From the sequence record NC_041916.1: a DNA stretch of 64,000 nucleotides; one strand, written 5' to 3'. The first letter of the stretch is position 1. The number at the start of each line of letters is the position of its first letter. The translations under genes and the position numbers were made by a program. This document shows positions 1-64,000 of this stretch, piece by piece. The notes beneath the pieces were generated by a model. The model saw only the letters and a program-made list of their open reading frames with translations, searched no databases and had not been told where the DNA came from.

Positions 1-130
1 CATTGATCCATTCGACTAATTCGTATTCGGCATTCAGGCGTATCGATTTAATCTTATCAACATGGACTTGAAGTTTTGTCATTACTTCATGTTGAATATC
101 GCCGGGTGCTTTAGCAATTGGTTTTGACAT
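1..130 (-). CDS. Hypothetical protein, 5' part only (MSKPIAKAPGDIQHEV...), runs off the window
   Basis: Translated by hand: ATG at 130, open to position 1, AAGGAATAAG-like SD upstream, abuts stop of the 134-1105 ORF. Confidence 0.7.
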   Translation of the reverse strand, partial: MSKPIAKAPGDIQHEVMTKLQVHVDKIKSIRLNAEYELVEWIN

Positions 131-133
131 TTC

Positions 134-1105
134 TTATTCCTCGTCAACAAGTTCTTTAATAGTGCCGTCCGACGCCCACAGAGGACGTTGCTTAACCAGA
201 CCAAGTTCTGCACGCAGTTCGTTGATCTTTCTTACAGTATTAACCAGTTTAGGGTCTAGCTCTCGGAATTGTTCAGATTCGACTGACACCGGTAAAGGTT
301 TCTCAAAATCAATAGATGACGCGAAGTACTTATCTGGGTGAGCATGGATGCGATACAGCACACGTTGGTCAAATGGGTAATGTACCGTAACGTTCCCAAA
401 ACGCGCTTCAGGCGTTGTTTTGTATAATGGGTAACGTGGTGCATTAAACCAGTTAACGAACGTCTCATAGGCTTCCATGGAGGTCTCAGCATCATTCAGC
501 AGTTCGGCTAGACGGTAAGCTTCCAGTTTAGCAATCTGCATGAAATCTGGTTCGTGTTTCACACTCGGGAACATAACGTTGTAAGGTGTCAAAGATTGGT
601 TCCCACGATAACGCACTTCTTCCGACGGCAACAACATGTAGTAAGTTTGAGGGTTGTCAAAATCAATACCGTTGAATCGCAACACGCCTTTGAACGGGTA
701 ACGAACGTATTGTTCCTGCCATGGCTGACTAGGCAGCTTCTGACCAAGGTACAAACGAGTGAACATGTACTTAGTGGTTAGCCAGTTTTCTGCTATTGGT
801 ACATCGGGATGATGCTCCGTGCAAATAACGAGGTTGTTATTTGGCGCAGTGAAATAAACCTGAGGTTCTTTGTTGAACATGCGCAGCTCTACTTCGTTCT
901 TAGGGAACTTCACCACCAAGTACGCGTCTTCTAACCCCACACACATATCTGGGATTTCAATCATGTCGCTAGTAAACGGATATGACTGATGTATGGCTTG
1001 GATGATGTCTGTGGTTTGATCGCTCGTCTTATTGACGAGCGCTGTTTGTAAACGGTAACGAATAGCTGCGACTAATTCGTCTAAATCGAAGATATGAGGG
1101 TTCAT
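134..1105 (-). CDS. Hypothetical protein (323 aa)
   Basis: Long ORF, TAATG coupling with upstream ORF; no recognisable motif. Confidence 0.8.
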   Translation of the reverse strand: MNPHIFDLDELVAAIRYRLQTALVNKTSDQTTDIIQAIHQSYPFTSDMIEIPDMCVGLEDAYLVVKFPKNEVELRMFNKEPQVYFTAPNNNLVICTEHHPDVPIAENWLTTKYMFTRLYLGQKLPSQPWQEQYVRYPFKGVLRFNGIDFDNPQTYYMLLPSEEVRYRGNQSLTPYNVMFPSVKHEPDFMQIAKLEAYRLAELLNDAETSMEAYETFVNWFNAPRYPLYKTTPEARFGNVTVHYPFDQRVLYRIHAHPDKYFASSIDFEKPLPVSVESEQFRELDPKLVNTVRKINELRAELGLVKQRPLWASDGTIKELVDEE

Positions 1106-1647
1106 TACTTCACCTTATCAAATTTAGGAGTTAAGCAGTCCCATAAACGTGCAGGGTCTACACTTCGTTGTACAGCGCCATTACGTCGTAGTAAGAGGAA
1201 CGCTGATTGTGAGTAAAACACCGATGAGTGATTCAATTGGTTTGCCTTAACTGGGTGGTCGGCCAGACTGATGTTAAGCGGTCGACGCTTGTCATCATTA
1301 GTCAACGCTTGTTCACTCAATCCACGGCAGTACGCGAATTTATCAAGTTGTGTTCTCAAATCCATTTTGGTACCTACAGGAACCGGAAGACGGAAGAAGA
1401 TCACTTCACGACTTCGGTTGTTCAGAGGCACACCTATGTTAATGAGTCTGATTTTATCAGATTTACCTCTGATACGTAGATTGTTCCAATCGTCGTATTC
1501 TTCGGTTACGATCTTGAACAAATTGTCGTAGTAACCCGGCTTATCGCTGACAGCAAGTTCAGTCAGACGTTTTTCCAGTTTAACAGTAAAGCCTTCCACA
1601 GAGCGTGGGTAAAATAGTTTCTTCAAAAACATAAAAAAATAATCCAT
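1105..1647 (-). CDS. Hypothetical protein (about 180 aa)
   Basis: ORF downstream of a terminator hairpin, coupled to the next gene. Confidence 0.75.
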   Translation of the reverse strand: MDYFFMFLKKLFYPRSVEGFTVKLEKRLTELAVSDKPGYYDNLFKIVTEEYDDWNNLRIRGKSDKIRLINIGVPLNNRSREVIFFRLPVPVGTKMDLRTQLDKFAYCRGLSEQALTNDDKRRPLNISLADHPVKANQLNHSSVFYSQSAFLLLRRNGAVQRSVDPARLWDCLTPKFDKVK

Positions 1648-1660
1648 TTAAATATAGAGA

Positions 1661-1678
1661 GAGGGACCGAGGTCCCTC
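1661..1678 (-). terminator. Intrinsic terminator after the 815-aa gene
   Basis: GAGGGAC-CGAG-GTCCCTC stem with pyrimidine-rich tail on the minus strand. Confidence 0.65.
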
Positions 1679-1693
1679 CTCATTAAGTCACGA

Positions 1694-4141
1694 TCACAGT
1701 CGATGTGTCATTTCTAGCGGTAATACAGTTAGATTCGAAACGCCTTGTTTAAGACGACGAATGGTACCTACGTTGCCACCGTCATAACGGTTCGTTTGGA
1801 AAGACCAACGACCATTGTTCACATCGGTGAAGATCACCAGTTGTTCTACGCCATCGTGCAAACGCGCTGAGGCTTTTGAGTAAGCGTAAGAGATTACAGA
1901 GAAGAAGTCTGGCATTTCACTGCGCTTGATAACAGCTACCGTTTCTTCAACACGCTGCACAGGAGCAACCATGTTAGAGATACGAGTAACGATTACTTCA
2001 CGAGCAAAGCAGACACGGATAGAAGCATTGTAATTTTCGAGATTTGCAATACGAGACTTCGCACGCACATTCTTCGACATCAGCGTCAAGCCATCCACGT
2101 GTGGTAGAAGACATTGAGACTTAGCGATGAGTGTACGAGACGTCTTAGGTGTTGACAATTCTTCGTAAGCTTCCGGGCACATTTCTTGAATCAGTTCGTC
2201 TAGGCTTAGACAGTCACTAACCAGTGACGGCATGTTGAATGAACGGTGATCGCTAGGATCGTTACTGAAACCGTAACGTTCAACCATATGACGTTCTAAT
2301 TCGCTGGCGATGTATTTATCAGCCATGGCAAGGAAATCAGCTTTTTCGATATGATGATTGCCCAAAGTAGTGTAAGTCATTTTCAGCCAATCAAAGTAAG
2401 ATAAGTTCTGTTCTTCGCCTTTGACAATCATACCCATAGTGCGGTAGATGTCACGCACGTCTTCGTAGGCACCTACGATAACGCTTTGATAATGTGTTTC
2501 CACGTTTGTAGTAGCATGAACCACACCACCACGTCGACCAGATGAATGTACGATTTCTGCTTCACGGTCGTAAGCTTCTAAATCAGAAGATGCAAAATCT
2601 TCGATCAGTGTGTTACGAACGTTCGTCGTACCCATGGCTGCGGTTCTAAGCGCTTCCAAGTCGTACTGTTCTTCTTCGTCGATTACTACTTTTACGTCTT
2701 CAATTTCTACAATGCCGTTTGCTGTTTCTTCTAGCAACGGTAATAGAAGTGAAGGGTTTGTTAGGAACGTTTCCATCGGTCTTCCGTTTAGGTCGATGAT
2801 ACGGTCGTCCTCGTTTGGAGTACCTTCCACGTTCAATGTGAATACTGTCAGACAACCTTCCGCTGTTCGTAGACGGTCAAAACGACCACCGAAGAACGTG
2901 TTACGTAGGTATGCTAACGTTTCATTGTCCGTGGTCCATAGTTGTGTCTTAGGAACAGGCACCAATTTGGACATCCAATCAAATGAGTTATGGTTAGATG
3001 CTGTCATCGTTGATAGATCAGTACTAGGAGCATTAGATTCCCCAAACACAATAGTAGGTTGGAACTCTTCGTATTGTTCACGACGGCTGACAGGTTCTGG
3101 TGCTGACGGTTTGGTGTTCAACAACATCGATTCTAAATGACGGTTGTAATCCAGCATCTCTTGATCGTTAAGAGTCTTGCCAGACATTTCACTACCTACG
3201 TCACCATAGTTCAAGCTCGGTGGAACATAACCATGGACGACTGGGTTGTGAGCATAACGTGTTGGGTCACTTGAATGATCCATCACAATGCTGAGTTTCG
3301 CTTCTAAGCCTTCGTATGGTGAACTTAGACCTAGGTAAGCAAACATGTCATTCACTGCGTCACGACGTGCTGCGTGTTGTTCAGTCAAGCGATTACGGAA
3401 CACTTGCCCAACAGGACCTTCGCCAAACAATTGATCACGAGCAGAGTTGTTCGCAGACAACCACTTAATCAGCTCCATTGCAATGACGTTGTCCAAACAG
3501 CCTAACAACAACTTATTAGTTTGTTGCGGGTTGATTGGTTCGTCGTTAACAATAGATTGCGCTAAGTTGGATGCCAATACCACACCTACGTTAAAGCCGA
3601 TGTTCTGACGGAAACGCATACTGGTGTTGATCAGTTCACGGAACTTAAACACCGTTTGACATGGTGCAGGGTTGGTGAACTTGTGAGCAAACTCGTTGAT
3701 GGCGACATCAAAGTACGAATAACGACCTTGACGATGTTGGAACTCAGACATCAGTTGCGGAGGGATTTGTGATACCACCCCTTTCGCTTCTTCTGTTTTG
3801 AGTTTGATCATATCCACATCACCACCGCCTGTACCGTTAAGGAATTCATTAACGGACGAGTAGTCGTTGTTTGTGGTTGTGCGTGCACCATAATCGTTGT
3901 CTAGGCCAATCTGACGCGATAACGCTTCAAGTTGGACCATAGGTGACACTTGACGTTGATTAGGGTTTTGGTTTAAAGAAGGCATCCCGCCACCCATGCT
4001 AGGCATCCCCATAGTAGGCATACCCATGTTACCTTGTACACGGGAAGAAGTAGACCAGTTATCAGCAGGGTCGTCGATTTGACGACCTGCCGCAGCACGT
4101 GAAAACGGCTGTTGTGGAAAGTTTGGGTTATTATGACTCAT
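1694..4141 (-). CDS. Conserved phiKZ-like hypothetical protein (gp124-like by synteny), low-complexity N-terminus
   Basis: 815-aa ORF overlapping the end of the nvRNAP beta-N gene; N/Q/P/G/M-rich first 70 aa. Confidence 0.75.
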   Translation of the reverse strand: MSHNNPNFPQQPFSRAAAGRQIDDPADNWSTSSRVQGNMGMPTMGMPSMGGGMPSLNQNPNQRQVSPMVQLEALSRQIGLDNDYGARTTTNNDYSSVNEFLNGTGGGDVDMIKLKTEEAKGVVSQIPPQLMSEFQHRQGRYSYFDVAINEFAHKFTNPAPCQTVFKFRELINTSMRFRQNIGFNVGVVLASNLAQSIVNDEPINPQQTNKLLLGCLDNVIAMELIKWLSANNSARDQLFGEGPVGQVFRNRLTEQHAARRDAVNDMFAYLGLSSPYEGLEAKLSIVMDHSSDPTRYAHNPVVHGYVPPSLNYGDVGSEMSGKTLNDQEMLDYNRHLESMLLNTKPSAPEPVSRREQYEEFQPTIVFGESNAPSTDLSTMTASNHNSFDWMSKLVPVPKTQLWTTDNETLAYLRNTFFGGRFDRLRTAEGCLTVFTLNVEGTPNEDDRIIDLNGRPMETFLTNPSLLLPLLEETANGIVEIEDVKVVIDEEEQYDLEALRTAAMGTTNVRNTLIEDFASSDLEAYDREAEIVHSSGRRGGVVHATTNVETHYQSVIVGAYEDVRDIYRTMGMIVKGEEQNLSYFDWLKMTYTTLGNHHIEKADFLAMADKYIASELERHMVERYGFSNDPSDHRSFNMPSLVSDCLSLDELIQEMCPEAYEELSTPKTSRTLIAKSQCLLPHVDGLTLMSKNVRAKSRIANLENYNASIRVCFAREVIVTRISNMVAPVQRVEETVAVIKRSEMPDFFSVISYAYSKASARLHDGVEQLVIFTDVNNGRWSFQTNRYDGGNVGTIRRLKQGVSNLTVLPLEMTHRL

Positions 4142-5810
4142 CTTTAAAGTCTCTCGGCTGACGGACCGTCAAACGCGAAGAGGTGCGCTCGTATAGTTCT
4201 CTGAGCTTAGGATCCAACACCACACAATTCGACATGTTAATGACGGCACAAGGCGCTAAATAGCCTCGACCATCAGGGTCTGGTTTGGTGATGCGTTCTG
4301 CTGACATCGTAAAGGGTAATGACGGGTGTATGCTGTTAGCAGGGTCGCTAACGTTAAAACCTGCCCGCTTCCCTCCACGTGACGAACAAACCTTAGCTTG
4401 AGTCATGACACCTAGAACATAATCTGCTAATGGGCAGTCAGTTGGCGTGGACTCTTGTATCAGGTTGGATTCCCTTGCGGCTGGCTCGATGTCTCTTAAG
4501 CCAAACCAACGAACTATAGTTTGCGATACCTTACTCGTGTTCAGGTCGGTGATATTCTTAATTTCGTGTTTAAAACGATTGGCGCGTATAATGAGACGAT
4601 CCATTGTGTATTCGAGAGAACAAACTTCTTTGTGGAGCATATCGGCTCGATCGACAGTTTTAACGATTTCTGTACGGTTCGCGATGATGTAGTTGAACAA
4701 ATCGAACATATCATCGACAACAATGCGTTGCGCTGCAAAGCGCTTGATTGAACTTTCATCCATGTATTCATAGATGCTTTGAAAATGGTCTGACATTTGT
4801 CTCAGGATGTTATCAGATCCCCCACGAGAGGACATCGATGACATACCTATAATGAGACGCCAGAACATTCGGTCGTCCAGTCGATCTAAATCAACTAGAG
4901 CTGAACCACAATCAAACAAGAATAATAAACTTGCTACGTATTGTAATGCCACTGTTGGTATTTCTCCGCGTTTGCGATTGTTCGGACGAACCGCAATTGC
5001 AAACGGGTTGTAAATGAAGGTCTTCGTCAACTGTCTCTCAGTACGACGACCTGCACTTGCATAGATTTCCCAACCTTCGCTTTCGGGGTAGGAGTCGCGA
5101 ATGACCTCAACATCCCCTACGGCGATTTCGCATTCACCATATTTTTCCATCGTTTTGGTTACACCGTGTTCCGCAAACATGTACCAAGCCAATAAAGGCT
5201 CAGGCACTTTCTTAGGGTTCACTCGCCACGCTTCTTTTGGCGTATAGAAGCGGTTCGCAGGCAAGTTTAATTGCATGCGGGCTGTACGGTTGCCAGCGGA
5301 GCTCGGATAATGGCGTACGAATCCGACATTTTCCGTTCCGATCTTGAACTTGTAACCAAGAATTTTTACAAAGATTTGCTCATCTTTAGTAACACTTAGA
5401 CCTCGGTCTGCTAATACTATCTGCAACGAACATAACGAATCTCGAATGTAAATGTCTCCGTATTCATCCGTAAAAGGAAGCATGACGTAGATGTTATCAA
5501 ACGAGTGTTCCGTGCCTTGGTTGTCCGTATACGTAATGTGTATATTGGTCGGATACAAAGATTCACGGTTAGTTTCAAATGTTTTGTTTTGGGTAGTTTC
5601 GCTAATGACCTTAAACATCTCGTCGGGGCGAACTGGACGCAATCCATGAAATTTCACCCCCTTAGACTCTAGCGACTGCAACGTCATTCTTAACTGTCGT
5701 TCGTACCACTTAACGATATCGTCGAACTGTCTTGAATGGAACCCCTTGGTTAAATCCGTATTGAATCGGGGCATTGTCTCGTCTATAGCGTCTAGCAATC
5801 TAGGGTCCAT
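4131..5810 (-). CDS. rpoB: Non-virion RNA polymerase beta subunit, N-terminal part (phiKZ gp123-like)
   Basis: MDPRLL...MPRFN N-terminus, YVMLPF and SLQIVLADRG segments typical of gp123 family; position two genes after MCP; start moved to ATG 5810 (SD GAGGAAA). Confidence 0.8.
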   Translation of the reverse strand: MDPRLLDAIDETMPRFNTDLTKGFHSRQFDDIVKWYERQLRMTLQSLESKGVKFHGLRPVRPDEMFKVISETTQNKTFETNRESLYPTNIHITYTDNQGTEHSFDNIYVMLPFTDEYGDIYIRDSLCSLQIVLADRGLSVTKDEQIFVKILGYKFKIGTENVGFVRHYPSSAGNRTARMQLNLPANRFYTPKEAWRVNPKKVPEPLLAWYMFAEHGVTKTMEKYGECEIAVGDVEVIRDSYPESEGWEIYASAGRRTERQLTKTFIYNPFAIAVRPNNRKRGEIPTVALQYVASLLFLFDCGSALVDLDRLDDRMFWRLIIGMSSMSSRGGSDNILRQMSDHFQSIYEYMDESSIKRFAAQRIVVDDMFDLFNYIIANRTEIVKTVDRADMLHKEVCSLEYTMDRLIIRANRFKHEIKNITDLNTSKVSQTIVRWFGLRDIEPAARESNLIQESTPTDCPLADYVLGVMTQAKVCSSRGGKRAGFNVSDPANSIHPSLPFTMSAERITKPDPDGRGYLAPCAVINMSNCVVLDPKLRELYERTSSRLTVRQPRDFKDES

Positions 5811-5845
5811 CGTGTTTCCTCTTTTATGAGGACTCACGGGCTAGA

Positions 5846-6919
5846 TTAGATTAAAGCGGCAAACAACCTTGCAGCAACTAACGATGTGAGCTTGCGTTCC
5901 AGCAAGCTTGCAATAATGTTGAAAGGTACTTTAATTATGGTCTCGAACATCTTAGACCAAATTGAAGTTTGCTCTTGTTTGAGCTGTTGTTTGCTATTCG
6001 CTTCCTTAAGCTTGCCTTTAGAGTCCTCTAGTTTAACTAGCTTAGTGTTGAGACTGTCAATTTCTTTTGTCAGTTCCTTCACTTTAGATTGGGCATGCTG
6101 TAAAGATTTGCTGTTAACTGACTTTGCCGCATCGGAATGAGACAAGTAGTAGCCGTAGTTATCCAGCGCTTTGAAGAACTCTTCTTGATTTCCTGAAAAC
6201 TCAGGAAGAGCTTGTTTGATAGTTCTCACTTTTCCTGATCCTCCAGATTTAATCGAGATTCGCATCTCATTTCTAGTTCCCGGGTCTTGCTTAGCGACTA
6301 ACTTAACAACTTCTTTCCCGATTGGCGCGTAAAGCACTAAGTCTGGGTCTGTGTTATTAATGTATTCGTAAACAATCTGTGTTTTAGGGTTTGCACTTAT
6401 CTTGTTACCACGCTCGTCACAAACCTCTCGATTGGTGTACGGTGGTGGCGTTCGGAGATCTGACTCTCCCCAAGTGTCAAAGCCATAGAGCGATAATCCT
6501 AGAAGCCGAGAATGAACACCGCCGTCGGCACCCCTGAACTCCGGTAGATTAGAACGAGCTATGCCTATTTCAAACGTGAATCCCAAAATCCCTTCGCGTA
6601 ATTCATAACTGCCATCGGTAAGGTGGGATTGCATCGCTGATTTCATTTTGTCCAAGATGAGAGCATCCAATGGAGTTTCCGGTTCAAAGAACTGACTGTC
6701 CCATAAGCCGAAGCGTGAGCTTACCGCTATGACAATGCAGTTATTATCCTGATCACCAATTGGAATACCTTTTAAAACGCCATGAAACGCATTACGTTTG
6801 ATTAAGAGATCGGTGTTAGTAAAGTTACGGATGTCATAATGAATCTCTTCTTTATGGACATACAGACCGTCTCTTACGTTAGGTCTAGCTTCAAAGTTGG
6901 TTGGTACTTTTACAGACAT
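5846..6919 (-). CDS. Conserved hypothetical protein (gp122-like), C-terminal coiled coil and amphipathic helix
   Basis: 357-aa ORF with GAGGA SD, between MCP and nvRNAP beta-N. Confidence 0.75.
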   Translation of the reverse strand: MSVKVPTNFEARPNVRDGLYVHKEEIHYDIRNFTNTDLLIKRNAFHGVLKGIPIGDQDNNCIVIAVSSRFGLWDSQFFEPETPLDALILDKMKSAMQSHLTDGSYELREGILGFTFEIGIARSNLPEFRGADGGVHSRLLGLSLYGFDTWGESDLRTPPPYTNREVCDERGNKISANPKTQIVYEYINNTDPDLVLYAPIGKEVVKLVAKQDPGTRNEMRISIKSGGSGKVRTIKQALPEFSGNQEEFFKALDNYGYYLSHSDAAKSVNSKSLQHAQSKVKELTKEIDSLNTKLVKLEDSKGKLKEANSKQQLKQEQTSIWSKMFETIIKVPFNIIASLLERKLTSLVAARLFAALI

Positions 6920-6994
6920 GTTTTTATCCTCATGAGGTTAATCTACTACAAACTTAATTAAGTAATTAATCGACACATCGTCATGCATCATGAA

Positions 6995-7012
6995 GATAAT
7001 ATAGATTTCAAA
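6995..7012 (-). promoter_or_regulatory. Early (virion RNAP) promoter candidate TTTGAAATCTATATTATC
   Basis: Core matches phiKZ early consensus TATATTAC; same extended motif at 3 other sites upstream of early-type genes. Confidence 0.7.
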
Positions 7013-7085
7013 TATTTTAATGTCTTTTATTAAGACAACCGTGAACCATGTTGTCCTAAAACCAATTTTAAGTGAAAAGCAAAAA

Positions 7086-7113
7086 ACTCCCTCTACCCGA
7101 AGGTAGAGGGAGT
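7086..7113 (-). terminator. Terminator of the major capsid gene
   Basis: 12-bp perfect stem ACTCCCTCTACC/GGTAGAGGGAGT, UUCG loop on minus strand, followed by T-run. Confidence 0.9.
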
Positions 7114-7150
7114 AAGGCATTATGTTAACGGTTTAGTTAACGAGGTCGTT

Positions 7151-9346
7151 CTATGGAAGCTTGCCAGCTTCTGCGTCAGCAGTAGCTACTTCGCCGCCAG
7201 TACCGCCTTCTGGGAATTCAGAAGCGTTAACCACTTTCACACGTTGTGCGTTTAGGTAACGGATTAGACCTTCTTCGTCTAGCGCATGTTTCGCATCTTC
7301 GATCTCTAGGACACCAACGATTGGACACACAGAGTGGTGTTTGTACGCTGGTTGAGTGATCACGATACCGAAGTCCATGTTGTTACGAGTCATGTTAGCT
7401 TGGATTACTTGATGCTCTTTAGAGATCATTACACCCATGCCGCCGATAACGTCGATGTTGCTATCAGTAGTTTCTGACTCAGGAATGATGTAGAACTTAC
7501 CGATCATGTCGTCTAGGTTAGAGTCGATAGTCTTGAAGCTGATGCCATTACCAAGAGTACGAGCGTCGCCTTGACGGATCATGTAACGAGACAAGTTTTG
7601 GTGACCGATGATAGTCCACTTCTTCTCGATACGACGGTATTCGCTGATCGCAGCCAGACCAGAGATAGTACTTAGAGCAGCACAGATTTCTGTGATGTTC
7701 ATAGTAATAGTTTTCTCTAGTGCTTCTAGAACAGTAGTAGAATCTAGTGCAGACACAGCGTCAGCTAGTTTCATGCTACGTTTTAGGTAAGACGCGTTAA
7801 CGAAGTGCATACCAGCCATTACAGATGCTGATTGTTCGTTACCAACGATAGCGTGACCGTTTAGAGATGCAACACGTGCGATGTGACCTTCAGCAGCTTT
7901 GTACGCTTTCGCAGTAGTTTGTGCTTGAAGGATAGTGTTCATTTCGTCGATCGCGAAGCTTAGAGAACCTTCGTTTACGTCGTTCTTATCAACTGGGTAT
8001 TTCACAGAGATAGGAGTTTCACGACGAACGTTCATTACTTTGTGAGCGTCGAACACTTCAACACGGTAACCGAAGTTAGTACGGTTAACGTTGTTGTGGT
8101 TGTATGAAGGCAACCAACCGATCACTTCACCTTCAGAGTACTTAGCAAACAGAGCTTTAACAGCAGTGTTCTTAGTAGCAGCGTTGTGTTTCACGCCGTC
8201 TAGTTCGATGTACTCTAGGTTCAGTTCAGAAGCTGAAGTAGTTAGACCGAACGATTGACGTTGGAACGTACCGCTTAGGTTGAAACCGAAGAACGCTTTA
8301 GCACCGCCAGCTTGTAGAGCGTCAAACGCTGTAGAAACTGCACCGTCTTTGTCTGTGAATGCTGTTACAGGAAGACCTTTAACAGTCATGCTTAGTTGAC
8401 GATCGTCAGACGATTGACCAGTAGTAGTCACACCGAAAGAAGAGTTAGTGAAGTTGAATGTTGGAAGAACAACAACTTTCTCTGTACCACCCACGTTCAC
8501 TTTGAACAGAACTTTCTGTACAGTGATTGAGTTCGCTTCGATTTCATCAACAGAAGAATCGTAAGGAGTTTGTCCCGGTACTTCAGATAGACCTAGAAGG
8601 TTAGGGATAGTCTTACCTACACGTAGGAAAGATGTTTCGTGAGTGTTACGACGTAGTGTGTCAGCTTGTGAGTAGCTTTGCTCCCAAGGAGTAAAGTCAG
8701 CTGCATCTACGAACAGTTTACGTGCAGGAGAATCAGCCGTGCCCGGGTAAACTGGGTGTAGTTCTAGCGTGTCGTCAAGGAAGTATTGAGATTGACGAAG
8801 TAGGCTAGTTACTGGTTGTAGTTGAGATGCTGAATCGTAAGCAGATGCGCCGTAGATGTAACGACCAAGACCTGATGTACGAACAGTGTACTCTAGTTGT
8901 TCAGCTTCGTAAGGGATACTTACAGTTTTGAACATCGCTTCAGCTGCGTCTGTTTGACGGTGTGCTAGAGCGTTAAGAGTGATAGACGCCGCTTTAGTTT
9001 CAGTAGAAACACCCGGAGATTGCGCCCAAGAGAAACCTTCAAGACCCGCAACTGATCGCTCAGCTTCGATAAGAGATTCCATACCAGAAACAGAGTTAGC
9101 ACCGTGCAGACGTTGTACCGCAGAAATCATTGCGTGACGTTGTTCAGAACCGATGCCTTTAAGAGTTTCTTGAGCTGTGCCGCCGAAAGACTCGCTACCA
9201 GTTACTGCGTTTAGTGCAGTCATTGCTGTATCGAAAGATTCTGTGCCAGCTACTGTGTCAAAAGCACCAGTTTTAAGAGCATTCTTAATGCCTAGGTAAA
9301 CGCCAGCGTTAGATGAACCTAGCTGAGCTACGATATTTCTTTTCAT
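7151..9346 (-). CDS. Major capsid protein (phiKZ gp120-like)
   Basis: 731 aa, strong codon bias, N-terminal propeptide with AGTES/GSES/GMES/AGLE cleavage motifs, synteny with DnaB and gp123-like genes. Confidence 0.9.
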   Translation of the reverse strand: MKRNIVAQLGSSNAGVYLGIKNALKTGAFDTVAGTESFDTAMTALNAVTGSESFGGTAQETLKGIGSEQRHAMISAVQRLHGANSVSGMESLIEAERSVAGLEGFSWAQSPGVSTETKAASITLNALAHRQTDAAEAMFKTVSIPYEAEQLEYTVRTSGLGRYIYGASAYDSASQLQPVTSLLRQSQYFLDDTLELHPVYPGTADSPARKLFVDAADFTPWEQSYSQADTLRRNTHETSFLRVGKTIPNLLGLSEVPGQTPYDSSVDEIEANSITVQKVLFKVNVGGTEKVVVLPTFNFTNSSFGVTTTGQSSDDRQLSMTVKGLPVTAFTDKDGAVSTAFDALQAGGAKAFFGFNLSGTFQRQSFGLTTSASELNLEYIELDGVKHNAATKNTAVKALFAKYSEGEVIGWLPSYNHNNVNRTNFGYRVEVFDAHKVMNVRRETPISVKYPVDKNDVNEGSLSFAIDEMNTILQAQTTAKAYKAAEGHIARVASLNGHAIVGNEQSASVMAGMHFVNASYLKRSMKLADAVSALDSTTVLEALEKTITMNITEICAALSTISGLAAISEYRRIEKKWTIIGHQNLSRYMIRQGDARTLGNGISFKTIDSNLDDMIGKFYIIPESETTDSNIDVIGGMGVMISKEHQVIQANMTRNNMDFGIVITQPAYKHHSVCPIVGVLEIEDAKHALDEEGLIRYLNAQRVKVVNASEFPEGGTGGEVATADAEAGKLP

Positions 9347-9426
9347 TACTCTTTCCTTTATCGAAAAAATGTATTCTTTTTAATGATAAAACATAAACAA
9401 ATATTTGTTTGTGCTTTTTTAGTTGC

Positions 9427-9435
9427 ACATAGAAT
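9427..9435 (-). promoter_or_regulatory. Late promoter candidate (ATTCTATGT, TATG core) for MCP
   Basis: TATG is the phiKZ nvRNAP late consensus; identical 9-mer at 50268-50276. Confidence 0.5.
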
Positions 9436-9443
9436 GTTACAAC

Positions 9444-10025
9444 CTAACTAACTAGTGCACGGTACAACGTGGCTAGGCTAAAGGATTCACTTGGGAGAGC
9501 AGGGACGGAATCTTTATTATGAAGGTAAAGATATCCGTTTACCAAGTAAACAGCTTTTAACATCGCTTCCGTGTAGGTGCCAACGTGTAGCTCAGTGAAC
9601 GAAGCACAGAGTTCACCAATATAATTCATAGACACTTGTGGGTCTGCGATAACTAACACCAACATACCATTAGTGTTTTGTACATAGAATTTACTGTAGT
9701 TAGTAAACTCTTTAAGATGTTCGACCTTAGAAAGACGGTCCTGTTCAGTTTTAATTTTACTGGACAAGATATCTTTATAGTCATCATTAAATTGCTCGAA
9801 CACTTCTTTCGGCTCGAGTACCACCCCCAGTTTTAATGCCGCACGGTACTGAGTTACCGCGATGTCTACGACATCTTGTTCAGACATTTGGTCCAGATGC
9901 AGAGGAAGTTTTGATAGTTGGTCAAATCCTATACCTGCTTTTTCCAAACTGAACAATTGTTGGTCCGTTAGCACCCAAACGGTTTGAGGACCAGCCAGAC
10001 CTTTATTCACAAATTTCATATTCAA
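9444..10025 (-). CDS. Hypothetical, probably virion protein (gp119-like by position)
   Basis: 193-aa ORF between DnaB and MCP. Confidence 0.7.
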   Translation of the reverse strand: MNMKFVNKGLAGPQTVWVLTDQQLFSLEKAGIGFDQLSKLPLHLDQMSEQDVVDIAVTQYRAALKLGVVLEPKEVFEQFNDDYKDILSSKIKTEQDRLSKVEHLKEFTNYSKFYVQNTNGMLVLVIADPQVSMNYIGELCASFTELHVGTYTEAMLKAVYLVNGYLYLHNKDSVPALPSESFSLATLYRALVS

Positions 10026-10064
10026 CCTTTAACCTTTAAAGATATACATTAAATTGGAGCATTT

Positions 10065-11603
10065 ATGAGTCCGCTGTTACAATTAGTCAAGATACTAACG
10101 TCTCTCTATCAGGCAAGTAAACTCACAGACGAATCTTTGACTCGAGAACTCCTCGACACTTTAGAACTCATACCAGAGTCTAAGGGCGATGTTTTCACAC
10201 AAGATAAGAAAATCGAAGTATCAATCCGAGATACGATTAAGTGGGTTTTAGACCAGCCAAAAGATGAAGCGGTCATAAAATCTAACTTGATGCAACGTGT
10301 ACTGGATTTCTCTAAAGAAGCTCCTGAACTTAAAAGCAGTATTGAATACGGCCTAGAGGATTACCCATCAGAGGAACGTACTCGTCAAGTTATCTACCAA
10401 CACATCAAAGAAATCCGTAAAGCTCGTTCAGATGAGAAGTTCGGTTTAGATTTTAAAGAAGCGATCAAAGAACCTTTCTTTGGTGACCCGTCTAAAATGT
10501 CCAAAGAAAAATGGGCAGCCTTGGCGGAGATGATTGAACAGAAACTGACGGAAAAGATGTTGGGGGATACAGACCCATCATTGGTTGAGTCGGTTGATAC
10601 GGATGACCCTGATTCTTTCACTGCGATCATTGAACGTGCTAAAGAAGAATCCTCAGCGGAGGGTGTTCTTAAGTTAGGTCTGCAAGGTATGAACCGCGCA
10701 CTGTATCCTGATTGCGGATTACGTCGTGGTAAGTTCTATCTGATTAACGCCCTGACTAACCGCGGTAAATCATTCGGTTTGGGTCACGTGGTTGCGTCGG
10801 TAGGTTTATACAACAAACCGATGTTGCGAGACCGCAGTCGTATTCCTACGGTACTGTTGGATTCAGCAGAAGATGCGTTGGACGTAATCATCGAGCGTAT
10901 CTACAAACTCATCATGGTGAACCGCACTGGTGAGAATGGTGACTTCGCCAATACTCCGGCAGCAGACATTGCTAAGGTGATCATCGACGCTTTCTCTGAA
11001 AACGGATGGGTGTTAAGAATCAACCGTGTTAACCCGACGGAAGATAACTACTACAACATCACCGACCGTATCCGTAAGTTAGAAATGAAAGGTCACGAAA
11101 TCATTTTCTATGCTTACGACTATTTAGCGATGGCAGACCTTAAGGGTATGACGGGTGAAACCAAAGGTGACAAACTCCAAGACTTGTACCGCCGAACCCG
11201 AGCGTTCATGGTGAACCGAGGTATTGCGTTTGTAACTCCTCACCAGTTGTCCCCAGAAGCGAAGAAACACTTACGAGAAGCCGATGATGAATCGGAACTT
11301 TACTTTGCTCGTGAAGTTGGTGGTAAGTCCATGACGGAAACCTCAACGAAGATTACGAACGAAGTGGATTACGAGTTCACGTTCCACGTTGCTAAGATGG
11401 GGGATGACAAAGCCTACTTCACATGGTGTTTGGGTAAAGCTCGTGGTGGTGAAGGCTCTCCGTTAAGTGACCGATTCGGCATTTACAACCTCGACCCGAC
11501 CAAAGGTCTGATGCACGACATTAATGGTAAGAACCAATGTCGTCGTTCATTCAAAGTTCAGCTCGATGACAATGGTGACGAGTTCGACGATTGGGACGCA
11601 TAA
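10065..11603 (+). CDS. dnaB: DnaB-like (SF4) replicative helicase (phiKZ gp118-like)
   Basis: Walker A ALTNRGKS, SAED (S-x-E), YDYL Walker B, TPHQL (SQL-like) motif, KAR-GG arginine finger region. Confidence 0.9.
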   Translation: MSPLLQLVKILTSLYQASKLTDESLTRELLDTLELIPESKGDVFTQDKKIEVSIRDTIKWVLDQPKDEAVIKSNLMQRVLDFSKEAPELKSSIEYGLEDYPSEERTRQVIYQHIKEIRKARSDEKFGLDFKEAIKEPFFGDPSKMSKEKWAALAEMIEQKLTEKMLGDTDPSLVESVDTDDPDSFTAIIERAKEESSAEGVLKLGLQGMNRALYPDCGLRRGKFYLINALTNRGKSFGLGHVVASVGLYNKPMLRDRSRIPTVLLDSAEDALDVIIERIYKLIMVNRTGENGDFANTPAADIAKVIIDAFSENGWVLRINRVNPTEDNYYNITDRIRKLEMKGHEIIFYAYDYLAMADLKGMTGETKGDKLQDLYRRTRAFMVNRGIAFVTPHQLSPEAKKHLREADDESELYFAREVGGKSMTETSTKITNEVDYEFTFHVAKMGDDKAYFTWCLGKARGGEGSPLSDRFGIYNLDPTKGLMHDINGKNQCRRSFKVQLDDNGDEFDDWDA

Positions 11604-11631
11604 TTAAACAAAAAAATAAAGAGATAAAAAC

Positions 11632-11663
11632 AACTCCCTACCTCCTTTCGGGGGTAGGGAGTT
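11632..11663. terminator. Bidirectional terminator between convergent genes
   Basis: 14-bp stem AACTCCCTACCTCC-TTTC-GGGGGTAGGGAGTT with A/T-rich flanks. Confidence 0.85.
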
Positions 11664-11673
11664 TATACTGCAT

Positions 11674-11961
11674 TTAATCAAAGTAGAGTGGCATGTCTAA
11701 GATGTCCAGATCGTCTTCATCGTCGTCCTCAAAGAACATTGGTATCGGTTGAGAATCATCGTGAAGAAGTATCGGCCAAATAGTTGCACAAGCCGTCTGA
11801 CAAAAGTGGGAAGGACCGTTGTAGTCGTTCTCTTTCCCATTCAATATACCCGCAGAGATAGCCCCTGTGGTCGTACCTAATAGCGATAGTTTTACGGAGT
11901 CTGTCACAAAATAAGTTAATCCTGTTCCAAATACTACTCCCATTATGGCTGGTACGTTCAC
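11674..11961 (-). CDS. Small putative membrane protein with acidic tail
   Basis: GTG start with GGAGG SD; two short Gly-rich hydrophobic segments; C-terminal EDDDEDD. Confidence 0.65.
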   Translation of the reverse strand: MNVPAIMGVVFGTGLTYFVTDSVKLSLLGTTTGAISAGILNGKENDYNGPSHFCQTACATIWPILLHDDSQPIPMFFEDDDEDDLDILDMPLYFD

Positions 11962-12015
11962 TACGCCTCCTTTTGGTTTTTATTGCTGGTAGTTACCTGT
12001 TGGTAATATAGTCCT

Positions 12016-12357
12016 TTATTTATTTACGAAGGACTCTCGGAGTTTGCTGTAGTCAGGTATCGTGTCATGCATTAAGTCATGAGACAATTCCAGAACACAT
12101 GGTTTCACACACGGACGAATTTCGTATGGTGTGACGTTGATGTGAACACGAAAATCCGCACGTTCATATTTGGCTTGCAGATCAGGACGTTTTTGCATAG
12201 CCGGTCGATAGATCTCAAAGAGGTCATCGGTTAATTTGGTTTGTAAAGCACTGGCAAACTCAGGGTCCTCCAACTGATGAAGTTCGTACGTATGTTGATT
12301 AAGGTGGATGTAAAGCTTCCTAAAGTACGGAGATTCGATCTCATTTGTTAAGGGCAT
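12016..12357 (-). CDS. Hypothetical protein (113 aa)
   Basis: ORF with AAGG SD downstream of palindrome. Confidence 0.7.
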   Translation of the reverse strand: MPLTNEIESPYFRKLYIHLNQHTYELHQLEDPEFASALQTKLTDDLFEIYRPAMQKRPDLQAKYERADFRVHINVTPYEIRPCVKPCVLELSHDLMHDTIPDYSKLRESFVNK

Positions 12358-12390
12358 GTGATTACCTTAGAAAATAAAATAAGAAGGTTG

Positions 12391-12412
12391 TAGGGGCTCC
12401 TAGGAGCCCCTA
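12391..12412. terminator. Perfect 22-bp palindrome, probable terminator
   Basis: TAGGGGCTCCTAGGAGCCCCTA, T-rich tail on minus strand, directly after 802-aa gene. Confidence 0.75.
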
Positions 12413-12415
12413 TGG

Positions 12416-14824
12416 TTATTTATTAAGTGCATCGAACAACAAGCGACCAATGTTCACTTCTGGTAAATAAGAAATGTTGATTTCTTGCGGTCCGTTTTCC
12501 ACACAGAACCCGTACGCTTCTTTGATACCGTTTTTCACGCTTAAAGTGTCATCAACACCGGAATAAATCAATGCCAACGAAGAAAACAAATTAGGCAATT
12601 CGGTTCCAGATTCAACAAAGTAGTTTTTCAACAGGATGCTAAAACTATCACCTTGATTATTAGGTTCGGTACCAATTTTGTCCAGAGACTCCACTACAGA
12701 CTCCACAATACCTACACACTCTTCAACGGATAGTGTTGAGGGTAATACGTAGATAGAGTCCGCCATGGTAGCTTGGTGACGATCTCCAAGTCCAGTCACA
12801 TCTGTGTCTTCTCCTTCATGCAACGTTTCTTCTTCCCAAGTTTTAATTGGTAAAGTAGCTAACGCCAGAGTATAAAGCGGGTTCTTACACAGCGCTTTGA
12901 CTTGCGCGATTTGGTCTTCGGTAAGTTCGTCTACTTCCAAAATCCAAGGAGATTCCTCTTTTAGGATTTCGGTAGCATTGTCACGAGCACGCAGCACGAT
13001 GTTGTTCAGTGAATTGATTTCCTCCTCAGGTTCTTTCACTGACTCAATACGTAGTTCGTGTAATGCGGTCAACAACTCCAGCGGACCTTCGTAAAGACCA
13101 TGTTCTTCCCCAGCCATACGACGAGCTGCGTTATGCACTGCGTCAAAGAGTACAGTTGGGTATTTACCTTTTAACTGATCTACTGGAGTGAGTAACAAGT
13201 CTAACCAAAACTCTTTGATCTTGCTAGGAGCGGCGTCATGAGACAGATTGATCAATCCATCCACCATAGCACGGTCTAAAGCAGCTTCGGCACGAGCTTT
13301 GATCAGAATCTCCATCATGTCGTCGTCTGCCTTAGTTGGTTTAACTTCAATCCCGTAAGACTCTCTCACCGCGATAGTGTGCAACGATTCTAATTCTAGG
13401 GTTTCTAGAATGTCATCGAGTTTGTCGAGCTGGTCTTTAGTCAACACGGTTTTAACATCAGATTTCATACCAAACAGTAACGCTTTGGTCAATGGCTTGA
13501 TGTTGTCCAAAATACGAACTTCAAGCAATCGACTTAGAGTTTCCGCCGCAATAGTGAAAATTGGTGTTGGATTATTGATATTGATCATGTGGGAACCATA
13601 CCCGCCATTACCAGTCTCGATGGTTCTGAGGATTAATTCCGCTTTGGTAATCAAAGCACCGAAACGAGCGATGTCTTCTGGCACATGTGAAGCTGGAGCA
13701 GAAAGCACACCATGTCCAGTAGAAACAATAATGTCAGCCATTAAGCTCGCATTCATGTGATTGATCAATTCGTCCATGTTACCAGAGTTGTATTGATGGA
13801 ACGCTTCCATTACTCGTGGGGGAAGTTGGCAATACTGACCCATATGACCAGCCGAAGTTGGACCACCTCTTCCCCACACGCCAACAGCAGGGAGTTGTAG
13901 CATGTTTAATACGTTCTGGTAATAAGGATGAGTGGTTGGAACAATCATCAAAATACGGTCACGTAATACTTGGGTGATGTTCAAGTGATTAGTGGACAAC
14001 AACACTTCACCAAAACAAGCCGTAGTTAGTAACGCCAAGTAGCTCGTGCTATCACAACCATCGAAATAAGTTTCGGCCAGTTTCAACATGTGCTCGTAAA
14101 CCACAGTGTTAGGTTCGTTAGAACCTGATGTCTGACCAACCAAACTTGCCATTAAGTGGTTAAGGTGATCCATCAACTCAACTTGGTTCATGACTCTCTG
14201 CAAAGAGTTTTGAGACATTGAATCAAATGGACGTCTTTCTTGGTATACACGGAATTCACCCACCGTAACGGTTTTAGCTATTTCCTTATCTGGATGTTGT
14301 TTATTGATAGCGTCGACCAATCGATTTAAAGCTTGAGGCATAGGTTCCGGTTGGTAACCATACTCAACCCAACGGATTTGGGCTTTTTCATTAAGCACTT
14401 TTCTTAAACGACCGACAACGTTGGCATGGCGAAATTGTGAGTTAATAAAGAAAGCTTGTATTTTCTCTTGGGAACGACTGGTGACACTGATTGGACGAGC
14501 AATCGCTAGGTTAAAATAACTCAAGACGGTTAGACGTGCTTCCATTTCTTCTAAGCCAAATGAGTTAAACAAATAAGCAATAACAGCATCCATAACTGTA
14601 GTGTCTTCTGTTACGAATTGGAAACCTGCTGATAGACAGTCTAGAAGACTAACGACATCTAACGAGGTCATGTGTAGTTGACGACACTTGTTAAAGTCGT
14701 GACAGTAAGGGACGAGTTGCTCTGGTGCAGTTGATGCGTAAGTACGGGCTTCACCTACGGTTAACGTAGTAAGAAGGGCTTCAGTGTTGATTTCGACAAG
14801 TTGAGATGCGCGGATAGTAGACAT
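12416..14824 (-). CDS. Large hypothetical protein (802 aa), mostly helical
   Basis: Long ORF with AAGGAA SD, bounded by terminators; no motif recognised. Confidence 0.85.
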   Translation of the reverse strand: MSTIRASQLVEINTEALLTTLTVGEARTYASTAPEQLVPYCHDFNKCRQLHMTSLDVVSLLDCLSAGFQFVTEDTTVMDAVIAYLFNSFGLEEMEARLTVLSYFNLAIARPISVTSRSQEKIQAFFINSQFRHANVVGRLRKVLNEKAQIRWVEYGYQPEPMPQALNRLVDAINKQHPDKEIAKTVTVGEFRVYQERRPFDSMSQNSLQRVMNQVELMDHLNHLMASLVGQTSGSNEPNTVVYEHMLKLAETYFDGCDSTSYLALLTTACFGEVLLSTNHLNITQVLRDRILMIVPTTHPYYQNVLNMLQLPAVGVWGRGGPTSAGHMGQYCQLPPRVMEAFHQYNSGNMDELINHMNASLMADIIVSTGHGVLSAPASHVPEDIARFGALITKAELILRTIETGNGGYGSHMININNPTPIFTIAAETLSRLLEVRILDNIKPLTKALLFGMKSDVKTVLTKDQLDKLDDILETLELESLHTIAVRESYGIEVKPTKADDDMMEILIKARAEAALDRAMVDGLINLSHDAAPSKIKEFWLDLLLTPVDQLKGKYPTVLFDAVHNAARRMAGEEHGLYEGPLELLTALHELRIESVKEPEEEINSLNNIVLRARDNATEILKEESPWILEVDELTEDQIAQVKALCKNPLYTLALATLPIKTWEEETLHEGEDTDVTGLGDRHQATMADSIYVLPSTLSVEECVGIVESVVESLDKIGTEPNNQGDSFSILLKNYFVESGTELPNLFSSLALIYSGVDDTLSVKNGIKEAYGFCVENGPQEINISYLPEVNIGRLLFDALNK

Positions 14825-14851
14825 AATAAATTCCTTAAAAAAACTTAGAAA

Positions 14852-14879
14852 GTCCTACGCCCCGAAATGAGACGTAGGA
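14852..14879 (-). terminator. Intrinsic terminator
   Basis: TCCTACGTCTC-ATTTC-GGGGCGTAGGA on minus strand, then T-rich tail. Confidence 0.7.
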
Positions 14880-14898
14880 GATGGGTGTTAAACAGAAA

Positions 14899-15339
14899 TT
14901 AAGCTGTTATGGTTTTAACAGCGGTAGTGAGTTCTTTAGCCAGTTTGTGTGTTTCATGTAAGTGGACTCGATCTAACGATTGAGAAATCACTTCATGAAC
15001 TGGCATGGATGTGAATTGATGACGGTGTTTAAAAACGTCGGATAATGCGTTACCGAATGAGAGACATTGGTGGTGCATAGTGTAACCTAACTCTCTTTCC
15101 GCATAAATACAACCAGCGATAAACACTGCTCCGTTAAAATCACATTTGTAATGGTGCATGTTGAGGAATTCGAGTTGACGAGCAACCCGTTCGTTATGGA
15201 TCAACAGCTGGGCTTCCCCGATACCCATTAATCCCAAGTAGTGTTTTAAATAACCTTTAAAAACTTCTTGTTCTGGATCGAGCTTGTAGAAGCAGCGGTA
15301 AAACAAATTAATGAAGATACCTAAGTAATGTTTGATCAC
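14899..15339 (-). CDS. Hypothetical protein (146 aa)
   Basis: GTGA overlap with upstream ORF in an operon. Confidence 0.7.
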   Translation of the reverse strand: MIKHYLGIFINLFYRCFYKLDPEQEVFKGYLKHYLGLMGIGEAQLLIHNERVARQLEFLNMHHYKCDFNGAVFIAGCIYAERELGYTMHHQCLSFGNALSDVFKHRHQFTSMPVHEVISQSLDRVHLHETHKLAKELTTAVKTITA

Positions 15340-15749
15340 GCGTACATTCCTTCTTTTGTTTTATCCAGTGCGAACTTAGCAGTTCCCAATAACGCTTCAA
15401 AGTAGTCCAATGCAAGATCAGCAATGTTAGCTACTTCTGATTCGTCTTTCGTGAACTTACCGGGAATCCCAATCATGTCCATGACGGTTTGTTGTTTGGT
15501 TTGCCCTGTACCTAGGAGTCTTACCCCCTCAGACGTCGTATAAGCCACCTGAAGCGCTTTTGTATGACTCAGCCTAGTGCGAATACGGATTTGGAAATAG
15601 AGGACTATGAATAGCGCTAAGGCTTCTTCATCTTCCACTGCCATTTCCTTGGCTAGCACTAATCCGCGTTTGATGTCCACGGGTTTGAGCTTAGGTTCCA
15701 TTCCCAACAAGTTACGGTAATGGTTAATGAAAGTTCGGTTCACAGACAT
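15336..15749 (-). CDS. Hypothetical protein (137 aa)
   Basis: AAGGA SD, operon context. Confidence 0.7.
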   Translation of the reverse strand: MSVNRTFINHYRNLLGMEPKLKPVDIKRGLVLAKEMAVEDEEALALFIVLYFQIRIRTRLSHTKALQVAYTTSEGVRLLGTGQTKQQTVMDMIGIPGKFTKDESEVANIADLALDYFEALLGTAKFALDKTKEGMYA

Positions 15750-15759
15750 AATTTAGTCC

Positions 15760-16272
15760 TTACGAAAGATATTCGTCTAATAGCTGGTTCATATCAGCTA
15801 GGTGTAATCGGAGTTGTTTATTGATGGAGGTTAACATCTTGCTTGTTTCTTTATGACACAAAGTAAGTCGTAGTTTATGTTCACAACTAGTGATGCAGAA
15901 AATACATTCCCCCTTGTCCACTTGCAAATGAACGGTGCTGGACTCGCCGTGGTACTCAGTGGTAGTCGTGTCTCGCATGACGCCAATGGCACGATGGTCT
16001 TCATAAGACTCCTTTGCTTTTAGGCGTTCGATGTAGATGTCCAGCGTGTCGATCAAGTCCTGTATTTTCTTGGTGGCACTAGCTCGGTCTTTCTCCAGAT
16101 TTTTGTTATTATCTGACGCCATAAAAGATCGGTGGAGCGTAACGTCCGACCGGATGAAAATAGAAAAGTGCATATCAAACAAACCGCGGTCTGATACCGA
16201 CACCATACTAACAAATCCATCCAGACTTTGTTTGCCAAAGAACCCGCGTCTACTTAGTTTCTTCATGGACAA
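15760..16272 (-). CDS. Hypothetical protein (about 170 aa)
   Basis: Operon context; likely start at MKKL with GGAG SD. Confidence 0.7.
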   Translation of the reverse strand: MSMKKLSRRGFFGKQSLDGFVSMVSVSDRGLFDMHFSIFIRSDVTLHRSFMASDNNKNLEKDRASATKKIQDLIDTLDIYIERLKAKESYEDHRAIGVMRDTTTTEYHGESSTVHLQVDKGECIFCITSCEHKLRLTLCHKETSKMLTSINKQLRLHLADMNQLLDEYLS

Positions 16273-16765
16273 TCAACTCCTTCATTTTACGATGTTGGTT
16301 TTTAGCCATATCACTTAAGGTTAACACCAAATCGATCATGGACTGAGTTTCATAATTGAAGAACGTCGTTTTAGTTCCTATTTGAAACATCAAGCGATGA
16401 GTTATCCCGGTTGCGGATTCCAAGTAGATGGTTGTGGTACTAAACATATCCACATGATCGATTGACCACTTCTTGGTAGCGTACCCACGGTCAACGGATT
16501 TGATCAAAACGTCATGAATCAAATCCAATGCACGGATGAGATCCTCCAAGTGTTTCTCGTGCCCACGGAACTGTTTGATCGACGCTTTTCTACCATCTCG
16601 GTCAATCATCAAGAAAACACCACATTGGTTACGATTCTTCATGCTGTACCCGATGGTGTAATACTTGGCCTTGTATTCGGTGCGGATATAGAACTCCGCA
16701 CACGACAAATCAGACTCAACGGCAGTTAACCAATCCCGCTCATAATGGGTGGTTATATCACTCAT
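16250..16765 (-). CDS. Hypothetical protein (171 aa)
   Basis: ATGA overlap with upstream ORF. Confidence 0.7.
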   Translation of the reverse strand: MSDITTHYERDWLTAVESDLSCAEFYIRTEYKAKYYTIGYSMKNRNQCGVFLMIDRDGRKASIKQFRGHEKHLEDLIRALDLIHDVLIKSVDRGYATKKWSIDHVDMFSTTTIYLESATGITHRLMFQIGTKTTFFNYETQSMIDLVLTLSDMAKNQHRKMKELIVHEETK

Positions 16766-17634
16766 GATAACTCCTGTGGACTGGCAATGTAAAGATCTTT
16801 AACCGGTTGTTTGTTAGCAAGAACTCTGGTTAAAGTGTTAAGGTCTCTCAAGTAGATACGACGAATATCACTTGTTAGTTTGCCTTTAACCGTATAAGCC
16901 GTTTTAAAGTGGTAGCCATTAATGTAAGCCAAGTGTTCTTCAGTTTCCACTTCCGGATCAAATCTAACCGTATCAAACGTACCCAAGAAAGGAGTTAGCT
17001 CACCAAGACAATCGAAGTCATACATCTCGACTTGTACAGCCAACAAGTTCAAATTACATTGAAGCTTGTTAGGTAAAGATGTTTTATCGACGAACTTCTT
17101 ACCAACGGATTTATCGCCCAAAGGTTTAGTGTAGACGAGTTTAGGGAAGTGGTTATGAACATGATACTCAACTTTGCTTTCTTCCACTAAGAACTTAGCG
17201 ACGTAACGCATTGCTCGAATAGCGTGAGCGAGTTTCTCATCGGTCATTTCCAAACGATCAAGATGTTCTAAGAAACGATACATCTCCATAGAAGCATCAT
17301 GGTATTTCTCCAACCATGCTTCAAAAGGATTATTCTCCTTGATAGCCGCCTTATCACCTTTATTTGACCACAAGGTTTGAAGGATAGGATGATGTTCGTG
17401 TTCTTTATTTTTATCCAGTTGCTTCAGGATATCTTGTTCGCTCTCTAAACCAGCACGCCACCCGGTAATGGCGTCGCAGTAATCGTAATAATAATCGTGA
17501 TTAGCAACGCGTTGGTATAGTTTGATTAGCTCTGGCATTTGTTTCATGATCTTCTTTTCGAAACGAGTAGCAAAGCGTTGTACATAGGTTAGTTTAGTCA
17601 TGGTGATGTTCTCTTTGTTGTCGGTTGTTGTCAT
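16762..17634 (-). CDS. Hypothetical protein (290 aa) with HDYYYDY motif
   Basis: First gene after a long structured leader. Confidence 0.75.
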   Translation of the reverse strand: MTTTDNKENITMTKLTYVQRFATRFEKKIMKQMPELIKLYQRVANHDYYYDYCDAITGWRAGLESEQDILKQLDKNKEHEHHPILQTLWSNKGDKAAIKENNPFEAWLEKYHDASMEMYRFLEHLDRLEMTDEKLAHAIRAMRYVAKFLVEESKVEYHVHNHFPKLVYTKPLGDKSVGKKFVDKTSLPNKLQCNLNLLAVQVEMYDFDCLGELTPFLGTFDTVRFDPEVETEEHLAYINGYHFKTAYTVKGKLTSDIRRIYLRDLNTLTRVLANKQPVKDLYIASPQELS

Positions 17635-17819
17635 GGTCTAAAGACCTTTAGGGTGTATACGTTAAATAACCTTTATCCGTATTACTCCGTAATACTCACC
17701 GTATGTACTCCATCACTTCGTAATGTCATACATACTCTAAGGTATATTTAACTATATATTAATTAAATTATCTTCGATGTTTTCAAGTCTTTGCCCCCTC
17801 CCCCATTAGAATAGATTTC

Positions 17820-18104
17820 TCAGTTAAAAATTATTCTTTTTTTATTGAGTTTGGAAAGGATGACTCGGTCATCGTAAGCCAAGTTGAGTTTATCAACGGT
17901 GTATTCGTAACCTAAACGGTCAAGAGTATGGAGAATCAAATCGTCATGCACATCCTTTTCATGTTCGATGTACCACGTTTTGTTGTTCCATTGAAATTGG
18001 TCGTACGGGATGACGTAGATGTGTTTCCCTACTCGTGTACAACGAAGTGTCAACGTGCATTCCATGTTGACGTAGCAATCCAAATTCCCTAAGTGTTCAT
18101 ACAT
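17820..18104 (-). CDS. Hypothetical protein (94 aa, MYEHLGNLDC...)
   Basis: Start moved to ATG 18104, which overlaps the end of the 57-aa ORF. Confidence 0.6.
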   Translation of the reverse strand: MYEHLGNLDCYVNMECTLTLRCTRVGKHIYVIPYDQFQWNNKTWYIEHEKDVHDDLILHTLDRLGYEYTVDKLNLAYDDRVILSKLNKKRIIFN

Positions 18105-18270
18105 AGGTCTGGATTGTTTTGATCTTATCCATTTTAACATCGTCATGCTCCTCATAAAGCTTAGACATCACCCCACTCAGAACTTGATCGAATTCAGACA
18201 TCTCCGATTTCGGTTGCTCTTTGGTGTGGTGTTGGTTGACAGGGTTAGTTTGATGAACAGGTTTAATCAT
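18097..18270 (-). CDS. Small hypothetical protein (57 aa) absent from the ORF track
   Basis: MIKPVHQTNPVNQHHTKEQPKSEMSEFDQVLSGVMSKLYEEHDDVKMDKIKTIQTYV; GGGAG SD, fills the gap exactly. Confidence 0.7.
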   Translation of the reverse strand: MIKPVHQTNPVNQHHTKEQPKSEMSEFDQVLSGVMSKLYEEHDDVKMDKIKTIQTYV

Positions 18271-18279
18271 AAAGACTCC

Positions 18280-18309
18280 CTACAGGAACCCCGTTAGGAG
18301 CTCCTGTAG
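18280..18309 (-). terminator. Hairpin after HTH gene, directly upstream of next SD
   Basis: CTACAGGAGCTCC-TAAC-GGGGTTCCTGTAG, 13-bp stem with G:U pairs; weak U tract. Confidence 0.55.
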
Positions 18310-18323
18310 TTGATTGTGAGAGG

Positions 18324-18695
18324 TTATTCAGTTTTGTTTGCAATACGACGAGCGTAATCGAATTCGTCTTTGTATTCGACTTCATCGTACGCAGAGCTGG
18401 ACTTACGGACATTGTACTTATCCATCGCAAACGAGTAATGAGTTACTCCTCGGCGACGTTGGATTTGCATCACGTAGTTGATGTTCAAACGATCCATGAT
18501 ATCCAAAGTACGATTTAAGGAGACACACTTGATGGTGCCGTTCTTGATACCGCTAAGGGTGGTTGGGGAACAGCTCGCTTCCAAAGCCATCGCCTTGATA
18601 CTCTTAACGCGGTGGTTACGGTATAACCAGCTGCTTAGTTGAGTCAAAGCGAAAATCTTAACTTGGTTCAGTGTGCCTTCTTTCTTAATAGTCAT
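18324..18695 (-). CDS. XRE/Cro-C1-type helix-turn-helix protein
   Basis: SIKAMALEASCSPTTLSGIKNG...VSLNRTLDIMDRL matches the XRE HTH pattern. Confidence 0.75.
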   Translation of the reverse strand: MTIKKEGTLNQVKIFALTQLSSWLYRNHRVKSIKAMALEASCSPTTLSGIKNGTIKCVSLNRTLDIMDRLNINYVMQIQRRRGVTHYSFAMDKYNVRKSSSAYDEVEYKDEFDYARRIANKTE

Positions 18696-18746
18696 GGAAA
18701 ATATCCTTAAATTAATTGTGAGATCAGTTGTTATCAGTTTACTGAA

Positions 18747-20288
18747 TTAAAGACGCTTCAGCATGCGTTGCATTAGTGGTGAAAGTTCTTTACGTGGTTG
18801 TTTAGCTTCCGCTTCAGCTCTGGCACGAGCGTGTTTCACATCCAGTCCACAAGCCGGTTCAAAATGCTTTTTGCTAAAGTACGCAGAACTCTGTTTAAGA
18901 ATGTTGTGGTTCGCTCGTTCTTCCCAGTTAGGTAGGATTAGATCGTGGTGAACCAAACCATCCAAAATGTCTTTGATGAAATCATTCTTGAGCAAGTCGG
19001 TGTACACGCCGTCATTACTGACCGGATAGGTATCACAGTTCACAAACAACTTAGACTCTGAGTAATCTTCCTCATCTACACGAAGACAAGTGATGGCTGA
19101 AGAAACACCCAACGAATGAGAAATCAAAACATCCCCTTCGTCTAAGCACTTAATAAACACTTCAGGTGACACCGCTTTAGGACCGAGGTAAGTCTTAGGA
19201 GCGGTTAGCGTATACGGAGAACCGTAAGCACCACAAGTCGAGTTAACAAGCATAGAACATGCACGTCTCAGAATCGCCTTTTTGCCCTCTTCTGTGTTGT
19301 CTTTGACCGGGTGTTGAAAAACCCCCATCGCTTGATTAATTACCAAACGAGCAGAACTGGTAAAGATCTGTAACAACAAAATGTCATCAGGATTTAGTAT
19401 GTGAAGAAACTCTTCCACGTCACACTTGGTGTTCCCCACGTAGCACTCTAGGTCTTCAGCCAATTCACGAAGTTGAGTCATTCGTTCCTCAGTCATGAAA
19501 CCTTCCACGATACGGGTAGAGAACTCGATGTGCGGTCCGTAGATAGATTGACACCCACTCACCCCTAACACTCTTCCACTACGACATTCCGAAGTTAATG
19601 AACGTTTCTTTAATCCAGTCAATGGATTTTCAACTTTCACCTTCTTAAGATGTTCAATCCACAAAGCGCGGAGACCTACCAAGGTATCAGAGTCTAGCAT
19701 TCGAAACACCTTAGGTTTCTTTTCTCCGTTCAGCAACGTGATGTTAATACGCCCACCAAACGCATCCACCATGAAAGAATCTTCGAGTCTTACATGCATA
19801 GACATCATCGTTGAGCTGATCTCTCGGTTACCATGGTAGAAGTGAACTTCCTTCGCCTTTAATTGCTCTGTTAGTGTCTCCACCACATCCATTGGGTCAC
19901 CAACAATCGCGTAAACACAACTGCCCATGCGTTTAACCAATTCCAGTTTAGCTGAATCTTCTTCTAGGTTGAGGCGGAGTAAGTCTCCCGGCGTTGCAAA
20001 TTCGGCTAACATTTCTGGGGTCACTGGACGGCCGTCGATCAAACAGAGAACTGACTCAGGCGCACGAGCTTTGATGTACGGTTCGACCTTAAGTGGTTCA
20101 GTTAAACGGATTTCGACTTGGCCTTCCTTGCGAGGGTGATTAACCGTACCAACCATGAGTTTCATGTTTTCATGTTGGTTGTAGTGCGGCTCCATTGCAG
20201 ACTTAAGCACTTTCACTTTACGATCAAAGTATTCGCCAGCGTCCAAAGTCGGCTTTTCTGTTTTCTTAGTCATGATAAATTCCTTCAT
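18747..20288 (-). CDS. Hypothetical protein (513 aa) with four degenerate internal repeats
   Basis: Directly downstream of early promoter; repeats visible by eye. Confidence 0.8.
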   Translation of the reverse strand: MKEFIMTKKTEKPTLDAGEYFDRKVKVLKSAMEPHYNQHENMKLMVGTVNHPRKEGQVEIRLTEPLKVEPYIKARAPESVLCLIDGRPVTPEMLAEFATPGDLLRLNLEEDSAKLELVKRMGSCVYAIVGDPMDVVETLTEQLKAKEVHFYHGNREISSTMMSMHVRLEDSFMVDAFGGRINITLLNGEKKPKVFRMLDSDTLVGLRALWIEHLKKVKVENPLTGLKKRSLTSECRSGRVLGVSGCQSIYGPHIEFSTRIVEGFMTEERMTQLRELAEDLECYVGNTKCDVEEFLHILNPDDILLLQIFTSSARLVINQAMGVFQHPVKDNTEEGKKAILRRACSMLVNSTCGAYGSPYTLTAPKTYLGPKAVSPEVFIKCLDEGDVLISHSLGVSSAITCLRVDEEDYSESKLFVNCDTYPVSNDGVYTDLLKNDFIKDILDGLVHHDLILPNWEERANHNILKQSSAYFSKKHFEPACGLDVKHARARAEAEAKQPRKELSPLMQRMLKRL

Positions 20289-20328
20289 TAAAAGTTAAAT
20301 ATTAGAAACTGGTATTAGTTTCAAGTTA

Positions 20329-20345
20329 GTAATATAGACTTAAAA
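20329..20345 (-). promoter_or_regulatory. Early promoter TTTTAAGTCTATATTAC
   Basis: Contains exact TATATTAC phiKZ early consensus; heads the accessory operon. Confidence 0.8.
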
Positions 20346-20367
20346 TAATATAAAAGCAAAAATAATC

Positions 20368-20387
20368 GAGGTGGACTTAACCACCTC
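20368..20387 (-). terminator. Terminator of the structural operon
   Basis: GAGGTGG/CCACCTC stem, followed on minus strand by long T-rich tract. Confidence 0.75.
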
Positions 20388-20393
20388 AAATTA

Positions 20394-21725
20394 TTAAGCG
20401 AATTGTTCTTCGAGTCCCATGAATAAAGTCAAATTAAGATTACAATAAAACTTGTAATTAGGAGTAGAGTCGGTAGGAGCGTAATCGTAAGCCTTTCCTA
20501 TTACAGTACCTTCTCTCATCTTTAACGACCCGTCACCTTTCAAGTAATAGTACCGGAAAGGCATGCCCGGACGAATAAGGTAGTGGTCACCATTCTTCCA
20601 AGGGATCGTGAGAATCTCGCCATTATTCACTCGAGCTTTAGATAGCTCTCTAGCGACGTTGTTAGTCGGGTTGGGGTTAACGTTGATCCGTTCTTCTCCG
20701 GACTTACGTTCTACCGTGCGGAACTGTGTGAGTGTGTCCTTACGGGTTAAGATCGTTTGTCCATTGTTGTAGTGTTGACCGGTATCACCGCTAGCCGCCT
20801 TACCAGAGATAATCTGAGCACCCGTACCAGCGTTTTGAATATTGATGTCTACAGAATTGCGCAACTCCGCTCGTCCACTGGAAACAATGCTTAAGTTAGT
20901 GTCATTCAAGTAGTAAGAATGTTCTATCGAAGGCATGACGTCTTCTGGGATACGGATGATGTCCAAAGTGTAATCAGAGTTATTGTACTTATTGGAATTC
21001 CATAAAGTAAATACTCGCCACTCACCTCGGTCATAGTAGGAACCCACACCACGGGAATAAACCCCGTAATCTTTCTCTTGTAAGAAGTGGACTACGTTGA
21101 TCAAATCGGTGTGACCTTGGGGGATAACGACTTGACGGTAGACCACTTGGTTGTCGACCGGTTCCTCGATGAAAACCCCTTTAAACTGATCTTGTCCTTG
21201 AAGTTCTAACTTCATGGTTTCTGTGGTGAGCGTGTAGTGTATGACGTCACGGACACGAGCACTCAGAAACGTTTGGGAGAATGGAACGGTTCTTAGTTTA
21301 GAGAACCCGAGGTCCAGTAATTGGAAATCCAGACTGATGAAGTTTTGACTGTCGTAAATGGACAGGTCCAGTTCTTTAGTGGTGTTGCCCAGTGACTCGG
21401 TGTCACTGACGGAAAGCGGGATGCATCGGTAGTAACGAAGATACGACCCGTAAGGAGTCGATACAATCATTTCGAATTGTAAGTCGTCCTTAAAGGGTAA
21501 GATTTCTTTTTGATAAACCCCGGGTTGGATTCTGACTCTAACCCTCGCATCTTCAGCTCGTGCTGAAACGTAATTCCCTATCCCAGTGATACGTTCTATC
21601 CCGATGATGCTCACATGACCATCAGGAACGATGAAGGTACCAGTGATCTCGTAAATGATGGGATTGGGTTCCGTGGCGTTCAAAGAAGCCTGTTCCAATA
21701 AGTTACTGAGTTCTAAAGGTATCAT
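20394..21725 (-). CDS. Virion structural protein (gp101-like), possible baseplate hub
   Basis: 443 aa, beta-rich, C-terminal LIRPGM motif as in gp27/gpD-type hubs; synteny. Confidence 0.6.
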   Translation of the reverse strand: MIPLELSNLLEQASLNATEPNPIIYEITGTFIVPDGHVSIIGIERITGIGNYVSARAEDARVRVRIQPGVYQKEILPFKDDLQFEMIVSTPYGSYLRYYRCIPLSVSDTESLGNTTKELDLSIYDSQNFISLDFQLLDLGFSKLRTVPFSQTFLSARVRDVIHYTLTTETMKLELQGQDQFKGVFIEEPVDNQVVYRQVVIPQGHTDLINVVHFLQEKDYGVYSRGVGSYYDRGEWRVFTLWNSNKYNNSDYTLDIIRIPEDVMPSIEHSYYLNDTNLSIVSSGRAELRNSVDINIQNAGTGAQIISGKAASGDTGQHYNNGQTILTRKDTLTQFRTVERKSGEERINVNPNPTNNVARELSKARVNNGEILTIPWKNGDHYLIRPGMPFRYYYLKGDGSLKMREGTVIGKAYDYAPTDSTPNYKFYCNLNLTLFMGLEEQFA

Positions 21726-21735
21726 CGACTACCTC

Positions 21736-22434
21736 CTAACCAATCAACTGAGCGATGTCAGACATGTTCAAGTTCCATTCGTCTTCCACACTCATGCTCG
21801 AACGAGCTTGTTTAGTTTGGTTGTAGTACGTACTTAGACGTTCAGGTAAACGAGAGTCCAACACTGAAACGAAGGTGATGTCCTCTGGGAATTCCTCAAC
21901 AGATTCAGATGCACCCATGCGGAGTAGCAACAAGAAAGGGTTTGTCCCTTCTGGTTCATTTTCCGCATTCTTTCTTTGTTCACGCATACGTCGATTCATG
22001 TTACTGATCATTACCAAGCGGTACGTATGGAAAATCCATAGTGCCACTTCTTCCAGTTCGTACAGCTCATCCAAGTGTGGAATGTAATACTGCGGAGCTT
22101 CGTTGGCAATGTCCATCCACAAATTCAGGTACTCGGTGATCTTTTTAAATAACGTGATGGAATCGTCAGCGTCAAAGAACCCGATACCGGACTCACGGTT
22201 TAACCCTTTGATTAAACGTTGTAAGTGCGGAACGGTCACCAAATACGGTCGATGAGTTTGGAGACCACCTTCCATGTAGTAACTGTTGTCATAAGACACA
22301 GTTTCATGGTCTTTGATTTCTTTGGTCGACATGAACATTTGAGGCGGTACCATCATACGGAATCCACCGTATGACAAATCACGCCATAATTCAATAAGTC
22401 GTGAGCGAGTATGTTTGTAACTGACGATATCCAC
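21736..22434 (-). CDS. Conserved hypothetical protein (gp100-like)
   Basis: Synteny within late operon; GTG start. Confidence 0.65.
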   Translation of the reverse strand: MDIVSYKHTRSRLIELWRDLSYGGFRMMVPPQMFMSTKEIKDHETVSYDNSYYMEGGLQTHRPYLVTVPHLQRLIKGLNRESGIGFFDADDSITLFKKITEYLNLWMDIANEAPQYYIPHLDELYELEEVALWIFHTYRLVMISNMNRRMREQRKNAENEPEGTNPFLLLLRMGASESVEEFPEDITFVSVLDSRLPERLSTYYNQTKQARSSMSVEDEWNLNMSDIAQLIG

Positions 22435-22435
22435 G

Positions 22436-23722
22436 TTATCCTCCGAATACGCGTTTCGAGATCATGATGGCGGAGATCAATAAACCAGATCGATAGATTT
22501 GGTCTCTCGGTTCCCAATTAGCATAATCTTGACAGAGTTTCAATAATTTTTCACGGTCCACAGTTCGGTCACCGAAGAACTCTTTACACCAGCGTTCAAA
22601 CTCATTGGCGTAGGAGCCAGCGTAGAAAGCTTCTGAGAAATAGTTTTCATGTTCCTCCGGTTCTTCTACTGGAGGACGGTAAGCCAAACCGTTATCACGT
22701 GCACGGTATAATGGGTTGAGTTCATTAAACTCCAACTTACTAGGTAGCAAGATGTAATCAAACTTCGTTGCCAAGAACCCGGTGTAACCTCGGGTGTTCA
22801 TCATGCTGGTTCGGTTGTAACGGTACAACTTACGATCAATCATCGGTAAGAAGTCGAAGGAACCTTGCGTGAAGCAATCCCAAATAGTGAGTTCTTTGTC
22901 GTACTTAAAGTTTCGACCTACTGAGAAGTTCAACGACTCAATAGGGTTGGCTCCGGGAATGTACTTATGAGGTATCACACGTTGTAGATAACGAACCAAG
23001 AATGGGTCGTAGGTGTACTCATTAACATCACGGATAGCGATGGTACGTTCTGGGTTCCAGTAATGCGTGGTGAGCAGATGTTGAGAAATCATGTATGCCC
23101 AACGATCAAGCTGACCATTGAGTTCTCGGTCGGTAGCAGTGATGATGGCGTGACCACCTTTCAATGCCGACTCAGCAGAGAACCAAGATGTCTCCACCAC
23201 TTTGCTCTTGATGTTGTCTTCGATTTCTTGTGTCATTTCCGCAAGCAGAATACACTCACACAAATAGACTTTGTCACGAGCAATCGACATGAACTCAGGG
23301 GTGTTGACGATTTGAACCAAACCTGCACGACCGTCACCGATGTCTTCAACAAAGATGTCCGATTTAAGAGGTTGTAGGTCAAACAAGAAATACCCGTTCC
23401 ACGTTTGACTCACTTCGTAACGTTCACTGTTCCAGTTACGAGAAGGGTCTCCGTCACGTTTGTACACTAAGTTACGGATTTCCGTGTAGGACTGGTATGT
23501 CGCGATGTCGTTTAACTGTAATCCAACGACTTCTTCGTCTTGACCTAAGTATTGACGGTAGTAGTCACAACGAATCGGTTGACCACTGACGTTATGCAAC
23601 AAACTGGTGTGAGGAACGTATTCCGTATCAACGATGGAGTGTCGATATTGTTTGCTGTACACCGTAGGGGTGTGTAAGTCCGGTTTGTCATCTAACCCCG
23701 GAGCTGGTTTTAAAAAAGACAT
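22436..23722 (-). CDS. Virion structural protein (gp99-like)
   Basis: 428 aa, GAGG SD, synteny. Confidence 0.65.
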   Translation of the reverse strand: MSFLKPAPGLDDKPDLHTPTVYSKQYRHSIVDTEYVPHTSLLHNVSGQPIRCDYYRQYLGQDEEVVGLQLNDIATYQSYTEIRNLVYKRDGDPSRNWNSERYEVSQTWNGYFLFDLQPLKSDIFVEDIGDGRAGLVQIVNTPEFMSIARDKVYLCECILLAEMTQEIEDNIKSKVVETSWFSAESALKGGHAIITATDRELNGQLDRWAYMISQHLLTTHYWNPERTIAIRDVNEYTYDPFLVRYLQRVIPHKYIPGANPIESLNFSVGRNFKYDKELTIWDCFTQGSFDFLPMIDRKLYRYNRTSMMNTRGYTGFLATKFDYILLPSKLEFNELNPLYRARDNGLAYRPPVEEPEEHENYFSEAFYAGSYANEFERWCKEFFGDRTVDREKLLKLCQDYANWEPRDQIYRSGLLISAIMISKRVFGG

Positions 23723-23732
23723 GAGTACCTCG

Positions 23733-25328
23733 TTATTTAACTCTTAGGGACATGTTCATCATGAACGATGGAGTGTTAGGGAACTCTGGTAAAGCGTCGA
23801 TGATGTCGATGGCTTGCTCCAATTCATCTAGCGTGTCAATCGGGTCATCGAACTGCGGAGTTTCATCAGTCGGGTTCCAACCCGGTACCATCGTACCTGT
23901 GCTTCCCCAAGGACCTGCTACTGTAGCTGCCAGTTCTTTGTTCCACTTCCACCAAGGGAAGATCTCTGGCAACACCACGTTGCGATAGTTGTCGTCTGAC
24001 ATGATGAGGTCTTTACCATCGTCAGTTAACAGTCCTAACATCCCATCGATGTTCAATACCATGCGGTAGTTGTTTTCAATAACGGGCTTTCTCAGCAGCG
24101 TGAGGTTCCCATTCGCATCCAATACCACATCTTCTTGCAAAACCGGAATATCGTCCGAATAGAGTTGCAACCACAGTACTAAATTACTTCTGACAGTAAT
24201 CAAGTCATGGTATTTAAGGATGAACGCCAGAATGATTGGGTTCCACTCCATCTCCGGAATGTCTTTGATGTTGAACAGCAATTGTTCGTCCACATCGCTG
24301 ACCGTGAAATTAACGATGACCTTTGGTTCTACTCTATCGTAATTCGGTGACGGGAACCACGGGTCGTACAACGGGTAACGAGCGTACTCGTAGACCTTAG
24401 TGCCGTCGAAGCCCTTAATGTTGTCTCCGGCTTGTAACTCGAAGAATTTAAACGGTGAGTATTTCTCACCTTCTTCTTGATACGGGGTAACAATGAAGTC
24501 GCTGCTGATTGGTTGTTGTTTAACCATGATAGGATAACTAGCCTGCCAGTTAATCAATTCCTGCCAGTAGAAGGTATAACGGAAACTGACTTCGTACTTA
24601 CCTAGGACTTCTCCGTTCTTTTGTGTTAACGCCAGTGTTGGTTCTTCCAAGATGATCTCAGAGTTCTCTATACGACGTTTCATCGCAAAGATGGGATGGT
24701 TACCCACCGCATTTGTTGCAATACTTGTAGGGACCGTACAGCGCTCTAGGAACCAATCTGGGTATGTGGTTTCTGGTGAAGAATAACCGCCACCGATGGA
24801 CAGTTGTTGTAAGTGCCCCGTCAACATCATAAACTCGTAAGGCACCGGATAATGGATGTGAGCACGGAACCACGGGTTGGCACCTTGTAAGTCGTAAATG
24901 CGTTGTAAGCGATTACGGAAGTTCATGGCTTGCTGACGAGTGTTAAACATCGCGTTGCAATCCACATTGATTTTACGTCCTTCAAAGATAGGGGTAAGAT
25001 GAGTACGGGTATCCTTATCTTCCCATAAAGGAACGTTATTGATTTGTCGACCTAAATTCCCGTAGCCGGAATTAAAGTCTGTGGTCACCACTTCAGCAAT
25101 GGCAAACAGTTTGTTACGGTAAATGAAATCGGTGAATTGACCTGATCGGGAAGGGTCTTCGTGACTAGAGTACATTGGTCTCGCGTCAGTCGCTTCTCCG
25201 TTCAAGTAAACCAGTAAATCTTTTTCTCTGACTTGATAGTACTCTAACACAGAGTAAATGCTGTCGAGAATAGCCGGACGAGTCGCACTACGATACGTCT
25301 CCCCAGCGTCAAATAACGCAGTGAGCAT
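23733..25328 (-). CDS. Virion structural protein (gp98-like)
   Basis: 531 aa, preceded by TTTTATGA late motif; synteny. Confidence 0.65.
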   Translation of the reverse strand: MLTALFDAGETYRSATRPAILDSIYSVLEYYQVREKDLLVYLNGEATDARPMYSSHEDPSRSGQFTDFIYRNKLFAIAEVVTTDFNSGYGNLGRQINNVPLWEDKDTRTHLTPIFEGRKINVDCNAMFNTRQQAMNFRNRLQRIYDLQGANPWFRAHIHYPVPYEFMMLTGHLQQLSIGGGYSSPETTYPDWFLERCTVPTSIATNAVGNHPIFAMKRRIENSEIILEEPTLALTQKNGEVLGKYEVSFRYTFYWQELINWQASYPIMVKQQPISSDFIVTPYQEEGEKYSPFKFFELQAGDNIKGFDGTKVYEYARYPLYDPWFPSPNYDRVEPKVIVNFTVSDVDEQLLFNIKDIPEMEWNPIILAFILKYHDLITVRSNLVLWLQLYSDDIPVLQEDVVLDANGNLTLLRKPVIENNYRMVLNIDGMLGLLTDDGKDLIMSDDNYRNVVLPEIFPWWKWNKELAATVAGPWGSTGTMVPGWNPTDETPQFDDPIDTLDELEQAIDIIDALPEFPNTPSFMMNMSLRVK

Positions 25329-25369
25329 AAACTCTCTCCCTAGTTAATAATCATAAAATCGAATAAAGT

Positions 25370-25393
25370 GAGTGGGTCCGCAAAGACCCACTC
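25370..25393 (-). terminator. Intrinsic terminator
   Basis: GAGTGGGTC/GACCCACTC 9-bp stem. Confidence 0.75.
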
Positions 25394-25402
25394 CATTTCA
25401 AT

Positions 25403-26821
25403 TTACAACATCCAAGCTTCTTGACCGTCTACTTTAGGTTCAGCAGATTTCTCAATACGCTCTAGTGTGGCTTTGATGCTTCGAAGGGCAGCCAGACTCT
25501 TCAGAGATTCACCAATAGCTTCTGACGCTGACTTCATCAGTGCTTTAGCGTCTTTGCTTGCTTCACTCAATTGGGCTTTGATCTGACCTTGAGCTTCAGG
25601 GGTTGCACCGTCTGAGGCACCAGAAGGAGTGCTAGAAGCTTCTTTGACTTTGGCTTCAGCTTGTGCCATCGCTGCTTCCGCTTCCTTCATGTCTTTGATC
25701 TTAGTGCTGAACTCACCAGAGATCGCATCCAACGCTTGGGTTAGCTGAGTGAAACTTTTAGCACCTGTTAGCTTACTTGCCATTTCGCCAAAGCCAGCGC
25801 CGTCCAACTTCTTCTTCAGCTGATCAACCAGAGCACCATCTACCTCACCAGCTTTACCTTTCAGTTTACCGATGGAAGCGTCGATCGCTTCTTTGATAGA
25901 TTCTGCTTCCTTAGACCCTTCTTTCTTACGTTCATCAAAACGCGCTTTCAGAGCTTTCAATGCAGTACCTAGCATCTCAGCCGCTTTACCTGCCATTTTG
26001 CGAACGTCTTCTGAGAACGCTTCGTTACCAGTGATGCCCAACAGCTTCATTGACTCGGCGTTACCAGCATGGGCCCAGAACGCTTCCATGCCATCCACAT
26101 CGAGTTCCGCCGCTGCTTTAGTGATAGCTTCACGTTGTTCAACAGTCACTTCGTGTGGGTTAGTCAACATCGCCGGTGCTTCTTCGACCATGACTTCAAC
26201 CGCATCTATTTCGCTACGGAACTTCTTGTACCAGATGTCTTCCGGAGTATCTTCCGGTAGGAACAAGTCCAGACCTTTGGTTTCGATGTTTTCAAAGATA
26301 GCGAAGATGAACATCATTTCACGAATGCAACGATCGATCAAATTGCAGTCACGGTCGAACTCCTTAGACAACTCACTCACTAAAGCTTCTAAGTCAACCG
26401 AGAAGTTAGCTTGGTGCATAGGAAGAACGCTGGACTCTACCATTGTTGGAGTCAGGTTACGAGGTGTTACGTAACGTAAGAAACCAGCATGGTCGAAAGA
26501 CACGTCCGGACAGAACTGACGGTAATCATTGTAGTTCTGCTCATTCAAAAGCATTTCTAACGCTTCTGGGATGATGAGGTCCACACCATCAATGTACGAT
26601 TCGATTTCACGAACATGAAGAATCAATTCATGACGGATAGCGTCCATCAACACGTACGGCTCGTTCAGAGTAAACGTATTCGTCACACTCGCGTCGATGC
26701 CCAACAGATCAGATGTTTCACGAATACGAATCACATCACGGTGATCAGTAATCGCTGAGCGGTCACGCACCACACCATAAAGTGAGTTTAGGAAAAACAG
26801 ATGATTGAAAACATTAATCAT
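25403..26821 (-). CDS. Internal head/inner-body protein (gp97-like)
   Basis: DGMEAF and TGNEAF processing sites then Ala/Lys-rich coiled coil; C-terminal DGQEAW. Confidence 0.7.
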   Translation of the reverse strand: MINVFNHLFFLNSLYGVVRDRSAITDHRDVIRIRETSDLLGIDASVTNTFTLNEPYVLMDAIRHELILHVREIESYIDGVDLIIPEALEMLLNEQNYNDYRQFCPDVSFDHAGFLRYVTPRNLTPTMVESSVLPMHQANFSVDLEALVSELSKEFDRDCNLIDRCIREMMFIFAIFENIETKGLDLFLPEDTPEDIWYKKFRSEIDAVEVMVEEAPAMLTNPHEVTVEQREAITKAAAELDVDGMEAFWAHAGNAESMKLLGITGNEAFSEDVRKMAGKAAEMLGTALKALKARFDERKKEGSKEAESIKEAIDASIGKLKGKAGEVDGALVDQLKKKLDGAGFGEMASKLTGAKSFTQLTQALDAISGEFSTKIKDMKEAEAAMAQAEAKVKEASSTPSGASDGATPEAQGQIKAQLSEASKDAKALMKSASEAIGESLKSLAALRSIKATLERIEKSAEPKVDGQEAWML

Positions 26822-26830
26822 GACTGTACC

Positions 26831-27916
26831 TTATTTAGATTTGTGTACTTGAACTTTTGCTAAATCAACCGAAGCCGAAATAACACTCAGGTAGTAATTC
26901 AGTGGAATAGAGATCGTACGATGCTGATAGTTCACCAACCAACGGTAGTACTTGATGATCTCTGTCTTGGTCTCTTCAGGATAGTCCTTAACCGAACTCT
27001 TAAGAGGGTCTACGGAACGCTTAAAGGCGTTAGAGAAACTGCGTTGGGATTTGTGGACTTCTTCCACTTCCATTAACAGCACGTCTGCTTTTAGCAATAG
27101 GCGTTGAACAACTTCGGCTGAAGCGATAAACGTTTCAGGGATTTTGACCTTGATCTTAGGTCGGAAATAATCAGTCAGTGTGAAACCATTAAATCCACGA
27201 CCACGGTTAATCACAGACTTAATAACTTGGAAGCCTGTCGGTAAGTCGATCTCGTAAACGTTATCTTTCACCTTCTTACCACCCAACGTTGTACAATAAG
27301 AGTTGGACACGCTTTCAGCGAAGTTAAGCAGTTGTTCACGAGTGACCGATGGTGGGAAAGAACGTGTTACCTTAGTAATCTGATCTTGTTGACTCATTAC
27401 CTTTTTGTACATCGCTTGAGCGGACTCTAGTGATTTCAAAGCAAAGTTAGGAGTACGAGGGACCGTTACTTCAGATGACAAACGTGTGATGGTGCCCGGA
27501 TACACACAGTCTTTTAACGACACACCATTATCGTTGAAGCTGTACTTCAAACGAGTGATGCGACGACGAATGTTAGCCACACGGTTGTAAACATAATCAG
27601 CGATTAGGTTAAAGAGATCAACCGCACGTTTCCATAACCATTCTGCTGCACTCTTAACCGTATCCATGAAGCTTTCATTACCGTCTACCGGTAACGAGTT
27701 CAAACCACCCAAAGAATACAACGAATCCGTGTTACCGATAGACTCTTTGAAATCGTCACCGTCATTAGGAAGTTCTGATTTCACTTCACCGCGGTCTTTT
27801 GGGTCTAGTGGTTCTTTAGCATCACGAAGGGCTTTATCAGTCCCGGCTTTAGATTCTTCGTACTTACTTTTAATAGTACTGATCTGAGCTGGAGCACCCT
27901 TTTTTTCTTCGAGCAT
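26831..27916 (-). CDS. Internal head protein (gp96-like)
   Basis: Charged propeptide ending DGNESF followed by family-type MDTVKSAAEWLWKR helix. Confidence 0.7.
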   Translation of the reverse strand: MLEEKKGAPAQISTIKSKYEESKAGTDKALRDAKEPLDPKDRGEVKSELPNDGDDFKESIGNTDSLYSLGGLNSLPVDGNESFMDTVKSAAEWLWKRAVDLFNLIADYVYNRVANIRRRITRLKYSFNDNGVSLKDCVYPGTITRLSSEVTVPRTPNFALKSLESAQAMYKKVMSQQDQITKVTRSFPPSVTREQLLNFAESVSNSYCTTLGGKKVKDNVYEIDLPTGFQVIKSVINRGRGFNGFTLTDYFRPKIKVKIPETFIASAEVVQRLLLKADVLLMEVEEVHKSQRSFSNAFKRSVDPLKSSVKDYPEETKTEIIKYYRWLVNYQHRTISIPLNYYLSVISASVDLAKVQVHKSK

Positions 27917-27947
27917 GATAACCTCTAAAATATAAAAATGAATAAAC

Positions 27948-27973
27948 CGGAGAGGGGCCGAAGCCCCTCCCCG
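27948..27973 (-). terminator. Strong terminator with C(UUCG)G loop
   Basis: CGGGGAGGGGC-TTCG-GCCCCTCTCCG then TTTATT on minus strand. Confidence 0.85.
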
Positions 27974-28006
27974 ATTCGTAGTGATCTAACCCACTCGGGA
28001 GTTGGA

Positions 28007-29233
28007 TTATAGGTACGCTTTAACAGCTGCGATTTTCGCGTCTGCAACGTTACCTAGGATCTTAGCAACAGTAGTGAACACGCGGTTAGTCATCGCTGTA
28101 GAAGCTTTCAGTGCAGAGATAGATGGTTTAACCCAATCTTCTTGCTTACCTTCAACTTTCTTGATCGCTGCTACTAGCTCGTCACGACCTTTCTCGTTAC
28201 CTGCTTTAGCTTCTTTCATAGACTTAAGCATTTCGCCGTCTTTCTGAGCAGAAGATAGTAGGCCTTTCGCAGACTCTTTAGTTAGCGCGTTAAACTTAAC
28301 TTCGCCTTCTTGTTTACCAACAGTGTAAGAGATGGTAGTTACTTTAGCTGCTTTGTTTACGTCAGCGTGTTCTTTGATTTCGCCGTCGAATACAGTAGCA
28401 GAGATAACCACTTTACCGAAGTGGATTTGGTGAGTAGTGCCGTCACCAGATTTGTTCGCTTTAGATTGACCGTCTTTCGCTAGGTTCTCGATTTGAGACT
28501 TAAGCGTACGGTAAGCGTTAGCGTAACCAGAAACGTCGTTAGCAGTTAGTTTACCGCCAGCACCAACTACCGCGTCAACCGCAGTGATGATTGCTTTCAG
28601 CTTAGTACTGTCTTTAAGTAGTGCTAGAGAAGCCCATTTGCCCGGCTTAACGTTTTCTTTCATCTTCTCAGCTTTCTCAAGACGAGCAGATGTCGCTTTC
28701 ACTTGGTTTTCGATAGCAACAGACTTATCGAACAGACCTTTAACGAATGCTTTTAGCGATTCGTACATAGACATGATGAATTTAACAGCTGCGTCTTTGT
28801 AGCCGCGTGCTGTGTCCATGAAGCTTTCCATACCTGCACGTGCAGCTAGACCAGCTGACATTGCATCGCCTAGAGATTCAGTACCAACTACTGAACCAGT
28901 GTCTGCGCCGCCAAGTTTACGGTTTAGTTTCTCTGCACGGTTGTAAAGAAGACCGAATGCTGCACCGTTGAATGCGCCAGCTTGTAGTAGTGCTTCCATA
29001 CCGTCAACACATTCTTCAAGTTCTTCAACGTCTTCTTCGATCTCTTCGATCTCTTCAGACAGTTCTTCAACTTCGTCAGCCAGTTCGTTAACTTCAGCTT
29101 TGACTTCTTCAGCAGCTTTGTCTGCTACTAGCTCAGCCACTTCTTCAGCAGTCTTTTCAACTACTTCTAGTTCTTCTGCACCTAGAGTTTCCATGCCAGC
29201 GTGAGCCATAAGCATATTACGAATTTGAGACAT
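28007..29233 (-). CDS. Inner-body/ejection protein paralog 1 (gp93-95 family), probably high copy
   Basis: Four G-x-E sites (AGMET, DGMEA, VGTES, AGMES); MCP-like codon bias; own leader and terminator. Confidence 0.8.
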   Translation of the reverse strand: MSQIRNMLMAHAGMETLGAEELEVVEKTAEEVAELVADKAAEEVKAEVNELADEVEELSEEIEEIEEDVEELEECVDGMEALLQAGAFNGAAFGLLYNRAEKLNRKLGGADTGSVVGTESLGDAMSAGLAARAGMESFMDTARGYKDAAVKFIMSMYESLKAFVKGLFDKSVAIENQVKATSARLEKAEKMKENVKPGKWASLALLKDSTKLKAIITAVDAVVGAGGKLTANDVSGYANAYRTLKSQIENLAKDGQSKANKSGDGTTHQIHFGKVVISATVFDGEIKEHADVNKAAKVTTISYTVGKQEGEVKFNALTKESAKGLLSSAQKDGEMLKSMKEAKAGNEKGRDELVAAIKKVEGKQEDWVKPSISALKASTAMTNRVFTTVAKILGNVADAKIAAVKAYL

Positions 29234-29378
29234 ATCAATGTTTCCTTTAAAATTAGTTTAGTCGTTTGACTAGAGAATTTAATTAAATTATCTAAACACC
29301 ACTACTGAAGCAATGATGAAAAGCGTAGCACTACAGTACTATAGTATTCTACATATAATTACTGTAATGCATACATTA

Positions 29379-30608
29379 CTAAAGGTGAGCAGAGAACAAG
29401 CTATTCTTAGCTTCTAAGATATGGAAGATGCTTCGCTCAGTCTTCTCAATAAGCGAACGTTTGATTTTGATCGCCTCTAATAACATTGCTCGATCCATGG
29501 TCTTAGGGTCATGGACAGCTGCTACCAGAGAATCACGTTCTTGTTTAAGCACTTTGTCTAACTCATCAAACGTGTCACGTGCTTCCTTAGCGAATTCGAT
29601 GGTTTCGTCTAAGTCATCCGCCATGTGTCGCTTGTCTAAGTAGACTTTAGCCTCTCCGGAATCTTTAGTTGTTTTCATGAACTTCAGTTCAAAATCAAAC
29701 GACAAAAGACTGTCCACTGGCAATGAGCGCATCGGAATCGTGTATTCGAATTCCGTGTTACCGATACGCATGTAATACATTTCTTTATTAGCAGCGCGGT
29801 CCACATCTCTAGATTGAATAAAACCGTAACCGTCAGCAATGAGGTAAGCCAGTTCGTCGATCGACTTTTTACGGGCTGCATCGTCCATTGATCCCATGTC
29901 ACGGATTTTGACTTTAGAAACCTTAACCATGAGTTCTGTTAAGATTTTCATAGAGCTGATTTCGGCTGGTGAGAAATGTTCAGCCCCTAGGTATTTATTC
30001 CACTTACCCAGTTTGGCTTTAGGCTTAATCTCGTCCGCAGCATCAAGACGGCTCTTAGTGTTCGCTAGTTTGGCATTCAAGCCTAAGAACAAGTTCTTAA
30101 ATGAACGCAGCAAATCAAGTAATGTGTTGTAAGCTTTGATGACCAACTCTTTGATGGTCTTACCTACTGCTTTCAACCCATCCATGAAGCTTTCTAAGCC
30201 ACCCATGGTGTTTAGGTAGATCTGTGCAGAGTTAAGAGACTCCATGCCGTCTACGGTAACCGTGAGAGGAACTTCAGTGGTTTCACTAATCGCTTTCAGT
30301 GTCCCGACGTGCTCACGGTAAACCGCTTCATCAAAGTCACCAGTAAACATGGCTTCTAAACCAGCGATAGCGTGCTCTGCTTTAGCAACTTGATCTTGGT
30401 AGTTTACTTCTGCTTGAATAGTGGCGTCGAGTTCGGCAGTTGCCGCCTCAACTTGTTCTTCTGCTTCTACTAAAGCTTTTTCTTCTTCAGTTGGTTCAAC
30501 CACTGCTGGAAGTTCTTCGATTGTGTCAGTAGAAGGGTCCAAAGATTCACAACCGGCCACACGAGCCATACCCATAGCGGCAATCAAAGGGTTATGTTTC
30601 ATAACCAT
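29379..30608 (-). CDS. Inner-body/ejection protein paralog 2
   Basis: AGCES, AGLEA, DGMES, GGLES sites; homologous propeptide. Confidence 0.8.
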   Translation of the reverse strand: MVMKHNPLIAAMGMARVAGCESLDPSTDTIEELPAVVEPTEEEKALVEAEEQVEAATAELDATIQAEVNYQDQVAKAEHAIAGLEAMFTGDFDEAVYREHVGTLKAISETTEVPLTVTVDGMESLNSAQIYLNTMGGLESFMDGLKAVGKTIKELVIKAYNTLLDLLRSFKNLFLGLNAKLANTKSRLDAADEIKPKAKLGKWNKYLGAEHFSPAEISSMKILTELMVKVSKVKIRDMGSMDDAARKKSIDELAYLIADGYGFIQSRDVDRAANKEMYYMRIGNTEFEYTIPMRSLPVDSLLSFDFELKFMKTTKDSGEAKVYLDKRHMADDLDETIEFAKEARDTFDELDKVLKQERDSLVAAVHDPKTMDRAMLLEAIKIKRSLIEKTERSIFHILEAKNSLFSAHL

Positions 30609-30626
30609 AATAAGTTCCTTGTTAAG

Positions 30627-31874
30627 TTAGATGTGAGCGCGGAATAAATGTTCGTACGCTGAAATGATTTCGAAGATACCGCGTTGAGCGGTCACCATGA
30701 AACGGTTATGTAAACCGATGTAAGCCAGTGCTTTGCTAGGATCAACTTTACCAGACTTAAGCGCTGATACAACCAAGCCGCTTTCCGTTTTTAATGATTT
30801 ACGCCAATCCACGTAAGTCGAACGAGTGTCTTCAGCGATAGAGATCATTTCCTCTAGTTCACTTTCCATCTCGCTAACGCTCTGGTAAACCTTTTTCGCT
30901 TTATCGGTGGTCTTACCACCATACGGTTGCATACGTAAGTTGTAAGTTTTCAAAGCTTCCAGCGAAGTGCCGTTTTGGTTAGGTAACTCAAAATAGAAGC
31001 AAGCCGTGTTAAAACGGAACTCCCATGTGTCGTGATACTTACCGTCTTCGGTGCGGTCACGAGACACATCAATGGATTTCTTAATGTCTTTGCTTAATAG
31101 CTCTTGGGCTTTAGCAGACGTTAAGTCGTCTTTAGAAATAATGTCCAAGACTTTGATACGGTCTAGGATGTATTCCACTTCCATCAAGTTAACGAGACGG
31201 ACGATCTTTCTAGGCGCGCGGTCTCGTACATCCAGCCATTCGTTCCATTCCCCTAAAACAATCTCTGATTTGATCTCAGGGTTGTCTTTGAGGCGTTTAC
31301 GGAGCAACTCTAAATTCACCAGTAAGCGATCGAAACGTTTTTCTACATCGTCACAAATATGAGTAAGTCGCTCATACCCACCTTTGATAGAACCTTCATT
31401 ATCTCGCTCAACATTAGCAAGGGATTCCAGTCCTCCACGCAGAGCCAAATACACCGAAGCGGGAGTAAAGCTCTCCATACTGCTAACACCTAAAGTAAAC
31501 GGAATACCTGCACGTTTAGCACAACGCTCTGTATGACGTGTGAGCGCGTTTAAGGTTTCTGGGGTGTATTCGTTCATCAGAAGCTGTTCCATGCCGTCAA
31601 CGGCTTTATGGAGGTCCTGTACGGCTTCTTCTTGTGTTTGTTCTTGTTCAAGGTAAAGTTCTACGAGTTTGACCGATTCATCAACGTCAGTGGTAGCTGC
31701 TGCTAACGCTTCATCTACTTTCTGTTGTTCAATTTCAGTCGAGGGTGTTAAGTTTTGATTCCCGTGCCCAGAGAAGACGTTTTCAACGATCGTCTTATGA
31801 AGATCGTCGGTGACTTCATCTCGCGACATGGATTCCATTCCAGCCAGAGCCGAGAGTGTATTACGGATAGACAT
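30627..31874 (-). CDS. Inner-body/ejection protein paralog 3
   Basis: AGMES, DGMEQ, SSMES, GGLES sites. Confidence 0.8.
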   Translation of the reverse strand: MSIRNTLSALAGMESMSRDEVTDDLHKTIVENVFSGHGNQNLTPSTEIEQQKVDEALAAATTDVDESVKLVELYLEQEQTQEEAVQDLHKAVDGMEQLLMNEYTPETLNALTRHTERCAKRAGIPFTLGVSSMESFTPASVYLALRGGLESLANVERDNEGSIKGGYERLTHICDDVEKRFDRLLVNLELLRKRLKDNPEIKSEIVLGEWNEWLDVRDRAPRKIVRLVNLMEVEYILDRIKVLDIISKDDLTSAKAQELLSKDIKKSIDVSRDRTEDGKYHDTWEFRFNTACFYFELPNQNGTSLEALKTYNLRMQPYGGKTTDKAKKVYQSVSEMESELEEMISIAEDTRSTYVDWRKSLKTESGLVVSALKSGKVDPSKALAYIGLHNRFMVTAQRGIFEIISAYEHLFRAHI

Positions 31875-31975
31875 AATGTTTCCTCATGAGGTTTAACTAA
31901 GACCGCGTCCGGACTTATCTTAATCCACCGTGATGAATTAAGATAAGGTGGTTCGAAAACCACCTTAGTCTAAAC

Positions 31976-33148
31976 TTATTTGATACAAGCTGCGACGTAA
32001 TCAGCTGATGCCTGAGCATATTTCAAACGCTGGCTGGTAACGTAGGTCAAGATAGCTGTGGTGAAACGAGACTGAGCACGCAACAGATCACGAACGTCTT
32101 TATCTAGCTCTTTTGTAGTTTTAGCAACTTCGCGCTCACCTTGTTTAGCAATAGCTTCTTGTTCGAACACTTCTTCCGCGATCTCTTTAACATGTTTAGC
32201 GAACGACAAGTAACCTGATTTAGGCATGGTTGGACGGAATGATTTTTCTTTAGCAGTGTAGTCTACTTTGAAATCATGCTTACGGAAAGTACGGTAGAAC
32301 TCCAGCGCTTCCTTGACTGTTTCTGGACGCGCGCTAAGGTATTCCAAATCCAAACCTTCTTTAGAGAAAACACGAACCATTTTGCCTTTTTCAGTTTTAG
32401 TGGTTTCAGACAGTTTGGAAGTGAAGCTCGTAAGAGTCTCGTGGATGTGTTTCGCGTTTGCAACTAGACCTTCTGCTGAGTCTTTTGGTGTGATGGAGTT
32501 GACCAAGCGTTTACTGATTTCTTGGATAGGTGTAGTACGTCCATTGGAGAACATAGCCATGTACGCAGTCCATTTGCCGTATATGACTTCTTCCTTGATC
32601 TCAGTTTCGTCAGACTCTAACTTCTTAATGAGTTTATCCATGCGAGTACTTAGTCGTTTAGCGGCGTTAGTCTTCTCGACGACGTAGGCTACCAGACGTT
32701 CCCACAAAGCCTTCAAGAACTTCCAAGTATCATCCGCACCTTTCTTCAAGGTATCCATGAAAGACTCACAACCAACAATCACGTGAGCTTCTAGAGTGCG
32801 TGTGTCTACCGACTCCATGCCTGCGCGAGGTTTAGTAGATACTCCGCCTAACTTAACATGGATGCGGTCAGCGCGGTTGTAAAGCAACGCCATCGCCTGA
32901 GGGTTCGGGTGTTGTTTAAGGAACTCCATGCCGTCAACACAGTCTTCAAGCTCTTTACGTAACTCATCTTCAACAATTGCCTGCTCACCCATTTCTTGAA
33001 TTTCTTTTTCAAGTTCTTTGGTTTCAGCTTCAGCACGAAGTTCAGCCACATCACCAGCCAACTCAATCTGACTTTCTAAAGGTAGTTCTTCAGCCATAGA
33101 TTCCATACCTGCTATGGCGCGCAGCGTATGAATAATGTTACGTTTCAT
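31976..33148 (-). CDS. Inner-body/ejection protein paralog 4
   Basis: AGMES, DGMEF, AGMES, VGCES sites. Confidence 0.8.
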   Translation of the reverse strand: MKRNIIHTLRAIAGMESMAEELPLESQIELAGDVAELRAEAETKELEKEIQEMGEQAIVEDELRKELEDCVDGMEFLKQHPNPQAMALLYNRADRIHVKLGGVSTKPRAGMESVDTRTLEAHVIVGCESFMDTLKKGADDTWKFLKALWERLVAYVVEKTNAAKRLSTRMDKLIKKLESDETEIKEEVIYGKWTAYMAMFSNGRTTPIQEISKRLVNSITPKDSAEGLVANAKHIHETLTSFTSKLSETTKTEKGKMVRVFSKEGLDLEYLSARPETVKEALEFYRTFRKHDFKVDYTAKEKSFRPTMPKSGYLSFAKHVKEIAEEVFEQEAIAKQGEREVAKTTKELDKDVRDLLRAQSRFTTAILTYVTSQRLKYAQASADYVAACIK

Positions 33149-33186
33149 TATTTTTTCCTTTGACGATGATTAAAAAATGAAATATT

Positions 33187-33214
33187 AAGGACCGAGGCCG
33201 TAACCCCGACCCTT
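33187..33214 (-). terminator. Probable terminator with several G:U pairs
   Basis: AAGGGTCGGGG-TTACGG-CCTCGGTCCTT then AT-rich tail on minus strand. Confidence 0.55.
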
Positions 33215-33219
33215 TATGT

Positions 33220-34512
33220 TTAGTAGTGTGCTTTAACAGCGGCAAGTTTCGCTTTATCGATTTCAGTCATCAAACGACACAAGTTGTTAGAAAGCTGAGT
33301 GTACTTAGACGAAAGTGCTTTTAGCGTAGCAACGTAAACTTTAGTTGCTTTCTCGTCACCCTTACCTGCTTCTAGTTTGGTCAGACGGTGTACAATGCCC
33401 GACACATTACTTTTCGCGCTTTCGGCATCTTTCTTGATTGATTTGATCAATTCAGCGTTCTTAACAACCGAGTCAAGGATTTGATCTAACTTATCATGAG
33501 TGAAGAACGCATCTACTTCACCACCGATACTAGCGACAGTCTGGAATTCTTCTTGGTTACCATTGGTTAGGTTGAAGCTGAATTCTGCTACCGTTTTATC
33601 TAGGGTTTCAGGTTTGCTGTTGTTTTCGTCAGGGTAAGTCCACTCGATCAAGTTGTCTGAGTTAGTGTTGCGACTGTTTTTGTAGTCACGACCCCCACCA
33701 AGATTGAAAATGATCAAGTTAGTACTGTTACTGCGAACCGCAGTTTTAAACGTACGGGATAGATCAGCGATTTCACCTTGCAATTTCACTAGGTGTGAAT
33801 CATTGATTTCAGTAACGTTGATGCTGTTCTTGATGATCTCACAGAACTTGTGTTGAGCTTTAGCTAGGTCGCTAAACAAACCATCTGTGCTGGTCATATT
33901 TTTATCGATCCAGCGGTTCCACGCACCAAGCTTGATTTTTGGTTTAACGTTATGGTCTTTGTGCTCAGCCTTCAGTTTCTCAGCTTTAGCTGTTAAGTCA
34001 GAAGAGAGTTTAAAGAACGCCACTACGTTATCCACCAAACGGAAGAACAAACGCTTGATGAATTCACCAGCAGATTGCAAGGCTTTCTTAGCACCGTCCA
34101 TGAAACCTTCACAACCTGAGATGACTTCCGCACGGTAAGCATCGTCGGTCACTAGTGATTCATTACCCGCTACTTGTCGAACTTCTTCACCACCTAGGTT
34201 GTGAGAAAGTTTAGTAGCACGACGGTAAAGGATGTCGATAGCACCACGGTTCAGTTCAGGTTGCGCACAAAGGAATTCCATGCCGTCCACAACTTGTTCC
34301 AGTTCTTCGACTTCTTCATCGATCGCTTCTACGGCATCACCCAATTTTTGAATCTCTTTCGAGTTCTCTTGGATTTCGTTAGCAAGCTCAGCGTGAGCCA
34401 CTTCTTCCGCTAGTTCGTGTTGTTCCAGTGGGGTCAGTTCCACTGGTGGAGTTGGTACTAGGTTTTCACAACCCGCTTGTGCCGCTAGGATGGCTTTAAT
34501 TGACAAAGACAT
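33220..34512 (-). CDS. Inner-body/ejection protein paralog 5
   Basis: AGCEN, DGMEF, AGNES, SGCEG sites. Confidence 0.8.
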   Translation of the reverse strand: MSLSIKAILAAQAGCENLVPTPPVELTPLEQHELAEEVAHAELANEIQENSKEIQKLGDAVEAIDEEVEELEQVVDGMEFLCAQPELNRGAIDILYRRATKLSHNLGGEEVRQVAGNESLVTDDAYRAEVISGCEGFMDGAKKALQSAGEFIKRLFFRLVDNVVAFFKLSSDLTAKAEKLKAEHKDHNVKPKIKLGAWNRWIDKNMTSTDGLFSDLAKAQHKFCEIIKNSINVTEINDSHLVKLQGEIADLSRTFKTAVRSNSTNLIIFNLGGGRDYKNSRNTNSDNLIEWTYPDENNSKPETLDKTVAEFSFNLTNGNQEEFQTVASIGGEVDAFFTHDKLDQILDSVVKNAELIKSIKKDAESAKSNVSGIVHRLTKLEAGKGDEKATKVYVATLKALSSKYTQLSNNLCRLMTEIDKAKLAAVKAHY

Positions 34513-34521
34513 GACGTCTCC

Positions 34522-35481
34522 TTATTTAGTAACTTCGGCTGCTAGATCGCAACCCTGATTGACGTAGTAGTTCACGTAAGCAATTACACGTGGTAAAAAG
34601 CTCGTATAAAATTCAACTTGTGAAACAGGCAACGCCATGTTAGTAATTAGTTGGTTGGTCACGTTTTTGCTAACACCTTCTGTTTTATCCAGATGAGTTT
34701 GCAAATCCTTAACCGTGTTACCCCAGTCCTTAATGAACTTAGAGTAACGGTTGATCATTTCACTCAATGCTTTTTGTTGGGTGTTGATCCACTTAAGCTG
34801 GTTGAGGAATTTGTTAAGGTCTGACTTCTCAACATGGTAATCTTGAGCGCTAACGGATTCACCGGACCCGTTAAAAGAATACGAAGCACCTTGAGCGGTA
34901 GGTTGACTACCGATCACTTTACCCGCAGGCAGTACGTCACTCTCGTAACCTTCGCCATCTTTCTTAGCGAGTTTTAATAGAGGGTACTTCACCAACTCGA
35001 TCTTAGTAGCGACTTCCGTAATCGAGGCGTTATCTTTCGCATTGGAGGCTGCTTTCAATAACGTCTGGATTTCTTTGCCGTATGATTCGAGTTCACTTTG
35101 GTACTTCATTACCGTTGAGATCGTGTCTGATAATGTTTGTTGATCACGTAACAGGTGGTCTAGATCACCCTCTGCGGTCAGATCAGAGATCAACTTACCA
35201 GAACACGAGACGTCGTGGGCTTCTACCGACCCGGCACGAGTTAACAGGGATGAGATCACCCCTGCATTGTAACCCAGTGCTTTTGCCGTTAGACGACCCA
35301 CCGTGTTTGCTCCTAAAGCAAACTGGTTGACTAGACTTCCGTCTGTCAGACCTTTCACCTGTTCCACCTTACTCGATTCAAACCCCAACGCGGACTTGAT
35401 GTCACTCAGCAAGGATTCCTCACCTACCAAGCCTTGCAGTGCACGTTGAAGTTCTTCTTTGGTGTACTCAGGATTATCCAT
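34522..35481 (-). CDS. Internal head protein
   Basis: VGEES and LGFES sites; start moved to ATG 35481 (GGAG SD, overlaps upstream stop). Confidence 0.7.
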   Translation of the reverse strand: MDNPEYTKEELQRALQGLVGEESLLSDIKSALGFESSKVEQVKGLTDGSLVNQFALGANTVGRLTAKALGYNAGVISSLLTRAGSVEAHDVSCSGKLISDLTAEGDLDHLLRDQQTLSDTISTVMKYQSELESYGKEIQTLLKAASNAKDNASITEVATKIELVKYPLLKLAKKDGEGYESDVLPAGKVIGSQPTAQGASYSFNGSGESVSAQDYHVEKSDLNKFLNQLKWINTQQKALSEMINRYSKFIKDWGNTVKDLQTHLDKTEGVSKNVTNQLITNMALPVSQVEFYTSFLPRVIAYVNYYVNQGCDLAAEVTK

Positions 35482-36745
35482 TGTCACGCTCCATAGACGC
35501 GTCACAAACGTTCATGACCGCCATCATCACTAAGGTAGAGTAACGGACTACGTCGGAACGCATTTTGACTTGTTCACTGTTGCGAGTCATGATTAACGAA
35601 GTAAACGCGTTAATGATGTCAGCTTTGAGTTCACCGTCCCACTCACCGTCTTTTACCACGGCCAGCATTTTACGATACTCATCACCATTCACTAAATAGC
35701 GATCACCTTCTTTAAACAAAGTCTCTACATCACGAAGTGTACTGGAGATCATGCGAAGCGCTTTCTCAACACTTTGACGATCTAGACCAGTCAGTTTCAA
35801 ATCTTCTTGTTCAGGGCGAGAACCTTTACGAAGTTCGATGGTTTCGTACTTACGGTAAAGCTCCAACCAATCCGACAAACCAGCCACGTCTTCGAATGGT
35901 TCACGGTTAACCAATACCGAGTTAAAGTAACGACGGTCACCCATAAGTTCAACGCTTGCACGTGTGGTATGGACTTGGTCAGTTTCTTCTTTAACCGGGA
36001 ACATCGCTTCTTTGAACTGGTACTTCGACAACGCCTTAGGAAGTTGTAGTAAGCGACTGCGTGCTTCTTCTTCACTCTTACCAATAAAGCCACCGAAGTA
36101 AGAGATGATCTCATTACAGTTGGCTTGGTTCAAACGATAGAAGTTAGTTGTGATGGCACGAGTCGTTGCTGTAAAGCGATTTACTTGTGCTACTAAATCC
36201 GTAGGCATTTGACCATTGATCAACAACACACGGTTCGCCATACCCAACTCTAAATGGTCTTTAGGAAAGACCGTGTCAGGGTTTTTAGCGATGGTGGTCA
36301 GCGCTTCCGCTTTCTTAGCCAACGAGTCATGGTCTTCACGAAGCGAAGCCAAACGTTCCACGATGTCCGAAAGGAAACTGCGGGTTACGTTCTTAGACCA
36401 ATCAGCGAATTCACTCAAGAAAGACTCACAGCCCGCAATACGACTGTCCAAGTATTGACGTGGAGTCATTGCGCGACCTAAGTTTTCTAAACCGTCCACT
36501 TCTTTAAATGAACGCACACCAACACGTTCCAGTTGACGATCGATGACATTGCCGAACAGAACAGTCACGTCCTTAGGTTCTGTGTTCGACAATACGTCTT
36601 TCACAGCCGCCACACGGTCCATAGACTGTTGGATGTCTTCTTGCAAACGAACTAGGTCACGACCTTCGTTAGCTTGCTCTGCTAGTTCTGTAGACGTTAC
36701 GACGTTGATACTAGCCAGTTCGTCGCTAACGTTAGTTTCGTCCAT
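35474..36745 (-). CDS. Internal head protein (gp92-like)
   Basis: DGLEN and AGCESF sites, family-type propeptide. Confidence 0.7.
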   Translation of the reverse strand: MDETNVSDELASINVVTSTELAEQANEGRDLVRLQEDIQQSMDRVAAVKDVLSNTEPKDVTVLFGNVIDRQLERVGVRSFKEVDGLENLGRAMTPRQYLDSRIAGCESFLSEFADWSKNVTRSFLSDIVERLASLREDHDSLAKKAEALTTIAKNPDTVFPKDHLELGMANRVLLINGQMPTDLVAQVNRFTATTRAITTNFYRLNQANCNEIISYFGGFIGKSEEEARSRLLQLPKALSKYQFKEAMFPVKEETDQVHTTRASVELMGDRRYFNSVLVNREPFEDVAGLSDWLELYRKYETIELRKGSRPEQEDLKLTGLDRQSVEKALRMISSTLRDVETLFKEGDRYLVNGDEYRKMLAVVKDGEWDGELKADIINAFTSLIMTRNSEQVKMRSDVVRYSTLVMMAVMNVCDASMERDNG

Positions 36746-37253
36746 ATGCTGACTCTCCGTTAAACGTGATGATCATGCGTGCGAACAGTTGAGGGCCAAT
36801 GCCTTCAATCAAACGATAGAAGTCCTCTTCTTTAAGGTTAGCAATGGTGCGTTCGACGTCATCGTAATCACGACGGTCAACCAAACCATTGAAAGCACCT
36901 TTAACGAACTTCAACTCAGTCGTAGTGACGTACTGTTCATCAGCCGTGATAGCTTGGGTTAAGGAACGAACCGAAACACCACCATCAAGGTAATTAGCGA
37001 TAGCACGAACTAAACGAGTACGAGGGCCTGTACCGTGATCGTAGTTAGCCATCATCCAGTGTTTGAATTCACCACCGATGAACTTCTTACCTAACTCCAA
37101 CACTTCTTTAATAGAAGCAGGATCAATTTTCATCTCCATGTCTTGTGAGCTTTTCACATAGGCACGGAGAATACTGTTCATTGCTGTTAGGGTAGGGTCC
37201 ATAAGACGACTGTCTGCGTAACCATAAGTTACTTTACGGAACTCACTCATCAT
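36732..37253 (-). CDS. Conserved hypothetical/virion protein (gp91-like)
   Basis: Start moved to MMSEF after upstream stop; synteny. Confidence 0.65.
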   Translation of the reverse strand: MMSEFRKVTYGYADSRLMDPTLTAMNSILRAYVKSSQDMEMKIDPASIKEVLELGKKFIGGEFKHWMMANYDHGTGPRTRLVRAIANYLDGGVSVRSLTQAITADEQYVTTTELKFVKGAFNGLVDRRDYDDVERTIANLKEEDFYRLIEGIGPQLFARMIITFNGESAYGRN

Positions 37254-37260
37254 TCCCCCC

Positions 37261-38142
37261 TTACGCGTATTTAGCTTCAATCGCTTCCATAGAAGCTTGA
37301 GCTTTAATGATGCGGTCTTCCAGCTTAGCGATCATCAGTTCGTTAGCCGGTGAAGGGTTTTGATGTTGCAGGTCTTGGTAGTAACTGATCTTAGCGGCGT
37401 TCGCTTCGATTGAGTTTTGGTGGCGTTCGTAAGCTTTCAACGAACGTTCCATTTGGTAGTTCTCCCACCAGAACACTGGGTTAAACGTGTGTGGTGCGAT
37501 GTTCTTAGTTGGAAGAACCAGCGTTGAATCTTTACCTTTGGTTTGTTCCAGTACATCAATGGTTTGTTCGTCCGCTACAATCTTCGGAGAAGAACGGTAA
37601 CGTTTTAAGATGATACCACCACGTTCGAAGAACAAGTAAGTCAATTCAGCAAAACGAACCAACTCGTTGTTTAGGAACACAAGGTCGGGTTTTTGTGCGA
37701 CTTGTTTGTCAACCTTACCCGTTACCATCATAGACGTAGTCATGTCCATCAGACGTGACATGTAGTCCACCCAGAAAGAAATGTACGAGTCTAACATAAG
37801 ACCGTTCACTTGCTGGATAGTCGCAGTTTCTTTACCGATCAAGTTAGGACCTGCTGAGAAATCTTTTTGCAGAAGATCTAACACTTCAGAGATCGTGTTA
37901 GTTGCCACCATGATGATGGATTCATCAGAGATGCTCGTTGGTGCGTTTTCACGACACGCTTTAAGGAACTTTTGATGATCAGCCCAACCACTGATTGCTT
38001 GGCTGAACTTAACACCGTCCGACTCCATCAAACGAAGGTTATCTTGGATACCTTCTAGGAAGTCTTTGTGGTTCTTGATCAAGGTTAACAGGTCTTGTTT
38101 CTTGACCGGTTTTAATTGATTGCGAAATTCTAGGATTTTCAT
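37261..38142 (-). CDS. Inner-body protein (gp90-like)
   Basis: 293 aa helical protein, TAATG coupling; synteny. Confidence 0.65.
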   Translation of the reverse strand: MKILEFRNQLKPVKKQDLLTLIKNHKDFLEGIQDNLRLMESDGVKFSQAISGWADHQKFLKACRENAPTSISDESIIMVATNTISEVLDLLQKDFSAGPNLIGKETATIQQVNGLMLDSYISFWVDYMSRLMDMTTSMMVTGKVDKQVAQKPDLVFLNNELVRFAELTYLFFERGGIILKRYRSSPKIVADEQTIDVLEQTKGKDSTLVLPTKNIAPHTFNPVFWWENYQMERSLKAYERHQNSIEANAAKISYYQDLQHQNPSPANELMIAKLEDRIIKAQASMEAIEAKYA

Positions 38143-39299
38143 TACATACCGCCGTTTAGGAGTTTCATGATGTCCGCTAGTGAACCAACGCTGGATTCCT
38201 TAGCCGCTTTCTGTTTGATATCGTTACGTGTGTACTGCTCAGGAAGTTTGACACCCATAGTGTAGAACGTGAACAAACCACGTGCTTCATTACAAATCAC
38301 GATAGTGTTTGCACGAAGACCTTGCCACAATGACTCACGTTGAGAAACGTTATCGAAACGTTTACCTGTTACCAATTCGATTTGACGAGCGGTGTTATCG
38401 CTGATCACGAAAGTGTTCGCCATGTTGTTCATGGACATTTCACCTGTCGCTGCCGCGATCTTAACGTGTTTACGTTGACGCTCGATAGAATCGTTGATGT
38501 ACTTCGTGTTGGCTTTCAAGTCATCCAGACGAACACGGAAACGTTCTTTGATCACGTCACGACCAGTCAATAGTTCTGGAGTAGTGATCATGCCAACGTC
38601 GAGTTTATCAAAACGAGTTTGCCAAGAGTCTTCACCTTTCGCATGGTCAAACACACGCTCAAGATCTTTAGGACTCATAGGGACAGGGATTTGACGGAAA
38701 GTCAGTGGGAAGGAGATGGTTTTGTTGTCTAGGGTGATTTGCGCATCTACTGTGCGACCAAGCGCCAGAGGAACGTATTCAGACAATACCGTTTGTGTTG
38801 CTTTAGAATCAATAGCAACGCCATCAGGAGTGACCTTTTCTTCTTTAGGAGCAAGGGCTTCTTGACCGTCTACTTTAGCTTCTGGTTTCACTAAATGTGT
38901 GCCACCAAAAGACTCAAGACCGCCAAAGCTACCAAGGCGGCGACCTGCACCGCGATTAGGGCGAATAGGGTCAATGTACTTGTCAATCTGCACGCCGGCG
39001 ATAGTACCTTGCATACGAAGATGTGTCAAGGTAGCCTGAATATCACGCAATTGTATGATCGTCATTAGGTCGGTAGCGTAGTCCTGATGGACTAGATTTT
39101 GCTCAATTACCACCATTGGACGAATCATGGTTTTTTGTGCAGAAGCAACAACACTATTGCCTTTGTGAGTAGCAATTGCTGCGCCACCATGTTTTGCACC
39201 AACCTCGATTACTCTGGCGGCGATTTCTGCTTCAGTACCGCCAAATGTCCCCTTAACGACAGTGGACAGCGCGGTACCCAGATCAGTGAATAAACTCAT
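38142..39299 (-). CDS. Inner-body protein (gp89-like)
   Basis: 385 aa, internal GGLESF and DGQEAL sites; divergent from gp88-like gene. Confidence 0.65.
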   Translation of the reverse strand: MSLFTDLGTALSTVVKGTFGGTEAEIAARVIEVGAKHGGAAIATHKGNSVVASAQKTMIRPMVVIEQNLVHQDYATDLMTIIQLRDIQATLTHLRMQGTIAGVQIDKYIDPIRPNRGAGRRLGSFGGLESFGGTHLVKPEAKVDGQEALAPKEEKVTPDGVAIDSKATQTVLSEYVPLALGRTVDAQITLDNKTISFPLTFRQIPVPMSPKDLERVFDHAKGEDSWQTRFDKLDVGMITTPELLTGRDVIKERFRVRLDDLKANTKYINDSIERQRKHVKIAAATGEMSMNNMANTFVISDNTARQIELVTGKRFDNVSQRESLWQGLRANTIVICNEARGLFTFYTMGVKLPEQYTRNDIKQKAAKESSVGSLADIMKLLNGGM

Positions 39300-39323
39300 A
39301 ATAGTCTCTCTAAGTTAATTTAT

Positions 39324-40385
39324 TTGGATATAAAGATGGAAAGTATTGACAAACAACCGGATAAACTCAATCCGTTTACCGGAGAGGTCGATCCCAAAGT
39401 AAAGGTTTGGTTAAACGACGTCTTCAAAGAAAACGGTGGTGGTAGTTATCTTAGTCCGTTGGGTAATATTTTACACGGTATAAAAATATTGGGTAACGGC
39501 ATTCAACTGGCACCTATGGCTGATGACATCATAGGATTAATGTTCATCCCAAGACCCAAGTTGAATCTAAGTGATGAGAACGTTTCCAAATCCCCACGAT
39601 TTGCTAAACTGTTTAAAGCAGATTCTAACTCATTGGGTGGATACATCCGAGGACTGTTGGATCATCGAGTAGGTCAAACCTACAACCATCCCGCACTTGA
39701 TAATAAGAATGCGTGGATGCCTTTATTAACCAACTTGTTACAGAAGTCCGACGGGTTTCCCGATTTAGAATTAGAAACCAGCAGCACCCAACCCGGCATC
39801 CGTCAGGAAGTCTATCAGTGGATGGAAGGGGTGATGGAAACCAACGGTCTTATCACTATCAACCAAACTTACAAAAACGTAAGAGGTGGTATTCTTCCTT
39901 ATCTATTCGGTGTTTGGGAACATTACATTCCTGAAGTCCGTCTAGGGGACCACGGGATGGAACCGTATTGGGAAGCGCAATACCAAAACTATTGGGATTT
40001 CGATACCCGCATTTACCACTTGTTCATGAACCCGAACATGGTGAACATCGAATCCATTTACATGACCATTAACTCAGTCCCTTCCACTCACCCTCAAGGT
40101 AGTTTGGCTAGCATCGACCTAACACAAGCAGGTCGTCGTGGTCCGGGACAGGATACGTTTGACGTTCAATTTAAATCAATCGGTGCACGTGCTGATACGT
40201 TTGAGTGTATAGATGCGTTCAACGGTGTAACGATCGAGTTCAACGGAGACATGGCTGACGGTAAACGAGATAAGCATTACCGTAAGCTGGACCGTACTGA
40301 GTTCTTAGATCATAACTTTAAAGCATACCCATGGATCAATATCAATACCATGGAACTAGAATGGTGGGTACCTAATGAACGGTGA
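39324..40385 (+). CDS. Virion protein (gp88-like), possible tail-tube-fold baseplate protein
   Basis: Plus-strand pair with 973-aa gene as in phiKZ; true start probably ATG 39336. Confidence 0.6.
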   Translation: MDIKMESIDKQPDKLNPFTGEVDPKVKVWLNDVFKENGGGSYLSPLGNILHGIKILGNGIQLAPMADDIIGLMFIPRPKLNLSDENVSKSPRFAKLFKADSNSLGGYIRGLLDHRVGQTYNHPALDNKNAWMPLLTNLLQKSDGFPDLELETSSTQPGIRQEVYQWMEGVMETNGLITINQTYKNVRGGILPYLFGVWEHYIPEVRLGDHGMEPYWEAQYQNYWDFDTRIYHLFMNPNMVNIESIYMTINSVPSTHPQGSLASIDLTQAGRRGPGQDTFDVQFKSIGARADTFECIDAFNGVTIEFNGDMADGKRDKHYRKLDRTEFLDHNFKAYPWININTMELEWWVPNER

Positions 40386-43296
40386 GTTAACCTACGATGA
40401 ATTAAACCGCATCGCAAACAACCCCAGTCGAGCTATCTCGCTGGTACTAGACCGTACCGCAGAAGCCTTTGCTGGTAAACGTGTGAAGTTCGAAAGTTCT
40501 TCACACCCTTTTGTAAGAGCGTTAGATACAATCTGTTCTGAATCCGCAGGATTGATCAACCGTCTAGGTGACGTTGAATCTCGTTTGTATCGTGAACACG
40601 CTCGCACACCTTCGGACTTATTCCGTCACATGAGTGACTATGAGTTCTACGGACTGTTTGGTAACCCGAGTCACGCAACCATGCGTTTCTCTTTACCGGT
40701 TTCTGAGATTCGCCGATTAGCGGTGGATTACGAAGAACAGTCGGGCACGGTGATTAACCGTTACCGTAAACTGACCATGCCTAAGGACACCATCGTTGAG
40801 GTGTACGGCATTCCTTTTAGCATCGTTCACGCTATCGAGTTCCGTTTGATGGAAGCGGGTCACGTGCAAGTCGTTTACGATTCAAAGACTCAACACCCTT
40901 ACTTTAACATCACCACAAACTCTCTGGAGCGACGTACTGTTAACATCTTGGATCAAGAATACCTGTACGTTGACATCCCTGTGAAACAGTTACGTAGTGA
41001 AACCAAACGTAAGATTGCGATAACACCATCGGCGGGTCTAAAAGAAACGTACAACTTTAAAGATAAGTTGTTTGGTGTCCGAGCTTGGCTAAAACCAACG
41101 AACGGTGAAATCCGAGAGTTACGCATTGCTTACAACAACCAAGTCTTTAACCAAAACGAAGTAACCTTGACGGTAGACGTTGATCAAGACAACCAACGTT
41201 TCGTGTACGCTATCCCAGAGACCTTCATTAATAACGGTAAAGGGGTCGGTACGTTAACCTTAGTGGTTTACACCACTCGCGGTGAGTACGAACAAGATTT
41301 GAGCACTTTACGTTCTCAGACTCACACGGTTAAATATCTTGATCACGATTACGATAAGAACCAGTTGGGTAAATACTCAGCACCGATGCGAGAAGTGAAT
41401 AACTCGGCTTGGGAAATCCAAACCGCAGTTACTGGTGGCAGCAGTCCTCGTTCTTTCTTAGAGCTTAAGAATGAAACCATCAATAATGCTCGTCGTCAGT
41501 CCATTCCTATTTCGGAGAACCAGATCAGTAACTACTTGAACGCTTATGGTTATTCGGCTACGAAACTGATCGACGTTTACACCAACCGCTTGTACCAAGT
41601 GACTCGCGAACTCCCGACTTACACTGACGCGGATAATTCAGTGAAATCGGTGAACGCTTACATCGCAAAAGTCATGTACTCGATCGATGAACTGCGTAAC
41701 TCTGGTGTGGTGTACGATAACGAGAAACGCATCACTATGCCTCCGGGTACCGTGTTTGACGTAACTGAAACCGGGACACGTGTTTTACCTAAGACGCAAA
41801 TCGATGCCATCAAACAAATGACCACCGACGAACGTCTGGATTACGTAAACGGTCGCATGCTGGTTTACTCTCCTTTCCATACGGTGTTGGACGTTACAGG
41901 TGGTACGGTTAAGGTTCGCCCTTATTTGTTGGACAATCCTAAGTACGACAACCAGAACTTCTTGTACGAGAAAGAAACGCTGGGTATTGAGCTATCGGTT
42001 CAGTCTATTAAAGTGGAACACCGTAACCGTGGTTACCGTATCATTATGGTGACTCGTGGTGACGACGCTTATCGTCAAATGAGTGATGATAAAGTGGGTG
42101 CTCAACTTTACTTTACTCCTGCGGATTCCCGTGACATTGCCACGCTGAAAGGGACCGTGTTGGGTCGAAACAGTGATAACGATCGCATCTGGTCGTTTGA
42201 ATTGGATTCTAACTTCGATCTGGATCAACGAGACTTGATGACGTTCACCAACATGTTTATGTTCAGTCGTCCAATCCCCAGTGTGAAAGCGGAACTTAAA
42301 TCAGACATCCGTGTGTTGTTCTTAGTGGAAGGTTCTGAAGGCGAGAAACAAACCGAACAAGATTTGTTGATCGATCCAGCACTTTACCCAACCAACATGA
42401 CGTGTTTGATTGAAGTGGGTTACGACTTAATCTTAGGGAAAGCGTTAAACAACTTGTACCATCGTGCTCACCCGGTATTAGGGGACGCTCAGTACAAACG
42501 TTATGCCGAGGACGTACCTGAGACGTGGCCGGAAGATACTTTCAAACGCCATGAAAATGGTGATTACGTGTTTGAAGACGGTCGTCTGGTATTGGAACAC
42601 CGAGCAGGGGACATCATGTTGAATGAAGATGGTAAGCCGATCATTCTTCATTACAAAAACTCTCTGGTGAAAGATGAGAACGATCAACCGATCAAACTCG
42701 TTCCTAATCAGTTGAAATACTACATGGACTTTGTGTGTTTCGATGGCAACTACCATTTCTCTAATGATGAGTACGATTTAAACTACGCTCGCCAAACTAA
42801 GGAATACATCACTGACGTGGTTGTGCAGGACATGGCTAACTTTGAAAGCCAAATGCGTGATAAAACGGATTTGATGTTCGCACCTAAGGTTAAGCTTGGT
42901 TTGATCAACGTAGTGATGAACTCTCAGTTTGAAACTAAGGTTCGAGCTGACTTGTCCTTTAACGTGGTCTTCTATTTGACACCGGCGGGGATTCGTAGTG
43001 ACACTGTTCGCCCGGCTATTAAGACGATTACTTCTAATGTGATCAACCAGATGCTGAAGAACACCACCGTGTCTAATAATGAAATCGTACGTGCGTTGAA
43101 AGATGCATTACCGAGTGATGTAGTTGACTTACGTCTGAATGCTCTTGCAAACGATGCTGAGATCGATGTTGTATCTAACCTAGACACAACTACCAGTTTC
43201 TCTGTCCGTAAGCGTCTGGAGAATACAGGCGACGGTGTATCCAGTGTTAAGGAATCGATTTCTTACGCGTTCCTACCACACTACAAAAATAAATAA
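40375..43296 (+). CDS. Baseplate wedge-like protein (gp87-like)
   Basis: 973 aa; AVTGGSSPRSFLELKNETI resembles the GG-x-D-x-ES-x-E-x-LR motif of BaseplateJ/T4 gp6. Confidence 0.65.
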   Translation: MNGELTYDELNRIANNPSRAISLVLDRTAEAFAGKRVKFESSSHPFVRALDTICSESAGLINRLGDVESRLYREHARTPSDLFRHMSDYEFYGLFGNPSHATMRFSLPVSEIRRLAVDYEEQSGTVINRYRKLTMPKDTIVEVYGIPFSIVHAIEFRLMEAGHVQVVYDSKTQHPYFNITTNSLERRTVNILDQEYLYVDIPVKQLRSETKRKIAITPSAGLKETYNFKDKLFGVRAWLKPTNGEIRELRIAYNNQVFNQNEVTLTVDVDQDNQRFVYAIPETFINNGKGVGTLTLVVYTTRGEYEQDLSTLRSQTHTVKYLDHDYDKNQLGKYSAPMREVNNSAWEIQTAVTGGSSPRSFLELKNETINNARRQSIPISENQISNYLNAYGYSATKLIDVYTNRLYQVTRELPTYTDADNSVKSVNAYIAKVMYSIDELRNSGVVYDNEKRITMPPGTVFDVTETGTRVLPKTQIDAIKQMTTDERLDYVNGRMLVYSPFHTVLDVTGGTVKVRPYLLDNPKYDNQNFLYEKETLGIELSVQSIKVEHRNRGYRIIMVTRGDDAYRQMSDDKVGAQLYFTPADSRDIATLKGTVLGRNSDNDRIWSFELDSNFDLDQRDLMTFTNMFMFSRPIPSVKAELKSDIRVLFLVEGSEGEKQTEQDLLIDPALYPTNMTCLIEVGYDLILGKALNNLYHRAHPVLGDAQYKRYAEDVPETWPEDTFKRHENGDYVFEDGRLVLEHRAGDIMLNEDGKPIILHYKNSLVKDENDQPIKLVPNQLKYYMDFVCFDGNYHFSNDEYDLNYARQTKEYITDVVVQDMANFESQMRDKTDLMFAPKVKLGLINVVMNSQFETKVRADLSFNVVFYLTPAGIRSDTVRPAIKTITSNVINQMLKNTTVSNNEIVRALKDALPSDVVDLRLNALANDAEIDVVSNLDTTTSFSVRKRLENTGDGVSSVKESISYAFLPHYKNK

Positions 43297-43303
43297 AAAG
43301 CAT

Positions 43304-43336
43304 AAGTACTCCTACCCGATGAGGGTAGGAGTACTT
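43304..43336. terminator. Bidirectional terminator
   Basis: 14-bp perfect stem AAGTACTCCTACCC-GATGA-GGGTAGGAGTACTT between convergent genes. Confidence 0.9.
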
Positions 43337-43343
43337 TATTTGC

Positions 43344-44075
43344 TTATTGCGGATCAATGGCATCCAATTGTTCTGGTGTAAGTTCTAGACGAGCTTCACC
43401 AAAGATAACAATACGACCCACCAATGCTTCCATAGCGTGAATCATGTTCAACATGCGTTCACAATCCCACTTAAGACTCCAAAGATAAAGTCCTTTAGTG
43501 TCCTCACGACGAGCCACATCAATGATGCACTCTTTCATCAGCTCTAAGCTGTAACCGTTTGAAAGGTAATCACCTTCTGGTTCCAACTCTTCCCAATGAA
43601 CGTCTTTACGACCTTCATAAGCAGGTGAGCGAAGGTGACCTTTGAAACGAGCTAAGTCACGGTACAAACAAATGGCTTTGTGATTATTAGTCTCAGTCGG
43701 ATTAGCTTGCAAACGTTTGATGGTGTACGCAATCATCAGTTCAGCAAGTTCGTAGTAAGTTCTAAGAATCGCCCGACCTTTGTTAATGACACTCAAATCC
43801 ACGTAACCATTGTTGCTGCGTAAACGAACACAATAACGGAACTGATCGCTGTTGATCGAAGAAGCCACTTTAGTTGCACGTAGTTTGATTTCACGAATCT
43901 CACTAGGCAATGCTTCCGCAACCTTCGCCATTTCCAACACTTGTTCAAGTGAAGTCGGTTTCTTCAGTGTTTCCATTAAGAGGTTAGACTTTTCTAGAAA
44001 GTCCTCCACGAACGGTTCAAACTCACGAACATCATTACGAAGATCACGGTAACGACGGTTGATTTCACGTATCAT
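43344..44075 (-). CDS. Hypothetical protein (243 aa)
   Basis: TAATG coupling to upstream gene. Confidence 0.75.
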   Translation of the reverse strand: MIREINRRYRDLRNDVREFEPFVEDFLEKSNLLMETLKKPTSLEQVLEMAKVAEALPSEIREIKLRATKVASSINSDQFRYCVRLRSNNGYVDLSVINKGRAILRTYYELAELMIAYTIKRLQANPTETNNHKAICLYRDLARFKGHLRSPAYEGRKDVHWEELEPEGDYLSNGYSLELMKECIIDVARREDTKGLYLWSLKWDCERMLNMIHAMEALVGRIVIFGEARLELTPEQLDAIDPQ

Positions 44076-45523
44076 TACAAATTCACTCCCATGTTTAAAG
44101 TACGAGACAGCGAGTTTAACTTACGTTTAACATCCGGGAACAGTGCATCGTAAATGCGTTGGAAACTACGGTCTTTATCATCGCGCGCATCTTTAGGAAC
44201 GCTTGCTAGATTACCGATAGGGATTTCAACACCTGTTTCTTTCTTATGCGCTTTACGGAAGTCATTACGTTCCTTAGCACGTTGGAAAGAGAACACCGTT
44301 AACAAGAACTGGTAACGTTGAGACCATTCAGCGAGGTATTGAATCTCAGCTGTGAACTTAAGCGCTACATCTGTTGATTGACGAAGAATCGACGTGTAGT
44401 TACCAACCGCACCAGTGTACAGACGGTAGGTAGCCAGAATGTCCGTGTTGTCACCCGGTAGTGCTTGCAAGAACGCAAGGTCGTCATGCTTAATCACTTG
44501 AGTCAACTTGTTCGCCAAGCTGCTGTCCAGAGTCAAGTTGAACCAGTCCGGGTTATCAACGATTTGTTGACGGATGTTAGAACCAGTACGAGACAGTGCA
44601 ACAAAGTCTTCGACCTTCACATCATCTTTAGAGACTTGCATTAGGTTCTGCATAGCCTTAGTGGATTCTGCGAATAACTTATCGTCATCCAGATTACCTG
44701 AAGTGCGATCAGTCATAATACCTAACAACTTAACGTAGTTACGCTGCAACTTTTGTTGTTGGATGTTTTGAGCAATCATGTCCATCACATCCGCAACCCA
44801 TTCCGCTTTGTCTTTGTTTGTTAACGAATCGTCTTTAGCACGTTTACGAAGACGACCGATAGACGAAGCGAAACGTTGGTCTAAGCGCTGGATACTGCCT
44901 TCTTGACGGTTGATCTCCGCAATGAAGTCTTTAAGTGCAGGAAGTGCTTCTTGCAGTTTAGCCGCTGCTTCCAAAGTAGTTTGGTTACGAGCACGGAGTG
45001 TGCGCACTACGGAAATACGACGACTGCTAACTGGGTCTTTACCAAAGAGTTCTTTCACGTCCAAGACGTTAAGCTCTGGACCGCCCATCTCTACCAGCTT
45101 GGATTCGATGTCACGTAACATTTCATCAGCTTTAGCGATTTCACGACCATCCGTAAAGAAGCTGGAGATACGTCGGAACTGTGCCATCATCCATTTGGCC
45201 GCATTAGAGATCATCTCAATAACACGACGAACGAATTCAGTGATGCCGTTAGAAATGCTTTCTAGGAAAGACTCACCACCCAACAGACCGTTCAACGTAG
45301 TACAACCCGGTTCAAAGCGTTCGGTACCTGCTACCTTCGCCGTCTCCAAAGCTTTCTTGCTAAGCTTACCTGTTTTTAGATACTCTGCCAGTGCAGCTGT
45401 TTCTTCAGGGTTTGTTACGTCATCGTAAGTTTCGTCTAGGTCGATCAACTGTTTGCGTTCAGTGTTACCCACACCGACCGTACCTGCTGTCCCCATGTCT
45501 ACGAAATTAGGAGATGTACTCAT
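44075..45523 (-). CDS. Internal head protein (gp86-like)
   Basis: AGTERF and GGESF sites followed by family-type helix; synteny. Confidence 0.7.
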   Translation of the reverse strand: MSTSPNFVDMGTAGTVGVGNTERKQLIDLDETYDDVTNPEETAALAEYLKTGKLSKKALETAKVAGTERFEPGCTTLNGLLGGESFLESISNGITEFVRRVIEMISNAAKWMMAQFRRISSFFTDGREIAKADEMLRDIESKLVEMGGPELNVLDVKELFGKDPVSSRRISVVRTLRARNQTTLEAAAKLQEALPALKDFIAEINRQEGSIQRLDQRFASSIGRLRKRAKDDSLTNKDKAEWVADVMDMIAQNIQQQKLQRNYVKLLGIMTDRTSGNLDDDKLFAESTKAMQNLMQVSKDDVKVEDFVALSRTGSNIRQQIVDNPDWFNLTLDSSLANKLTQVIKHDDLAFLQALPGDNTDILATYRLYTGAVGNYTSILRQSTDVALKFTAEIQYLAEWSQRYQFLLTVFSFQRAKERNDFRKAHKKETGVEIPIGNLASVPKDARDDKDRSFQRIYDALFPDVKRKLNSLSRTLNMGVNL

Positions 45524-45533
45524 GACGCACTCC

Positions 45534-45938
45534 TTATTTGTTGTAGGTGATCATTTCGTTCAACAGTGCCTTGAACGTTTGTTCGAACTCAGGGATGGTC
45601 GTCAGATCAAGATCTGCGATCTCTTCAGCAAGGATAGGAGTAAAACGACCGCCCGCTACCGCTTGGTTGTAAAGACGTTGGAAAACACCTTTAGTGCGTT
45701 CGAAAATGGTTTCGTAATCCAGAGGGGAAACTTCGTTCCACATCTCCACAGTACTCATCATGCGTTCTACCGCTTCTGGTGTCATTGAAGGACCATCAAT
45801 ACCACCCGTCATGTAAGTGTGTGCAACGATTGCACGCACCACTGCACTCGTAGTAACGAAACGGTGCTTTACAGGGTCTGTGATACCCTTTTCGATTAAT
45901 TTCGAATTGAGGGCAATGATGTGATTTAGATGAGACAT
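45534..45938 (-). CDS. Virion protein (gp85-like)
   Basis: 134 aa, synteny. Confidence 0.65.
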   Translation of the reverse strand: MSHLNHIIALNSKLIEKGITDPVKHRFVTTSAVVRAIVAHTYMTGGIDGPSMTPEAVERMMSTVEMWNEVSPLDYETIFERTKGVFQRLYNQAVAGGRFTPILAEEIADLDLTTIPEFEQTFKALLNEMITYNK

Positions 45939-45940
45939 TA

Positions 45941-47275
45941 TTATGCTCCGCTGCCTAGTGATTGAATTTTCGCATTAACAAGAGTCATTTCGTTGTTAAG
46001 CATGATTTTGGTGTAGTGTTCCAATGAATCAAAGTTAGACGTACCGTAACCAGTCATCCACTGCATGATACGTTGTACACCGGTATCTTCAAAGAAAGGT
46101 TTCTGTTCTTTGAGTGTCTTAAGGCTTGTTTCTAGGTCAACCAACATTTTACGACGATCGCTAGATGAAAGGTTCTTCATCTGTTTAATACGTGCAATCT
46201 GTTCTTGGAAGACGTTAAGCATGCGACGGTACGGTGTATCATAGATGTCTGATGTCATAAACAAATTGAAGTATGAGAATGACGACAAGGCTGCCACAAG
46301 AGCAAAGACACCGAGGAACACTGGCATAGCGGGAATGAAAAGGGTAATCCAACCCGCAGTGATGATAGAAGTGAAGAGGATGTAAAGACCAATGCCTTGA
46401 GTTGCAGCATCTTCCATACGTTTAAGCGCTTCGATCATGTGTTTATCACAACCCATACGAACCGCATAAACGTCAGCCAAGACTTCCGAGTTCATCTCAT
46501 CCACACCCAAAGACTGTGAGTTCATTTGAGCGCGTTGTTTACACAACTTAGTCAGAGACGCAACGATGATTTCTTCATCACCCGATTCGGCAATCTTTTG
46601 TAAATCTTTTACTTGCTTCTCTTCAACGTCAAGCAAACGAATAGCATCCTTATAGATCATCACTTGAGTTTGACCGTACTCTTGGTTACTCAACCAGTGG
46701 ATTGCTGAAGTAATCGCGTAAGAGTCCATCAAGTAACGGTGGATGGCGTACAAGCCAGAGAAAGCATGACCTAGCTCGTGAGTTAAGAAACAAGCCAGCA
46801 TTTCCGCGATGGTCTGATCGGTAAGATCGTCACCCGGAATGAAAGATTTCAGATCGGTGTTGATGTAGATCTCAAACGGGATCTGAGCGTAAGCCCCACC
46901 CACTTTACCAGTTTTGTAATCAATCGAACCACGAAGCAAGTTGCTTTGGTTTTGAGTGAACCAACGGTAAAGGTTGGTTTGACCTTTAGGGAAGTAATAC
47001 TCGATACCCTTAGAGTTCAAGATGTTCCCCGGGGATACATAACCTGTGTCGATCGCTAAGTTACCGTAATCGATCAAGTTGAATTTAAGATTCGCAAATC
47101 CACAGTACTTCTCGATAACACGATGAGCTGCCGCCGGAACTTCCTGTAGTTGTCCGTCGACAACCATAGGGGCAAGTACCGCTGAAATCTCGTTAAAGAA
47201 GTCTTTAGATTGGAAATCCATAAATTCTAAACCAGCTACTTTAAATTGCGGTACTAGGAATTTATTGTTAATCAT
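45941..47275 (-). CDS. Head protein (gp84-like) with zinc-metallopeptidase motif and hydrophobic hairpin
   Basis: THELGH (HEXXH), SEVLADVYA third-ligand motif, about 45-aa hydrophobic stretch, N-terminal AGLE site. Confidence 0.75.
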   Translation of the reverse strand: MINNKFLVPQFKVAGLEFMDFQSKDFFNEISAVLAPMVVDGQLQEVPAAAHRVIEKYCGFANLKFNLIDYGNLAIDTGYVSPGNILNSKGIEYYFPKGQTNLYRWFTQNQSNLLRGSIDYKTGKVGGAYAQIPFEIYINTDLKSFIPGDDLTDQTIAEMLACFLTHELGHAFSGLYAIHRYLMDSYAITSAIHWLSNQEYGQTQVMIYKDAIRLLDVEEKQVKDLQKIAESGDEEIIVASLTKLCKQRAQMNSQSLGVDEMNSEVLADVYAVRMGCDKHMIEALKRMEDAATQGIGLYILFTSIITAGWITLFIPAMPVFLGVFALVAALSSFSYFNLFMTSDIYDTPYRRMLNVFQEQIARIKQMKNLSSSDRRKMLVDLETSLKTLKEQKPFFEDTGVQRIMQWMTGYGTSNFDSLEHYTKIMLNNEMTLVNAKIQSLGSGA

Positions 47276-47343
47276 TTTGGATTACCTTTAAAAATTTACT
47301 ACAATGCGCATTATACTAGACCTAAATACAATCCAGTCATAAA

Positions 47344-49113
47344 ATGAGGAAGGCTGAAATGGATTATAGTTATACGCCGCCTTCGAGCGAATCTCCTGTT
47401 AAAGGAAAGGTGTGTAAACACGCTGTCTACGTTCCTTCAAAACGAGACAAGCTTAAAGATATGACGTTCATCAAACAAACAACCATCCATGAAAGTGGTG
47501 AACGCACTAATCAGTTTTTGAAAGTGGCGGATTACGTACGTTCATTTTACATCGTTCGTGAAAAATTCCGTAAGTTCGACCAGAAAAAAGATTACATCGA
47601 CAAACGTTTAGTGAAAGAGTATAAGTCAACACAAGCTCGTTTAGCAATGAACATTAAACGTGTCTTACACGGTATTAATGATCGTAACGCCGACTTAATG
47701 ATGTTGAAGAACAACCCGTATGTCTTTGGTTGTGAAACTCCAGTCCCGGTGTTGATCAAACACAAATACTTTGAACGTTATGAAGAGTTCCAAGAAACCG
47801 AACCATCCACACTAGCAGCATACGACGTGGAGACCGATATGGTCAACGGTAACGGTGAAGATGTCATCATGGCTTCCACTACGATGAAAGAGAAAATCTT
47901 TTTCTCTGTGGTTCGTAGTTTCTTTGATGGGATGTCTGACGAAGATATCTTAAAGGGATTAAAAGAATCGGAAGAAGCATTGATTGGTGAGCGTCTTAAG
48001 CGACGTAATGCTACAGTCCACTATAACTTAGTAGACACACAAACGGAATGTGTTGAGAACAACATTAAAGTTTGGCATATGTGGGAACCAGACTTCATCT
48101 CATCGTGGAACGCTTCGTACGATATGCAGCGTAACGAACACGCTTTGATCTTGGGTAACCGTGATTTAGAAGAAGTTTACTCAGACCCTAGCATTCCTCA
48201 AGAATTCCGTTACTACAAATACGACAAAGGTCGTACTCACAAACGTAAAGAGAATGGTGACTCCCAACCCTTAGAATGGCAAGAACAATACCCGACTGTT
48301 CGAGCTGCGGCTAAATGGCAATGGTTGGATGGTGCGAGTTTCTATGCGATTAAGAACGCTCCTAAAGGTAAGAAAGAATCTTACTCACTGGAATACACCG
48401 CACAAGACAACGGCATCGAGGGTAAGCTTTACACGGATAAAGGCGCACACTTAACACAAGGTAAAGGTGCTTGGCATAGATGGATGCAGAAACACGCTAA
48501 GTTCGAATACTGTATGTACAACATTTCAGATAACTTGGTTATCGAAGAAATGGATGAGAAAACCAACGACGTTGCACTGAACTTACCGCTCCTATTGAAA
48601 TCGACTGAGTTCTTTGATTACCCATCTCAACCGAAGTGTATTTCTAACGAACTATCTTTCATTGCCGCAGAACATGGTTACATCTGGGGTACGAAAGGTC
48701 GTGGTGGTAAAGATGAGTTGGATAAACACAAACCGACTCTGGGTGATTGGATTGCTTTATTAGAGACTGAGAAAAACGCAGACAACGGTAAAGCGATATT
48801 CATAGGGATGCCACACATACGTTCTAGAGGTCGAGGTCTTACCGATGACGTAGACGTAGAGGGTGCATACCCAACAGCCACAGTAGCGCTTAACGTTTCG
48901 AATAAGACAACCCGTATTGAAGCATGTGCGATACAAGGATTGAATCCATTAGAGTTCCGTGAAGTAGGTGTTAACTACGCTTCATCACCGAAAGCTAATG
49001 CGGTTAGTCTATGTAAAACTCTGCACCGATTCCCGGGCTTTGAAGAAATGGACGAAGTGTTCCCTGAACTGTTTGAACAAGAGTTTGGAACCCCACTTCC
49101 TATGGCAGCTTAA
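47344..49113 (+). CDS. Split family B DNA polymerase, N-terminal part: 3'-5' exonuclease plus motif A (gp82-like)
   Basis: Exo I AYDVETD, Exo II WNASYD, Exo III YNISD, polymerase motif A DVEGAYPT; true start probably ATG 47359. Confidence 0.85.
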   Translation: MRKAEMDYSYTPPSSESPVKGKVCKHAVYVPSKRDKLKDMTFIKQTTIHESGERTNQFLKVADYVRSFYIVREKFRKFDQKKDYIDKRLVKEYKSTQARLAMNIKRVLHGINDRNADLMMLKNNPYVFGCETPVPVLIKHKYFERYEEFQETEPSTLAAYDVETDMVNGNGEDVIMASTTMKEKIFFSVVRSFFDGMSDEDILKGLKESEEALIGERLKRRNATVHYNLVDTQTECVENNIKVWHMWEPDFISSWNASYDMQRNEHALILGNRDLEEVYSDPSIPQEFRYYKYDKGRTHKRKENGDSQPLEWQEQYPTVRAAAKWQWLDGASFYAIKNAPKGKKESYSLEYTAQDNGIEGKLYTDKGAHLTQGKGAWHRWMQKHAKFEYCMYNISDNLVIEEMDEKTNDVALNLPLLLKSTEFFDYPSQPKCISNELSFIAAEHGYIWGTKGRGGKDELDKHKPTLGDWIALLETEKNADNGKAIFIGMPHIRSRGRGLTDDVDVEGAYPTATVALNVSNKTTRIEACAIQGLNPLEFREVGVNYASSPKANAVSLCKTLHRFPGFEEMDEVFPELFEQEFGTPLPMAA

Positions 49114-49133
49114 ACAAAAAAATAAAGAAGAGT

Positions 49134-49167
49134 TAACTACCTACCTCCTTGCGGAGGTAGGTAGTTA
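49134..49167. terminator. Bidirectional terminator
   Basis: 15-bp perfect stem TAACTACCTACCTCC-TTGC-GGAGGTAGGTAGTTA. Confidence 0.9.
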
Positions 49168-49174
49168 TTATTGA

Positions 49175-49525
49175 TTAATCGTCTTCTGGTTCTAGACCTG
49201 TCAACTCAGTGATCATTTCATTGATCTCTTCAGTTGTAGATTCTTCTTCTGTGCTGTCGCCACTGAATATTGCATTAGCAACAACTTTGATTAGAGCTGA
49301 AGCGATTGTACCGCCTGCTACCATGCTTGCGCCGTGGATAGCCATTGCTTTAGCATCGTAATCGAAATCTTCAGGTACTTCTGTGACAGCGATTTGTGCA
49401 GCACCAATAACACCGTGGTAAGCTGCGATGCCTTTAGAGTCGAAGATTGTAGCTGCTACTGTAGCGTTTACTGCTGTTGCTGCTGCTGTTACTAGACGTG
49501 CTTTAGTTGTTTTTGACATTTCCAT
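49175..49525 (-). CDS. Small Ala-rich putative membrane protein with acidic tail
   Basis: AAGGAA SD, three hydrophobic segments, own promoter and terminator. Confidence 0.8.
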   Translation of the reverse strand: MEMSKTTKARLVTAAATAVNATVAATIFDSKGIAAYHGVIGAAQIAVTEVPEDFDYDAKAMAIHGASMVAGGTIASALIKVVANAIFSGDSTEEESTTEEINEMITELTGLEPEDD

Positions 49526-49584
49526 GATATATTCCTTAATAAGGTTAGATAGATTAATGTATATGCTTATGCTTATACACCTAG

Positions 49585-49601
49585 ACTATATAGACTTGAA
49601 A
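49585..49601 (-). promoter_or_regulatory. Early promoter candidate TTTCAAGTCTATATAGT
   Basis: Variant of the motif at 7.0, 20.3 and 62.9 kb. Confidence 0.65.
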
Positions 49602-49628
49602 TAAACTGTATGTCAATTTTTAACGTTA

Positions 49629-49663
49629 TATAACTCCTACCCCGAAAAGGGGTAGGAGTTATA
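49629..49663. terminator. Terminator palindrome
   Basis: 15-bp perfect stem TATAACTCCTACCCC-GAAAA-GGGGTAGGAGTTATA. Confidence 0.9.
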
Positions 49664-49678
49664 GTTTGAAATAAAGGT

Positions 49679-50236
49679 TTAGCTGTACATCTTAGAGAAG
49701 TAGTTTTGTAGGTTTTGAGCTACACGTGGGTGGTAACCTTTAGTCAACATCACGATGTCTACTTGACGACCCACACGTTGACGGTCACGAAGGTTACGAC
49801 CAAGTGTTACTACCGCAGACAACAACGCAATGTGTTTTTGAACGTACGCATCTGTCTTCGCTTTCTTCACATCTGGATGTTGTGTGTAGATGAACAGACG
49901 TTCCATACGGAAAGCTTTACGATCAACACGAACACGGTTAACAAGGTTATCCATAACAGACGCGAACTCTGGGTAATCCAGTTTAAGTGTTTCGTCCAAC
50001 GCACCCATGAACAGCAACTGTTCTTTGCCGTAGTTTTCGCTTGGCACGTTACGACGCTCAGATAGCAGATCAACAAAGTTATCAATCTTGTCCGTTAACA
50101 TCTCTGTTACGGTGCCGTCTTTTACTGTGTAGTTTTCTGCTACGTTCGCTTTCACTTCTTCAGATACCGCTTTGGTTTCTTCCGGCGCTACTTCTTCAAA
50201 CGTTTGTGTTGACTTAGGTGGTGTGTACTTACCCAT
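49679..50236 (-). CDS. Conserved probable virion protein (185 aa, MGKYTPP...)
   Basis: Start moved to ATG 50236 (GAGGA SD), downstream of ATTCTATGT late motif. Confidence 0.7.
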   Translation of the reverse strand: MGKYTPPKSTQTFEEVAPEETKAVSEEVKANVAENYTVKDGTVTEMLTDKIDNFVDLLSERRNVPSENYGKEQLLFMGALDETLKLDYPEFASVMDNLVNRVRVDRKAFRMERLFIYTQHPDVKKAKTDAYVQKHIALLSAVVTLGRNLRDRQRVGRQVDIVMLTKGYHPRVAQNLQNYFSKMYS

Positions 50237-50285
50237 CTTAATATCCTCTATAAGGGTTGGTGAACAAACATAGAATCGTAAAAAA

Positions 50286-50311
50286 GACACCTGCCCGTTA
50301 AGGCAGATGTC
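50286..50311 (-). terminator. Intrinsic terminator
   Basis: GACATCTGCC-TTAACG-GGCAGGTGTC then TTTTTT on minus strand. Confidence 0.8.
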
Positions 50312-50314
50312 GGT

Positions 50315-50764
50315 TTAGTTTGACCCGCTGGATAGATCGAATTGTTTAAACAATTCGAGTTGCTTATCGAGTTCCCTCGTCCCACTGTTATTCGCAGTTT
50401 TGTTGGCAAGTTCTTCTCGACGACTGGCTAACGCTTTAGCGCCTTCTCGCACACCTCTGGAGATCTGGTCAAGTTGTTTGGGGGTGAACTTTAAGTAAGT
50501 ATTAATGTCCCCAAATATCTCTTCCAATTCATAGAACGCAAACTCGTAAGCTCGCTGTTTTAGAGACCAAGGGTGTTCGTAATCGTAAGTTTCTTCATGG
50601 TATTGAATGTCGTCACCGGGTGAAGGGACGGTGGATTCAATTTGACCGTAACCAGCACGATACAACATGACCGCAATGGTTTGGTGTTGTACTTCTCCAA
50701 TCCCATCGGGGTCAAGGTTGTTTATCATCTTACGAAACTGATGGTAGCGATTGCCAGTCAGCAC
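50315..50764 (-). CDS. Conserved protein; probable C-terminal extension reached by -1 frameshift (GT-like)
   Basis: Weak GTG start; frame is -1 relative to upstream gene and open back to 50905. Confidence 0.6.
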   Translation of the reverse strand: MLTGNRYHQFRKMINNLDPDGIGEVQHQTIAVMLYRAGYGQIESTVPSPGDDIQYHEETYDYEHPWSLKQRAYEFAFYELEEIFGDINTYLKFTPKQLDQISRGVREGAKALASRREELANKTANNSGTRELDKQLELFKQFDLSSGSN

Positions 50765-50772
50765 ACCACCGT

Positions 50773-52419
50773 TTAATGGGTGGTTTGATCGATGATAGCT
50801 CGATTGATTGCTCGTTCTGCTAGCGCTTGGCGGGTCTGGACGAAAAAACTCATGAACGGGTCGATTGGTGTGATACCCAATGTCGTATGACCACCGTGGG
50901 TTTCTTTACCACACTTAGGACACACCGCGTTGGACATACCTACCGCCGTCGAAGACATTTCAGGACCGTGTTCAACACACCAACGAATTACCTTAGAGGT
51001 CGCTTCATCATCTGGGTCAATAACTCCGATAATGCCGTTGTAGAACTCGATTGGGTTTTCAGCTCGTGTGAAGACAGCCGGTTCTTCATCAGAACCTTCT
51101 TCTGGTTCAATGGTCAGCTTAGAACACCAGTGCATGTATTCCAATCCACGAACGGTGTCAATCAAGTTGGTTAAACGCTTATCGAACTCATCGTCGTCCA
51201 TAACGTCTGATCGGATTTGACGGATAGCCGGACCAATGTGCTCCATGAAGATATCGAACGCTAGGAAGTATTCACTGATGCTCGGTTGCTCAAAATCAAT
51301 GCGCTGTGAATCTTCATCAAACGTGATGTGCGCTTCTTCAGTGAATTTAAATTGGCTTTGAAGCGCAAGTACTTCTTCTGCGGTGTAACGCTTAGCGAAG
51401 TTCTTTAGGTTACCTAGGGCAGCCGCTTGTTCTTCACTTAGGAGCGTCTTATCATGCCAAAGCATGGTATCCGCATCTGCACGCAATACGTCAACCCAAT
51501 CACAACCCGTTTGGTTACAGTGAACCGTCATTGGGATGCCGCCAGCCATTACTTCACCCAACAGTTCCGTAAAGAGTGCACGGAAGTCACTGAGTTTAAT
51601 AAGACGAGCTAAGTCACGAGGTTCATCCACATCTGACACTGAGTGTTGTGTGATTTTCTCTGACAAGTATTCCCAGAACACACGGTAGATGGACGCACGG
51701 ATTAACGTTAGTGAGTTACCATTAAACGTACGAACGTAACCATGGATCTCTTTGTTAATGCGATCGACCACCTGACCCAGTTCTAACATGTCAGAAGGCT
51801 CAAGACGAATTTGCACAAACGAGTCACGCAACAACACATCGTAACCGTTCGGTGTACGACTACGACGTTGGGACGCACGCATCATGCGGTTGCTCAACGC
51901 CATTGCTTCATTCTTAGCACCCGGATAACGTTTAACGATATCAGATTCGAATTTACCGTCTGCAATTTCTGACGCATTTTCCCAAGGGCGAGTTAAGTAA
52001 CTCTTGTTTCGGAAATACGACAGTTCAACGTAGTTACGATGGAACGTTAAGAAATGACCCATCATCTCTTCCAGTTCCGGCTCAGGAATCCCCGGACGCA
52101 GTTCTTCACGCAACTCATTGTAGTTGTTCATAAGACGAGTGATTTCAGATTTACTTACTTCACCGTCATGAACCGCTGCTTTGTAACGTGACCAGCTGAG
52201 CACCAAACGCATCATTGGTTCGAATTCAGCTTTAGTCGTACCTAACATATAGTTAAGTGTTGGCGACGGTTCCGTAGGTTCTGGTTCGTGTTTCACTGGT
52301 TCAGTCTGAGGCACCGACGTTTTCATCGTGGTGTTTTCAGCAGTGTGTTCCTCACGAATCTTAGGACGTGGGGTTTCAATTGGATCAGTAGGTTGCATTC
52401 TTAGCGGCCTCAAGGTCAA
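50773..52419 (-). CDS. Conserved protein (gp77-like), putative tail/baseplate-hub assembly chaperone
   Basis: CNQTGC and CPKCG zinc-type motifs, C-terminal PFMSFF as in T4 gp26/gp51-like and myophage chaperones. Confidence 0.55.
   Translation of the reverse strand: MTLRPLRMQPTDPIETPRPKIREEHTAENTTMKTSVPQTEPVKHEPEPTEPSPTLNYMLGTTKAEFEPMMRLVLSWSRYKAAVHDGEVSKSEITRLMNNYNELREELRPGIPEPELEEMMGHFLTFHRNYVELSYFRNKSYLTRPWENASEIADGKFESDIVKRYPGAKNEAMALSNRMMRASQRRSRTPNGYDVLLRDSFVQIRLEPSDMLELGQVVDRINKEIHGYVRTFNGNSLTLIRASIYRVFWEYLSEKITQHSVSDVDEPRDLARLIKLSDFRALFTELLGEVMAGGIPMTVHCNQTGCDWVDVLRADADTMLWHDKTLLSEEQAAALGNLKNFAKRYTAEEVLALQSQFKFTEEAHITFDEDSQRIDFEQPSISEYFLAFDIFMEHIGPAIRQIRSDVMDDDEFDKRLTNLIDTVRGLEYMHWCSKLTIEPEEGSDEEPAVFTRAENPIEFYNGIIGVIDPDDEATSKVIRWCVEHGPEMSSTAVGMSNAVCPKCGKETHGGHTTLGITPIDPFMSFFVQTRQALAERAINRAIIDQTTH
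50842..50848 (-). promoter_or_regulatory. Putative -1 ribosomal slippery site T TTT TTC
   Basis: ATG AGT TTT TTC GTC in frame 0; X XXY YYZ heptamer in the correct phase. Confidence 0.6.
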
Positions 52420-53149
52420 AGTGTCGTTCTACACGTTTCAAGTGAATGGCACGAGTCGCACCTTCAATTGTTTCGATTCCTTGTTCTTTAGCGTACTCAA
52501 CAACAAGGTTATCGATCAAATCAGTGTGTTGTTCTGCTACTTCCAGAATAGGCTCGATTAGAGCTTCGTGGTCTTCTTGGTAAGCAAGCAGAGTAGGGAC
52601 CAGATATTCACCGATGACGTCATCCGAATACAGTGCGGTACTGCGTTCTTCTTTATCTTCGATGAGTTTGATTTCTTCAAAGCGTTGAAGAATCATTGAA
52701 GACTTAGTAATGAATGAAATGACTTGTGCATCCAGCTTCTTGATGAGCGGACGGATTTCATCTGGGAGACAAATCGTGATGTTGTTTTCTAACCAGTCCA
52801 AGATTTCAACCAACGCGTGTGGGTGCATGTAACGGTTCAGTGTTTCACCGAACAAATTAGAAATACCTTCGAAATCGAATTCAGTAACGCCATTACTGCC
52901 CTTTTGGAAATCTTTCAGCGCATCTTCCTGTAACTGAGCAGGTAATGTACTGAACACTTTCCACATGCCAGTTTTAGACGCTGACTTCATTTCATCTGTC
53001 ATGTCCGGCATGTTTTCAAAGTTGGTGTCTAACAAGCCAGCTAGCTTAGTTTCACGTGCTTCACGCAGACGAGTACGGATTTTAGCTGCCTTTACGTTAC
53101 GTTGGCGAGCTTTACGTTTGTTCTGCTTATGTTTACTAATTTTTGACAT
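52385..53149 (-). CDS. Hypothetical protein with very basic N-terminus (gp78-like by position)
   Basis: AAGGAA SD; first 35 aa Lys/Arg-rich, remainder acidic. Confidence 0.75.
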   Translation of the reverse strand: MSKISKHKQNKRKARQRNVKAAKIRTRLREARETKLAGLLDTNFENMPDMTDEMKSASKTGMWKVFSTLPAQLQEDALKDFQKGSNGVTEFDFEGISNLFGETLNRYMHPHALVEILDWLENNITICLPDEIRPLIKKLDAQVISFITKSSMILQRFEEIKLIEDKEERSTALYSDDVIGEYLVPTLLAYQEDHEALIEPILEVAEQHTDLIDNLVVEYAKEQGIETIEGATRAIHLKRVERHFDLEAAKNATY

Positions 53150-53178
53150 TTTATGTTCCTTCTGAATGAGAGGTTTTT

Positions 53179-54078
53179 ATGAGTGATTTTTTACCCGCAA
53201 TGGATTTAACCAATGTGGAATTATTAACTAAGGATTTAGGTCAACCTTGGGTGAACTACGGAATGTGGTTAACCCCAGAGACTCGTGATCTGATTGAACG
53301 CGTTTACACTTTATTAGCGATCACTGATGAAGAGAACGTGTTGGTGTCTACCATCGCTAACATCTTAGCTGATGACGACACTACACCTTTGGAACAAAAG
53401 GCAATCATACTCGAGCTCTTGCTAAACAATATAATTGAACAGCTAGTAAAGTTTGGCATCACGGTTGATTTGGATTACGTTGAAGCAAATAAGTTAGATG
53501 TCTTGTACCGTGTAACGGACGTCATCTACTTATTAAATGGTTACGAAGATTTGCAAGGACTCAGTGAGATCTTGGAGATGCGCGACCTTCCACCTAAAGA
53601 TCGTTTCATCGAACTGTTCCGTAAGTTGTACGATTACAATTCTACCGACCCGATCATGGACGATCTAGAATACCTTATTCTAGAGTGTTCCGAATACCTA
53701 ATCGAAACGCTACGCATCAGTCTGATCGTTTCTGACGGCATTGCTGAAGTACCGGAGTTCGTAGTCAAACGTATCCGAAACAATGTGACTTTCATTAATG
53801 ACACGTTGGCTGGCAAACACGTTCGTAACAACGGGACGATCGGCATGGGATTCCTAACGCTGTTAAGTTTCTATCATTTGGAACTTGCTTCTATTATCTC
53901 TACCTCCCCTGAACGTTACGTTAAAGAGCTGTTCGGATTCTCTTTGATCAGTGAAACCCCTAATGATCGTTTCTGGGATCAAATCAAACAGGTGGTGGAA
54001 GAAAACGTGGAAGATGTCACATTACTCTACCGCGCAGAGAAAGTAGCCGAACAAATCAAACTAGAGGAGTCTAATTAA
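53179..54078 (+). CDS. Probable virion protein (gp79-like)
   Basis: 299 aa helical, GAGAGG SD, co-transcribed with vRNAP beta'-C. Confidence 0.65.
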   Translation: MSDFLPAMDLTNVELLTKDLGQPWVNYGMWLTPETRDLIERVYTLLAITDEENVLVSTIANILADDDTTPLEQKAIILELLLNNIIEQLVKFGITVDLDYVEANKLDVLYRVTDVIYLLNGYEDLQGLSEILEMRDLPPKDRFIELFRKLYDYNSTDPIMDDLEYLILECSEYLIETLRISLIVSDGIAEVPEFVVKRIRNNVTFINDTLAGKHVRNNGTIGMGFLTLLSFYHLELASIISTSPERYVKELFGFSLISETPNDRFWDQIKQVVEENVEDVTLLYRAEKVAEQIKLEESN

Positions 54079-54080
54079 TC

Positions 54081-55379
54081 ATGATGACGAAACACGAGTA
54101 TTTGCGACTGTGTTTCCGTTCTCGCTGTTATCAGAAAAAAGCTTGGCTGTTGAGTGTTTTCACCAAGCTTGCTGACACTGAGGAAACGGACCAAACGCTT
54201 CGCAAAACAATGTACGCGCTTCATCGAGATGGGGACGGGTTTTACTTCTACTATAACAACTCCGATGAAAAGACTTACGTTGAAGGTGATTTAAGTGCTC
54301 CGTTTGCTTATAAAGACGAACGCATCACGATTGACCAAGACTTTGACCCTCGTGTTAAAGAACCGTTAGAAACCACTCTAGGGATTCTTCTGGTAAACCG
54401 TTGTGTGTTCTACGAATGTTTGCAAGACCGCACACCGTATCACAACCGACAAATGGGTCCGAGTTACGTCAAAGGAGTTATTGCCAAATTAATGGTCGAT
54501 AACCCTGAAGAAGGTGAAGAACTTCCAGAAGGTAAAGCCAGCGTTGACGAGTGTTTAAAGATTACTCGTCAGTTCAACTACTTACTTGGGATGAACAACG
54601 TCTTCTGTAAAGCAGCATCAACTGCCGCTTTGACGGTTGACCCTTCTCTGTTAGAACTGAAAGCGAAGCTGTTAAAAGAAAACCCAGACGCGTTAACGGA
54701 CCCAATCAAAGCTTCTTGGATTATCGACCAACTGGTTGCCAAGGACATGGAGATTCAGTTAAGTGGTCCATCGAAAGACTTCTTCATTAACAAGAAGTTC
54801 ATCGACAACGCCCGTAAACGTATGTTTATCGCGTTCGGCGTGGAACAAGACTGGAACACAGGTGCCTTTAAGTTCTTACACAAATCGTTGGACGACGGTT
54901 GGGACCCTGAAGAACTGCATAACTACATCAACACCGCTATCGCTGGTTCTTATGACCGTGGTAAAGCAACGGGTGAAGGTGGTGCAGCGGTTAAAGATGT
55001 TCAACGTCTCACATCTCGTATTACCGTTTCTGAGGAAGACTGTAAGACCACGATGTACGAAGAAGTAATGATGACCGATGACCAAGTTGGCATGTGGGAA
55101 GGTTGTTACTACGTCAGTGGTAGTGGGGTTAAACGTTGGGAAGGTACAGAGAAACATCTGAGTGGTAAGATCATTAAGATGCGTACCCCTAACATCTGTG
55201 AAACCCCAGAAGGCAGTTTCTGTAAAGTCTGTTTGGGTGACGGTTTGGGTTCAGCTCCAGATGGTGTATCCATGGAATGTTCTAACATCCCAACCAACTT
55301 CATGCTACAACGTATGAAGGCCGCTCACACAGCTAACATGAGCGTGCGAACCTTTACATTAGAAGAACTATTCGGATAA
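54081..55379 (+). CDS. rpoC: Virion RNA polymerase beta' subunit, C-terminal part (phiKZ gp80-like)
   Basis: Bridge-helix-like KATGEGGAAVKDVQR, EEDCKT, MRTPNIC...FCKVCLG zinc site, trigger-loop-like TNFMLQRMKAAH. Confidence 0.85.
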   Translation: MMTKHEYLRLCFRSRCYQKKAWLLSVFTKLADTEETDQTLRKTMYALHRDGDGFYFYYNNSDEKTYVEGDLSAPFAYKDERITIDQDFDPRVKEPLETTLGILLVNRCVFYECLQDRTPYHNRQMGPSYVKGVIAKLMVDNPEEGEELPEGKASVDECLKITRQFNYLLGMNNVFCKAASTAALTVDPSLLELKAKLLKENPDALTDPIKASWIIDQLVAKDMEIQLSGPSKDFFINKKFIDNARKRMFIAFGVEQDWNTGAFKFLHKSLDDGWDPEELHNYINTAIAGSYDRGKATGEGGAAVKDVQRLTSRITVSEEDCKTTMYEEVMMTDDQVGMWEGCYYVSGSGVKRWEGTEKHLSGKIIKMRTPNICETPEGSFCKVCLGDGLGSAPDGVSMECSNIPTNFMLQRMKAAHTANMSVRTFTLEELFG

Positions 55380-55497
55380 CGTAAAGTCTCCTCCTGATAA
55401 CGTACAGAGCGTTTTAAGATAGCTCTTACCTATTATATGACATGATACATGTCCTTTCTGATGGGTTGTTTAATTCACTTTGAGTTAAACGTTATTA

Positions 55498-55521
55498 GGG
55501 GGATTCGTTCCCCCGATTTTT
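55498..55521 (+). terminator. Intrinsic terminator (plus strand)
   Basis: GGGGGA-TTCGT-TCCCCC then GATTTTT. Confidence 0.7.
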
Positions 55522-55544
55522 CATCAAAAAAAATAAGAATGCTT

Positions 55545-55578
55545 ATAACTCCGTACTCCTCAAGGAGTACGGAGTTAT
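55545..55578. terminator. Terminator palindrome for the minus-strand operon
   Basis: 15-bp perfect stem ATAACTCCGTACTCC-TCAA-GGAGTACGGAGTTAT. Confidence 0.9.
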
Positions 55579-55591
55579 TTATGCTTTTGGA

Positions 55592-56041
55592 TTATTCACC
55601 GATAATGAAGATGAAGCCGCCGTTCTCTGATGTTGTCCAGTTTAGATCTTTAGGCGTGGTCCAATCAATGTCAGCGATAACGTTCAGTTGATCAGAGTTA
55701 TCTTCATTGCCTAGGAAACCGTGAACGATGTCGTTAAGACGCAAGTTAAGATCTTCAACCAAGACTTCGATCATCGATTCGTGTTCTTCTTCAGTACGGT
55801 CTTCTGGACACTCACCTACAGAAGTTTCTGCGATCACTACCACTTTACCTAGGGTTTCTAGTTCGTCTGGGGATTCGTCTTCTCCTGTAGGGACATTCTC
55901 TTCACCTACCAACTCAAGACGCTTCGCCGCAGCAAGTTCTTCTAACACTAAAAGGAATAGGCTAGTTTGCACTTCACTAGAGTAGATAGAAGTTGCTTCG
56001 TTGATTGCGACAGGTGATTTAGAGATTAGATTGAATTGCAT
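55592..56041 (-). CDS. Small acidic hypothetical protein
   Basis: AAGGAA SD; Glu/Asp-rich. Confidence 0.75.
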   Translation of the reverse strand: MQFNLISKSPVAINEATSIYSSEVQTSLFLLVLEELAAAKRLELVGEENVPTGEDESPDELETLGKVVVIAETSVGECPEDRTEEEHESMIEVLVEDLNLRLNDIVHGFLGNEDNSDQLNVIADIDWTTPKDLNWTTSENGGFIFIIGE

Positions 56042-56053
56042 GATACTTGTTCC

Positions 56054-56473
56054 TTAATGAGGTGTAAAATTTATTTTTGGTGGTGGTGTTACTAACAATA
56101 TAATGCTTGTATTACACAACCAATGTTGAATCGAATAGACGTCGCCGGTCCCGTAAAGGTTGACCAATGAGGCGAGCGGTTCGGCATTAATAGGACTGTG
56201 TATGGTGTCTTCTAAGAAAGAACACAAGTCACCGTAAATTTGATCGTAAGCAAAAGAGAAAGTCAAGCTTGGGTTAACCGCCTCCATTTCCATAATGGTG
56301 GTTTCCACCGCCTTTGCTATGATCGTTGGTTGATACGAACCGAACATGAAAATGTCAGTAAGTAGTGTGGTAATTGCCATCTCATACATTTCGTGAGAGA
56401 TGAATTCATTGTTGGGTGTCAGGTGACTAAAAACGACGGTCACTAAGATTGGGGATGGTGCACTGTCGGACAT
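56054..56473 (-). CDS. Small hypothetical protein (MSDSAP...)
   Basis: Start moved to ATG 56473 (GGAGG SD). Confidence 0.7.
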   Translation of the reverse strand: MSDSAPSPILVTVVFSHLTPNNEFISHEMYEMAITTLLTDIFMFGSYQPTIIAKAVETTIMEMEAVNPSLTFSFAYDQIYGDLCSFLEDTIHSPINAEPLASLVNLYGTGDVYSIQHWLCNTSIILLVTPPPKINFTPH

Positions 56474-56892
56474 AATAACCTCCCTATTTGGGGTTTGCCA
56501 GTTATTTCCAGTAATGCCCACGTGTCGTTACCTTTGACGACCCGGGCATCTTCTACATTAAAGGTGGACATATTTCGAAGTTCCGGATATTCACTAAAGA
56601 TAACGAAAAGTAAATCTTTTGCTGTTTCGTAGAGTTCAAAGAAACGGTTTTCGATGTCGGTCATTATGTGATAATCACTAAGTTCTTCAATCATGTTGAC
56701 GTTCGTCACCGCATTCACTTGATAGTCGACTAAATGACTGAGACTGGTTAAACTGTCGTTAGGGGTCATTCCTCCATCTACAAGAAAATCAATGAGGTGT
56801 TCAACCACCACTTGAAACGAATCAAGCGGGTACCCCCACTGATTATGAATGTTAATATAAATGTTTAGCGTGGTATCATAATTCGGATTCAT
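56443..56892 (-). CDS. Small acidic hypothetical protein
   Basis: Operon context, overlaps both neighbours. Confidence 0.7.
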   Translation of the reverse strand: MNPNYDTTLNIYINIHNQWGYPLDSFQVVVEHLIDFLVDGGMTPNDSLTSLSHLVDYQVNAVTNVNMIEELSDYHIMTDIENRFFELYETAKDLLFVIFSEYPELRNMSTFNVEDARVVKGNDTWALLEITGKPQIGRLLCPTVHHPQS

Positions 56893-57223
56893 CAGAAACG
56901 TCCTGTGGTTTACAGAACAGTATATAAACTAAATTCTTTTTGGTGCCGGACTCATTTAACTTATAACCTTCTGTGTAAGCACGTCCGATTTGACTTAAGA
57001 AAATCTGACCTTCTTCTTCGGTCATCAGCACTTTACCTAAGTCATCAAGGAGTGCCGTTTTCCATTCTGGGATTTCATCGTGTTCCAATACTTGGTCTAA
57101 TCGATTGAACTCTTTATACAGTTCATTAGCCAAATACTTTAACGCATTTTCATCTTTGAACAAAGGAAAGTACGTTGCATTGATGGAAAGATTCAACACA
57201 ATGTTCAATTCTTGGTCTTTCAT
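56876..57223 (-). CDS. Small hypothetical protein (MKDQEL...)
   Basis: Start moved to ATG 57223 (GAGG SD). Confidence 0.7.
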   Translation of the reverse strand: MKDQELNIVLNLSINATYFPLFKDENALKYLANELYKEFNRLDQVLEHDEIPEWKTALLDDLGKVLMTEEEGQIFLSQIGRAYTEGYKLNESGTKKNLVYILFCKPQDVSDESEL

Positions 57224-57294
57224 CTTATTACCTCTACAGTGATACCTTAAAGTAATATCGGTCCGAAATTTATTCGGACCGATATTAAGTGGGA

Positions 57295-58827
57295 TCAAAC
57301 AATGTGGTGGAAGGAATTGATGTTCTTATGTGACTTAGATTTCACTGAGAACAACTCTTTCCGTTTCTGGTGGTACTCTTTCTGTTTAGGGATAGAAGTA
57401 CACACAAAGTACACGAACTTCGGATCATCACCCGGATAGTTCTTCAATGGACGAGTACGACCTAACATCTGGTCGTTACGTTGACGGGATGAACATGCAT
57501 AAGGACTGAACGACACTGCCAAGTCTGGAATGTCTTTACCGGTACCACAAGACTGCGGCGTAGTAAACACGACTTGGTGTTCCATGTAGGACATTTCAGT
57601 CTCTTTGTTCTTAGACTCGGCGTTGGTGAACTTCCAGATATCCATGTCTGGATATGCTTTCTCGAAGTCCTCTTTCATCCGAGTTGCCATTTCCACCGTA
57701 CTAAAGAACCACAAACACTTCTGCCCTTCTTTGTGATCGTTCACGTAGAATTCTTCGAAGGCTTGCTTACACAACTCTAAGTATTGCAGGTAGAGTTTCG
57801 GGGTCTTCATTATGGCTTGTTCGTACTTGACGTGGGAATACCCACCAAAACCTTTGGTGTTGATTCGGTATTTCTGCATATCGATGTAGTGATGATACGC
57901 AATAACGTCAATGTACTTTTTGTACTCTGGCTCTTTGAGACGCATATTGTACGGATAGACATAACGATAAATGTCATTCACGAACGGGTCATCTGCTTTT
58001 AAGGTAGCGGACAACGCAATGGTTTTCTCAAAGTTACCGAACAGCATGGACATGTACACACGATAAATATCTTCGTGTGCTTCATCCATAATACGGAATC
58101 CAATCTCCATGTCGGTAAAGACTTCATCCAAACAAGGGATGTCTTCTTCACGTTCTCGCTTCAGATACGTATCATAACGAGTAAGAGGAAGGATGATGAT
58201 CTTAGGGTCAGCTCGACCAGACTTAATGGTCTCTGCGGCTTCTTCGATCTTACCATTCCCCACCAACATGATGTCTTCTGGATTCAGTTCAATAGACGCA
58301 CCAAGTGATTCGAACCAAATAGAGGTGTAACGAGGCAAGCACGTGATCAGCGTACGCTTACCAGTATTCACCATGGTGTGGGTCGCCATAAATGACTTAC
58401 CATCACCCGTTTGGGCGTTGTTTACTTTAACCGCACCTTCTTGCAATTGGTATTCACACCAATCAACCTGATGCGGTCTAGGTTCACCCCAACCCTCTTT
58501 CCACTTGAACTCTACGTCCTTCCCTTTAATGACCGGTTCATCTTTAATCTTCACACGTGCTTCTTTATAGCCCACCCCTTCCATAAACTGGATGAAGTCG
58601 TCTAACAAGCCCGCTGAGATACGGAATTCACTTCGGTCGTTATTCATGCGAGCAAAAGAATGCGTGACTACGGTTCGTTTCTGTCGAGTACCGGGAATAG
58701 GTACCTTTCCTAAACGATACAAGCGACGTCGGCAAAACGGCATAATGACATCTTGCACGAACGGCGCTTTGTAGTCTGTTATTCTTAGGTAAGTCCCGCC
58801 CTTCCATACCGTTACGGTTGAGCGCAT
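57295..58827 (-). CDS. SF2 DEAH-box helicase (phiKZ gp75-like)
   Basis: AQTGDGKS, MDEAH, LSAT, motif VI QMLGRTRP. Confidence 0.9.
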   Translation of the reverse strand: MRSTVTVWKGGTYLRITDYKAPFVQDVIMPFCRRRLYRLGKVPIPGTRQKRTVVTHSFARMNNDRSEFRISAGLLDDFIQFMEGVGYKEARVKIKDEPVIKGKDVEFKWKEGWGEPRPHQVDWCEYQLQEGAVKVNNAQTGDGKSFMATHTMVNTGKRTLITCLPRYTSIWFESLGASIELNPEDIMLVGNGKIEEAAETIKSGRADPKIIILPLTRYDTYLKREREEDIPCLDEVFTDMEIGFRIMDEAHEDIYRVYMSMLFGNFEKTIALSATLKADDPFVNDIYRYVYPYNMRLKEPEYKKYIDVIAYHHYIDMQKYRINTKGFGGYSHVKYEQAIMKTPKLYLQYLELCKQAFEEFYVNDHKEGQKCLWFFSTVEMATRMKEDFEKAYPDMDIWKFTNAESKNKETEMSYMEHQVVFTTPQSCGTGKDIPDLAVSFSPYACSSRQRNDQMLGRTRPLKNYPGDDPKFVYFVCTSIPKQKEYHQKRKELFSVKSKSHKNINSFHHIV

Positions 58828-58835
58828 GTTGCCTC

Positions 58836-60821
58836 CTAATTAACAGAGTTGGTAAAGAAACACTCCATTGCCGTGGCTTGACGCTCTTTCACATAAAACG
58901 TAGAAGGTGCTTCGATGACTTTAGGTTGTCCTTGGTAAATCATCAAACTACCAAACCCTCGGTTCTCAATCGCATTCTTAAATGGGATGAAGTACCGGGG
59001 CTCGTCCCCCACAGGCAATCTATACAATCCCTCGGTTGGAGCGACTGCGGTGGTTGCATGGAGCAGCGTTTCGATGTGGATCATGTTGATGTTTTTGAAC
59101 TTACGGTCAATCAACATCCAAAAGTCCACCATCACTTGACCAAAGAACTCAGGGGTCACCTGAGTATCACGCCACGCTTTGTTACGACGAGACAACGCTA
59201 GGAAAGATTCGATTTCACTGCGGTATTTGTCCAAGTCCTCATAAACGTAAGGTAACGTTAACAAAGCTTCTGTTGGATCAAAATCAGTGATGTCGATTTC
59301 CAGATACTTCTTAGTTTTATCCCACCCTTTCTTAATAGCGTATTCAATAAACGCTGGTGACATACGAGCTTGACGAGAACTCACTTGGGTGTCTAAGTGC
59401 ACGGTGGTCTGTGTCTTAGTTCCCGGAAGCATAGGGTCTTCCATTTCGTAAGTTAACGTCAACGTTGGGAAACAGGTTAACTGGTCGTCTTGGATTTCAT
59501 CTAGGTTCTCCATTGAACGCAAGTCAGTTAATTCGTTGATCATAGTGACTGGCAGTTGGATGCGAGTACTTGCTTTAATCAACTCTGGTTTCAAGAAAAT
59601 GTTATCGCCATCGGTGGTGATGTATTCCTCATCCCCAGTCATGACCATAAACGGTACGGCTTGCACGTGACGCATGAAGTGTTTCGTGGACAACATGCCC
59701 TGACCAATCGGTTCGGCTACCGCTGTGCCGCTGATCATCCCCGGGTTAGCCGACTTACGCATGATAACGTTGTACGGGACCGACATACGCATCTGACCAT
59801 AACAAACCGCACAAGGTGCTTTCTCGTTACGACAGAACTGCATAGAACGGATACGAATGGTTTCTCCTACTTTAAGTTCCTTTAATCGTTCTCTGGTCAA
59901 TAGCTTTAATTGATCATCTTCGCCTTTGTAATATTTACCGGCTAAAGAGTTAATCAACGCTTTTGACTTTAACACGATAGGTACTAAAGTGTCCGTCCCA
60001 CAATCATGGTAATGGTCAATGTCCTTAATAGGAGACGCGGTTAAGTGCACCTTACGGTGGAACCATTCCGAGTCTTCCAACGCCTTACCATTCGATACCA
60101 AGGCTTTACCAGCTGAACGGGATTCCGCTAGGATGTCCGCTAAGTTAGTAATGCCTTCGGCAAACGATGGTTCAATCGGGTTTGGCATGATTCGGTTGTT
60201 CAAGTCGAAACACGCACCACGAGAGATGAACGTTTGGAAACCTTGGTTAATGGACACCGCACCTGTACGAGCTTGCATGATGAACGTAGAGAAATCCAAG
60301 GAGGTTTCGTGGATAACCGTTTGTTTGAATTCTTCTTCCGCCTCATCGTAGTTGATCTCACGCTTTCTTAAACGTTCGCGGATGTCAGCTATCTTAGGAT
60401 GGTTAAAGACTTCCATAACGTCTTCTGCGGTAGCAGAGATAACCCCGGGAGACCCGAGGTATACCAAGATGTTATTAATCTTAAAGTGCCAGATGTAAAC
60501 GATTTGTTTGATTAAGTCCGCTTCCACGGGATCGTTCACATGCTCCATTAAGATGTCTAACATGTACTGCAATGGACGTTGTAACGTGGCATCGTTATAG
60601 ACCTTACAATGAATCACCTCTTTAGTGGAGTAAGGGATGCCGAGATGTTCATAACGACGGTGAAGTTCTAAACCGTACCATGTCATGATCAGGTCGTAGG
60701 TGTTACTGACTATGTCATCACCTTCATCCCCCACCACTTTCACTTTGATCAGATCTTTCCGCCACCCGATAACTTGATGTTCAGATAAGTTAGCGAATTC
60801 ACGCAGAGTAATCGTTTTCAT
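58836..60821 (-). CDS. rpoC: Non-virion RNA polymerase beta' subunit, C-terminal part (gp74-like)
   Basis: Bridge helix EDSEWFHRK, IRSMQFC...CAVCYG zinc site, trigger loop AEPIGQGMLSTKH. Confidence 0.88.
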   Translation of the reverse strand: MKTITLREFANLSEHQVIGWRKDLIKVKVVGDEGDDIVSNTYDLIMTWYGLELHRRYEHLGIPYSTKEVIHCKVYNDATLQRPLQYMLDILMEHVNDPVEADLIKQIVYIWHFKINNILVYLGSPGVISATAEDVMEVFNHPKIADIRERLRKREINYDEAEEEFKQTVIHETSLDFSTFIMQARTGAVSINQGFQTFISRGACFDLNNRIMPNPIEPSFAEGITNLADILAESRSAGKALVSNGKALEDSEWFHRKVHLTASPIKDIDHYHDCGTDTLVPIVLKSKALINSLAGKYYKGEDDQLKLLTRERLKELKVGETIRIRSMQFCRNEKAPCAVCYGQMRMSVPYNVIMRKSANPGMISGTAVAEPIGQGMLSTKHFMRHVQAVPFMVMTGDEEYITTDGDNIFLKPELIKASTRIQLPVTMINELTDLRSMENLDEIQDDQLTCFPTLTLTYEMEDPMLPGTKTQTTVHLDTQVSSRQARMSPAFIEYAIKKGWDKTKKYLEIDITDFDPTEALLTLPYVYEDLDKYRSEIESFLALSRRNKAWRDTQVTPEFFGQVMVDFWMLIDRKFKNINMIHIETLLHATTAVAPTEGLYRLPVGDEPRYFIPFKNAIENRGFGSLMIYQGQPKVIEAPSTFYVKERQATAMECFFTNSVN

Positions 60822-62901
60822 TTTCAGTCCTTAATTCATAGCCAGCGTCAGTTAACATGTTCATGCTCAGTTGCAATGCACGGTTGGTGTGGTATTCAGA
60901 TTTCTTAATGACTTCTGGTACCGCAAATGGATCATCGCTACGGATAATGCGTTTGATAGCCATTCGTGCTGCTTCTGGTGAGTTGGCTAAGGTTAACATA
61001 CGAGCCGTTTCTTCCCCACCCTCATGGGATACTGCGATACGGCCTTCGGTTTCACCTGTGTTACGGTCTACTTTACTACGGTAGTACTTGTTGTATTTGT
61101 CGTTAGCATTAAGTTTCGCCGGTAACCCGTAAAGGTTACGTTTCGGGAATGACTCTGATGACATCTCCGTACCAAACTTATCCAACAACAAGTAGTACAT
61201 GGAACTGATCAATACCGGTTCCAATGTCTTTTCACGTTCTCCCAATTCGTTGGTGTAAGTCACTCGTGTTGGTTTCAGATGTCCATATTGTTCAGACAGT
61301 CGACGAATCACTTCCACACCCACAATACAAGAATCACTACGACGCTGTATTGAGATCATACCTTCTTTCTTAATGTAGTCGATGTGTTCGAACAAGAAGT
61401 TCTCATCGGCAGAAGCCACATTTTTCACAATGTCGTGGAACTCTGGTGACACGGTATCGTAGAACTTAAGCAGGACTTTAAACGCCCCACGGTAATCCCC
61501 AGATTCACGCATTGCCATTACTTCATCAAAGATGTTTAAGTTGATGAAGTTGATCGACGCTTCCATAAGTGACGCGTAGATTTGACGACGGAATGCCGGT
61601 GTGTTGTTCACGATGATTTCTGGCATGCGACCGTATTCATCCACTGGAGCATCTTCTTTCTTAAAGACCTTAACGATAACCCCTTTACCACCCACACAGT
61701 CTGACATCTTAAAGCGGACTTTACCAGCCACGTCTTCTTTCAACGTTACTTTCACGTTCCAGTCCAACATCGACTTGTTACGGTGAGTACGTTTAGTGAA
61801 GTTAGGTTTGTTGAGCGCGTAGTCTTTAGTGACGTTACCGAACGCTTGATAAATGAACGCGTTTAGTTCACTGGTGAACGGAAGCGTTTCGTGTTTACCA
61901 TAACGTTTGGTTTGTTGGTAGTACCAAGACTTCAACGAGTACCACATGTTGTTGTCTTCGATTTCGTACTGTTCCAATAACTTAGTGTGCGGATAACTAG
62001 GTTTCTCTACACGACGGTTATTAGAACGGTCCTTAAGACGCTCTGAGCGCACTTCGATGTTCTTTACTATAGAACCCGGAGGAGCGTAGAACTTAATGTC
62101 ATAGAGACGGTCAGGGCGCATAAGCGCTTTCTTAGTTAATGACACTAAAGCAGAGTGAGTATCACGTCGACGGAACGCCATCACCAAACCATCGTCACGA
62201 ACACGCTCACCATTCTCAGGGAAGGCTTTCGGATTATCCAATGTACCATATAGGTTAACTGGAATGTATTCCGCTTCGTTCCAACTGAACTTACGAATGT
62301 GTTCGAACATCACCATGAGACGGTCTAGGTAATCGTCACGCACCATAATACCATCTTCTTCGGTTGCAGGCAGGGTCATACCCGCTACCATGGTCTCAAG
62401 ACCGAACTTCCATTCTCCGGTGTCACTGATGCCCGGTGATTTAGCAAACAACTCACCTTTAGCGTAAGTCGCACCTTTACGGAGACGGTTCAACATTTCC
62501 TTTTCATAAACGTACTCAAAACCCACGTAGAAGTTATGGGTATGATACTTAGGCAAGTGCAGTACGTCGTAACGTTGCATGTCAGCGTCAAAGTACACTA
62601 CGTGGATGGTTCCCCAGTCATCAGTATGGGCTTCGTTAGAGTTGATGGATTTACGATACACCACCAATTCAACTTCCATATTACATGGGGCTACGATTTT
62701 ACGGGCATGGTCACCGTATTGACGTTCAAAACCAGAGGTGATTCGGCGGTTAGTGATACCTTTAGCACGACATGATTTAGAGATCATGTTACCCGCCATG
62801 TACTTACGGGCAGCAGCTACGTTGTGTGGCGAAACGCTGAGGTTGATACCCACACTGCACACTTCCGGCAAGATTTGGTTTTCAATTTTATAGATTTCCA
62901 T
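60799..62901 (-). CDS. rpoB: Non-virion RNA polymerase beta subunit, C-terminal part (gp71-73-like), uninterrupted
   Basis: TEEDGIMV, FKMSDCVGGKGVI, MYYLLLDK, RNTGETE (R-x-GEME-like) motifs. Confidence 0.9.
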   Translation of the reverse strand: MEIYKIENQILPEVCSVGINLSVSPHNVAAARKYMAGNMISKSCRAKGITNRRITSGFERQYGDHARKIVAPCNMEVELVVYRKSINSNEAHTDDWGTIHVVYFDADMQRYDVLHLPKYHTHNFYVGFEYVYEKEMLNRLRKGATYAKGELFAKSPGISDTGEWKFGLETMVAGMTLPATEEDGIMVRDDYLDRLMVMFEHIRKFSWNEAEYIPVNLYGTLDNPKAFPENGERVRDDGLVMAFRRRDTHSALVSLTKKALMRPDRLYDIKFYAPPGSIVKNIEVRSERLKDRSNNRRVEKPSYPHTKLLEQYEIEDNNMWYSLKSWYYQQTKRYGKHETLPFTSELNAFIYQAFGNVTKDYALNKPNFTKRTHRNKSMLDWNVKVTLKEDVAGKVRFKMSDCVGGKGVIVKVFKKEDAPVDEYGRMPEIIVNNTPAFRRQIYASLMEASINFINLNIFDEVMAMRESGDYRGAFKVLLKFYDTVSPEFHDIVKNVASADENFLFEHIDYIKKEGMISIQRRSDSCIVGVEVIRRLSEQYGHLKPTRVTYTNELGEREKTLEPVLISSMYYLLLDKFGTEMSSESFPKRNLYGLPAKLNANDKYNKYYRSKVDRNTGETEGRIAVSHEGGEETARMLTLANSPEAARMAIKRIIRSDDPFAVPEVIKKSEYHTNRALQLSMNMLTDAGYELRTENENDYSA

Positions 62902-62940
62902 TTGGACTACCCTTAGATATTTTAGGTTGGTTCACACCCT

Positions 62941-62958
62941 GATAATATAGGTTTGAAA
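62941..62958 (-). promoter_or_regulatory. Early promoter TTTCAAACCTATATTATC for the nvRNAP operon
   Basis: Same motif family; 40 nt upstream of the beta-C start. Confidence 0.75.
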
Positions 62959-62970
62959 AGGTATAGGAAA

Positions 62971-63297
62971 ATGGCTATAGATCTCCCCCCACCCATGGAT
63001 CATTTCTTTACAGAAGAATACCGAGTCATGGTACGCTCTAACAAAGAATATTTAGTTTCGGTTGCTGGTAGTTACCCGATTACGGACATCAGTTTCCAGC
63101 ACGCTCATCGATATGACTTCTATCGCTTAATTTTGGAATCGTTCAATGTTCCTCAACACATGCATTGGACTATTGCTTTCTTAAACGACATAGAAAACCC
63201 TAGCCAATACGTAGGTGATATGAAAGAAGTCCTAATAATCGACACGGCAGTTATTAATAAATTGATTCAGCGCAGTAACTTGGTTCGACAAAAATAA
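62971..63297 (+). CDS. Conserved small protein (gp70-like), LysM-like baseplate wedge fold candidate
   Basis: Start moved to ATG 62971 (AGGAAA SD); RYDFYRL...HWTIAFLNDIENP resembles LysM/T4 gp53/tail X pattern. Confidence 0.6.
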   Translation: MAIDLPPPMDHFFTEEYRVMVRSNKEYLVSVAGSYPITDISFQHAHRYDFYRLILESFNVPQHMHWTIAFLNDIENPSQYVGDMKEVLIIDTAVINKLIQRSNLVRQK

Positions 63298-63307
63298 AAC
63301 TAATATG

Positions 63308-63340
63308 AGATGCCTACCCCCGGTAAGGGGGTAGGTGTCT
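63308..63340. terminator. Bidirectional terminator
   Basis: AGATGCCTACCCCC-GGTAA-GGGGGTAGGTGTCT between convergent genes. Confidence 0.85.
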
Positions 63341-63342
63341 AT

Positions 63343-63963
63343 TTAAGGTAACATGGTTTCAAGATCTAAGTCGAAGGTAATGAACTCCGGCTCTAGAGAA
63401 GTGTTGAGACCAATGCGTGGATAGAAACGGAATGACGTTTCTTTATCTTCAATCCATTTCTCAACGATGTGCGCCAGTGGACCGTGTGGAACAAAGTCAA
63501 CACGAAGTCCTTGACTGGTCAAACGAATTTCCAGTATCTTGGCACCGATGAGGTTTTCATCCACATTAAAGTAGTTACGAATCATGTCCCCGTAACCCTT
63601 AATGCCTTTCTTAGTTTGTTCGTAGTAGATGTAGTCGATAGGTGGGATGTAACCCAAAGAGGCAAGGAACTCACCATCGGCTAACGTACGCTTAACGCTT
63701 TCTACGATGTCTTTGGCACGCACACCTGCTCGGTCCATTTCACTCACGGTTGCTGCCATAATCGAATAAGCGGCGTTTGGTTGGTCTGGGTCCAGTGGAG
63801 TAGGACGATAGCCCGGATTGCGTTTGATCGCCACAGGTGGGTTTTCTTCGTAGAACTTATCCCAATCGAATGGGTCGTGGATAGCCAATTCTTTCAAATA
63901 AACTTCCACTTCGGCTTCGCTAAGATTACGGATTTCTTCACCCGTCAGTTTCTTAAATGCCAT
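63343..63963 (-). CDS. Hypothetical protein, possible inactive prohead-protease-fold paralog
   Basis: GGAG SD; VDENLIGAKI, FVPHGPLAHIV, FRFYPR, FITFDL segments. Confidence 0.6.
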   Translation of the reverse strand: MAFKKLTGEEIRNLSEAEVEVYLKELAIHDPFDWDKFYEENPPVAIKRNPGYRPTPLDPDQPNAAYSIMAATVSEMDRAGVRAKDIVESVKRTLADGEFLASLGYIPPIDYIYYEQTKKGIKGYGDMIRNYFNVDENLIGAKILEIRLTSQGLRVDFVPHGPLAHIVEKWIEDKETSFRFYPRIGLNTSLEPEFITFDLDLETMLP

Positions 63964-64000
63964 GATAAAATCTCCAAAAGTTAAATAAAGTGCCGTCCCC

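Follow-up and report, generated by a model that had tools for sequence, protein, structure and literature searches.

Two open reading frames on the − strand of Vibrio phage pTD1 have been deposited as separate genes. Are they really separate, or do they form one gene from which two proteins are made by a change of reading frame? The second possibility was put forward in a sequence-only reading of the DNA, which proposed that a programmed −1 slip joins the downstream frame to the protein encoded upstream. The window that we have analyzed is a stretch of 64,000 nt (NC_041916.1) that is 100% identical to the pTD1 genome (AP017972.1). The joining of the two frames by a programmed −1 slip is strongly supported by comparative evidence from 28/28 lineages. 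We consider it probable, on balance, that the two annotated genes are one gene recoded by a ribosomal −1 slip, giving two isoforms with a possible role in assembly of the baseplate hub.

The upstream, zero-frame gene occupies positions 50,773–52,398 on the − strand, including its stop codon at 50,775–50,773. From the deposited start, an ATG at 52,398, it encodes 541 amino acids. The length of 548 amino acids given earlier counts from a TTG at 52,419, and the predicted long product would have 694 amino acids (ATG) or 701 (TTG, the earlier figure). The slip site T_TTT_TTC lies at 50,842–50,848 (− strand) in the X_XXY_YYZ phase, as originally described, and encodes F518 and F519 within the zero-frame sequence ATG AGT TTT TTC GTC. 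The gene had been taken to end at this point (M-S-F-F-V); this is incorrect, as 22 further zero-frame codons separate the slip site from the stop. These codons and the stop (50,773–50,841, − strand) form a dual-coding overlap, in which the −1 frame encodes the start of a Pro/Ser-rich linker.

Reading on in the −1 frame from the slip site gives an extension of 175 codons plus a stop (50,315–50,842, − strand), in which the linker is followed by a domain of about 100 amino acids and a charged C-terminal tail. The frame is open well before the slip: from 50,905 to 50,315 it contains 196 stop-free codons ahead of the terminal TAA, in agreement with the earlier description. All that the deposited annotation gives of the extension is the separate 149-amino acid gene (50,315–50,764), beginning at a GTG at 50,764. 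This is the earliest ATG, GTG or TTG in the −1 frame in pTD1, and on reading the sequence we find no well-spaced Shine-Dalgarno element before it, as had been noted. A terminator-like hairpin followed by a T run (50,280–50,311, − strand; 11 pairs, of which six are G-C) begins 4 nt past the −1 frame stop, and there are no promoter-like or terminator-like sites between the two frames on the coding (−) strand of pTD1. This placement of the terminator indicates that both reading frames are carried on one transcript.

The junction was compared across homologs, where the T run and the open −1 frame were both kept in all 28 lineages. The comparison comprised eight Gorgonvirinae genomes and 20 further lineages, i.e., Miami, RisingSun, EL, FishSpeaker, Yubaba, OBP, PhiPA3, SPN3US, MJ359, Moabite, pEa29, SL2 (phiKZ-like), Phabio, LucasX, Ea35-70, RsoM3USA, Yong MS32, JM-2012, sm033 and a metagenome contig. 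Every lineage has a run of six to eight T nucleotides at the homologous position, and an extension of 149–187 codons. Protein identity among the lineages sharing the site, which include EL, OBP, SPN3US, PhiPA3 and a phiKZ-like phage, is 15–75%. All eight Gorgonvirinae genomes have TTTTTTC in phase 69 nt ahead of the stop, followed by a downstream frame that is −1 and open from 5′ of the slip site, with a first start codon that varies in position. The in-phase heptamer T_TTT_TTN is found in 26 of the 28 lineages; in the related lineages PhiPA3 and Phabio the run has a different phase, G_TTT_TTT_A.

Some sequencing platforms are prone to errors in homopolymer runs, and the pTD1 arrangement might in principle arise from such an error, or from a recent inactivating mutation, in a gene that is truly a single open reading frame. 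However, the frames are arranged identically in 28 genomes that were sequenced independently, by many laboratories and on many platforms, and sequencing error is rejected because these genomes agree. Furthermore, a single-frame fusion of the two parts was found neither with phmmer among 1.84 billion representative proteins, a search that reaches fairly close relatives only, nor in a search of 5.8 billion clusters. The relatives recovered were 100–166 amino acids long for the extension and 536–578 for the upstream protein; none fuses both parts, and thus the split architecture has been retained in all of those recovered. The probability that we attach to an artefact is negligible.

Selection on the slip site can be seen at the level of codon choice. 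F518 and F519 are invariant across 16 diverse homologs. The first of the two Phe codons is TTT in all 27 genomes compared, where TTT makes up 6–59% of the other Phe codons in the same reading frames, and the codon preceding it ends in T in 25 of the 27, as against about 31% of codons generally. There is no second T6 run within these upstream frames in the 27 genomes. Where the run is T6, NNT_TTT_TTC, which is in phase, is found in 13 genomes and TTT_TTT in two, a count weakened by shared ancestry; both encode Phe-Phe. Within the 64-kb window, the pTD1 run is the sole T6 or longer run deep within any of 44 long reading frames. These frames contain four such runs in total, three of them within the first three codons, compared with 10.7 ± 2.9 on shuffling of synonymous codons. 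The T run at the slip site is far beyond chance, and selection of codons that keep it is strongly supported by these comparisons.

These data bear on the possibility that the two frames are simply two genes, the downstream one having its own start or being translated by re-initiation, with the T run kept only for the sake of Phe-Phe. Neither TTT nor the preceding T is needed to encode Phe-Phe, yet both are fixed against the genomes' own codon preference. The downstream frame is −1 in 28/28 lineages, and its open frame always extends back beyond the T run. The existing annotation does favor separate genes: all 27 of the deposited phage annotations examined either split the two frames or omit the downstream one, and Miami is annotated with a 3-nt ribosome binding site. 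Moreover, about 10 of the 28 genomes have an ATG 37–40 codons past the slip, from which the domain of the extension might also be made alone in some phages.

However, the extension has no start codon that is conserved across the 28 lineages. The first possible start lies 19–86 codons from the slip, and the first ATG 35–140 codons. The first ATG occurs at codon 86 in SL2, 115 in Ea35-70, 116 in Aphrodite1 and 140 in JM-2012, so late that initiation there would delete most of the conserved domain. The −1 products align between clades from the slip point on. The second −1 codon is Pro in 16 of 22, and the first 30 nt past the slip site are 89% identical in the eight Gorgonvirinae genomes. Over a region that covers the zero-frame stop and the annotated intergenic stretch, pN/pS is 0.36 in the −1 frame, compared with 1.35 and 0.95 in the other frames. 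On these ratios the −1 frame of the annotated intergenic stretch is under purifying selection and evolves as coding sequence, upstream of the candidate starts. Synonymous divergence of the zero frame falls from 0.56–0.73 upstream to 0.39 in the overlap. Taken with the codon usage at the T run, these properties make two independent genes improbable.

How is the frame changed? In Escherichia coli, heptamers of the form H_HH.U_UU.Y rank with the most efficient −1 motifs, and U_UU.U_UU.C and U_UU.U_UU.U give more than 0.1% shift without a stimulator (PMC4066793). We looked for stimulators around the site. RNAalifold gave zero conserved pairs 3′ of the site in eight genomes, and folding z-scores for the 70 nt past it in 20 clades were scattered around zero (+1.96 to −2.6). 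On reading the pTD1 sequence, no Shine-Dalgarno-like element was found upstream of the slip site. Frameshifts of this class do not always require a stimulator, and the slip of lambda G/GT is not known to need one. Since none was found here, slippage is probably inefficient.

The lack of a conserved RNA structure past the site also keeps slippage during transcription as a live rival. The phage RNA polymerase would stutter on the template A run, and transcripts with an extra U would encode the long isoform; the architecture and the two products would be unchanged, and the difference would lie solely in when the frame is shifted. Transcription in these phages relies on unusual multisubunit RNA polymerases of their own. 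The variation of the run between T6, T7 and T8, and the two lineages whose phase does not allow a perfect tandem-tRNA slip, are in keeping with such a mechanism; the several T8 runs and the other phase of PhiPA3 and Phabio fit slippage by an RNA polymerase as well as by a ribosome. T6 or longer runs are generally avoided in the coding sequence of the window, and UUUUUUU is under-represented in all three frames of E. coli genes, for which transcriptional slippage and a high rate of indel mutation are suggested as possible reasons (PMC4066793). Against this, the heptamer is in the exact tandem-tRNA phase in nearly all lineages, and the preference for the in-phase form among T6 cases points the same way, subject to the shared ancestry mentioned above. 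Half of the lineages have T6 only, which is shorter than the runs known to give useful slippage with bacterial RNA polymerase. Overall, we regard a transcriptional origin of the long form as rather unlikely.

The mechanism that we favor is therefore slippage on the ribosome, and the location of the slip, the isoform ratio and the function are all things that we infer. Most ribosomes would read through the two Phe codons in the zero frame and terminate 22 codons on, producing the short form (about 61 kDa). A minority would slip back by one base, with their Phe tRNAs on T_TTT_TTC, and read 175 codons in the −1 frame to give the long form (about 78 kDa). The latter would comprise the common 519-residue body, the Pro/Ser-rich linker, the domain of about 100 amino acids and the charged tail. 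Slippage would set a fixed and skewed ratio of short to long forms. The body might then bind one partner, and the few copies that carry the extension could bring in another through it. By analogy, such a two-isoform assembly factor would follow the logic of lambda G/GT without membership of that family.

What is the protein that is recoded? The upstream gene is the Chimalliviridae core gene cg18, listed as hypothetical. Its family comprises phiKZ gp077, PhiPA3 gp074, EL ORF047 and SPN3US gp39, and the orthology to the phiKZ and SPN3US proteins that had been suggested is correct, being given in the notes to HQ630627 and in Table S3 of PMC10299810. The upstream protein matches the PHROG family phrog_4585 (E = 1e-175), and the extension matches phrog_24181. 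With tblastn, matches were found in 117 phage records using the pTD1 query and 246 using that of PhiPA3. A profile search for more homologs returned the same 11 close relatives, and alignment-based scans of viral contigs gave no genomes beyond those already found. Literature matches to the names 'gp77' and 'gp136' are to different proteins in other phages.

Four Cys residues are invariant in the same 16 homologs in which the Phe pair was compared (15–76% identity): C294 and C299 (51,502–51,519, − strand), and the C493-P-x-C496 pair (50,911–50,922, − strand), 22 codons upstream of the slip site. These probably form a four-Cys site, with zinc as the presumed ligand. Searches for a function of either part by sequence against Pfam, PHROGs, NCBIfam and the PDB, using single proteins and profiles, found only unannotated phage families. 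The 16 homologs gave no match to the family models of T4-type baseplate hub assembly proteins at E values up to 10 for Pfam and 1 for NCBIfam, and sequence searches found no relative among solved structures. A low-confidence model of the full-length protein (pLDDT 51.7) gave no match in a fold search of the PDB.

The model of residues 240–541 (pLDDT 63.7, pTM 0.63) gave a possible clue. Its best Foldseek match outside its own family was to a 'Baseplate hub assembly protein, bacteriophage T4-like' (E = 1e-4), and six other baseplate-labelled proteins were matched with E values of 0.02–0.7; TM-scores for these matches are 0.2–0.35. Among the weaker ones are proteins described as baseplate hub subunit, hub assembly chaperone and hub assembly catalyst. 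The names 'baseplate hub' and 'putative baseplate protein' have been given to homologs by two depositors independently. As a weak lead from the modelled fold, the conserved C-terminal half carrying the four-Cys site could be related to T4-type baseplate hub assembly proteins, and the upstream protein may help to build the tail baseplate. The likeness to T4 gp26 and gp51 proposed in the sequence-only reading thus gains moderate, if tentative, structural support from a medium-confidence model, but no sequence-family match. In pTD1 the neighboring genes encode the virion RNA polymerase beta subunit, a gp79-like protein and DNA polymerase, and this synteny is kept in relatives. A gene 5 kb away is deposited as 'tape measure'; the label is unsupported, and we have rejected it as context. 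A homolog is among the proteins detected early in infection by Churi (PMC11849849). The paper on the Goslar virion makes no mention of gp081 in its text, a weak hint that this protein is absent from the modelled virion.

The closest parallel in organization is the frameshift of lambda gpG/gpGT and the tail assembly chaperones of other long-tailed phages (Levin 1993; Xu, Hendrix and Duda 2004, 2013; summarized in PMC5009743). There, as proposed for cg18, ribosomes slip into the −1 frame close to the 3′ end of the gene and yield a minority long form consisting of the body of the short form plus a C-terminal domain, at a fixed ratio of products, with no strong RNA stimulator apparent and with the arrangement kept as the sequences diverge. 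Yet the cg18 body has 519 residues and a four-Cys site, where lambda-type chaperones have about 100–150 amino acids; the gene lies between polymerase genes rather than between those for the tube and tape measure; and it matches no chaperone family in Pfam, PHROGs, NCBIfam or the PDB. The label of G/GT-type tail assembly chaperone given in the sequence-only reading is rejected because size, family and gene position all fail, for a 541-amino acid protein encoded outside the tail module. The accompanying suggestion that the downstream frame resembles T-type extensions was confirmed by no search.

Other systems share some of these features. The E and E′ proteins of P2 are small G/GT-type chaperones encoded beside the tape measure gene, using a −1 frameshift on a T6G run. 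This too is a −1 shift in a myovirus, in which six Ts are read by Phe tRNA with no well-defined stimulator known, but the cg18 family is unrelated in size and sequence. The T4-type hub assembly proteins, of the gp26/gp51 kind according to the descriptions of the structural matches, provide the best fold matches of the 240–541 model outside its own family, and both groups would be morphogenetic proteins of large contractile-tailed phages. Nevertheless there is no relationship at the sequence level, TM-scores are low and the jumbo-phage protein is about twice as long. We know of no frameshift described for the T4 hub assembly genes. In dnaX, a −1 slip on a homopolymer-rich heptamer allows one gene to encode two isoforms, tau and gamma, that share their N-terminal body; there, in contrast to cg18, the shift leads to the shorter product and strong stimulators are present. 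In some bacteria dnaX achieves the equivalent result by transcriptional slippage.

A more ambitious interpretation is that the long isoform is the functional equivalent of G/GT for T4-like and phiKZ-like contractile tails, with a hub assembly protein linking assembly of the baseplate hub or tape measure to another partner in proportions that slippage determines. We consider this possible but doubtful, together with the proposal that the recoding is universal to this core gene of the nucleus-forming jumbo phages. Under such an interpretation the slippage might occur at the phage RNA polymerase rather than the ribosome.

We have found no published report of cg18 recoding in phiKZ-like or other jumbo phages of the Chimalliviridae, in accord with the sequence-only reading, which knew of none, and a review of recoding from 2016 does not mention phiKZ or jumbo phages (PMC5009743). 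Should the slip be real, the locus is mis-annotated in several hundred deposited genomes of jumbo phages, either as two genes or as one gene and empty space (the case in SL2), among them the model phages phiKZ, PhiPA3, 201phi2-1, Goslar, EL, OBP and SPN3US. There would be a further product of cg18, larger than the first, which is absent from all databases and hence has not been looked for in proteomic, Tn-seq or structural work. Programmed frameshifting in phage morphogenesis would be extended beyond the G/GT family to an unrelated and much larger protein. The choice between ribosome and polymerase would pose a question of mechanism in phages whose transcription is kept apart from translation and carried out by RNA polymerases of their own, and the two isoforms would offer a testable handle on a protein without assigned function that is conserved across a whole family of viruses.

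The window is 100% identical to Vibrio phage pTD1 (AP017972.1; Gorgonvirinae, Tidunavirus), window position x corresponding to record position x + 62000. The locus comprises two annotated genes on the minus strand, a 541-aa 'phage protein' with an ATG start (50773-52398) and, downstream, a 149-aa 'hypothetical protein' with a GTG start (50315-50764). These are separated by 8 nt, and no promoter-like or terminator-like site was found on the coding strand between them. Reading of the zero frame (ATG AGT TTT TTC GTC) places the heptamer T_TTT_TTC (50848-50842, minus strand) in the X_XXY_YYZ phase, and on translation the -1 frame is without a stop from 50905, through the 149-aa ORF, to a TAA at 50317-50315; both features had been correctly described in the sequence-only reading. 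Contrary to what had been stated there, the upstream gene does not end at this slip site; 22 further codons follow before a TAA at 50775-50773. After a slip the -1 frame has 175 codons, and the predicted long product is 694 aa counted from the annotated ATG. The lengths of 548 and 701 aa given earlier for the gene and the fusion are correct if counted from a TTG at 52419, but the deposited gene has 541 aa. A terminator-like hairpin with a T run (50311-50280) lies 3′ of the -1 ORF.

Further along, a hairpin with a perfect 15-bp stem (49134-49167), readable as a terminator on both strands, separates the convergent DNA polymerase gene (47344-49113, plus strand) from a 116-aa gene (49175-49525, minus strand). 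The terminase large subunit (window ~57295-58827; record 119295-120827) is annotated as intein-containing.

The sequence-only reading had proposed checking homologs for conservation of the T run and the open -1 frame. Both are kept in 28/28 lineages, i.e., pTD1, seven other Gorgonvirinae, 19 further clades and one metagenome contig. The upstream proteins of the seven close relatives (VP4B, phiKT1028, Vibrio phage 2 TSL-2019, PDCC-1, Aphrodite1, USC-1 and phiKT1019) are 60-75% identical to that of pTD1. In all seven TTTTTTC lies in phase exactly 69 nt 5′ of the zero-frame stop, and the downstream ORF occupies the -1 frame, open from 5′ of the heptamer. The first ATG, GTG or TTG of that frame occurs 27-58 codons after the slip in these relatives, and in pTD1 it is the GTG at codon 27. 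Depositors have made six different start choices for the downstream ORF; alignment of the -1 translations begins with the codon directly past the heptamer and shows no conserved Met.

In tblastn searches for the upstream protein, the pTD1 query matched 117 phage records and the PhiPA3 query 246. The distant set comprised 19 clades at 15-34% identity (Miami, RisingSun, EL, FishSpeaker, Yubaba, OBP, PhiPA3, SPN3US, MJ359, Moabite, pEa_SNUABM_29, SL2 (Phikzvirus), Phabio, LucasX, Ea35-70, RsoM3USA, Yong MS32, Halocynthia phage JM-2012 and sm033) and the contig. In all of them a run of T6, T7 or T8 is situated 36-114 nt 5′ of the zero-frame stop, the -1 frame is open from 5′ of the run, and 149-187 codons of -1 ORF come after it. 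The first possible start is at codons 19-86 after the slip, and ATG first occurs at codons 35-140. Across clades the aligned -1 extension consists of a linker, then a domain of ~100 aa, and last a charged tail; the second -1 codon encodes Pro in 16 of the 22 aligned products. In Pseudomonas phage SL2 (L029:3066-3560) the extension ORF is unannotated except for a 45-aa ORF at its end, and the first ATG is 86 codons past the T run. A Met codon 37-40 codons past the slip recurs in ~10 of the 28 lineages (window 50726-50728 in pTD1) and is absent from the others. It marks where the globular portion of the extension begins, and could provide extra internal initiation in some phages.

Substitutions were counted by a Nei-Gojobori-type method among the close Gorgonvirinae genomes. 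Over a stretch of 15 codons that covers the zero-frame stop and the sequence annotated as 'intergenic', the -1 frame gave pN/pS = 0.36; the other two frames gave 1.35 and 0.95 over a comparable 14-codon stretch just past the stop. The zero-frame pS was 0.56-0.73 in six windows upstream of the site and 0.39 in the overlap region. This pattern indicates translation of the -1 frame 5′ of any start codon that could be used.

The Phe-Phe at the site is invariant in the upstream protein, and codon comparison indicates that it does not force the T run. In 27/27 genomes the first Phe is encoded by TTT, a codon used for 6-59% of the other Phe residues of these ORFs (1/16 in RsoM3USA). The codon before it has T as its third base in 25/27, against ~31% of codons generally. 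None of the 27 upstream ORFs contains a second T6 run. On the sense strand of the long ORFs (≥150 aa) of the window there are four runs of T6 or longer, compared with 10.7 ± 2.9 when synonymous codons are shuffled; of the four observed, three fall within the first three codons of an ATG-defined ORF, and so are probably 5′ of the true start. The uniform TTT and the rarity of such runs thus indicate that selection keeps the run at this one place and avoids it elsewhere.

A homopolymer sequencing error is ruled out by the agreement of 28 independent assemblies. No genome among the 28 read directly fuses both parts in one frame. When 1.84 billion representative proteins were searched, with a reach of fairly close relatives, the -1 product matched only proteins of 100-166 aa, and the relatives of the upstream protein, within the same reach, are 536-578 aa with none fused. 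The predicted frameshift and its long form are well supported by this comparative evidence, from the 28 lineages, codon-level selection and the -1 coding signature; some recoding at the T run very probably yields the long form.

The locus has the sequence attributes of a -1 frameshift site, a stimulator excepted, and such sites do not always need one. RNAalifold found no conserved pairs in the 110 nt 3′ of the site in eight close genomes. Folding of the pTD1 segment was no stronger than that of shuffled sequences (z = -0.42), and z scores for the 70 nt after the run in 20 clades spread around zero (+1.96 to -2.6). No Shine-Dalgarno-like element was found upstream of the pTD1 site. With neither element, the slip appears to be unstimulated. 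In E. coli, H_HH.U_UU.Y heptamers count among the -1 motifs of highest efficiency, and U_UU.U_UU.C and U_UU.U_UU.U give >0.1% shift without stimulators (Sharma et al., PMC4066793). We consider -1 ribosomal slippage on T_TTT_TTC a reasonably probable origin of the long form. The ribosome is favored because the in-phase T_TTT_TTN heptamer is kept in 26/28 lineages and because, among T6 genomes, 13 have the in-phase form and two the alternative, a comparison weakened by shared ancestry and the fixed Phe-Phe. Transcriptional slippage, in which RNA polymerase slips on the T run, is a less probable origin of the long form; it is compatible with the T8 runs of some lineages and with the off-phase G_TTT_TTT_A of two mutually related phages, PhiPA3 and Phabio. 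In E. coli genes, UUUUUUU is avoided whatever the frame, for which transcriptional slippage and a high rate of indel mutation have been suggested as possible reasons (Sharma et al., PMC4066793).

What might the protein do? According to the PhiPA3 record, PhiPA3 gp074 corresponds to phiKZ gp077, 201phi2-1 gp136 and EL ORF047, and the SPN3US homolog is gp39; the orthology to phiKZ gp77 and SPN3US gp39 proposed earlier is correct. phiKZ gp077, Goslar gp081 and RAY gp267 constitute core gene cg18, a 'hypothetical protein' not confined to chimallin-encoding phages (Prichard et al. Table S3, PMC10299810). Sequence searches matched unannotated PHROGs only, and nothing in Pfam, NCBIfam or PDB. Across 16 homologs the invariant residues are the Cys pairs C294/C299 and C493/C496, a Pro, the Phe-Phe and a few others, the two pairs suggesting a putative four-Cys zinc site. 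At the N terminus (52250-52398) a short motif at residues ~18-24 is kept across close relatives, followed by a variable Pro/Glu/Thr-rich stretch predicted to be disordered, a composition that probably accounts for the 'ZipA-like' labels on homologs.

The lambda G/GT tail assembly chaperone pair is the closest system in logic: a low-level -1 slip gives two products at ~30:1, the shared part binding the tape measure and the extension the tube protein (PMC5009743). By its size, its lack of a family match and its gene position, the pTD1 gene falls outside that family, and the G/GT label proposed from sequence is not supported.

The likeness to T4 gp26/gp51-type chaperones, also proposed, has a moderate structural lead but no family match at the level of sequence. 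AlphaFold2 modeled the full-length protein poorly (pLDDT 51.7), and residues 240-541 alone with pLDDT 63.7 and pTM 0.63. Comparing the latter model with viral predicted structures, Foldseek ranked its own family first; the next match, for this model of pLDDT 63.7, was 'Baseplate hub assembly protein, bacteriophage T4-like' (E 1e-4), already hinted at by the poorer first model. Weaker hits (E 0.02-0.7, TM-scores 0.2-0.35) carried the labels baseplate protein, baseplate hub subunit, hub assembly chaperone and hub assembly catalyst. Two depositors labeled homologs 'baseplate hub' and 'putative baseplate protein'. The models offer a moderate lead rather than family membership, and we take a role in baseplate hub assembly as a reasonable hypothesis to work with. 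The neighboring genes speak against a tail role: those for a virion RNA polymerase beta subunit and a gp79-like protein are divergent, and that for DNA polymerase is convergent. The deposited 'phage tail length tape-measure protein' 5 kb away (BAW98308, 482 aa; 44075-45523, minus strand) is not backed by family searches; its sole match is phrog_14541, 'virion structural protein, head and packaging', with no Pfam family, and its length also seems low for a jumbo-phage tape measure. Also against this role, the Churi homolog is among early-infection proteins, a listing that may contain incoming-virion proteins (PMC11849849).

No published mention of this recoding was found in the openly searchable literature, and a joined feature is annotated at the locus in 0/27 deposited records examined. 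The genome comparisons indicate that the observation is real and general to the whole virus family. The locus is a variant of an already known type of recoding, previously unreported as far as we have found.
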